From a bacterium (GTDB lineage Bacteria; Sysuimicrobiota; Sysuimicrobiia; Sysuimicrobiales; Humicultoraceae): a DNA stretch of 35,076 nucleotides. Shown piece by piece: positions 1 through 35,076 of the stretch. The first letter of the stretch is position 1. Every line of letters starts with the position of its first letter. The position numbers and the translations under genes are program-made. Location of the stretch: contig JBGQGY010000026.1 in NCBI GenBank assembly GCA_041497675.1, forward strand, positions 1-35,076. Direction: 5' to 3'. The notes beneath the pieces were generated by a model. The model had not been told where the DNA came from, made no database searches, and saw only the letters and a list, made by a program, of their open reading frames with translations.

Positions 1-1309
1 CCCCGGGCCGTCCAACGATCGTCAGCTCACCGAGGAGCCGGTCCTTCGCCCGTACCGGCACTCTGATGAACGGCCTGGCGTCTCCTCCATCTGAGAACGC
101 GATCACGCCGGCGGCCACAGCCCCGCGATCGAGCTTGCCAAAGCGTTGCACATCAGCGCCTGCCGGCCCCCTGTACACCCTTGTGTCGGTCCCACCCGGA
201 GAAGCCGAGAAGATCGTGATCTCACCGCCCTCTCCGCCGATCAGATTGAGCACGTCATCGACGGTGGCCTCAAGGATCGTCCGGAGATCGAACGAGCTCG
301 TTATGGTCGACGCGATCGTGTTCAGGGCTGCGAGTTCCCGCGTCCTGCGCTCCAGTTCCGCGGTTCTGGCCGCCACCCGTTCCTCGAGCGTCCGGCTCGA
401 CAGTTCGGCCGCGGCGCGCGCGTCCTCCACGGCGGCCAGGGCCTGCTGCTGCGCAGCAAGCCTGGCCTCAGTGGCCGACGCCAGCCTGCTGGAGGCCTCC
501 AGCTCGAAGACGCGCAAGACCCGCAGCGTCAGGACCGCGATCACGATGGCGATGCCGGCTCGGAACAACTGGGGCGGCACCCCAACCACGGAGAAGAACC
601 GATCGTAGTTCAGCACCGAGGCCGGAAAGACGGGTCCCGGCGGCACCACGAGACCAGCCATCGCAGCGTTGCCGACAAACGCGATCGCCGTCCACCGGCA
701 GGCACTTGCGATCGACGGATACCCGACGCCCGCCAGCCGGCGACCCTCCATCCAGAAGCCGGCCGCGGCCAGGAGCGAGCCTGGCAGGTACATCAGGTAT
801 CGGAGCCAGATGTCGGCGAGGAGCGTCGCCGGCGCCAGCGTGGCTGGAGGCGCGCCGGGCGCGGACGGCAGCGTTGCGGCATGGCAGCGCATGCACGACG
901 CGGTGCGCGAGATTTCTTCGACCGCCGCCGGGGCGAGGTGCGGGATTACCGCCCAGTAGGCGGCCCAGGACGCCGCCAGCACGAGGGGAAGCCACCGGAC
1001 GGCGGCGATCCTGGGCCGAATGGACGCGATGACATCTGCGCCGAACTGCGCGAGCGCGAGGGTCGACGTCGCAAACAGGACCAGGCGCAGAATGCGAAGT
1101 GTCGGCACCACCGATGCCGCGGCACCCGGGCCGATGAGCCACATGTCGATCCATTCGACGCCTGCGTGAAGCAGGCCGAATGCCGCCAGGAAGTGGAGGG
1201 GACGGTTTAGGAGGAGAGTGGTGGCGCGGCGGGATTCCAGCGCGATTGCCAGGCCCATCGCAAAGAAGGCCAGACCGTAGATGAAGAAGACGAACGTGAG
1301 CCGCTCCAT
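1..1309 (-). CDS. Membrane sensor protein (about 7 TM, coiled coil, GAF), probably a histidine kinase; C-terminus runs off the window edge
   Basis: Not in the ORF track; translated manually from ATG at 1309 (GAGG upstream): MERLTFVFFIYGLAFFAMGLAIALESRR... Hydrophobic segments are followed by LEERVAARTAELERRTRELAALNTIASTITSSFDLRTILE, a typical signalling helix leading into a GAF domain. CMRCH at 881-895. Confidence 0.8.
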   Translation of the reverse strand, partial: MERLTFVFFIYGLAFFAMGLAIALESRRATTLLLNRPLHFLAAFGLLHAGVEWIDMWLIGPGAAASVVPTLRILRLVLFATSTLALAQFGADVIASIRPRIAAVRWLPLVLAASWAAYWAVIPHLAPAAVEEISRTASCMRCHAATLPSAPGAPPATLAPATLLADIWLRYLMYLPGSLLAAAGFWMEGRRLAGVGYPSIASACRWTAIAFVGNAAMAGLVVPPGPVFPASVLNYDRFFSVVGVPPQLFRAGIAIVIAVLTLRVLRVFELEASSRLASATEARLAAQQQALAAVEDARAAAELSSRTLEERVAARTAELERRTRELAALNTIASTITSSFDLRTILEATVDDVLNLIGGEGGEITIFSASPGGTDTRVYRGPAGADVQRFGKLDRGAVAAGVIAFSDGGDARPFIRVPVRAKDRLLGELTIVGRPG

Positions 1310-1415
1310 GTCCTCTTCGTTTCATCCCTTCCCGGGGGCAGCCGGATATCGGCATCCGACCGCATCGCGAGGACGATGGTAGGGTTTCGGTCCGGGACGG
1401 GGAAAACCATGTCCC

Positions 1416-2276
1416 GTGGCTGGTGTTCGACGCATCGTTGGGTGGCTCCGATCCCTACCCGCCCGAGTCCGGATGTTGCCGCGGCCTGTGGCGGTGGCCG
1501 GGGGCGTTGTCATTGCCGCCGTTCTTCTGGTGACTACCGTCTGGCTGGCGCGCGGCTACAACTACGTGATGAACAACCCGGCATTTTGCCGCTCGTGCCA
1601 CACGATGGAAGAGGCATGGACCCGCTGGCAAACCAGCGAACACCGGACGGTGGGCTGCCACAGCTGCCATGAATCCGACATGGTGGCGAGCGCCCGGCAG
1701 GTCATCACCTTCGTCATCCGGCAGCCCAAACGGGTCGGCAAGCATGCTGTCGTCCCCAAGGCCGTCTGCGCCCAGTGTCACGAGAGCGGCAACTCGAAAT
1801 GGCGGCAGGTGGCCGAGACGGCCGGCCACAAGGTCCACGAGAGGGACCGCAAGATCGAGTGCGTCGTCTGCCACACGCCGGGCATCCACCGCTTCACGCC
1901 GCCCGTGACAGTCTGCGGCACCTGCCACGTTGCGCAGACGCGGGGCGAGCGGGTTATCAAGATCAAGGCGATGGCGGATCAACACTGCACCGACTGTCAT
2001 GGGTTCCTGCGCACGAATAGCCCGCTGCGGCCGACGCGGCAGAGCTGTCTGGAGTGCCACCGGCTGATCCCCAGCCAGGTGGGTCTGTGGCCACCGGGCG
2101 CGCCCATGCAGTTCCCCTGCGGTCAGTGTCACAAGCCGCACGAACAGGCCAAGCCGGTAGTCGTGTGCACGTCGTGCCACGAGAAGCCGCGCGCGGATAT
2201 GCATCCGGTCGCGATGCTGCAGACGACGAAGTGCACGACCTGCCACATCCCGCATCGCTGGAAATTCGGCCAGTAG
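1416..2276 (+). CDS. Membrane-anchored decaheme cytochrome c with NapC/NrfH-like N-terminus
   Basis: One N-terminal TM and 10 CxxCH motifs (CRSCH, CHSCH, CAQCH, CVVCH, CGTCH, CTDCH, CLECH, CGQCH, CTSCH, CTTCH); first is CxxCHxM. Start could be ATG 1473. Confidence 0.92.
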   Translation: MAGVRRIVGWLRSLPARVRMLPRPVAVAGGVVIAAVLLVTTVWLARGYNYVMNNPAFCRSCHTMEEAWTRWQTSEHRTVGCHSCHESDMVASARQVITFVIRQPKRVGKHAVVPKAVCAQCHESGNSKWRQVAETAGHKVHERDRKIECVVCHTPGIHRFTPPVTVCGTCHVAQTRGERVIKIKAMADQHCTDCHGFLRTNSPLRPTRQSCLECHRLIPSQVGLWPPGAPMQFPCGQCHKPHEQAKPVVVCTSCHEKPRADMHPVAMLQTTKCTTCHIPHRWKFGQ

Positions 2277-2287
2277 CGATCGTCCGG

Positions 2288-3196
2288 CTAGGAGCCCCGG
2301 ATGGCGGCCCAGGCCAGGCCGGCGATCAGGAGCGCGGCCAGGGCCCCGGCCGCCGCGGGCGCGAGCCACAGGCGCCGGCCGGGGACGCCGATGACGGCGA
2401 TGGCGAAGTCGCCCGCCGCGACGTTGCTGCCGAAGGCGCGAGTGTAGGTCTGGCCCTCATCCGTGGTGACTGTCGGCAGCGGCCGCAGTAGAGCGGCGCG
2501 CACCTCGGCCGGCGCGCTCACGAAGACCTCGAGGCGATCGAGGGCGAAGGCGAGACGGCGATCGAGGGCGATCTCGCCGCTACCAGCCACGGAATAGGCG
2601 TACCCAAGTTGATGCTCGCCCGGCCTGACGACCAGCCGGTCGACGATCCGCGCGCCCTCGACGCGGGGCTGGTGAAGACCGTCCATGAAGGTTACGTAGC
2701 GGGCGCCGCGGGGCATGGAGAACGACACGTCGCCGAGCAGCGTGCGCGAAGTGGCATTCCGCAGGTGCACGACTTCAGAGACCCGGACGTACCCGGCCTG
2801 CACATCGATAGCCAGACCCAGCAGCGTCACGCGTAGCGGCACCTGTGCCGAGACGTCGAAGACCCGCAGGACGACCTCAACCGGCGCCCCGCCGGTCACC
2901 ACGGCATGCGTCGCGTACGAGACGCCCTGGTGCTTGACTTGAAGCAGGTACCGGCCGTCGGACACTCCGTGGAACTCGAACCGACCCTGCCTGTCGCTGC
3001 GGGTCTGACCGATGCCCGAGGGTCCCTGCGCGCTGATCAGCAGGAGATCGACCGACGCATTGGGCACGGCCGCTGAAGTCGTCCCATTGCGCACCGCACC
3101 CATCACGGTGCCGCCCGAGGGCGCGGCGGTCGCGAGATCGCCGGATCCGTACACGAGGAGCAACAGCATCCCGATGATGGGCAGCGCCCGCTTCAT
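2288..3196 (-). CDS. Exported, C-terminally anchored protein with carboxypeptidase-regulatory-like (beta-sandwich) domain; putative cytochrome c maturation accessory
   Basis: Signal peptide, GTVMGAVRNGT...TRSDRQGRFEF..V..GRY pattern, C-terminal TM; ATGA-coupled to the upstream gene in the ccm run. Confidence 0.65.
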   Translation of the reverse strand: MKRALPIIGMLLLLVYGSGDLATAAPSGGTVMGAVRNGTTSAAVPNASVDLLLISAQGPSGIGQTRSDRQGRFEFHGVSDGRYLLQVKHQGVSYATHAVVTGGAPVEVVLRVFDVSAQVPLRVTLLGLAIDVQAGYVRVSEVVHLRNATSRTLLGDVSFSMPRGARYVTFMDGLHQPRVEGARIVDRLVVRPGEHQLGYAYSVAGSGEIALDRRLAFALDRLEVFVSAPAEVRAALLRPLPTVTTDEGQTYTRAFGSNVAAGDFAIAVIGVPGRRLWLAPAAAGALAALLIAGLAWAAIRGS

Positions 3197-3462
3197 TCCT
3201 GACGCTCCAATGCGGCCAGCTGCCGCATGATGGCCGCCGCCTCGGCTTCCTGCGTCGCCCGCAGGTCTCGGTAGTCGTCTTCAGACATCTTGCCGGTAGC
3301 CCAATCGAGGTCCAGATCCTTGATGGCGCGCAGCGCCGTGTCACGCGCCAGATCGAGTGAGGTTCGCGGATCGGCTTCGCGAAGCGGAGACCTGCGGAAC
3401 GCGGGCAGGAGCAGGTAGACCGCGGCCAGCACCGCGACCGCAAAGAACATTGCCTCGATCAT
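3193..3462 (-). CDS. Small CcmI/CycH N-terminal-like membrane protein (89 aa)
   Basis: MIEAMFFAVAVLAAVYLLLP...RAIKDLDLDWATGKMSEDDYRDLR; the DL..D...G.(I/M)S..DY..L pattern resembles the CcmI N-terminus. ATG overlaps the ccmF stop. Confidence 0.65.
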   Translation of the reverse strand: MIEAMFFAVAVLAAVYLLLPAFRRSPLREADPRTSLDLARDTALRAIKDLDLDWATGKMSEDDYRDLRATQEAEAAAIMRQLAALERQE

Positions 3463-5426
3463 GACCCGCCTGGAGAGCCCCCGGCGGGGGCCCGGCGCCG
3501 CCATGTCTCGGGAAGGACCGCGAGCATCACGCCGATCGCGATGATCGCGCCGCCCGCCCACAGCCACGAGACCAGCGGATGAATGAGTACGCGGATCAGG
3601 GCCCGCCCGTCCTCGGTCCACTCGGAGAGAATGATGTAGAGATCTTCGCGAAGCGACGAGCGGATCGCCACCTGGTGCATCGCTTGTTCCTGCGTGCGGT
3701 AAAATAACCGCTGCGGCCTGAAGACTCCGAGCGGCCTGGTCCCGCCCCATACTCGGAGCGTGGCCTCGGTGATGTCGATCCCGGGCACCGACGTGGAACT
3801 CAGGCCCTCGTACTCGATAGTGTACATCCCCACCCGGAAGCGTTCGCCAGGACGCAACATGGCCTGCGACTGCGTCGCGAAGGCGCTGCTGCCCGTAATG
3901 CCAACAAGCATGACCAGGATGCCAAAATGCACCGTGTAACCGCCGTAGCGGCGGCGATTCCGGGTGACCAGATGCACGAACGCCTGGATCGGCCCCTCGC
4001 CCCGGCGCAACCGCACCCCGGTCCCCCTGACGGCCTCCAGCACAATCGTGCCCAAGACGAACACCGCCATGGAAAACGTCAGCAGCGCCCCAGGGGAGCG
4101 AACCCCAAGGACGGCGAGCAGCACGGCGACCAGGACCCCGGCCGCCGCGGGCGTGGTGAAGTTCCGGCCAAGCTGCTCGAGGGTCGTATGCCGCCAGGGC
4201 AGCAGTGGTCCGATGCCCATGAGCAACAGAATCCCGACCGTGATCGGAACCATCACGACGTTGAAATACGGGGGGCCGACGTTAATCTTGACCCCGCTGA
4301 AGACTTCGGTGAGCGCCGGGAAGATCGTGCCCAAGAAGACCACCACCGCGGCCACGACGAAGAGCAGATTGTTGGCCAAAAACGCCGCCTCCCGGCTGAT
4401 GACCGATTCCACCGTGCCGCGGCTCTTGAGCGTATTCCATCGCCAGGCGAGCAGGGCGAACGATCCGATCAACAGCAGGGCCAGGAATGCGAGGAAGAAG
4501 TATCCGATCGGCGACTGTGCGAACGCGTGGATCGAAGACAGGACTCCGCTGCGGACCAGGAACGTGCCGAAAATCGTCAGGGCAAACGTGATCAGCACCA
4601 GCGCCACGTTCCAGGTGATCAGCATGCCGCGGCGTTCCTGAATTTGGATCGAATGCAGGAAGGCCGTGGCGGTCAACCAGGGCATGAAGGCGGCGTTCTC
4701 CACCGGATCCCAGGCCCAATACCCGCCCCAGCCGAGGACCACGTACGACCACTTCGCCCCAAACAGCAGGCCGAGGGTGAGAAACATCCATGCGACCACG
4801 ACCCAGCGCCGCGCCAGCATGATCCAGGTTTCGTCGAGCCGGCCGGTGACCATGGCCGCGACGGCCACCGCGAACGGCATGCTCATCCCCACAAACCCCA
4901 GGTAGAGCGTCGGCGGATGCACGGACATCCAGGGATTCCGAAGCAACGGGTTGAGGCCCTGGCCGTCGGGCGGCGGCGGGATGAGCGGGGTGAATGGGTT
5001 GCTCGCTGTGGCCAGGAGCAGTGAGAAGAATGCGGCGATCAAAAATAGTGTTGCCGTCGCCGGACCCTGGAGGTCGGGGTAGTGCCGGAGGCTGCGGACG
5101 CCGAGCACCATATAGCCCGCGAGGATGAGCGCCCAGAGCAACAGCGCCCCGTCGTGCCCGCCCCAGAACGCCGCGAACGTGTAGAACGGCGACTGGGTAG
5201 ACTCACTGGCGGCGGCCACGAAGCGGATCGAGAAATCTCTGGTTAGGAAGGCGGTGAAGAGCGCGGCGGCAGCCAGGACCATCAGGAGCGCCCAGATCGT
5301 CACCGATCGACGGCCCGACTCGAGGAAACCGCCGTGTTGCCAGCGGATGCCCAGCACCGTGACGAAGAGACCGTAGAAGGCTACGACCGCCCCGGCCATG
5401 AGCGCGAAGCGGCCGATCTCACCCAC
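3459..5426 (-). CDS. ccmF: Cytochrome c heme lyase CcmF
   Basis: HPPTLYLG, WGGYWAWDPVENA (WWD motif), VRSGVLSSIHAF, HFG; many TMs. Confidence 0.97.
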   Translation of the reverse strand: MGEIGRFALMAGAVVAFYGLFVTVLGIRWQHGGFLESGRRSVTIWALLMVLAAAALFTAFLTRDFSIRFVAAASESTQSPFYTFAAFWGGHDGALLLWALILAGYMVLGVRSLRHYPDLQGPATATLFLIAAFFSLLLATASNPFTPLIPPPPDGQGLNPLLRNPWMSVHPPTLYLGFVGMSMPFAVAVAAMVTGRLDETWIMLARRWVVVAWMFLTLGLLFGAKWSYVVLGWGGYWAWDPVENAAFMPWLTATAFLHSIQIQERRGMLITWNVALVLITFALTIFGTFLVRSGVLSSIHAFAQSPIGYFFLAFLALLLIGSFALLAWRWNTLKSRGTVESVISREAAFLANNLLFVVAAVVVFLGTIFPALTEVFSGVKINVGPPYFNVVMVPITVGILLLMGIGPLLPWRHTTLEQLGRNFTTPAAAGVLVAVLLAVLGVRSPGALLTFSMAVFVLGTIVLEAVRGTGVRLRRGEGPIQAFVHLVTRNRRRYGGYTVHFGILVMLVGITGSSAFATQSQAMLRPGERFRVGMYTIEYEGLSSTSVPGIDITEATLRVWGGTRPLGVFRPQRLFYRTQEQAMHQVAIRSSLREDLYIILSEWTEDGRALIRVLIHPLVSWLWAGGAIIAIGVMLAVLPETWRRRAPAGGSPGGS

Positions 5427-5461
5427 GGCCCGGTCCTCCGCCTACCTCTGGGATCATCGCG

Positions 5462-5854
5462 TCAGCGTTCGGGGTGCTTTTCTTTGTACTCCGGCGGGTG
5501 CGTCGAGATCACCTGCTCTGCGACCAGGACGTCCTGCGAGTCCATACGGCCCTCGACGAGTACCATTCGACCTTCCGCGAACAGGTCAGGCAGCTGGCCG
5601 GCAAACCACACGCGGTAGCGCGTCGTCTCGTCGGCGATCGCGAAGCGCACGCGGCCTTCCGACTTCTCCACCGATCCGGGCACGACATTTCCAGCCATAC
5701 GGATCTTGTTGTGAGACAGCTCGGGCCGGTCCCTGAACTCGGTCGGCGTCAGATAGTACACCATCGAAGAACGGACGCCCTGGTAGGCGACGAAGCCGAG
5801 GGCCAGGATGACGACCGCCGAACTGATCAGCAGTTTACGTTTCGTGGTGCTCAT
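5462..5854 (-). CDS. ccmE: Heme chaperone CcmE
   Basis: N-terminal TM, YYLTPTE, G.VVPGS, LPDLFAEG, heme-binding HPPEY (HxxxY). Confidence 0.93.
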   Translation of the reverse strand: MSTTKRKLLISSAVVILALGFVAYQGVRSSMVYYLTPTEFRDRPELSHNKIRMAGNVVPGSVEKSEGRVRFAIADETTRYRVWFAGQLPDLFAEGRMVLVEGRMDSQDVLVAEQVISTHPPEYKEKHPER

Positions 5855-5982
5855 GGCCGTCCCTGGTCCGGGCGGACGGCATCGGCCAGTTCGGCGATGA
5901 GTCGCTGGCGGCCGATCAACGTCAGCGCGTACCCGACGAAGAGCGCGGCGACGACCAGGTAGGCCGCGGCAACAAACCCCAT
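5851..5982 (-). CDS. ccmD: Heme exporter protein D-like (43 aa)
   Basis: MGFVAAAYLVVAALFVGYALTLIGRQRL...: single TM with AY and a basic tail; lies between ccmC and ccmE, and its stop overlaps the ccmE ATG. Confidence 0.75.
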   Translation of the reverse strand: MGFVAAAYLVVAALFVGYALTLIGRQRLIAELADAVRPDQGRP

Positions 5983-5987
5983 CGGCG

Positions 5988-6656
5988 CTATCCGTCCTCC
6001 AGGGCCTGCACCAGCGCGCTCAACGTCCGCTCCTGGCGCACCCGCACCGTGAGAAGCGCCACGAACATGACCAGGAAAGCCACGATGTTGACCACCAGGG
6101 GGGCGAGCATGCTGGCGGGCAGTGCGGGACCCTCGGGCCGGAAGACCGTCGGCTGCGGGTGCAGCGTCCGCAGCAGAATTGCCGACCAGTGAATGAGCGG
6201 GATGTCCAGCACGCCGACGATGCCGATGACCGCTGCGGCCCGGGCCCCCCGCGAGCCCGGCGCCCATGCACGCACGATCAGATAGCCGACGTAGATGAAC
6301 CAGAGGATGAGCGTCGTCGTCAAGCGCGCGTCCCATGTCCACCAGGTTCCCCACACCGGTTTGCCCCAGATGGCGCCGGAGAGGAGCGTCATCGTGATGA
6401 ACAGGACCGCCAGTTCCGCCGCGGAGTGGGCCAGGCGGTCCATGCGGGCGTCGCGCCGCCAGAGGAAGAGCACGCTCCCGACAAAGACGACGGCCAGGGC
6501 GGCATACGCCGTCATCACGCTCGGCACGTGCACATACATGATGCGCTGCGGGAACCCTTGGAACACTTCGTCGGGCGCCGCCAGCAGCGCCCAAGCGGCA
6601 CCCACGAGTATGAGCAGGGTCGCAGTGATCAACAGGAGACGCGATCCGGCGGACAG
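5988..6656 (-). CDS. ccmC: Heme exporter CcmC
   Basis: RIMYVHVP, WGKPVWGTWWTWDARLTT, TLHP. Start uncertain: CTG at 6656 follows GAGGAG; TTG at 6632 is the alternative. Confidence 0.93.
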   Translation of the reverse strand: MSAGSRLLLITATLLILVGAAWALLAAPDEVFQGFPQRIMYVHVPSVMTAYAALAVVFVGSVLFLWRRDARMDRLAHSAAELAVLFITMTLLSGAIWGKPVWGTWWTWDARLTTTLILWFIYVGYLIVRAWAPGSRGARAAAVIGIVGVLDIPLIHWSAILLRTLHPQPTVFRPEGPALPASMLAPLVVNIVAFLVMFVALLTVRVRQERTLSALVQALEDG

Positions 6657-6660
6657 AGTA

Positions 6661-7308
6661 TCACTCCTCGAGTACGAAGTCGAAGAGCACAATGCTTGCG
6701 GCAACGAAAAGTATATCAAAGGCCCCCAGGAGCTGCAATTGCGCCCCGATCGCAGGCAACGACTGCCCGTCGAGGATGGCAGTGGTGGCACTGACGGCGG
6801 CGATCAGCAGCGGCAGCGTCACCGGCAACATCAGGATCGGCAACAGCGCCTCGCGCAGGCGGACCTGCGTGATGAGTCCTCCGAACAACGTGCCGACCGC
6901 CGCCAGCCCCGCGCTTCCCAGGATCATGGGCAACGCCAGCGCGCCCAGCCGCGTCCAGATCTTTTCGGTAAAGAGCGCACCGAAGATCGGGAGCGAGATC
7001 ACCTGCACCACGATAAGCATGAACCAGTTGACCAGCGCCTTCGCCGCGAAGATGGCGCCCCGATCGATCGGGGCCAGCCGCAACGCAGTCATGTGGTCAC
7101 GCTCCAGGGAGAAGGTTCTGGTGAATCCCAAGGTTGCGGCAAACGCATAGGTGACCCACATGGCCGCAGGCACGCTCTCCGGGTCGGACCTTGCCGCTCC
7201 GAGCACAATGACCAGCAGCAGCGCCAGCAGGCCCATCGTCGTGATAATCTCCCGCGTCCGCCACTCCAGCCGCAGGTCCTTGCCGACCATCAGCCACACG
7301 ATCCTCAC
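6661..7308 (-). CDS. ccmB: Heme exporter CcmB
   Basis: KDLRLEWRTRE, F..ERD, LLPILMLP..LPLLI; GTG start overlaps the ccmA stop (GTGA). Confidence 0.93.
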   Translation of the reverse strand: MRIVWLMVGKDLRLEWRTREIITTMGLLALLLVIVLGAARSDPESVPAAMWVTYAFAATLGFTRTFSLERDHMTALRLAPIDRGAIFAAKALVNWFMLIVVQVISLPIFGALFTEKIWTRLGALALPMILGSAGLAAVGTLFGGLITQVRLREALLPILMLPVTLPLLIAAVSATTAILDGQSLPAIGAQLQLLGAFDILFVAASIVLFDFVLEE

Positions 7309-8072
7309 GCGTGCCCCTCGCGGAACCAGGTGGCTAGGCGTCTCTCGTCGAGCCGGTCCGCCGGCACCACCTCGGTGAGCCGGCCATCCAGCAGCACGGT
7401 GATGCCGGCTGCCAGCGCGCGGGCTTCCGACAGGTCGTGGGTGGTGAACAGCACGGCCCGGCCTGCTGAGGCCGCCTCCTGCAACATCGCGGTGAGACGT
7501 TCCCTCGCGCCGAGGTCCAGACCGGTGTACGGCTCGTCCAGGCATAACAGGTCCGGGTTGTGGAGCAGTGCGCGGGCGAGGTTGACCTGCTGCCGCTGGC
7601 CCCGGGACAAGACGTGGGCCCGGCGGCCGGCCAGTGGCCGGAGCGACGCGCGGTCGAGGGTGTGCGTGACCCGCTCCTGCGGCAGGCCGTACAGGCCCGC
7701 AAAGAAGCGCAGGTTCTCTTCGACGGTCAGGCTGTCGTAGAGCAATGACTCGTGGGGCACCAGTCCTATCCGGCGCCGCAGGTCCGGCAGCGGCCCGGCC
7801 GTCGCGCCGAACAGGGAGACAGTCCCGCGAGTCGGCGGTGACAACGTGGCGACGATCCGCAGCAAGGTCGTTTTCCCCGAGCCGTTCGGCCCCAGCACCG
7901 CGACGGTCTGGCCCGCCTCCATGCGGAGCGTCGCGCCCCGTAAGATGGGTCGGTGATCATACGACTTGACGACCTCGCGCACTTCGACGGCACAGGGCGC
8001 CGTTGTCACGGCCACCAGTTCACCTCGGGCGAGCACGTTGGACGACAATGCCTTCGGCATTTCCCGCGTCAA
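7305..8072 (-). CDS. ccmA: Heme exporter ATP-binding protein CcmA
   Basis: Walker A GPNGSGKTT, LSRGQRQ signature, LDEPYTGLD, TTH; adjacent to ccmB. True start may be downstream (8060 or later). Confidence 0.9.
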   Translation of the reverse strand: MTREMPKALSSNVLARGELVAVTTAPCAVEVREVVKSYDHRPILRGATLRMEAGQTVAVLGPNGSGKTTLLRIVATLSPPTRGTVSLFGATAGPLPDLRRRIGLVPHESLLYDSLTVEENLRFFAGLYGLPQERVTHTLDRASLRPLAGRRAHVLSRGQRQQVNLARALLHNPDLLCLDEPYTGLDLGARERLTAMLQEAASAGRAVLFTTHDLSEARALAAGITVLLDGRLTEVVPADRLDERRLATWFREGHA

Positions 8073-8089
8073 CGCCTACCCGCTGGGCG

Positions 8090-8596
8090 CTAAGGCCGGC
8101 CTCGGACCAGCATCACGCCCAGCGCCGCCGCGATGAGCGACAGCAACAGGTTGATCCGCCCGATCCACGACGCCTGGCGCCGCAGGCGCCGAGTCTCCTC
8201 TGAGGCGGGATTCGCCAGCCAGGCCGCGGTGGCGCGCCGCCCGACCCACAGGTCATGCGCCAGGCTCAAGACCATGATCGTCGCGACGACCAGCAGTTTT
8301 GCAGCCAGCGTCTGACCGAAGCGGCTGTTCCAGCCCTGGGGGGTGGCGACGTCCGTCCACGCGAATCGCCGGAACGCCAAGTTGGTCACACCCGTCGCCA
8401 TGAGGACGAGCAAGCTTGCCCAGCCGATCTTGCGAAACCGCTCCCCAGCGGACCGCAGCATGGCGGGCGCGAAGGCGCGATATTCAGGCCGCCGGATCAT
8501 CGGCACCAACACGGCGGCCAGGAAGATCGTCCCGCCGATCCAGATCGACGCGGCGATAACATGCAGCCAGATGGACAGCAGGTAGAGGGCCCTCAC
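8090..8596 (-). CDS. CopD/DUF4149-like 4-TM membrane protein
   Basis: WLHVIAASIWIGG, L..TG..N, LAAKLLVV, HD.WVG patterns. Confidence 0.75.
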   Translation of the reverse strand: MRALYLLSIWLHVIAASIWIGGTIFLAAVLVPMIRRPEYRAFAPAMLRSAGERFRKIGWASLLVLMATGVTNLAFRRFAWTDVATPQGWNSRFGQTLAAKLLVVATIMVLSLAHDLWVGRRATAAWLANPASEETRRLRRQASWIGRINLLLSLIAAALGVMLVRGRP

Positions 8597-8613
8597 GGGT
8601 TACCAGCCGGGGA

Positions 8614-9063
8614 TCAGCGTAGTGGATCCAGCACGACCAGGTAGCCGATCATCGTTTCGTGGTCTGGCGAACAGGCTCCCGTCGTCGGGTCGTGAGGGAT
8701 GTAGCAGCGATACGGAAACATGCCGCCCCTTGCAGCGACGAAGCTGATGGTCTCCTGTTCCCCACCAAAGAGAATTTTGGTTCGTGCGTCATATCCGTCG
8801 ACTTGAATCGCGTGGCTGGCGAACGCTAGATTCATGACCCGTAGCCGGACCGTGTCACCCTTTCGGGCGACCACCATCTGCGGATTGTAGAAGTGATGCT
8901 CCGCCGGCGCACCGACCGCGCCAAGACCGGTGATGATGAGGGAAAGGTCTACGGTGGCTGGTGCGACCGGCTGGGGAACGGACAGTGCGTTGAAGATCAG
9001 GGCCGTGGCGCCCAGCACGACGGCAACGACTGTGGAAAGCCCGGAGATCGTCATTGGCGCCAC
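8614..9063 (-). CDS. Cupredoxin-domain protein with atypical CuA-like motif
   Basis: N-terminal hydrophobic segment, KGDTVRLRVMN...SH, then YRC-x10-C-x3-H-x2-M-IGYLVV. Confidence 0.82.
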   Translation of the reverse strand: MAPMTISGLSTVVAVVLGATALIFNALSVPQPVAPATVDLSLIITGLGAVGAPAEHHFYNPQMVVARKGDTVRLRVMNLAFASHAIQVDGYDARTKILFGGEQETISFVAARGGMFPYRCYIPHDPTTGACSPDHETMIGYLVVLDPLR

Positions 9064-9067
9064 CCCC

Positions 9068-9526
9068 TTACTGTGCGGTGACGATGAGGTACCCGCGCAT
9101 CTGGTCGTGGTCGGGGGTGCAGTGTCCCTTTGCCGGATCGTGCGGGAGGATGCACCGGTATTCGAACACCCCGACCTCGTCTGCGGTGAAGGTCAGACGC
9201 GCACTCGCGCCCGGCTTCAGGATGTCGGTTGTGCGGTGATAGGCGGTCATCTCAAACTGGTGCGAGAAGCGATCGGGGTTTGCCACGGCGAGGTCCACCG
9301 TATCGCCCTCTCGCACAACCATCATCGTCGGATACCAGCGATGCGCGAAGACGCCCTCGCCCGCAAAGGTGGCCACGACCATGGCGAGCGAGATCGTCGC
9401 CGGCGCGCGTTGCCCCGTGACCCCTAAAGCACGCGAGCGCATGCTGTAGATGACCAGACTCGAAATCAGAGCCAGGATGGAGAGGGTCAGGGCAACGTAT
9501 GCGAGGCCGGTGCCGGGCCGGTTCAT
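9068..9526 (-). CDS. Cupredoxin-domain protein with atypical CuA-like motif (paralog of 8614-9063)
   Basis: N-terminal TM, EGDTVDLAVAN...SH, YRC-x10-C-x3-H-x2-M-RGYLIV; ATG at 9526 has a G-rich RBS. Confidence 0.82.
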   Translation of the reverse strand: MNRPGTGLAYVALTLSILALISSLVIYSMRSRALGVTGQRAPATISLAMVVATFAGEGVFAHRWYPTMMVVREGDTVDLAVANPDRFSHQFEMTAYHRTTDILKPGASARLTFTADEVGVFEYRCILPHDPAKGHCTPDHDQMRGYLIVTAQ

Positions 9527-9608
9527 GATGGCCGCCCCCCCTTGCTTTTGTGTATCAGCGTAGGGTAGGCGGCGGGGATGGGCCATCGGGCGGAGTCCCG
9601 ATCTTGTA

Positions 9609-9935
9609 TCAGGCGAGGACTTGTCTCAAATCCTCGTATTGCTCCCTGGTGATCTCGCCTTTGGCCAGGCGGCTCTTCAAGATCTCCAGAGGTTCTTCTG
9701 GGCTCCTCTCCTTCCGGGTGAAGGCCAGGACGATCAGCGCGATGCCACCCACGAGAAGAAGCGTTGGGAGGCCAAACCCTCCGGGGCCGCCCCATCCGCC
9801 TCGTCCCATCATGCCGGGGCCCATCATGCCGGGCCCCATCATGCCGAATCCCGACATGGACATCCCGAGAATTGAGAGTAGCACGATCATCCCCACGATC
9901 ACCACCAACACGGTTGTCAGTTGTCTCGAGTCCAT
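9609..9935 (-). CDS. SHOCT-domain membrane protein with Met/Gly repeats
   Basis: Two TMs flank GMMGPGMMGPGMMG; C-terminal PLEILKSRLAKGEITREQYEDLR is a SHOCT pattern. Confidence 0.85.
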   Translation of the reverse strand: MDSRQLTTVLVVIVGMIVLLSILGMSMSGFGMMGPGMMGPGMMGRGGWGGPGGFGLPTLLLVGGIALIVLAFTRKERSPEEPLEILKSRLAKGEITREQYEDLRQVLA

Positions 9936-9948
9936 GGTCGCGGTCTCC

Positions 9949-10578
9949 CTACAGGTGTCTTTCCTGGACAAAGGCCCCGTGCCAGTTGTGATACCAGACT
10001 CGTTCAGTGTACGCGTTCACGCTGAGCATCCCGACAGGCTTCCCGTTCTGCTCCACGTCGAAGGTGAAGTAGCCGTAAAATGGGGTGCCCTCATCGGGCT
10101 CGGCGCCGCGGAACGCGGCTGCCAGGTATTGCGCGGCTACCTGGCGCGCACGTTCCCTGGTGATCGCCTGCCCCTGCCCGTAACCCATCATGCCGCCGCC
10201 CATGTGCCCGTACTTCGTGTTCCACATCATGTTCGGCCCGGGTTCCGGATGAACGAAGCCGTTGCGCTCCACGATGACTTCCATCGCGCCCGTACCGGTG
10301 CTCTTCTCTTTCACCAAGACGTAGAAGTGGTTGGAGAACTCCATGACCTCATCGGGCGTCAGGTCGGCGTAGCCAGATGCGGTCAGGACTTCTCTGACGC
10401 GAGCGGCGGCCGTGTCGATCGTCAGTGGCCCAGACGATGGGCTCCCCTGGGCGAAGCCGCCCATCCACCCCATGTGGCCACTCCACCCTCGTTGGGCGGA
10501 AAGCGGGGGCGCCACCGCCAAGGCCAGTGCCAGCATCCCCAGGCCGGCGAACAGGTAGCGTTGCGACACCGTCATCAT
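9949..10578 (-). CDS. Exported Met/His-rich PepSY-like protein
   Basis: Signal peptide, EVMEFSNHFYV, PEPGPNMMWNTKYGHM, FYGYFT, GMLSVNAYT..VWYHNWHG. Confidence 0.65.
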   Translation of the reverse strand: MMTVSQRYLFAGLGMLALALAVAPPLSAQRGWSGHMGWMGGFAQGSPSSGPLTIDTAAARVREVLTASGYADLTPDEVMEFSNHFYVLVKEKSTGTGAMEVIVERNGFVHPEPGPNMMWNTKYGHMGGGMMGYGQGQAITRERARQVAAQYLAAAFRGAEPDEGTPFYGYFTFDVEQNGKPVGMLSVNAYTERVWYHNWHGAFVQERHL

Positions 10579-10982
10579 CCTCGTCGATCTTACAGCCCGC
10601 GGCATCTTTAATGTGCTGGTGGCGGTAGGCGAACGCTGGGAGAGCGGTTCCGGAGCGCTCCCCAGCAGCCAGAATGCCGCCACCAGCCGCACAAACACCG
10701 CGGCGATGGTCTCCGCTACCCGCATGAAAGACCACCCAAATAGCGCGGGCGGAGTCGCGTTATTCCCAGGCTAGAGGGGGGACACAGACCTGACAATCGG
10801 GCGCCCGATGTATTCCCTTCAGGATCGGGCGGGCGTCCGATGGACTGACCTTGTAGTCCTGCTGGGCGGAGCCGGAGGCTCACACCGCGACGCATGCGCC
10901 CTCCCGCCACAACGCGCTCCCCCCACAGGGCCGGCCCTCGCGGGCCCCTATGCGGGACTCGCCCGGAACCCGGGTTTGAACT

Positions 10983-11588
10983 TTAGGGTATCGGCTTGCC
11001 TGCGGCCGGACTATCGCGCGCTGAACGGATTCGGCCCAGCAACCACGCCACGTAGCCATAGGCAGTCCATATCCCACCGAGGACCACCGCCAGCAATGCC
11101 ACCTGGAGTGGAACAGGGTAGGGGCTGATGAATCCCGGCTGGGGGCTCAACTCCCCGAGGATCTCCCGCCCGGGCCGTACCTGGGGTTCGAGAGGCTTTC
11201 GCTGTCCGAGACGGAGGATCGCGCGGACCCGGCCGTCGCCTCCCACTTCGGCCAGGAATTCTCCTGGCGCGGAAGCAGCCGGCAGATCGAGCTGGGCCCG
11301 GCCTGCCGCATCGGTCGATACTCGGCCAACGGGTAGCCACCCGAAGACAGTGCGCGTCTTGACGTCGACCGATGCATCGGCCGCCGGGGCGCCCTTAGCA
11401 TCGACGACCAGGACGGTGAGCCGGACTGTCCCGTCAGGGCCGATACTGGCCTGGAGCGTCAGCGTGGCGGGTTCGGCGGCGATTGCCGGAAGCGCGGCGG
11501 GTCCGGCCGCAATCAAGAGCGCGGCGAGGACCGCGAGGAGCCCTCCCGTGGAGGCGCGGCTAGGCCGGGGCAGCGACGGATTTCTCAT
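10983..11588 (-). CDS. Ig-like (Big_1-type) exported protein with C-terminal TM
   Basis: Signal peptide, LTVLVVDAKGAPAADASV...FGWLPVG..STDAAGRAQL, C-terminal TM; directly follows the NrfD-like gene. Confidence 0.6.
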   Translation of the reverse strand: MRNPSLPRPSRASTGGLLAVLAALLIAAGPAALPAIAAEPATLTLQASIGPDGTVRLTVLVVDAKGAPAADASVDVKTRTVFGWLPVGRVSTDAAGRAQLDLPAASAPGEFLAEVGGDGRVRAILRLGQRKPLEPQVRPGREILGELSPQPGFISPYPVPLQVALLAVVLGGIWTAYGYVAWLLGRIRSARDSPAAGKPIP

Positions 11589-13131
11589 GTCCGGAAACCG
11601 TGTGGTGCTGCGTCTCCTCGCGCGTCTCCCAGATCGACACGATTGGAAACACCTTGCTGAACAAAAGATAGATGAGCACAAACCCGGCCAGAGCGGCCGC
11701 GGTGATCGACCCCTCGACCCAGGTGGGCTGATAGATCGCCCACCCTGTCGGGGCGCGCTGAATTGGGAGGAACGGGTTCTGCAGCGTCGGGACGATGATG
11801 ACGAACCGCTTCAGCCAAGCCCCGATGTTCACCAGGATCGAGGCCACAACCGCCGCGGCGACGGGCCGGTCGTGGAAGACCGGGAGGAGCGCCACGAAGA
11901 GCCATGCGCCGATGGCCAGAAGCATCCAGAGTGGAATCGGCTGCAGGATGTCGAGGCTCCCGGCCGCAGCCGTCCGGGAAGTGATCATCGAGAGCACGAA
12001 CGTGGCCGCGACATATGTGGCTGCCGCGGCAAACGCCGGCCGGGGCTGCAGCAGGCGTGCTGCCCGCAGGCGCGGGATCCAGGCGATGCGGGGGATCGTG
12101 AGCAGCAGCAGCGGCAGCAGCACTCCGCCGATCTGTGTGAACCAGAAGAGTCGTGCGAAGGGGCCGCCGAAGACCGCGGCCAAGTAGCCACGTTCGGCGA
12201 TAGCCATCTTGTACGCCGGGGTCAGGTATTCGGCGAAGGTGAAATACGCATAGATAATCCCGAGCGTGATGACCAGGTAGCCCATGCGCCGGAAGTGGGC
12301 CTCGGTGACGTACTCCTCGAGGTGATAGGCGCGACGGAAGGCCGCCATCGCCGTCACCACGGCGGCTGCTCCACTGAACAGCGCGCCGGAGACGAAGTAG
12401 GGCCCGAAAACGGTACTGTTCCACCCGGGGAGGAGCGTCATGCCAAAGATCCAGGAGACGACGGTGTGCACCGAGATGGCGATGGGGATAATGATCACGG
12501 CCAGGACGCTCATGATCGTCTCCAGGTGGTGCCGTTGTACCGCCGTTCCCTTCCAGCCAAGACTCAGGGCGGTGTACAATCGCCGTCGCCACCCCGACCC
12601 GTCTGCGTAGCGGTCACGCAGGATGGCGATGTCCGGGATCATTGGCACGTAGAGAAAGAGCGTGCTGCCCGTCAGGTACGTCGTGATCGAGAGGATGTCC
12701 CACAGGATTGGCGACTGGAGTCGCCCGTGAAGAATCAGGCTGAGGAGCCGATCCGGACGTCCCATGTCGACGAACGGCATCAGCGCGCCCATGAGCAGCG
12801 ACGCGAAGGTGATGGCCTCCGCCATTCTCGTAATCGGCCGCCGCCACTCCGCTCCGGTCAGCCGCAGGATGGCCGACATCAACGCGCCGACATGACTGAC
12901 CCCGATGAAGAAGACGAAATTGGTGATGTAGACGCCCCACATGAAGTGGTCGCGCAGGCCGGTCACGCCCAACCCGTGGCGCAGTTGCACCGCGTAGGCG
13001 ATGATCCCCCACGCGATCACCGCCAGGAGGAACCCCACCAGGGCATAGAAGCCCGGTCCTCCACCGGTCATCGAGGAAAGGAGGCGGGCCTCCCGGGCTG
13101 AGAAAGGCTCGGGTGCTCGTGGCGGTGTCAC
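11560..13131 (-). CDS. NrfD/PsrC-family (ActC-like) quinol-interacting membrane protein
   Basis: GLGVTGL, WGVYITNFVFFIGVSHVG, WRRPITRMAEAIT, DMGRPDR, SPILWD, SVHTVVSWIF, GWNST.FGPYFV.GA, RFVIIVP, YQPTWVE. Confidence 0.9.
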   Translation of the reverse strand: MTPPRAPEPFSAREARLLSSMTGGGPGFYALVGFLLAVIAWGIIAYAVQLRHGLGVTGLRDHFMWGVYITNFVFFIGVSHVGALMSAILRLTGAEWRRPITRMAEAITFASLLMGALMPFVDMGRPDRLLSLILHGRLQSPILWDILSITTYLTGSTLFLYVPMIPDIAILRDRYADGSGWRRRLYTALSLGWKGTAVQRHHLETIMSVLAVIIIPIAISVHTVVSWIFGMTLLPGWNSTVFGPYFVSGALFSGAAAVVTAMAAFRRAYHLEEYVTEAHFRRMGYLVITLGIIYAYFTFAEYLTPAYKMAIAERGYLAAVFGGPFARLFWFTQIGGVLLPLLLLTIPRIAWIPRLRAARLLQPRPAFAAAATYVAATFVLSMITSRTAAAGSLDILQPIPLWMLLAIGAWLFVALLPVFHDRPVAAAVVASILVNIGAWLKRFVIIVPTLQNPFLPIQRAPTGWAIYQPTWVEGSITAAALAGFVLIYLLFSKVFPIVSIWETREETQHHTVSGHEKSVAAPA

Positions 13132-14075
13132 CTGGACCGTCCTCCGGCAGGGGCGGGCTCGTGTTCGGGGGGCGGCGGATACACGCGCGTTCTGGGCGGC
13201 AGATAATAGACGCGAGGCTCGGTGCCGAGCTCCTCCAGAAGCCGATAGCCGGCATTTTCCTTGATCAGCTGCGAGAACCGGATCGTCTCACCCTGGGAGT
13301 TGGTGACTGCGTCTTCAACCTGGTCCCCGAAGTAGATGGCTTCCATCGGGCACGCTGCCGCGCAGGCGGGGAGCTTTCCTTCCTTAAGGAGGCCCGGGCA
13401 AAAGATGCACTTTTCCGTCGTCCCTTTTCGATGGTGGAAGTTCCAGTCCATGGAATACGGTTGCGCCATCTGCTCATCGGTGTGCGTGGGTTCCACCCAG
13501 TTGAAGCTTCGGGCTCCATACGGGCATGCGGCGATGCAGAACCGGCAGCCGATGCAGCGGGAGGTATCCTGCATGACAATGCCGTCTTCGCGCTTCCACG
13601 CGGCGCTCACGGGACAGACTTTTACGCACGGCGGATTGTCGCACTGCATGCAGGGACGGGGCAGCCAGTATCGCGCACCGGCCTCGTGGTCCTGCATTTC
13701 GTAGACGCGGATCCATTCCTGGCCCGCTGGTGCGAAATGCATGGCGGTGCAGGCGCGTGTGCATTCCCCACAGCCGTCGCACCTGGCCAGATCGATCACC
13801 ATCACCCAGCGGCGTTGCGCGATCCCGGGCTGCACGGGTCGAGGAGGTGCCGCCGCGTATGCGACCGCAGGATCGCCGTTCGGGTCCGGCAGGCCCGAGA
13901 GCCGCACAAGGGTGCCACCGTGACCGGCGCCGTTCCCGGCGGCGAGGGCCGGGATGTTCTCGCTTGCTCGCGGCGGGCGGAACCGGCCAAAGAGTCCTCC
14001 GGCCGCCCTTGACCCGACCGCAGCGGCCACCCCGGCCACCATGGCCCTCAGGAGCGACCGCCGCGAGCGCGTCAT
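13128..14075 (-). CDS. Tat-exported 4Fe-4S dicluster protein (NrfC/DmsB/ActB2-like)
   Basis: MTRSRRSLL twin-arginine signal after GGAGG; CDGCGECTRAC, CMQCDNPPCVKVCP, CIGCRFCIAACP, KCIFC...PACAAACP; GTEPRVYYL. Confidence 0.92.
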   Translation of the reverse strand: MTRSRRSLLRAMVAGVAAAVGSRAAGGLFGRFRPPRASENIPALAAGNGAGHGGTLVRLSGLPDPNGDPAVAYAAAPPRPVQPGIAQRRWVMVIDLARCDGCGECTRACTAMHFAPAGQEWIRVYEMQDHEAGARYWLPRPCMQCDNPPCVKVCPVSAAWKREDGIVMQDTSRCIGCRFCIAACPYGARSFNWVEPTHTDEQMAQPYSMDWNFHHRKGTTEKCIFCPGLLKEGKLPACAAACPMEAIYFGDQVEDAVTNSQGETIRFSQLIKENAGYRLLEELGTEPRVYYLPPRTRVYPPPPEHEPAPAGGRSR

Positions 14076-14076
14076 C

Positions 14077-14523
14077 TCATGGTCCTCCCAGGATGATGAA
14101 CTGACCGTTCTGGCTGGCGTGGTCGGTGGCGCACCCGGTGAGCGCACATCCGTAGCGGTAAATGCCGGGCCGCTTGGCCTCGAAGCGCACCGTGACGGTC
14201 TGGCCCGAGGGTATGGACGGGATCGTGACGTTGAGCGCGCCCAGTGAAAACCCGTGAGCGCTCTCAGGGTCCGCGTTCGTAATCCGCAGGATCACCGTGT
14301 CGCGGGCATTGACGACGATGCCGGACGGGACCCACTGGTGCACCTTCTCGTCACCTGCGCTGAACGTATGCAGATAGAGGTGGAACTGCCGGGTTTCGGG
14401 CGTGACGGGCGGCGACGCTGAAGCCGGGGGCTTGTAGCTTTGAAATACCAGGTACCCGACCGTCATCGCCAACAAGACGATGGCGAACACCGCGACGATG
14501 GTCGTGGTCCCCCTGCCGTTCAT
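14077..14523 (-). CDS. Membrane-anchored cupredoxin with CuA-like motif variant
   Basis: N-terminal TM, DTVILRITN...HGF, PGIYRYG-C-x4-C-x3-H-x2-Q-NGQFII. Confidence 0.8.
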   Translation of the reverse strand: MNGRGTTTIVAVFAIVLLAMTVGYLVFQSYKPPASASPPVTPETRQFHLYLHTFSAGDEKVHQWVPSGIVVNARDTVILRITNADPESAHGFSLGALNVTIPSIPSGQTVTVRFEAKRPGIYRYGCALTGCATDHASQNGQFIILGGP

Positions 14524-14544
14524 GTTAGAGTCGTCTCCTCCCGG

Positions 14545-15033
14545 TTACTTCACCACGAGCGTCCCCTTCATCCCCAATGTATAGTGATCTTTCTGGTCCT
14601 TGATCAGGCATCCTATCTCGAACGTCCCGGTCTTCTTGGGCGTGAACTTCACTTCGGCGGACTTGCCGGCGGCCACCTCGATCTCGAAAATGTTCGTCCC
14701 CTCGACCTCGACGCTGCCGCCTTCCACCTTGACCTCAATGTCTTTGAAGTAGGAATTACCCTCCGCCCAATCCTTGAGTTGCTCGCGGGATGTTCCGGCC
14801 TTGGGCATGGCGTACACCGCGAACTCGTGTTTGACATTGCCCTTGTTCACGAGCGCGATTTCGGCTTTTACGCCCGCCTGCAGCGTGACGCGATCGGGTC
14901 GGAAGACCATACGCCCGCCTTCGTCCGCCATGGTGACGGTCACCTTCTGTTGTGTCGCCCCCGTGGCTGAGGCCCCGAGAAATGAAAACACCAGCAGCGC
15001 GGCGACAGCAAAGATCCCAATCTGTCTTTGCAT
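14545..15033 (-). CDS. Exported type-1 cupredoxin (CopI/auracyanin-like)
   Basis: Signal peptide, F.PD.VT, NKGNVKHEF, GTFEIG-C-x7-H-x4-M-KGTLVV. Confidence 0.88.
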   Translation of the reverse strand: MQRQIGIFAVAALLVFSFLGASATGATQQKVTVTMADEGGRMVFRPDRVTLQAGVKAEIALVNKGNVKHEFAVYAMPKAGTSREQLKDWAEGNSYFKDIEVKVEGGSVEVEGTNIFEIEVAAGKSAEVKFTPKKTGTFEIGCLIKDQKDHYTLGMKGTLVVK

Positions 15034-15136
15034 CCTGCTCACCTCCACGACGTGTGGTATTCATACATTGCACTTTGACCCTAGACCCCGGAGGCGTTCA
15101 GCGACAACATACCCGTGAGTAGTTCTCGGAGGAATA

Positions 15137-15158
15137 GACCTACCCATTTGGGTAGGTC
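15137..15158. promoter_or_regulatory. Inverted repeat; candidate NarL/LuxR-family operator
   Basis: GACCTACCCA-TT-TGGGTAGGTC, perfect 10-bp arms with no U-tract; upstream of the cupredoxin-NrfCD run and adjacent to a NarL-type regulator. Confidence 0.55.
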
Positions 15159-15195
15159 AGCGCATGATATTCCAGGAGAAGAATTGATGGCACGC

Positions 15196-15840
15196 TTACG
15201 GTTGCGGGAGCCATCCTTTGCGCGCCGCGTACGCAACGACTTCGGCGCGGTTACGGAGGTGAAGTTTCTCCAGGATGTTCTTCATATGGAACTTCACGGT
15301 GTTTTCGGAGATGTGCAGCATGGCCGAGACCTCGCGGTTGGAGGCGCCGCTGCTCACGGACCGCAGCACCTCCCGCTCGCGGTCCGTCAAGTCGTCCTCC
15401 ACCGCACGCTCGGTGCGCTCCGACTGATGCCGCGCGAACTCTTCCAGGATCCGGCCGGCCAGCCGTCGCGAGATCGGCGGTTCGCCTCGTTCAATCCCAC
15501 TGAGGAGATTGAAAAACTCATCTGCCTGTAGGTCCTTGAGGAGATAGCCCTGGGCGCCGCTCTTGATCGCGTCGAACAGCAAGCGGTCTTCATCGGAAAC
15601 GGTAAGGATCACGATCTTTACGTCCGGCAGCCCAACCTTGATCAGGCGGGTCGCTTCCAGCCCATCCATCCCGGGCATGGTGATATCCATCAGGATGACA
15701 TCGGGCTTCAGGCGCAGCGCCGTCTCCAGGGCTTCCCGGCCGTCGCCGGCTTCCCCGACAACCTCTACTCCCCGTGCCTCCAGCAGGCTGCGCACTCCGT
15801 CGCGGAAGAGCGGGTGGTCATCCACCAGCAGGACGCGCAT
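15196..15840 (-). CDS. NarL/LuxR-family response regulator
   Basis: MRVLLVDDHPLFRDG, ILMDITMPGMDG, GYLLKD, LTDREREVL...SNREV...ISENTVKFH. Confidence 0.96.
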   Translation of the reverse strand: MRVLLVDDHPLFRDGVRSLLEARGVEVVGEAGDGREALETALRLKPDVILMDITMPGMDGLEATRLIKVGLPDVKIVILTVSDEDRLLFDAIKSGAQGYLLKDLQADEFFNLLSGIERGEPPISRRLAGRILEEFARHQSERTERAVEDDLTDREREVLRSVSSGASNREVSAMLHISENTVKFHMKNILEKLHLRNRAEVVAYAARKGWLPQP

Positions 15841-18028
15841 TGACGATGCTCCTCTGTTGCAGAGGCAGCTGCACCACGACCTCGGTGCCCGGCCCGTCTC
15901 GAGTCCGAATCGAGAATGTGCCGCCGATGGCTTCGGCGCGCTCCCGCATGGTCTGTAACCCGAACCGCGGTAACGTTCCTCCTCGGGACTGCACCGGGTC
16001 GAACCCCTGGCCGTCATCGGTGACCGAGACGGTCAAGATCCCGTTTCGCTCCAAGAACTGCACCGCCGCCCGCCGGGCCATGGCGTGCTTGCGCACGTTG
16101 GTCAGGGCTTCCTGGATAATGCGGATCAGGTGGAGTTCGGTGGTGGGGAGGATCTCGTACCGTGCCGGGTCCCCCTCTACGATCAGCTCGGTGACGATCC
16201 CGCTGGCCTCGCCAAACCGGCGCACATACTCCTGGAGCGCGGGCATCAGCTGCCGTTCGGGCGATATCTCGGTCCGCAATCCCAGGATGGCTTCGCGCAG
16301 GTCGGCGTAGACCTCCCGCGCCGCCTCTTCCAGTTGAGCCAGTTGCGCCTGCGCCTCGGTGGTCTTGCCGGCGTCGAGCAACACCTTGACCGCCTGCGCC
16401 TTGGTGTTGACGTAGCCCAACACCTGCCCGACGCCGTCGTGCATCTCGCGGGCGATCCGTTCTCTTTCCTCCAACACCGCCACGGACTGCACGCGCTCCT
16501 GGAGGCGGGCGTTCTCTACGGCGATCGCTGCCAGATTGGCGAGTCCGCCCAGCACCTGGCGATCTTCCTGCGTAAACATCCGCTGCCGGGATGCGCTAAT
16601 GCATAACGCGCCCACATTCCGGCCGCCGATCATGAGCGGGGCAGCCATGTGCGATGCGAACGCCGTAGTGTCGATGTGTGCGCAGTACGGGCAGTCGAGC
16701 CCGGCGTCGTCGACAGGAGTCGAGATCACGCGTGAGGCGTTAAGCAGGTGCTGCCCCGTACCGGCCGCTGCCCGCACGCTCGCCGTCGTTCTCGCCTCAT
16801 CGACCAGGCACACTAAAGCCGCATCGCCCTGGAGAAGCGAGACAGCCCGAGCGGCCACCGACTGGAGGACGGCGTCGCGATCCTGCAGGCTGAGGACCTC
16901 CGTACCGACCTCGTAAAGCGACTGGGAGGCACGTGCCCGGCGCCGGATTTCCTCAAGGGAGTTGAGAAGTTGAACGCGCATCATCTCGAAGCTCCGGGCC
17001 AGCGCCCCGAGCTCGTCGGCGCGCCGGACTTCGATTTCTCGCCCCAGATCGCCGCCCGCAATCCGCTCCGCTCCTTCTTTTAACAAACGCAGGGGTGCGG
17101 CGACCGCACCCGTATCCAGCCAGGCGACGAGTAGCGCCGCAACCAGCACGCCCACCCCGAAGAGAATGATGCGGTCGCGCAACCGGCGGACGGGACCGAA
17201 GGTTTCCTCTTCGTTCTGGCCGACGCCCAGACCCCACGGCGCCCCGGTGAGAGGAGCAAAGGTCATGATGTGCATCTCTTCGCGGCCGCCGGAATCGCCA
17301 TGGGTTTCCGCAGCCGGTCCGACAAACGCGCGGCCTCCGGCGATGCCGCGGGCGAAGAACGCGGGATGCTCGCCACGGGTGAACTGCTCCGTGGGATCGG
17401 TGCTGGCCAGAACGGTGCCGGTCTCGTTGACGATGGCGGCATGTCCGCTGTTCCCCACCGCCAGACCTTTGATTGCGCTCCGGAGTATCGAATCATCCAG
17501 ATTGACTATCCCGCCCACCACGCCTATGGGCATGCCTGAGGCTCGTCGGACGGGCACCGTGAACACCATCACGGAAACCCCGGACGGGGTTCGGATCGGC
17601 TCGCTGATGCCGGAGCGACCTTCGGCCAGCGTCTTCTCAACCGAGGAGAGACTGCCGACGAGCGACAGGCGCAGCAGGGATTGGGCAGGCGCGTAGACGA
17701 TCACGGCTCCGGTGGAGTCCGTCAGGAAAATTCCGCCGGAAAACAGCTCCATCTGCGGGGCGACATCATCATAGGCCACACGGACGGCATCGACCTTGCC
17801 GGTCCTCCAGAGGAGGGCGACCCGATTGCTGAGGCGGTCAAGCTGTTCCCAGCCTTCGGACAACTCTTCGCTGATATGCTCCGCGGCGATTCGCCCCAGC
17901 GCCAGCCGCTCCGCCAGGATGCGGTCTGTGGCGGTCCGGAGCATGACGACGCTGATGACCCCCATCGGGGCGGTCGCGACAATCATGCCGATCGCCGCCA
18001 GAAGCATGATTCGCTTGCGGAGGCTCAT
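15818..18028 (-). CDS. Sensor histidine kinase (Cache-like, HAMP, GAF, HisKA_3, HATPase)
   Basis: Two TMs around an extracytoplasmic domain, HAMP (RADELGALARSFE), EERERIAREMHDGVGQ, QEALTNVRKHA, DDGQGF, FGLQTMRERA. Confidence 0.95.
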   Translation of the reverse strand: MSLRKRIMLLAAIGMIVATAPMGVISVVMLRTATDRILAERLALGRIAAEHISEELSEGWEQLDRLSNRVALLWRTGKVDAVRVAYDDVAPQMELFSGGIFLTDSTGAVIVYAPAQSLLRLSLVGSLSSVEKTLAEGRSGISEPIRTPSGVSVMVFTVPVRRASGMPIGVVGGIVNLDDSILRSAIKGLAVGNSGHAAIVNETGTVLASTDPTEQFTRGEHPAFFARGIAGGRAFVGPAAETHGDSGGREEMHIMTFAPLTGAPWGLGVGQNEEETFGPVRRLRDRIILFGVGVLVAALLVAWLDTGAVAAPLRLLKEGAERIAGGDLGREIEVRRADELGALARSFEMMRVQLLNSLEEIRRRARASQSLYEVGTEVLSLQDRDAVLQSVAARAVSLLQGDAALVCLVDEARTTASVRAAAGTGQHLLNASRVISTPVDDAGLDCPYCAHIDTTAFASHMAAPLMIGGRNVGALCISASRQRMFTQEDRQVLGGLANLAAIAVENARLQERVQSVAVLEERERIAREMHDGVGQVLGYVNTKAQAVKVLLDAGKTTEAQAQLAQLEEAAREVYADLREAILGLRTEISPERQLMPALQEYVRRFGEASGIVTELIVEGDPARYEILPTTELHLIRIIQEALTNVRKHAMARRAAVQFLERNGILTVSVTDDGQGFDPVQSRGGTLPRFGLQTMRERAEAIGGTFSIRTRDGPGTEVVVQLPLQQRSIVNARPAGG

Positions 18029-18217
18029 CCTTGTTACCCGCTGCGCGGTGCTGTTTCCTTAAAGGGTACGCACCCTCGCAGGCCGGGTACTATCGGGCGA
18101 AGAGCCGATTCTCCTGCTGGCCCAGACCGGTCGAAGAGACCCTGAAGGGAGTGACCGCGCCAGCGGGCAACTCATTCCTCCGGACGGATTGACTCGCCGT
18201 TCGTGGAGGCGCGGGAG

Positions 18218-18700
18218 ATGGAACTGAAAACCGTTCGGATCGAGAAGCCCGACGATGTCAACCTAATCCTGGGCCAGTCCCACTTCATCAAGACCGTGGA
18301 GGACCTGCATGAGGCGCTGGTGACGGCGGTGCCCCGGCTCAAATTCGGACTGGCGTTCTGCGAGTCATCCGGGCCTGCCCTGGTGCGCTGGAGCGGTACG
18401 GACCCCGATCTCGTCGAGCTCGCTCAGCAGAATGCGTTACGCCTCGCGGCCGGCCACTGTTTCATCATTTTCTTGCGCGACGCGTTTCCAATAAACGTTC
18501 TGAACGCCATCAAGACGGTCCCGGAAGTGTGCGGAATTTACTGTGCAACCGCTAATCCGGTGGAAGTGGTTTTGGCCGAGACCGAGCAGGGGCGTGGGAT
18601 CCTGGGCGTGATCGATGGCGTGAAGTCGAAGGGCATCGAAGGCGAACCAGACATCGCCAACCGCAAGGAATTCTTGCGAAAGATCGGCTATAAATTGTAG
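18218..18700 (+). CDS. Adenosine-specific kinase family protein (DUF355)
   Basis: NLILGQSHFIKTVEDL, FGLAFCESSG, AGH.F, VPEVC.IYCATANP, GRGILGVIDG, RK.FLRKIGYK. Confidence 0.9.
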   Translation: MELKTVRIEKPDDVNLILGQSHFIKTVEDLHEALVTAVPRLKFGLAFCESSGPALVRWSGTDPDLVELAQQNALRLAAGHCFIIFLRDAFPINVLNAIKTVPEVCGIYCATANPVEVVLAETEQGRGILGVIDGVKSKGIEGEPDIANRKEFLRKIGYKL

Positions 18701-20091
18701 ACAGGAAGACTGACCGTAAACCTGGCCCCACCCTGCGCGCTGTTTTCCGCCCTGAGCTCCCCGCCCTGGGCGGTCGTGAGGCGCTTCGCTATCGCCAGCC
18801 CGAGACCGGCGCCCCGCTGCCCGCTCCGCGAGCGGTCCACCTTGAAGAACCGGTCGAAGATATTGGGCAGATCCTGCGGGGGAATGCCGGGCCCGGTATC
18901 CTCGACGGTCACCGTGACGCGTCCGTGCTGATCCGCGACCGCGACCGTGACCCGCCCTCCACGGGGAGTGAACTTCAGGGCGTTGTCGAGCAGGTTGCCC
19001 AGCACCTGGACCATGCGGTCGGGATCGGCGCGGATAGAACCGCCGCGGACCGGTCCGTCCTGCGTGAGCGCGATCCCCGCCTGTCCGGCGCGCGCCCGGA
19101 ATGATTCAATCGCTTCGTGTGCCAGGTGGGCGAGGTCGGTCGGCACCATCCGGAGTTGCACGCTTCCGGATTCGATCGCGGACAGGTCCAGGAGGTTCTC
19201 CACGAGTACACGCAGGCGTTCGACTTCCCGTTCGATGGCATCTATCAGAAAGGTCGTTTCGGGTTCCGCCGCCGGCACGCTGCCACGCAGCGCTTCGACG
19301 GCAACGGTGAGGTTCGCGACCGGTGTCCTGAGCTCGTGGGAGGCGTCGGCGACAAACTCGCGGCGCATGGTATCGAGACGCTCGAGTTCGGCAGCCATGT
19401 AGTTGAGCGAACGCGCCAGATCTCCGAGTTCATCGGCTGTGCGGACGGGGATCCGCTGGTCAAGTTCGCCGGCCGCCATCCGCGCGGTGGCCACTCGCAT
19501 CTCCCGGATCGGACCCGCGATCCGGCTGGCCAGCAGCAGGCTGACAATGGCGGCCCAGAGCATCGTGACGACTAGCGTCCAGCCGACGAAGGTCCGAATG
19601 TGGCTGATCTGATCCGCCAGGGCCACGAGCGGCAACGCCACGTAGACGGCCCCGAGCACTTCGTCGCCGCGGCGGACGGGAACGGTGCCGTAAACGACCG
19701 GCACGCCGTTGACCGTGGATGACCCCGACGTCTCCTGACCATGGACGGCCCGTGCCAGTCCTTCGCGCTCGACGCGGCCCTCGACCCGCAAAGCGGGAGT
19801 CGTCGAGTAATCGACCAACACGACCTGCGCGTGGTCGACGATGATCACTGAGGGATTTCCCGGATACTGCGTCCCGAGGAACTCGAGCTGTGTGCGAGTT
19901 CGATCGCGGGCGGCTACGGCGTCGCGCACGTGCACCGCGATCAGCCTCGCCTGCGCCAGCAGGCTCGTTTCCACCTGTGCCAGATACCGTGCTTCGGAAT
20001 CTCGCGTAAGGTGTACTCCGAGGAACGACAGCGCCAGCAGGATGACGACCAGGTACGTCGCCATCAAGCGCCAGCGGATGCTGCGGAACAT
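18688..20091 (-). CDS. Sensor histidine kinase (HAMP, HisKA, HATPase)
   Basis: RREFVADASHELRTP, QVLGNLLDNALKFT, DTGPGI, GAGLGLAI. Confidence 0.95.
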   Translation of the reverse strand: MFRSIRWRLMATYLVVILLALSFLGVHLTRDSEARYLAQVETSLLAQARLIAVHVRDAVAARDRTRTQLEFLGTQYPGNPSVIIVDHAQVVLVDYSTTPALRVEGRVEREGLARAVHGQETSGSSTVNGVPVVYGTVPVRRGDEVLGAVYVALPLVALADQISHIRTFVGWTLVVTMLWAAIVSLLLASRIAGPIREMRVATARMAAGELDQRIPVRTADELGDLARSLNYMAAELERLDTMRREFVADASHELRTPVANLTVAVEALRGSVPAAEPETTFLIDAIEREVERLRVLVENLLDLSAIESGSVQLRMVPTDLAHLAHEAIESFRARAGQAGIALTQDGPVRGGSIRADPDRMVQVLGNLLDNALKFTPRGGRVTVAVADQHGRVTVTVEDTGPGIPPQDLPNIFDRFFKVDRSRSGQRGAGLGLAIAKRLTTAQGGELRAENSAQGGARFTVSLPVYNL

Positions 20092-20093
20092 GG

Positions 20094-20771
20094 TTAGCGG
20101 AACCGGTACCCGACGCCGTGGACGGTCAGAATGTGCGCCGGCGCGCTGGCGTCCCGCTCGACCTTCTCGCGAAGCCATCGAATGTGCACGTCGAGGGTCC
20201 GCACGTCGCCGACGTAATCTTCGCCCCAGACCCGATCGAGCAGATAGTCCCGTCCCAGCACCCGATCAGGATGCGTCATGAACACGCGCAGCAGGTCGAA
20301 CTCTTTTGGCGGCAGCGTGACCTCTCGTCCCCGAGCCCGTACGGTGCGAGCGGGGACGTCCATGTGGATCTCGCCCACCTCGATGACGTCCTGCTGGCCG
20401 GCATCAGCGTACGCCTGGACACGCCGGAGGTGGGCCTTGATCCGGGCGATCAATTCGCGGGGTGAGAAGGGCTTTGTCACGTAGTCGTCCGCCCCGACGT
20501 CCAGCCCGGTCACCTTGTCACCCTCGGCGGCGCGCGCCGTGAGCATGATGACTGGAGCCGTGCTGAACAAGCGGATCCGGCGGCACACCTCGACCCCGTC
20601 GAGGCCGGGCAGCGCCAGATCGAGCAGGATGAGGTCGGGACGCGACGTCTTGGCGGCATCCACGCCATCGGGGCCGTCGCGGGCGACCACAACCTCGTAG
20701 CCCTCGCGCGTGAGCAGCGAACGAAGCGAGGTCACCATCGTCTCCTCGTCCTCGACGATGAGGATCTTCAC
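20094..20771 (-). CDS. OmpR/PhoB-family response regulator
   Basis: KILIVEDE, LLDLALPG.DG, GADDYVTKPFS, RTLDVHIRWLREK, TVHGVGYRF. Confidence 0.96.
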   Translation of the reverse strand: MKILIVEDEETMVTSLRSLLTREGYEVVVARDGPDGVDAAKTSRPDLILLDLALPGLDGVEVCRRIRLFSTAPVIMLTARAAEGDKVTGLDVGADDYVTKPFSPRELIARIKAHLRRVQAYADAGQQDVIEVGEIHMDVPARTVRARGREVTLPPKEFDLLRVFMTHPDRVLGRDYLLDRVWGEDYVGDVRTLDVHIRWLREKVERDASAPAHILTVHGVGYRFR

Positions 20772-21403
20772 GGCACCCGCGCAACGATCAGCCGAACCAT
20801 CCCCAGAGGCGCCAGGTCCTCGAGGGTGTCAATCTCCGGCCCTGCCGCGCGCACGTTGTCCACAGTCCGGCGGCTGATGTGCGCCCCCAGCACGCGCACG
20901 ACGACCGGGTCCAGCCAGTCCATCACCCGGCCGAGGACGCGGTGCTCGGCGCGCATGTGCTCGATGAGGTAGAGATGACCCCCTGGCCGGACCACCCGGC
21001 GTAGCTCACGCAGCCCCTGCACCGGATCGGGCACGGAGCAGAACACGAACGTCGCCACGGCGGCCTCGAAGGCGGCATCGGGAAAGGCCAGCGCCTGCGC
21101 GTCCATCAGGTGCAGGCGGACATCGAGCCTCAGCCGGGCGGCCCGGTGCGTCGCCCGGGCCAGCATCCTTGGGCTGATGTCCACAGCGGAAACCGTCGCC
21201 CCGGCCGGATAGAAGGGCATGTTCTTGCCGGTGCCGACGCCGACTTCCAGCACGCGGTGCGCCGGCACGAGGCGCCAGAGACGCGCGCGCCAGCGCCTGA
21301 TCCGGCCGCGCTCGGGCAGCCACTCCACAAGGTCGTAGAGCGGCGCCAGGCGGTCGTAGCGCGCCCGGGTCAGGCCGATGGGCTCGACGCCGACGCCTGT
21401 CAC
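20768..21403 (-). CDS. Class I SAM-dependent methyltransferase
   Basis: YDRLAPLYD, VLEVGVGTGKN, VDISPRML, MDAQAL.FPD, TFVFCSVPDP, RRVVRPGG; GTG start at 21403. Confidence 0.9.
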   Translation of the reverse strand: MTGVGVEPIGLTRARYDRLAPLYDLVEWLPERGRIRRWRARLWRLVPAHRVLEVGVGTGKNMPFYPAGATVSAVDISPRMLARATHRAARLRLDVRLHLMDAQALAFPDAAFEAAVATFVFCSVPDPVQGLRELRRVVRPGGHLYLIEHMRAEHRVLGRVMDWLDPVVVRVLGAHISRRTVDNVRAAGPEIDTLEDLAPLGMVRLIVARVP

Positions 21404-21684
21404 GGCGGTCCGGCCGGGGTCACGCCGGCCTGCTGAGGGCAGCCGCAGCCGGATTCGTCCGCGCGGGGGGCCGACCGGCCCCGGTGGAACAGCTCTCAGA
21501 GGCACCGGCCCCAGAGGGCCGGCACCCCGGCAAGCAGGCCGCCCAGGGCGAGGGCAAAGCCTGCCGCCCCACGCAGCCTGAGCGCCAGCGCGACCAGCAG
21601 GACCCCTCCCACAACCCGCGCCCACCTGCCGTCAGGGCTGTTGGCCAACGCGATCAGGCGCCCCACGGGCTGCGTCTTCACCAT
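21400..21684 (-). CDS. DUF2892/YgaP-like small membrane protein with in-frame TGA at 21496-21498; candidate selenoprotein (94 aa if read through)
   Basis: MVKTQ...SPDGRWARVVGG...GRCL-[TGA]-ELFHRG...GCGCP...GPP-TGA; the second stop overlaps the methyltransferase GTG; hairpin 13 nt after the TGA. Confidence 0.6.
21467..21482 (-). promoter_or_regulatory. Putative bacterial SECIS-like hairpin
   Basis: Minus strand GGGGCC-GGTC-GGCCCC; the loop begins 19 nt after the in-frame UGA. Confidence 0.5.
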
Positions 21685-21956
21685 GATAGATAAGTCCTCC
21701 CGGTTCGCATCTTCCACAGATAGAACTTGTGATACCTACACCGGGAACGACGCTCCGGAGGGGCGTTCGATTCCCGCCGAATCCACCCATCATCGCTGGT
21801 TCCCCCTCTCGCCTGCGTACCGTCATCCTCAGTCCATATGGTGGCCGGTCGGCATGCACTTATCATGGAGGGGCCGTGAATTCCTCGTGAACGGGCCGCC
21901 CGGAGTGCCCGCCCCGTTTCTGGCGCGCAGGTGTCCCTAGGGGGAACTCGGCAGGC

Positions 21957-22454
21957 TCACTGGATCGGCAACGTCCACCGCAGGGTTCGTTCGGCCACGC
22001 CGCCGAGGTCACGGACAGTCAGTTCCAGCGTCTTGGCCTGCGTGTCAATCGCCTGGCCCGTCTGATTGGCCTTCGGGAAGAGCAGGCCGCCTGCCCGATG
22101 GTGCGACCCGTCGGCCGTGGCTACCCACCTGACCGGCGTGACCTCCTGTCCGCGGTCGTTGCGCAACACAATGTTCTTGATGAAGTCGTACTTGCTCAGG
22201 TCTCCCGAGTGTGCATCCAGCGTGATCGCGAACACCACGTTGCGCTCGAGGTCCACCTTGCCGGACAATGGATCGCTAGGGCTGGCTTTGAAGTAGGCAG
22301 AGGTTACGTAGACGGCCTTGACGGTAATGCCCCCCTGGGCGTCGGTCCGCGTCGCTTGCGCTGGAGTTTGCCCTCTTGCGATCCCCGCCGAGAGGACCGC
22401 GAGGGCGCCGACGATCAGGACACCGGTCTGGGCCAATCGAGTTGTGAGTCGCAT
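21957..22454 (-). CDS. Exported hypothetical protein with His motifs
   Basis: Signal peptide; ITLDAHSGDLSKYD and W..ADGSHHRAG.LLFP; RBS GAGGGA. Confidence 0.7.
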   Translation of the reverse strand: MRLTTRLAQTGVLIVGALAVLSAGIARGQTPAQATRTDAQGGITVKAVYVTSAYFKASPSDPLSGKVDLERNVVFAITLDAHSGDLSKYDFIKNIVLRNDRGQEVTPVRWVATADGSHHRAGGLLFPKANQTGQAIDTQAKTLELTVRDLGGVAERTLRWTLPIQ

Positions 22455-22514
22455 GAGAGTTCCCTCCGTCAGTCAATAGCGTGTAGCGTCTCGGTTCCCG
22501 CCGCTGCGGAGCCG

Positions 22515-22640
22515 CTACCGCGATCCAAGCAGCAGCCAGAGAACGGCCGCAATAAAGGTTCCGCTGGCTACAACGATCAACGCGATGAGGAGACGGTCGC
22601 CCCGTGTCGGCGAAGCATCAGAATCGAGCCGCCGGGCCAT
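22515..22640 (-). CDS. Small single-TM protein (41 aa)
   Basis: GAGGAGGG RBS then MARRLDS...LLIALIVVASGTFIAAVLWLLLGSR. Confidence 0.5.
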   Translation of the reverse strand: MARRLDSDASPTRGDRLLIALIVVASGTFIAAVLWLLLGSR

Positions 22641-22666
22641 AGGTCTTCCCTCCTCGTAGGCAGCGC

Positions 22667-23029
22667 TTATCGCCCCGTCCCGGGCATCTGCCGCATGACG
22701 CCCTGGGCCATGCCCATCCAACCCTGCATCATCCCCATCTGAGACTGCAGCAGCTTGAGGTACTCATACATCGGCCGCTCGTTAGCGGTGAGCAGATCCG
22801 GGTTGATCTTGTCGAGCTGCACTCGCATGGCCTGCAGATTTGCGGTCATTCGCGTCATCTGCTGCTGCATCCGCCCCATTGGCATCTGCTGGCCCGGGCC
22901 CATCATCTGACCTCCCGGCCTCATGGGCGTCTGCGCGAGCGGTTGAGCCAGCGTGCGGTCGGCATTCCACAAGGCCCCCAGTGCGACGAAGAACACCAGG
23001 GCGAGTACAAGCAGCGTCAGTGATCTCAA
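22667..23029 (-). CDS. Exported Met/Gln-rich helical protein, possible Cu(I) binder
   Basis: TTG start after GGGGGA, signal peptide, QMMGPGQQMPMGRMQQQM...QMGMMQGWMGM. Confidence 0.65.
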   Translation of the reverse strand: MRSLTLLVLALVFFVALGALWNADRTLAQPLAQTPMRPGGQMMGPGQQMPMGRMQQQMTRMTANLQAMRVQLDKINPDLLTANERPMYEYLKLLQSQMGMMQGWMGMAQGVMRQMPGTGR

Positions 23030-23096
23030 TTCGGTTCCCCCCGACGGATTGAGTTGTCTGTCGGCCCCACTCTGCACGAGCGGCGGCACACAGGTG

Positions 23097-23111
23097 TTAA
23101 GCGTACGTTAA
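23097..23111 (-). promoter_or_regulatory. TTAA-N7-TTAA regulator box
   Basis: Minus strand TTAAcgtacgcTTAAc, with CAGAGT 26 nt from the start of the second TTAA; upstream of 22667-23029. Confidence 0.6.
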
Positions 23112-23299
23112 GCCTGGCGGCGGTCCTTCAGTTTCGGCGCCAGAATGGACATCAGGATGATCCATGCGAGAATGAACACCCAAACCGCGCCGCCGTACCG
23201 GGCCACCGGCCCGCCCGCAGAAGCGGCGATGGCGAACACGATTGCTGCAGCCAGCGCCATGCCGGCGCCGAGCATGCCGGCAGTCCGCGGCATCTTCAT
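23108..23299 (-). CDS. Small 2-TM membrane protein (63 aa)
   Basis: [22 protein letters not shown]...[26 protein letters not shown]-coupled to copA. Confidence 0.65.
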
Positions 23300-26193
23300 G
23301 ATCCACCTCCCGCGACTGGTGCCAGGGCTACGCTTTCCGCGCCGGACGCCGGCTCGCGCTGCAGCGACGGGATGAACCGCTTGAGCAGCAGCGTGTTCAG
23401 TGTGACCGTCAGTGAACTGATGGCCATGAGGAAGGCCGCCAGCTCCGGGGACACGAGTTGACGCGTCCACGGGTAGAGCAGGCCGGCCGCCAGGGGAATC
23501 GTCACCGCGTTGTAGACGAACGCCCAGAAGAGGTTCTGTTTCACTTTCCGCATGGTGGCGCGGGCGACTTCGATCGTCGTGACGACGTCGCGGAGATCAT
23601 CCTTGACCAGTACGACGTGTCCGGTCTCCTTGGCGATGTCGGTGCCCGACCCGATTGCCATCCCCACGTCGGCCTGCGCCAGGGCCGGTGCGTCGTTGAT
23701 CCCGTCGCCGACCATGGCGACGCGGCGGCCCGCCGCCTGCAGGGCCCGGACCTCCACGGCCTTGTCCTGCGGCAGGACCTCGGCCAAGACCCGGTCGATG
23801 CCCAGCTGCCGAGCGATCGCCTCGGCCGTGCGACGGTTGTCGCCTGTGAGCATCGCGACTTCCAATCCGAGGTCATGCAGCAGGCGGATGGCGTCGGCCG
23901 AATGGGCCTTCAGTGTGTCTGCGACCGCGATCAGTCCGGCGAGGCGGCCGTCGGCCGCGAGGAACATTACAGTCTTCCCTTCGTATTCGAGACGCTCCGC
24001 ATCCGTCGAGACGGCGTCTACCGCGACCCCGCCGTCCAGCATCAATTTGCGGTTGCCGAGCACGATCGCATGCCCCGCGGCGTGGGCGGTGACGCCGTGA
24101 CCCGGAACGGCCTCGAACCTCTCTGGAGAGGCCACAGAGATGCCGCGGTCGCGGGCGCCGCGAACGATGGCCTCGCCCAGTGGGTGCTCCGAGTTCACCT
24201 CGGCCGCCGCGGCCAGCCCCAGCACCTCGGCCGCCGCGACACCCTGGACCGGCACGATGTCGGTGACCGCGGGTTCCCCGCGCGTCAGCGTACCCGTCTT
24301 ATCGAAGATAATTGCCGTCAGTTTGCTTGCGGCCTCGACCGCGTCCGCGCCCTTAAACAGGATGCCGTGCTCGGCCGCCTTGCCCGTGCCGGCCATCATG
24401 GCGCTCGGCGTGGCCATGCCCACGGCGCAGGGGCACGAGATGACCAGCACCGCCACCGAGACCAGCAGCGCGAAGCCGAAGACGCCGACGCCGGCCAGCG
24501 TGTACGGCGTCAGCATCAGGCGCGTCGCCGGACTGAAGAAGAGCCCGTAGCCCACGAAGAACCAGAACAGGAAAACTGTCAGGGAGAGCACATGGACCCA
24601 GAAGATGAACTTTCCGGCGACCAGGTCGGCGAGCTTCTGAATCGGTGCCTTGCTCGCCTGGGCATTCTCAACCAGCGCGATGATTTGGGCCAGCGCGGTC
24701 TCGCGGCCGACGCGATTGGCGCGGAAGCGGAAGGCGCCGGTCTTGTTCATCGTGCCGCCGATGACCTCGTCGCCGGCCCGCTTTTCCACAGGCATCGACT
24801 CGCCGGTCAGCATCGACTGGTCAACGGCGGAATACCCTTCGAGTACCACGCCGTCCACCGGGATGCGCTCCCCGGGTCGTACGACGACGACATCGCCGAC
24901 TTCCACTTCGTCTGCGGGGATTTCCACTTCGGTCTCGCCGCGGGCGACCCGCGCGACCTTCGGCTGGAGGCTCATCAGTTTGCGGATCGCCTCAGACGCC
25001 CTGCCTCGCGTCAGGGCTTCAAGATAGCGCCCCAGGATGATGAAGGCAGTCAGCAGCGCCGCGGCCTCATAGAAAACAGCCTCGGGCCCGCCGAATCCCG
25101 CGCCCGGCCAGAAGGTGTTGATCACCGCGATCAGGTACGCGGCCCCGATGCCGGTGGCGTACAGCAGGTTCATATCGGCGACGCCGTGGCGCAGCCCGCG
25201 AAAGGAGTTCGCGAAGAACTGCCAGCCGGGGCCAAAGACGATCGGCGTCGTCAGACCGAAGAGCAGCAGCGGGTTGCCCAAGAACTTCGGGATGTACCGC
25301 GGCAGGATCCACACATCCTGGAAGGTGCCGAGCATCACAACGAGCGCGAGAGGCCAGGCGATGAGCATCCATCGGCCCTGGGTGACGATCTCACGCTGGC
25401 GGGCTTCCCGCTCCCGGTCGAGCGCGGCGGTGCCTTCGAGGCGCTCAGCGGCATCGTAGCCGAGGTCACGGATCGTACGCTTGACCTGCGCCGGTGTGAC
25501 CGTTCCTGGGTGGTACTCGACCCGGCCGGTCCCGGCGTTGAGATTCACGGCCACCGAGACGATGCCGTGTAGATTGCCGACGGCGCCCTCGATGCTGGCC
25601 ACGCACGAGGCGCACGACATCCCGGTGATCTGGAGCTGCAGCGTCTCTTTGCCAGCGGTCTCAACGAAGGTGCCGGGACCGGCCCCACCCGCGGCTGCTG
25701 GAACCATGTCCGAGTTCCCTTCTGGCGCGCACTCCATCCGCGAATGACGGCGGATCGTGCGGATCATCATGCCGATCCCCAACGCATTCGTTGCCAGCCC
25801 AAACAGGATGACCGGCACTTTGTAGGTGGTGAAAAAGACAGCCGCCCCGGACAGCCCGATGATAGGGAGCACATCGGCCAGATGGTGGAGGCAGCACGCG
25901 ACCATGGACGTCGTCGATGTGGCCGTGCCACCGGCCGCCATGGTGGCCGCCGACCGTGCGCCGTGATTCTGCCTCACCACCTGTCGCAGATGCGCAAACA
26001 GCCCGATCTGGATGCCAAATCCCGTTGCGACCGCGGCGACGAAGTACCAGTCGGTCAGCAGGAGTTCGACCACGTGCGGCCAGGAGGCCGACCCGATCCG
26101 GACGATCCCCATGTAGAGACCGACGAGCGCCAGCGCGCCGAGCGCTCCCGCCGCAACCGGTCTCCGTAAGTCAACGGTCGTCTGTCTATTCAT
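23296..26193 (-). CDS. copA: Cu(I)-translocating P1B-type ATPase with extra N-terminal membrane domain
   Basis: [38 protein letters not shown] and MAISS (P1B-1 signature); the first ~150 aa form a TM domain with MVACCLHH. Confidence 0.93.
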
Positions 26194-26416
26194 CGCCGCG
26201 GCCCTGCTTCAGTCTGATACCGGGCCAGGTGCAGATCGCGTAGCAGGCCGTGACCGCCAGCGCCAGTAGGGCCACGGCCACGGTCGCGGCGACCCGCGGC
26301 CCGAGCCAGGGAAGCACGATCAAACCGACCAGCGGCAATGAGCACAGCCACAGCAGCAGACTGGTCAGCATCCAGGACGTATGATCGGTGTTTTGTCCTG
26401 TGCGCAACGAACTCAT
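26186..26416 (-). CDS. Small Cys-containing 2-TM membrane protein
   Basis: [13 protein letters not shown]...[18 protein letters not shown]; overlaps the copA start. Confidence 0.65.
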
Positions 26417-26432
26417 CTCCCCTAAAATGGGC

Positions 26433-26648
26433 CTAGCAGCATCCTCGCCGGTGACTGTGCGCCGGCTTGCCCGATTCGTCGTGCGACTGCCCGGCCGCGG
26501 GATCTTTCCCTACGGTCTTTGCGTCGTCGCCGTGTGCACAGTGGCCGCCATGCTCCCCGTGCGCGCCCCCATGCAGGCGGAGCATCAGGACAAAGAAGAG
26601 CCCGTAGAGAATCCAGGAACCGTACGACTGCCAGAATTCCGCCATCAT
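26433..26648 (-). CDS. His-rich small membrane protein (DUF2933-like)
   Basis: MMAEFWQSYGSWILYGLFFVLMLRLHGGAHGEHGGHCAH...HSHRRGCC; GAGGAGG RBS. Confidence 0.72.
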   Translation of the reverse strand: MMAEFWQSYGSWILYGLFFVLMLRLHGGAHGEHGGHCAHGDDAKTVGKDPAAGQSHDESGKPAHSHRRGCC

Positions 26649-26738
26649 CGTTTCCTCCTCACCGGCGCACGGTTTTATGCGATGCCGGAGCGTCATCGTG
26701 CCGCATCCTGATAGTAGGGAGTGCCGCCGCTGAGGTGG

Positions 26739-26813
26739 TTAACCACTTATTAAGGGGAACCCCAAACGCGCTCGCTGCCCGACCCGCAGATGCGAGTCTT
26801 AACGGGCGCTTAA
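26739..26813. promoter_or_regulatory. Divergent promoter pair, each with a TTAA-N7-TTAA box
   Basis: 26739-26753 (minus, followed by TACTAT) and 26799-26813 (plus, followed by TACACT). Confidence 0.7.
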
Positions 26814-26892
26814 CCATTGCCCATCACCGGGCATCTTACACTGCGGTCAGACGAAGAAACCGGAGGTACACACAGAAGGGAGTTACGCCATC

Positions 26893-28020
26893 ATGACAGG
26901 CAAGAGTGACATCCTGATCGCAGGTGGATACGGAATGGTTGGGCGGAAGATGGCTACGAATCTCGCACAAGACTATCCTAACCACGTCGTTATCGGTGGA
27001 CGGAATGTCGAAACGGCTTCGCGGGTAGCATCCGAGCTTGGACACGGTGTGCGCGCTCGTCACATTGATGTACGGGACCGTGATTCGGTCGACGAGGCGA
27101 TGCGCGGCATCGGCACCGTTGTGAGTTGCGTTGCGCAACCGGAGACGCCTCACCTATTGCTAGCATCTGTCTCCGAGGGTTGCGGCTACACTGACATCGC
27201 TCCGATGGCTCTCAAACGCCCTGCGTATCCGGACGCACTAAAGGCCGAAGCCGTGGATAGCGGCGCGCGTATCATTCTGGGCGCAGGGTTAGTTCCCGGC
27301 ATTTCCAACGTGTTCGCCCGGATGGGGGCCGATCGCGTGGGACCCGTCGATTCAATTGAGAGCGCCTGCCTACTCTCCTTGGGAGACGAGTACGGCAGCG
27401 ACTCGAAGGGCTTCGTGGCCGAAGAAATCGTTACAGCGTTCAAGGCCACGATTAACGGTGAAAACGTGCTTGCAAGGCCATTCACCGGCCCCAAGAGGAT
27501 TGAGTTTGCGCCCCCGCTCGGCGTGCTCACGGCCTACCTATTCCCCTTTTCGGATCAGATCTACTACCCCGTGACTCTCGGTGCCCGCACGGCTGTCTCG
27601 CGACTGGCCCTCCTGCCCCAGTGGGTGCCGGGACTGTTGTCTGTACTCCTTCCCCTCACTCGGAGTGGCTTGGCGAAGCGGCGATCTGGAACGAGCGGAC
27701 GTCTTGGCGCCCTCATGGCTTGGTTGAAACGGAAGTACAACGACCTGGACTGGTGGGGTGTGCATGTCGAAGTGCGCGGCCTCGGCGGCGTGCAGAAGGC
27801 GAGCGTCCAGGGACACGGGCAGGCGAGTGGGACAGCACTCAGTGCCGCCGCCTTCGTCCGGGCGCTGGTTGAAGGTGAGGTGGATCGCCCAGGGATCTGG
27901 ACTGCGGATCAAGTCGTGCCAGTCGGCCCATTCCTCACGCGGTTAGCAGCTCACGGGTTGGTGCCGACCATTGAAGTTTCTGAGCGAGCCAATCATCTGA
28001 GCCGGCGCTATGCTGCGTGA
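26893..28020 (+). CDS. Saccharopine dehydrogenase-like NAD(P)-binding oxidoreductase
   Basis: ILIAGGYGMVG, GGRN, YTDI, GAGLVPGISN, PGIW...QVV. Confidence 0.85.
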   Translation: MTGKSDILIAGGYGMVGRKMATNLAQDYPNHVVIGGRNVETASRVASELGHGVRARHIDVRDRDSVDEAMRGIGTVVSCVAQPETPHLLLASVSEGCGYTDIAPMALKRPAYPDALKAEAVDSGARIILGAGLVPGISNVFARMGADRVGPVDSIESACLLSLGDEYGSDSKGFVAEEIVTAFKATINGENVLARPFTGPKRIEFAPPLGVLTAYLFPFSDQIYYPVTLGARTAVSRLALLPQWVPGLLSVLLPLTRSGLAKRRSGTSGRLGALMAWLKRKYNDLDWWGVHVEVRGLGGVQKASVQGHGQASGTALSAAAFVRALVEGEVDRPGIWTADQVVPVGPFLTRLAAHGLVPTIEVSERANHLSRRYAA

Positions 28021-28067
28021 TGATCGGTACCGCTCGGGATCTCATTTGCGGGGGTTGGTGAAGGCGT

Positions 28068-28604
28068 ATGCGGACAACGTGGATCTTTCTATCTCTTGTC
28101 GCCGGTGGCGTGATGATTGTCGCGGGCATCGGCCAGGCGGCTCCGGCGGCCGTGAAGATCTCGATGACTGAGTACAAGTTTCAGTCGGACCGAATTTTTG
28201 TTCGAGCTGGGCAGACGGCTGCCATTAGTCTGGTCAATGTGAGCACTAAGAAAAAGGTGCACGAGTTCATGGCCGGCCGCGAGGTCGCCGTAAGTCACAG
28301 CAGGCCAGCGGGATTCAAGCGAGACTTCTTCGATGGCCTCGCCATCAAGATCAGCAACGAGAAGGACATCTGGAAGCTGCGCCCCGGTCGGGCGAAAATC
28401 ACCGGCGGGATGGTGATGAACGACCCCGGCATGGCGATGGAGGGCCATGAAGGATTCATGATTGAGCTCCAGCCCGGCGGGACGGCGACGTTGACGTTCA
28501 CCGTCCCTGCGAATCGCGTCGGGGAGTGGGAGATCGGATGCTTCTCCGAGGCGGGCCAGCACTACACGGACGGGATGAAGGGGAAGCTCATCGTGGCGAA
28601 GTGA
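28068..28604 (+). CDS. Exported type-1 cupredoxin (CopI-like) with Met/His loop
   Basis: Signal peptide, VHEFMAG, GMVMNDPGMAMEGHEGFM, GEWEIG-C-x6-H-x4-M-KGKLIV. Confidence 0.88.
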   Translation: MRTTWIFLSLVAGGVMIVAGIGQAAPAAVKISMTEYKFQSDRIFVRAGQTAAISLVNVSTKKKVHEFMAGREVAVSHSRPAGFKRDFFDGLAIKISNEKDIWKLRPGRAKITGGMVMNDPGMAMEGHEGFMIELQPGGTATLTFTVPANRVGEWEIGCFSEAGQHYTDGMKGKLIVAK

Positions 28605-28617
28605 CGAGGGAGTCCCC

Positions 28618-29265
28618 GTGGACACTGCGGTCGCCCTGGTGGAGAGCTATCTACGGCTCAACGGCTATTTCACCGTGACCGAGTATCAGGTCCAGCATCC
28701 GGCGGCCAGGCAACCCGGCAGATTCGAGACGGCTACGGATCTGGACATTCTCGCAGTCCGCTTTCCCTGGGCCGCCGAGACCGTCCTCCGTCACCCGGAC
28801 CGCCCCGGCGAGCAGAGATGCGAGATCCTGCTGGCCGGCGATCCGGCAATCGGACCGGCGCAGGACAAGCCTGACATCGTTATTGGAGAGGTGAAAGAAG
28901 GCCTGGCCGAGTTCAACCGGAAGCTCCAGACTTCCGAGGTGCTGTATGCCGCGCTGCGACGCACCGGGTGCTGTCCAGAGGAGCACATCAAGGATGCGGC
29001 CGAGGCGCTGCTCAATGGCGGCGAGTTTGTGCAGCCGCCCGATCACGGGATCGGTTGTCGGATCCGTCTGGCGGCGTTCTGCGGCCGCATCGACGCCACC
29101 GGGCCGCCCGCTCCGCTGGCGATCACCCTCGACCACATTCTGCGCTTCATCCAGGAGCGCCTGGCCGAGTACCGACCGGTCCTCATGAGCGCCCGGTTCG
29201 GCGACCCGACGCTTAATCTGCTCAAGCTCATGGATAAAGTCCATGTGGGGGTGAGTCGGTCATGA
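28618..29265 (+). CDS. Hypothetical protein with PD-(D/E)XK nuclease-like motif
   Basis: LVESYLRLNGYF, TDLDILAVR, IVIGEVKE; GAGGGAG RBS. Confidence 0.55.
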   Translation: MDTAVALVESYLRLNGYFTVTEYQVQHPAARQPGRFETATDLDILAVRFPWAAETVLRHPDRPGEQRCEILLAGDPAIGPAQDKPDIVIGEVKEGLAEFNRKLQTSEVLYAALRRTGCCPEEHIKDAAEALLNGGEFVQPPDHGIGCRIRLAAFCGRIDATGPPAPLAITLDHILRFIQERLAEYRPVLMSARFGDPTLNLLKLMDKVHVGVSRS

Positions 29266-29402
29266 AGGATCCAGTATGCGGGATGGACGTGGACGAGAAG
29301 ACCACTTCGGGCACGTCCGTCTACAAGGGCAAAAAGTATTACTTCTGCTCTGCGGGTTGCAAGGCCGCGTTCGACAAAGAGCCTGAGAAGTACCTTAGGT
29401 AA
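29262..29402 (+). CDS. YHS-domain protein (46 aa)
   Basis: Not in the ORF track: MKDPVCGMDVDEKTTSGTSVYKGKKYYFCSAGCKAAFDKEPEKYLR; ATGA overlap with the upstream gene. Confidence 0.92.
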   Translation: MKDPVCGMDVDEKTTSGTSVYKGKKYYFCSAGCKAAFDKEPEKYLR

Positions 29403-29408
29403 ACGGCG

Positions 29409-29630
29409 CTAGGCTGTTGCCAGAATCACGAGCCCCAGCGCGACGGTTACGCCCCCAACCAGCGTCTTCGCCAGCGTCTTTTTCTTAAGACTCGCGCGCG
29501 AGCAACGCCAGCACTCCTCGACCGGCTATCGTCCCATCCTAGGCATCATTTCTTGCATCGCCGCGTACCTGGCCACGTGCCGCAGGTGATGGGTGAAGGG
29601 CGACACGAGCCCCAGTGCAGCGATCACCAC
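29409..29630 (-). pseudogene. Possible decayed fragment of an EamA/DMT-type transporter C-terminus
   Basis: Broken-frame pieces VVIAALGLVSPFT..., GVLALLARES and LKKKTLAKTLVGGVTVALGLVILATA-stop. Confidence 0.3.
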
Positions 29631-29700
29631 CCGACGTCCCCAGCGTGGAGGCAGCACTCCCAAGCGTCTCCGCCCCACAACGACGCCGTGGCGCTCGCTC

Positions 29701-30048
29701 TTAGGAGCGAGAGGGCACCCGTTGTACGTGAAGCAGCGTCCCATCCACGGCAACGATCCGCACGTGCTCCTTCACTCTGAACGGTTCGCGGCTGGCCGCC
29801 CGCCACAGCTCCCCGCGATGGCGAACCAGCCCGGTATGGCGTTCCCACTCGATCACGGTTGCCGTTTCGCCAACGAGGCTCTCAATTCCCATCCTGACCG
29901 GCGCGTTCCGGGCCCGCCTGGCCGCGATGAAGAGCGCCACGCTGGCACCAGCCACGACCGCGCTGACGAGCACCGCCACGGGGAGCGGCGCGACGAAGAA
30001 GGCCGCCAGCGCCGCAAGGACCATGATGACGTGCAGGAGGTGATCCAT
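29701..30048 (-). CDS. NfeD-like C-terminal OB-fold membrane protein
   Basis: Two TMs then G.ESLVGETATV...GLVRHRGELWRA.S...VRIVAVDG.LLHV. Confidence 0.85.
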   Translation of the reverse strand: MDHLLHVIMVLAALAAFFVAPLPVAVLVSAVVAGASVALFIAARRARNAPVRMGIESLVGETATVIEWERHTGLVRHRGELWRAASREPFRVKEHVRIVAVDGTLLHVQRVPSRS

Positions 30049-30150
30049 CCTTGCCTAGCAGCACCCTCTGCGGGCCCGGCTCATTCGAACCACGCGAACC
30101 GTGTCCCCCGTGTCCGTTGCGTGCGTCCCTGCAGCAGCACCGCGGGAAGG

Positions 30151-31164
30151 CTACTTCTGGAACGAGATGCCGTTTGGGCCCTTCTCCACCGGCACCGTGA
30201 GCACGACGGCCTGCCGGCCGACGTCGATCACAGAAACTGTGCCGGCGTAGATGTTCGTGATCCAGGCGTAGCGCCCGTCCGGGGTGATTACGACGCCGTG
30301 CGCGCCCTTCCCCACACGGATCGTCTTGACTACTCGGCGCCGCTGTGTGTCGATCACAGACACCGCATCGCCCGGGGCCTTCTCGGTCCCCTGGTTGGCA
30401 ACATAGACGTACGTGCCGTCAGGCGTGGCATAGACCTGGATGGGTCCGGGTCCTACCTTGACCTTTGCTTCCACGCTCCGGCGGGCGATGTTCACGATGG
30501 CGACCGCATTCTCATCGCGCAGGCTGACATAGAACGTCTTGCCGTCCGGCAGGAATCCCACCTGCACGGGGGCTCTGCCGACCGGGATAGCGGGCCCCAC
30601 CTGCAGCGTTTGGACGTCGATGAGACTCACTGTGTCGGACTTGACGTTGGCGACCGCAACAATCCGGCCATCAGGGCTGGCTCGCATCCCGTGCGGCCAG
30701 TTCCCCACTTTCACCGTCTTCACCACTTTCATCGTAGCGGTGTCGATGATGGAGACCGTACCCGGCTCACTGTTGCTCACGAATGCCAGCCGTCCGCTCG
30801 GAAGGACAGTCACATGGGCAGGATGTTCCCCGACCGGGATTTTGGCTGCGACGCCCCAGTCCGACGTCCGGATCACCCACGCGCTATTGGAATCCGCCTC
30901 CATCGCGGTATGGTCGGCCTTCGGCATCTCGCCCGCGTTCGTTACCCAGACGAAGCGCCCGTCCGGTGAGACCTCCAGGTTATGCGGTTCCGATCCGGTG
31001 GGGATGGTGGTGAGCACCTTGAAGGTCGACGCGTCGATGACGGAAATCGAGTTGGCGTTTTCATTGGCGACGTACAGACGGCCGGCTGTCCCCGCGGTGC
31101 TACCTGCGGTAGGCGAGAGCACCGCGATTAGTGCGACGAGCAGAACGGTCGTGAAGCGCATCAT
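30151..31164 (-). CDS. Exported YVTN/YncE-family beta-propeller protein
   Basis: Signal peptide and about seven repeats of PDG..(Y/W)V.N..S..VSVID......V..I.VG..P(H). Confidence 0.9.
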   Translation of the reverse strand: MMRFTTVLLVALIAVLSPTAGSTAGTAGRLYVANENANSISVIDASTFKVLTTIPTGSEPHNLEVSPDGRFVWVTNAGEMPKADHTAMEADSNSAWVIRTSDWGVAAKIPVGEHPAHVTVLPSGRLAFVSNSEPGTVSIIDTATMKVVKTVKVGNWPHGMRASPDGRIVAVANVKSDTVSLIDVQTLQVGPAIPVGRAPVQVGFLPDGKTFYVSLRDENAVAIVNIARRSVEAKVKVGPGPIQVYATPDGTYVYVANQGTEKAPGDAVSVIDTQRRRVVKTIRVGKGAHGVVITPDGRYAWITNIYAGTVSVIDVGRQAVVLTVPVEKGPNGISFQK

Positions 31165-31232
31165 AACCTTCCTCCTCCGATCACTGTGGCCAGCGTCTCA
31201 ATTGGACTTTATCAACGCAGGGGCGCCGTTGG

Positions 31233-31247
31233 TTAACCTGAGATTAA
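31233..31247 (-). promoter_or_regulatory. TTAA-N7-TTAA regulator box
   Basis: Minus strand TTAAtctcaggTTAAcc, with TAAAGT at offset 25; upstream of the YVTN gene. Confidence 0.65.
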
Positions 31248-31303
31248 GGACCCCGCACAAGAGACCAGAGCAGCCAGGCTCCCAGCCTGCGAATGGTCGT
31301 GGC

Positions 31304-31792
31304 TCAACGGCGCTCATCGACTTCCTCAAACTGGTAGATGCGCCACGTCCCGAGGCCCTCTTGCTGGAGCTCGAACCGGTGGGCGTGCACAAAGCTGTTG
31401 CCTTCAAGCCTGCCGGGGGTGCCGTGTCGGGCTCCCTGGCCCGCCGTTGCGGCCGCTTGCCCCGATGTGGCGGGGAGGAGCAACCGGACGATCACGTCGA
31501 CCTCGTCACCGCTGGGGACGACGCGGACGACCTCGAACGTCGCAAATGGCTCCAGCCTCGATTCCAGGAACTGCTGCATCGCGCCGAATCCCTCGCGGCC
31601 GATGCGCCCCTGCATGTGCTTTGTCATGTAGGCTTGGGCCCGTCCCCAATTGCCCGAGCGTGCCGCCAAAAGGAATTCTCGGACGACCGCCTCGGGAGGG
31701 CCGCCGGTAAATTGCCCCCAGCCGAGCCACCAGACGAGCGACGCGGTCGCGGCCACGATGAGGATCAGGAACAGGGGCCACACGTATCGCAT
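31304..31792 (-). CDS. Membrane-anchored hypothetical protein (NTF2-like/DUF4878-like)
   Basis: N-terminal TM, PEAVVREFL.A...GNW..A..YM, F.L.QE...WRIY. Confidence 0.6.
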   Translation of the reverse strand: MRYVWPLFLILIVAATASLVWWLGWGQFTGGPPEAVVREFLLAARSGNWGRAQAYMTKHMQGRIGREGFGAMQQFLESRLEPFATFEVVRVVPSGDEVDVIVRLLLPATSGQAAATAGQGARHGTPGRLEGNSFVHAHRFELQQEGLGTWRIYQFEEVDERR

Positions 31793-31891
31793 CCTTTAAC
31801 GCACCACCTTCAAGGAGTGCTGATTGCCCCAGCCCCGATGGCGACCGTCCGTCGTCGCACGCATCGTTACACCATGCGCCTCCGGTCACGA

Positions 31892-32443
31892 TCACCCACC
31901 CGCGTCGTACTGCTCGCTCTGCGCGATATACGCGGCGTCGCGGTGAGTGGCGAATCGTCTGAGGCGGCCCATCGCCTGCCGGGTCGCGCTGAGAATCACC
32001 CGGTGTCCTTCAATCCTCTGGATCCAGCTGGCAGGAATGCCGATGTCGCGGCTGAGGAGAAGTCCCTGCCGCATGATGAGATACGTCACGCGGTGCGTCT
32101 TGGGATCGACAAGCACGCAGTCAAGGGTGCCGATCCGCTCGCGCTCGCACGCGACCCACGTCTCCCATGAAAGTTGTCCGGCGCCTTCCGGCACCGTTGT
32201 CGTGCTTTCCAGTTCGGAGACCACTAGGCCCAGAAACACGTGCTCTCCCAAGGGGACAATCACTCGATCCATCGGGACGGCGACCTCGCCTTGTCCCAGG
32301 AGAGCCCGCTGGACGATGAGGTGTGTGACGATCAGTGATGGTCCGTACAGAGCGAGGCCGCGCAGCGTTCCGGCTCGACCGTCAAGGCATTGCACGTCGG
32401 AGCCCAGGTGAAAGTGCCGATCCATCCGGGTGTTTCCGGCCAT
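31892..32443 (-). CDS. Tandem PRC-barrel domain protein
   Basis: Two repeats: G..V.C.DG.AG.L...VTHLIV.R.LL...VAVP and IGTLD.VLVDP....VTYLI.RQGLL..DI.IP.SWI. Confidence 0.75.
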   Translation of the reverse strand: MAGNTRMDRHFHLGSDVQCLDGRAGTLRGLALYGPSLIVTHLIVQRALLGQGEVAVPMDRVIVPLGEHVFLGLVVSELESTTTVPEGAGQLSWETWVACERERIGTLDCVLVDPKTHRVTYLIMRQGLLLSRDIGIPASWIQRIEGHRVILSATRQAMGRLRRFATHRDAAYIAQSEQYDAGG

Positions 32444-32582
32444 GTCGGCCCTCCATCCTCCACCGGGTACCGCTCGCGCGAGGCCCAAGACGACATCACT
32501 CGCGTGCGATCCAGCGCGCGGTTCCGACGCGAACCGGCGCTGGCCCCGTGTTCATCGTAGTCGCAGAGCGGCGCGGCGGTGG

Positions 32583-32597
32583 TTAAGGAAATGTTAG
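32583..32597 (-). promoter_or_regulatory. Near-consensus TTAA-N7-TTAA box
   Basis: Minus strand CTAAcatttccTTAAcc, with TACGAT at offset 27. Confidence 0.55.
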
Positions 32598-32722
32598 GGG
32601 CAACGTGAGAACCTGCTCGTCAATTACGGTTCGACGAGGATCCCAAACGGTATATTATGGGGGGGCCGCAGCCGCAGAGCCGGTACGGGCCGGCGACGGT
32701 CATGGTGAGGGAGGCGGGAGTC

Positions 32723-33148
32723 ATGAGAATGGTCCTGGGTGCACGGATGGCCGCAGCGGTGACCGTCGGGCTTCTCCTGCTGGGGCTGACCGCGGGCAAG
32801 GCGGGATGGGCGCAGGGGACGGCACAGCAGACCGCCTATCAGAACATCACCCCCGGCCAGATGCAGGCGATGCTCCAGCGGAAAGACTTCACGATGGTCA
32901 ACGTCCACATTCCCTATGCGGGAGAAATCCAGAAGACCGATGCATTCGTGCCCTACACCGAGGTGGGCGCCAGGGCGCCGCGCCTGTTTCCCAACAGGCA
33001 GGCCAAGATCGTCGTCTACTGTCAGACGGGGCGTATGAGCGCCATCGCGGCGGAGGCTCTCGTCCGGCTGGGCTACACACGGGTGTTCAATCTCGACGGC
33101 GGTATGGTGGCCTGGCAGCGGGTCGGGTACCCGCTACGCCGGCGGTGA
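32723..33148 (+). CDS. Exported single-domain rhodanese (sulfurtransferase-like)
   Basis: Signal peptide; IVVYCQTGRMS active-site loop; LGYTRVFNLDGGMVAW. Confidence 0.88.
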   Translation: MRMVLGARMAAAVTVGLLLLGLTAGKAGWAQGTAQQTAYQNITPGQMQAMLQRKDFTMVNVHIPYAGEIQKTDAFVPYTEVGARAPRLFPNRQAKIVVYCQTGRMSAIAAEALVRLGYTRVFNLDGGMVAWQRVGYPLRRR

Positions 33149-33170
33149 CGGCATCCCGGGCGCTCACGTT

Positions 33171-33353
33171 TCACCGCGCCTTCGGCAGCGCTGTCCGCAC
33201 GTACCGGTCCGGCTCGCGTTCGAACACCGCCTGGCACTGCGGGCAACACAGATAGTGCGTTTCTCCCCTGTACTCGATGACGATATGTGCCCCGTTGCGG
33301 GTGATGCGTTTCCCGCAGACCGGATCGCGGCGCACGCCATTTCCTCGGCTCAT
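33171..33353 (-). CDS. YHS-domain protein
   Basis: RDPVCGKRI...EYRGETHYLCCPQCQAVFEREPDRYV. Confidence 0.88.
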   Translation of the reverse strand: MSRGNGVRRDPVCGKRITRNGAHIVIEYRGETHYLCCPQCQAVFEREPDRYVRTALPKAR

Positions 33354-33910
33354 GTATCACGCTCGCAAGTCATGAAATCGGCGTCTATCAGTACGCCTTG
33401 TGGTGAAGGAATCCTTAATCGGGGCCGGGGTGAGAGGAGCGGGATCGGGATCAGTGCCCGCTCCGGATTCGAGACAACAGCCAGCCCACGTACCCTCGTC
33501 CCCGGCTTCCGCGGAGACCTCTGGGGGCCTGGAGGCGGCTGGGAAGTTGATCTGCGCGCGGCCGTCCCTTGTCCGTCGAGACCTCCCCGAGGAACAGCCG
33601 CGCGAAGGTGGCGCGGGCCTTGAAGGCGACCAGTGCGCGGTCCCCGGCGCGACACTTGCGCAGCGAGCAGATGAGCCATTGCGAGCAGGTCGCCGGCCGC
33701 GGATGGTGGTCGTTGTGCCCGGCTGCGGGCGATGGCACCCCGGCACACCTCGACCGCGACCTGAGCGGTTGCCCCGCGGACGGCCCTGAGCTGAACGGCC
33801 GCCTCCATGAGCCGGCCGCAGGCGATGAGCCGCTCCACGGCCTGCAAATGTCCCCGGATGCACCGCAGCCGCGCGGCAAGACCGGCCCGCTCCCGACCGT
33901 CCCGGCTCAT
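33350..33910 (-). pseudogene. Degenerate CsoR/RcnR-family metal-sensing repressor with a low-complexity tail
   Basis: LAARLRCIRGHLQAVERLI...EAAVQLRAVRGA resembles the CsoR/RcnR N-half; canonical metal ligands are not evident; the last ~95 aa look non-coding. Confidence 0.5.
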
Positions 33911-34065
33911 GGGACTCTAGTGGCATCCGCCCCGTGCGTATGACCATCCCGGTCCGCGGCGTCACCATGGCCACCGTGTCCCATGAACAGGTGATGCCCG
34001 AGCATCAAGATGAAGAACGCCGCGTAAAGGATCCAGTTGCCGTAGGCTTGCCAGAACGCTTCCAT
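33907..34065 (-). CDS. His-rich small membrane protein (DUF2933-like), paralog of 26433-26648
   Basis: Not in the ORF track: MEAFWQAYGNWILYAAFFILMLGHHLFMGHGGHGDAADRDGHTHGADATRVP; GGGAGGG RBS. Confidence 0.72.
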   Translation of the reverse strand: MEAFWQAYGNWILYAAFFILMLGHHLFMGHGGHGDAADRDGHTHGADATRVP

Positions 34066-34117
34066 GGTCTACCCTCCCGTGTCTCTGTCGCCGCTCCCGC
34101 CGGTGCTCGCACGCAGC

Positions 34118-34822
34118 TTAGGCGACGTGCCGCGTTTCCGGGGCGGTGAGGACGTTCTTGCGCGAGTCGATCCAGGCTTTGATGCCGAAGAACCCCGCCG
34201 AGAAGATGAGCAGTCGGCTGAGCTGCCCGGCGGGATTGTTGAACTCGGCCATGTCCATCGCGCCTGCCGCGACAAGGGCCATGATCCCCAAGATGCCAAG
34301 CACGACGGCGAGGCTCCACGACAGGCCGGGGGCCGTTCGCGCCGTGGTGCGGGAATTGAGGATTGGTACGTTCCACCCCCATCGCTTTGCCACGAACCCA
34401 TCGAGTCCCCAAATCAGGCCCGCGCCTGTGGCGATCAGGATGAGCTCCATGATGATGTAGGTCGCATTGGCGCTGACCGAACCGGCAAGCAGGAAGCTCA
34501 CGTTCATCACGATGCCAGCCGCGGCCGCCAGGTTAACGAAGAGCCCTGCGAGGAGTGCGAGCCCTACGAGCACTTCGCCCCAGCTCACCAGGAACGCCAA
34601 GGTCCCGGCGTTGGGCAGGAACAGACTTTCGATCAGTCCGCGGTACCAGTCGAAGTGCGAACCTTTCAATGCTCCCTGGAGGAAGCCTGTGACGGCGGGA
34701 GCGGTGCCCCGCCACGCGGGGCTCCACACTTTCTCCCACCCGGCGACAAACCAGCTCCATCCGAGATACGTGCGGAGCAAAAACACTGCGACCTGCCAGC
34801 TAGTGCTTCGGCCAGTGATCAT
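34118..34822 (-). CDS. DoxX/DoxD (TQO small subunit-like) membrane protein
   Basis: LRTYLGWSWFVAGWEKV, WY..LIE...LPN, LVSWGEVLVGLALLAG, MN.SFLLAGSVS.N, GLDG. Confidence 0.88.
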   Translation of the reverse strand: MITGRSTSWQVAVFLLRTYLGWSWFVAGWEKVWSPAWRGTAPAVTGFLQGALKGSHFDWYRGLIESLFLPNAGTLAFLVSWGEVLVGLALLAGLFVNLAAAAGIVMNVSFLLAGSVSANATYIIMELILIATGAGLIWGLDGFVAKRWGWNVPILNSRTTARTAPGLSWSLAVVLGILGIMALVAAGAMDMAEFNNPAGQLSRLLIFSAGFFGIKAWIDSRKNVLTAPETRHVA

Positions 34823-34898
34823 CGGAGTGCCCTCCTGTCTCGATCGATTGTGGGGGCCGACCCGGTTCCGATCGTAGTGGAGAGGAGGGGAGTGCTGG

Positions 34899-34962
34899 TT
34901 AAGCGTTCATTAACCCCGCGAGCCGCCGCCCCGCGATTTGCCAGTGCTTAACGGCAGCTTAA
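34899..34962. promoter_or_regulatory. Divergent promoter pair, each with a TTAA-N7-TTAA box
   Basis: 34899-34913 (minus, followed by TACGAT) and 34948-34962 (plus, followed by TACGCT). Confidence 0.7.
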
Positions 34963-35076
34963 CCACCGCAGGCCCTGGCCTGGGATACGCTGTGAGCAAA
35001 CAAGAATATGGAGGTTGCCATCATGGCAGGAATCAGTTCTTATGGCCGTCAAGGCCGTGGTTGATGAGACCGTGGC

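Follow-up and report, generated by a model that had tools for sequence, protein, structure and literature searches.

On the reverse strand of the window, the 35,076-nucleotide stretch of DNA analysed here, a small ORF lies directly upstream of a methyltransferase gene, and its reading frame continues past the first stop codon as far as the start of that gene. Read with translation table 11, the ORF spans 21499..21684 and encodes 62 residues from an ATG at 21684, which is preceded at a distance of 10 nt by a Shine-Dalgarno-like GGGAGGA (21695..21701, as read from the sequence). GGAGG-type motifs also stand upstream of the small-gene starts in the homologous loci L013, L014 and L016. The product ends ...WGRCL, and an in-frame TGA (codon 63, 21496..21498) follows directly after Cys61-Leu62, so that the proposed Sec codon would form a C-x-U motif; this arrangement, a TGA two codons past the Cys of a DUF2892/YgaP-like ORF, is as the original prediction had described it. 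Beyond the TGA the frame stays open for 31 further codons (ELFHRGRSAPRADESGCGCPQQAGVTPAGPP) up to a second TGA at 21400..21402, which, also as predicted, shares GTGA with the methyltransferase GTG at 21403. The segment between the two TGA codons comprises a 13-nt spacer (21483..21495; codons E-L-F-H plus 1 nt) of the same length in all homologs, a SECIS-like hairpin, GGGGCC-GGUC-GGCCCC (21467..21482, loop 21476-21473), recognised from the sequence together with the homolog alignment, and a non-conserved C-terminal tail that makes up the remainder of the 31 codons (21403..21466). The hairpin begins 13 nt 3′ of the UGA and its loop begins at 19 nt, in agreement with the positions first reported for it.

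The gene downstream of the small ORF (20771..21403, reverse strand) encodes a class I SAM methyltransferase (Methyltransf_11, UbiE/MenG-like; Pfam E = 3.2e-23, 82.6 bits). It is followed on the same strand by genes for an OmpR-type response regulator (20094..20771), whose start overlaps the methyltransferase stop, and for a HAMP/HisKA sensor histidine kinase (18688..20178). On the other side, upstream alignment revealed what is left of an SQR-like flavoprotein gene, a relic of its 3′ terminus (21688..21735, reverse strand; ...KFYLWKMRTGRTYL); in other loci such a gene precedes the small gene. The methyltransferase has a single Cys, and its gene has no TGA of its own in frame; no Shine-Dalgarno motif is evident before its start in the window, and no NCBIfam model matched it above cut-off, the best being PmtA with 80.5 bits against a cut-off of 390. 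Methyltransferase orthologs with 69-76 % identity stand directly 3′ of every small-gene copy that lies on a long enough contig, and in L015 (ATGA), L012 (ATGGGTAG) and L013/L031 the stop of the tail overlaps the likely methyltransferase start or sits at most 9 nt inside it.

Orthologs of the methyltransferase occur at 12 places in 10 of the 94 genomes, and beside them the small gene is degraded in G026 (by a deletion) and G015 (by a frameshift and a deletion) and absent in G017, G032, G033 and at G028:C80; the relative in G027 carries a frameshift. To judge from these genomes, the small gene is dispensable. In the window the module stands under a two-component system and adjoins a copper-type P-type ATPase, and the "metal stress" operon originally proposed describes this one context, out of three seen in all. 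The proposed coupling to a methyltransferase and two-component operon likewise stood in part, in that the methyltransferase is constant whereas only some loci also have the two-component genes and the copper ATPase.

Comparison with protein families pointed to YgaP-like_TM (DUF2892, PF11127) by profile rather than by direct match. The window's small protein had no match at E ≤ 1 in either Pfam or NCBIfam, and its relatives scored 9.5-17.5 bits against PF11127, under the gathering cut-off of 25.3. In contrast, hhalign aligned it with a bona fide PF11127 protein of G009, which itself scores 40.2 bits on the Pfam model, at 95.4 % and E = 1.9e-8, with C61 placed on the Cys of that protein. It is thus the profile comparison, and not the weak Pfam scores, that sustains the earlier DUF2892/YgaP-like label. 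An AF2 model of low confidence (mean pLDDT 58) contained helices at residues 5-14, 17-36 and 40-69, and a PDB sequence search returned nothing relevant. The classification of the small protein as a divergent two-helix YgaP-like_TM membrane protein, although still a prediction, has in part been shown.

Several features are shared with the canonical PF11127 copies (G009, G058), namely a length of ~60-80 residues, two predicted hydrophobic helices, an N-terminal ...SP.GR..R..GG... motif and a conserved Cys that ends helix 2. The Sec residue would lie two residues past this conserved Cys, forming a predicted C-x-U at the end of helix 2. The small protein would accordingly read C-x-U-x-hydrophobic-hydrophobic where canonical PF11127 members read C-L-F-A-P-L-F-G, with Sec in place of Phe. 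Canonical members run ~10 residues further, and the 62-aa product is cut one residue past the Cys. The gene setting also differs, since a dedicated methyltransferase is always found 3′ of the small gene, whereas the canonical genes of L041 and L025 have none after them.

Examination of homologs at the UGA codon bore out the original prediction, which had named a conserved TGA or a Cys as the residues to look for. C-x-TGA was present at the same codon in all 10 homologous DNA copies, a set made up of seven places in 6 of the 94 genomes of the phylum that were searched, from three genera, plus three metagenome contigs. The letters of the window's UGA were identical in contigs of four other sequencing runs. 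Among 5.8 billion database proteins, 30 of the 31 clusters found stop exactly at C-x. The remaining cluster, P0011, which is a single sequence from one contig available as protein only, reads ...GFCL-C-EFFHRSR, in frame past the Sec position. Because P0011 aligns gap-free with a TGA copy translated past its TGA, Cys occupies the Sec position in this homolog. P0011 is the one sequence that carries the argument from Sec/Cys replacement, since the residue here is Phe rather than Cys in the closest canonical relative. Contig profile searches with the window's protein alone gave no related loci, and those with alignment A2 gave three loci, all duplicates of G016 and G028.

In the codons just after the UGA, alignment A3 has an invariant T as the middle base of codon +2 (T20) and of codon +3 (T23), whereas the outer bases of both codons change; the residues encoded are L/F/V/M and F/L/V/I, respectively. 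A fixed middle T flanked by variable bases indicates a coding pattern in this short stretch. As to conservation of coding sequence downstream of the UGA, one of the tests suggested for the candidate, a coding pattern is seen in the four codons after the UGA and not in the rest of the tail, which ranges from 18 to 31 codons among homologs, has no protein conservation beyond the hairpin and, at 18-31 codons, is not separated by GC3 into coding or non-coding. The length of the open frame past the UGA is uninformative, because other frames are open too and this DNA has many open frames of similar length. Within the tail, the "CGC" that had been put forward as part of the protein motif is not conserved among homologs and was rejected as a functional motif.

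The codons that make up the hairpin are constrained as RNA. The hairpin is kept in 9 of the 10 DNA copies with the UGA-to-hairpin spacing unchanged, and 93 % of the cells in its alignment pair. Invariant columns account for 13 of 16 in the hairpin core versus 0 of 11 immediately downstream, and the sequence just 3′ of the hairpin is rich in indels while the distance from UGA to hairpin is constant. Pair 31-42 of the alignment is G-C in five sequences and A-U in four, a compensatory change that probably occurred once, within one clade, and whose 5′ side is non-synonymous (Gly to Ser). In L049, a 1-nt deletion alters the peptide (HRGGRPRS versus HRGRSAP) and leaves the stem and the GGUC intact.

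The caution attached to the original prediction, that GC-rich DNA readily forms hairpins, was justified, in that the single sequence folds with an ordinary energy (z = -0.10, with 87 of 200 shuffles folding as well). The particular arrangement is nevertheless rare. Genome-wide, 87 of 105,380 TGA trinucleotides are followed at 14-25 nt by a GGUC-loop stem of at least 5 bp, and only two of these 87 sites lie in a coding-like frame, the window's site being one of them. Among 1,350 long coding-like ORFs terminated by TGA, 13 have a stem of at least 6 bp with a GU loop at the same spacing, and none has a GGUC tetraloop at SECIS spacing. A covariance model of the UGA plus hairpin (R1) searched against the genome recovered the window locus alone (54.2 bits; the next hit had 21.7 bits, E = 0.035); the model is too family-specific and fails to recover the genome's known SECIS elements. 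The sole Rfam match in 21300-21750, with E-values up to 10 admitted, was a chance miRNA model (E = 7.2), and no U-tract of the terminator kind is present at the hairpin. At 19 nt from the UGA, the loop lies inside the range of 16-37 nt that PMC10778597 gives for the apical loop of bacterial SECIS elements.

The genome contains the Sec machinery whose presence had been proposed as a check, with selA, selB, selD and tRNA-Sec all found. The selA match scored 462 bits, the selB wing domain and tRNA-SeC lie on the same contig as selA, and selD, which is of the Sec type, itself contains an in-frame TGA (motif ...ACAGUASKL). Of the 5 other genomes with the small gene, 4 also have SelA, a co-occurrence that does not discriminate because SelA is present in 77 of the 94 genomes of the phylum. 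The host lineage is little studied and almost entirely uncultured, and SelA is nearly universal there. At least three further genes with in-frame TGA in the genome match catalogued selenoprotein families, including one matching PDO_seleno_TRX (221 bits versus a cut-off of 185), a ResA-like gene with WAxxUGC (248 bits) and a Prx-like gene with DWUPYC. A search for formate dehydrogenase found no FdhA with TGA.

The hairpins of the genome's catalogued-type selenoprotein genes have the same layout as that of the small gene. The C15 hairpin reads UGA + 14 nt + CCUGCC-GGUCU-GGCAGG, and the WAxxUGC hairpin is kept in 5 of 5 relatives inspected, with loops of GGUCU, AGUCU or CGUGU. The SECIS element of E. 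coli fdhF carries GGUC in its loop. With this element and with the clade's WAxxUGC (NF041054) SECIS, the small-gene hairpin shares a spacer of 13-14 nt, a G+C-rich stem of 6-8 bp and a loop of 4-5 nt containing GGUC or GU at 19-21 nt from the UGA. It differs from these elements in that its stem sequence is family-specific and no bulged U is evident.

We consider it likely, on sequence evidence, that the gene encodes a 94-residue selenoprotein in which UGA codon 63 specifies Sec. The candidate membrane selenoprotein of the original prediction is supported by the Sec machinery, the TGA in 10 of 10 copies, the Cys variant and the fixed-spacing hairpin with its compensatory change. In the mechanism that we propose, SelB carrying Sec-tRNA(Sec) would bind the GGUC-loop hairpin 13 nt 3′ of the UGA, and the UGA would be decoded as selenocysteine. 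Translation would then continue through the non-conserved tail, the chief role of which may be to carry the hairpin, and would end at or just within the methyltransferase start. Because the extended ORF ends at or inside that start, translation of the methyltransferase is probably coupled to it.

It appears unlikely that the TGA is instead an ordinary stop, with a 62-residue protein ending C-L and a hairpin in the 96-nt gap that serves another role, such as a part in mRNA stability or processing or in the control of methyltransferase translation. Unremarkable fold energy and the lack of an Rfam match would suit such a hairpin, whereas its spacing from the UGA, held constant despite many indels just downstream, its loop and layout, which are those of catalogued selenoprotein genes in the same genomes, and its lack of a terminator-like U-tract all point away from this role. 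Similarly, gene callers end 30 of the 31 clusters at this codon, but the Cys variant P0011 reads straight through it, and the tail, although unconserved and without a GC3 signal, is preceded by a coding pattern at codons +2 and +3. That several genomes have the methyltransferase but not the small gene also agrees with an ordinary stop; with a 62-aa product, however, the YgaP-like domain would end one residue past its Cys.

Hairpins located 3′ of stop codons can promote read-through, and the UGA could in principle be recoded with Trp, Cys or Arg by hairpin-stimulated near-cognate read-through, the inserted residue being one that cannot be named from sequence. We regard recoding of this kind as very improbable, given that the genome has and uses a complete Sec system, that the layout is of the SelB type known from the selenoprotein genes of the clade and that the natural substitute seen is Cys. 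There is scarcely any likelihood that the gene is a pseudogene produced by a fresh nonsense mutation (TGG or TGC to TGA) or by an assembly error. Visible decay in the relatives G026, G015 and G027 is consistent with a pseudogene, but the TGA recurs in all 10 copies, which come from three genera and from three metagenome contigs; this recurrence contradicts the TGG-to-TGA mutation raised as a caveat to the original prediction, and contigs of four other runs have the same letters.

If the gene does encode a selenoprotein, its function can be proposed only tentatively. We infer that the C-x-U, situated at the membrane interface, may form a selenenylsulfide or bind soft thiophilic species, with metals, metalloids and reactive sulfur/selenium as candidates, and that it may act together with the SAM methyltransferase, a proposal somewhat less likely to be right than wrong. 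Known small or membrane-embedded selenoproteins likewise have Sec paired with Cys and occur in heavy-metal contexts, but they have no sequence relation to the small protein and differ in fold family and in motif spacing, which here is C-x-U. The combination of a SAM methyltransferase domain with a Sec/Cys motif is also known from Sec-ArsM, MduS and methyltransferase/UXPK-star (NF008823, NF045649 and NF047649), models that the methyltransferase of the locus matches weakly and below threshold. In those proteins Sec lies inside the methyltransferase polypeptide, whereas here it would reside on a separate membrane protein. A more speculative scenario, which we think unlikely, is that Sec arose at a non-Cys position of the parent family beside the conserved Cys, creating the C-x-U centre, and that the gene pair is a selenium-gated translational switch for methylation (detoxification). 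In that scenario, with no Shine-Dalgarno motif evident before the methyltransferase start in the window and with this start overlapping the last codon of the extended ORF, the methyltransferase would be made only after successful Sec insertion.

YgaP-like_TM/DUF2892 is absent from the 119 selenoprotein families in the 2026 catalogue (PMC13188914, Table 1), and a literature search found no work joining DUF2892 with selenocysteine or YgaP with selenoprotein; a search combining Armatimonadota with selenocysteine returned unrelated work only. The families in Table 1 of PMC13188914 that come from its reference 64 carry NCBIfam accessions, and there is no NCBIfam match here. If our reading is true, the small gene would represent a selenoprotein family that has been missed by current catalogues and by the NCBI naming models, and about 30 database entries that now end at residue 53-67 would need correction. 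It would also place Sec, as is rarely seen, in a very small integral membrane protein, whose strict pairing with a methyltransferase would provide a concrete two-gene system for the handling of metals, metalloids or sulfur/selenium.

The small membrane-protein gene comprises a 62-codon ORF on the minus strand (ATG at 21684, with GGGAGGA upstream on direct reading, to TGA at 21498-21496), which ends ...GVPALWGRCL, and a 31-codon tail, ELFHRGRSAPRADESGCGCPQQAGVTPAGPP, which is entered if this TGA is read as U and which stops at a TGA (21402-21400, minus) overlapping the GTG start codon (21403) of a Methyltransf_11 gene. The hairpin GGGGCC-GGUC-GGCCCC lies at 21482-21467 (minus), 13 nt after the UGA. 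The three features on which the original prediction was built, namely an ORF running to Cys-Leu-TGA, 31 further open codons reaching the methyltransferase start and a hairpin 13 nt past the UGA, are all present in the window. The TGA is also covered, without a differing letter, by contigs from four other sequencing runs; the DNA may derive from one of these runs, X14. In run X16, one 56-letter contig joined 21402 to 21528 and skipped 125 nt with the C-x-U end, hairpin and tail; the junction could represent a deletion variant like that of genome G026 or may be an artefact, its shorter side being only 26 letters. One contig of run X12 lacked 3 nt at window 21396, just within the methyltransferase start region.

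Conservation of the TGA among homologs, which the original prediction had listed as a check, was complete among the DNA copies. A six-frame search of 61 relatives placed the small gene at seven sites in six genomes, with one TGA within each match, and a metagenome scan added three contigs, such that C-x-TGA occurred in 10 of 10 DNA copies; the first half of the G027 copy is frameshifted. Extending the search to all 94 genomes of the phylum with a profile yielded no additional genome with the small gene. The five other scoring genomes have either the canonical YgaP-like_TM protein seen in G009 or an '...NFCAGC...' family that is unrelated, and matches from a scan of genome contigs only duplicated G016 and G028. 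At the protein level, phmmer against 1.84 billion representatives returned six matches, of which five were family members that all stop at the residue preceding the TGA and the sixth, a partial match to a 1,738-aa protein, was spurious. Similarly, searching 5.8 billion proteins with a profile yielded 31 clusters, 30 of which had the C-x ending. The sole exception, P0011 (82 aa, from a single contig), continues as ...GFCL-C-EFFHRSR and gave a gap-free alignment with the G016 copy translated through the TGA, with the last 12 residues identical and Cys at the Sec position. On this alignment the two form a classical Sec/Cys pair, in one sequence and at the protein level only.

A different membrane-protein family, ending …NVLWNFCAGCFLFYQLRRAGLL, was seen at five loci of genus g3 (L017, L018, L019, L042 and L044). 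It scored weakly against the query, without demonstrated kinship to the small gene, and several copies have a TGA about 10 codons further on.

The original prediction had cautioned that GC-rich DNA forms hairpins easily, and justifiably so, as the single-sequence fold energy of the hairpin was no better than that of shuffles (z = -0.10). The arrangement of TGA and GGUC hairpin is nevertheless rare in the window's genome, G000. A GGUC-loop stem 14-25 nt after TGA was found for 87 of 105,380 genomic TGA trinucleotides, only two of them in a coding-like frame, and among 1,350 long coding-like ORFs terminated by TGA, 13 had any GU-loop stem of at least 6 bp and none a GGUC tetraloop at matching spacing. 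The second-best match of the hairpin covariance model, at G000:C17:17236-17261, was partial (21.7 bits, E ~0.035).

Comparison among homologs points to constraint on the small gene's hairpin. The hairpin was retained at unchanged spacing in nine of the 10 copies, as [CC]GG(G/A)GCC-GGUC-GGC(C/U)CC[GG]; in the tenth, from G026, a deletion takes the 3' arm together with the methyltransferase N-terminus. In the alignment of the nine copies, 93 % of hairpin cells were paired, and 13 of 16 columns of the hairpin core were invariant versus 0 of 11 directly downstream. One stem pair is G-C in five sequences and A-U in four, its 5' side changing the amino acid from Gly to Ser and its 3' side remaining synonymous; this compensatory change was probably a single event in one clade. 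The copy at locus L049 has lost 1 nt from the 5' arm, so that the frame shifts and HRGGRPRS replaces HRGRSAP. The stem and GGUC stay, and the constraint on this stretch thus acts at the RNA level. The spacer between UGA and stem was 13 nt in all homologs, and its codons +2 and +3 have an invariant T at the second position with variable first and third positions (L/F/V/M and F/L/V/I), which, judged from the alignment, is a coding pattern.

G000 (272 contigs, 98.6 % complete) carries the Sec genes that the original prediction had proposed to look for: selA (462 bits), the selB wing domain and tRNA-SeC, all on one contig, and selD, which has its own in-frame TGA (...ACAGUASKL; G000:C39:14954-16036). 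SelA was found in 77 of the 94 genomes; this tally and the WAxxUGC tally (6 of 34) below take in the unpublished genomes G010 and/or G019, neither of which underlies any claim on the small gene or on the methyltransferase. A scan of G000 for TGA-interrupted coding frames gave at least 189 candidates, mostly neighboring genes sharing one frame. Among the candidates listed, read-through revealed at least three further genes of catalogued selenoprotein types, making at least four with SelD: a PDO_seleno_TRX gene (TIGR02187; TPTUPHC, C218:1225-1953) at 221 bits, exceeding its cut-off; a ResA-like WAxxUGC gene (NF041054; C15:38883-39995) at 248 bits, under the cut-off of 300; and a Prx-like gene with DWUPYC (C19:25599-26636). 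The hairpins of these known types follow the UGA by 14 nt (CCUGCC-GGUCU-GGCAGG, GGCGGCC-AGGCU-GGCCGCC and CCAGCUC-GUG-GAGCUGG). The WAxxUGC gene had TGA in six of six matches among 34 family genomes, including unpublished G019, and its five inspected loci share one stem with the loops GGUCU (three), AGUCU (one) and CGUGU (one). Because these layouts and loops match, the small-gene element has the SECIS layout of the clade's known selenoprotein genes; its loop, 19 nt after the UGA, also falls inside a range of 16-37 nt stated for bacterial SECIS loops (PMC10778597). On the sequence evidence, it is highly likely that SelB decodes the UGA at the hairpin.

The window's small protein had no Pfam or NCBIfam match at E<=1, and its relatives scored 9.5-17.5 bits against YgaP-like_TM (PF11127, DUF2892), under the cut-off of 25.3. 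The family profile matched the canonical YgaP-like_TM protein of G009, itself scoring 40.2 bits on PF11127, with 95.4 % probability (E = 1.9e-8). C61 aligned on the Cys of the G009 protein and Sec63 on a Phe, which makes Sec an addition beside the family's Cys and no replacement of it. In an AF2 model of low confidence (pLDDT 58), residues 5-14, 17-36 and 40-69 are helical and the tail is disordered. Both termini of E. coli YgaP are cytoplasmic, and by analogy those of the small protein would be as well.

The constant partner of the small gene is the methyltransferase, orthologs of which (69-76 % identical) lie directly 3' of every copy whose contig is long enough. The tail stop overlaps or falls just within the likely methyltransferase start, as GTGA in the window, ATGA in L015, ATGGGTAG in L012 and GTG with TGA 9 nt later in L013 and L031. 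The methyltransferase had no equivalog-level NCBIfam assignment, the best being PmtA and UbiE/MenG types far under cut-offs. The two genes need not occur together: orthologs of the methyltransferase occupy 12 places in 10 of the 94 genomes, of which G026 and G015 have a degraded small gene and G017, G032, G033 and G028:C80 have none. In genus g4 (L061 in G032, L060 in G033, L063 in G028:C80 and L062 in G015), the methyltransferase often directly follows an ArsG/SfLAP-like permease without the small gene, L062 having a frameshifted remnant that lacks the C-x-U region. At L059 (G017:C54), about four copies of an …EACATV… peptide-like repeat lie upstream of the methyltransferase, at the small gene's usual place.

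Three neighborhoods were recognized. In the window and G016:C10, a CopA-type ATPase lies upstream, and small gene, methyltransferase, response regulator and kinase follow one another. In G016:C40 and L048, the order is NapH-like ferredoxin protein, SQR-like flavoprotein, small gene and methyltransferase, with a response regulator next in L048. In genus g4, an ArsG/SfLAP-like permease precedes the pair. The SQR-like gene precedes the small gene in G016:C40, in G027 (only its 3' end seen) and in a metagenome contig. About 45 nt upstream of the window's small ORF (21688-21735, minus) match the 3' end of this gene, …KFYLWKMRTGRTYL, and because of this relic the module of small gene and methyltransferase appears to have moved into the copper locus from the SQR-type arrangement. 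Three ORFs of 165, 140 and 120 aa (21957-23470, minus), none of them matching Pfam or NCBIfam, separate the copper-type P-type ATPase from the small gene. The 140-aa one has a high content of Met and Gln (…MMGPGQQMPMGRMQQQMTRM…) and in this resembles periplasmic proteins that bind copper.

Table 1 of a 2026 review (PMC13188914; 119 families) has no YgaP-like_TM or DUF2892 entry, a full-text literature search for DUF2892/YgaP selenoproteins found nothing, and the family is not named in the main texts on BSepDB (PMC13326102) or deep-Sep (PMC12013277); supplementary tables of the catalogues could hold it. In sum, the small gene is real and very probably encodes Sec, representing an uncatalogued small family. 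We propose that a selenenylsulfide could form between Cys and Sec of the C-x-U pair, where helix 2 ends, or that this pair could bind a soft metal, metalloid or chalcogen species, and that the protein may act together with the methyltransferase. The copper ATPase, SQR-like enzyme and ArsG-like permease contexts name no substrate and are compatible with detoxification of thiophilic species.
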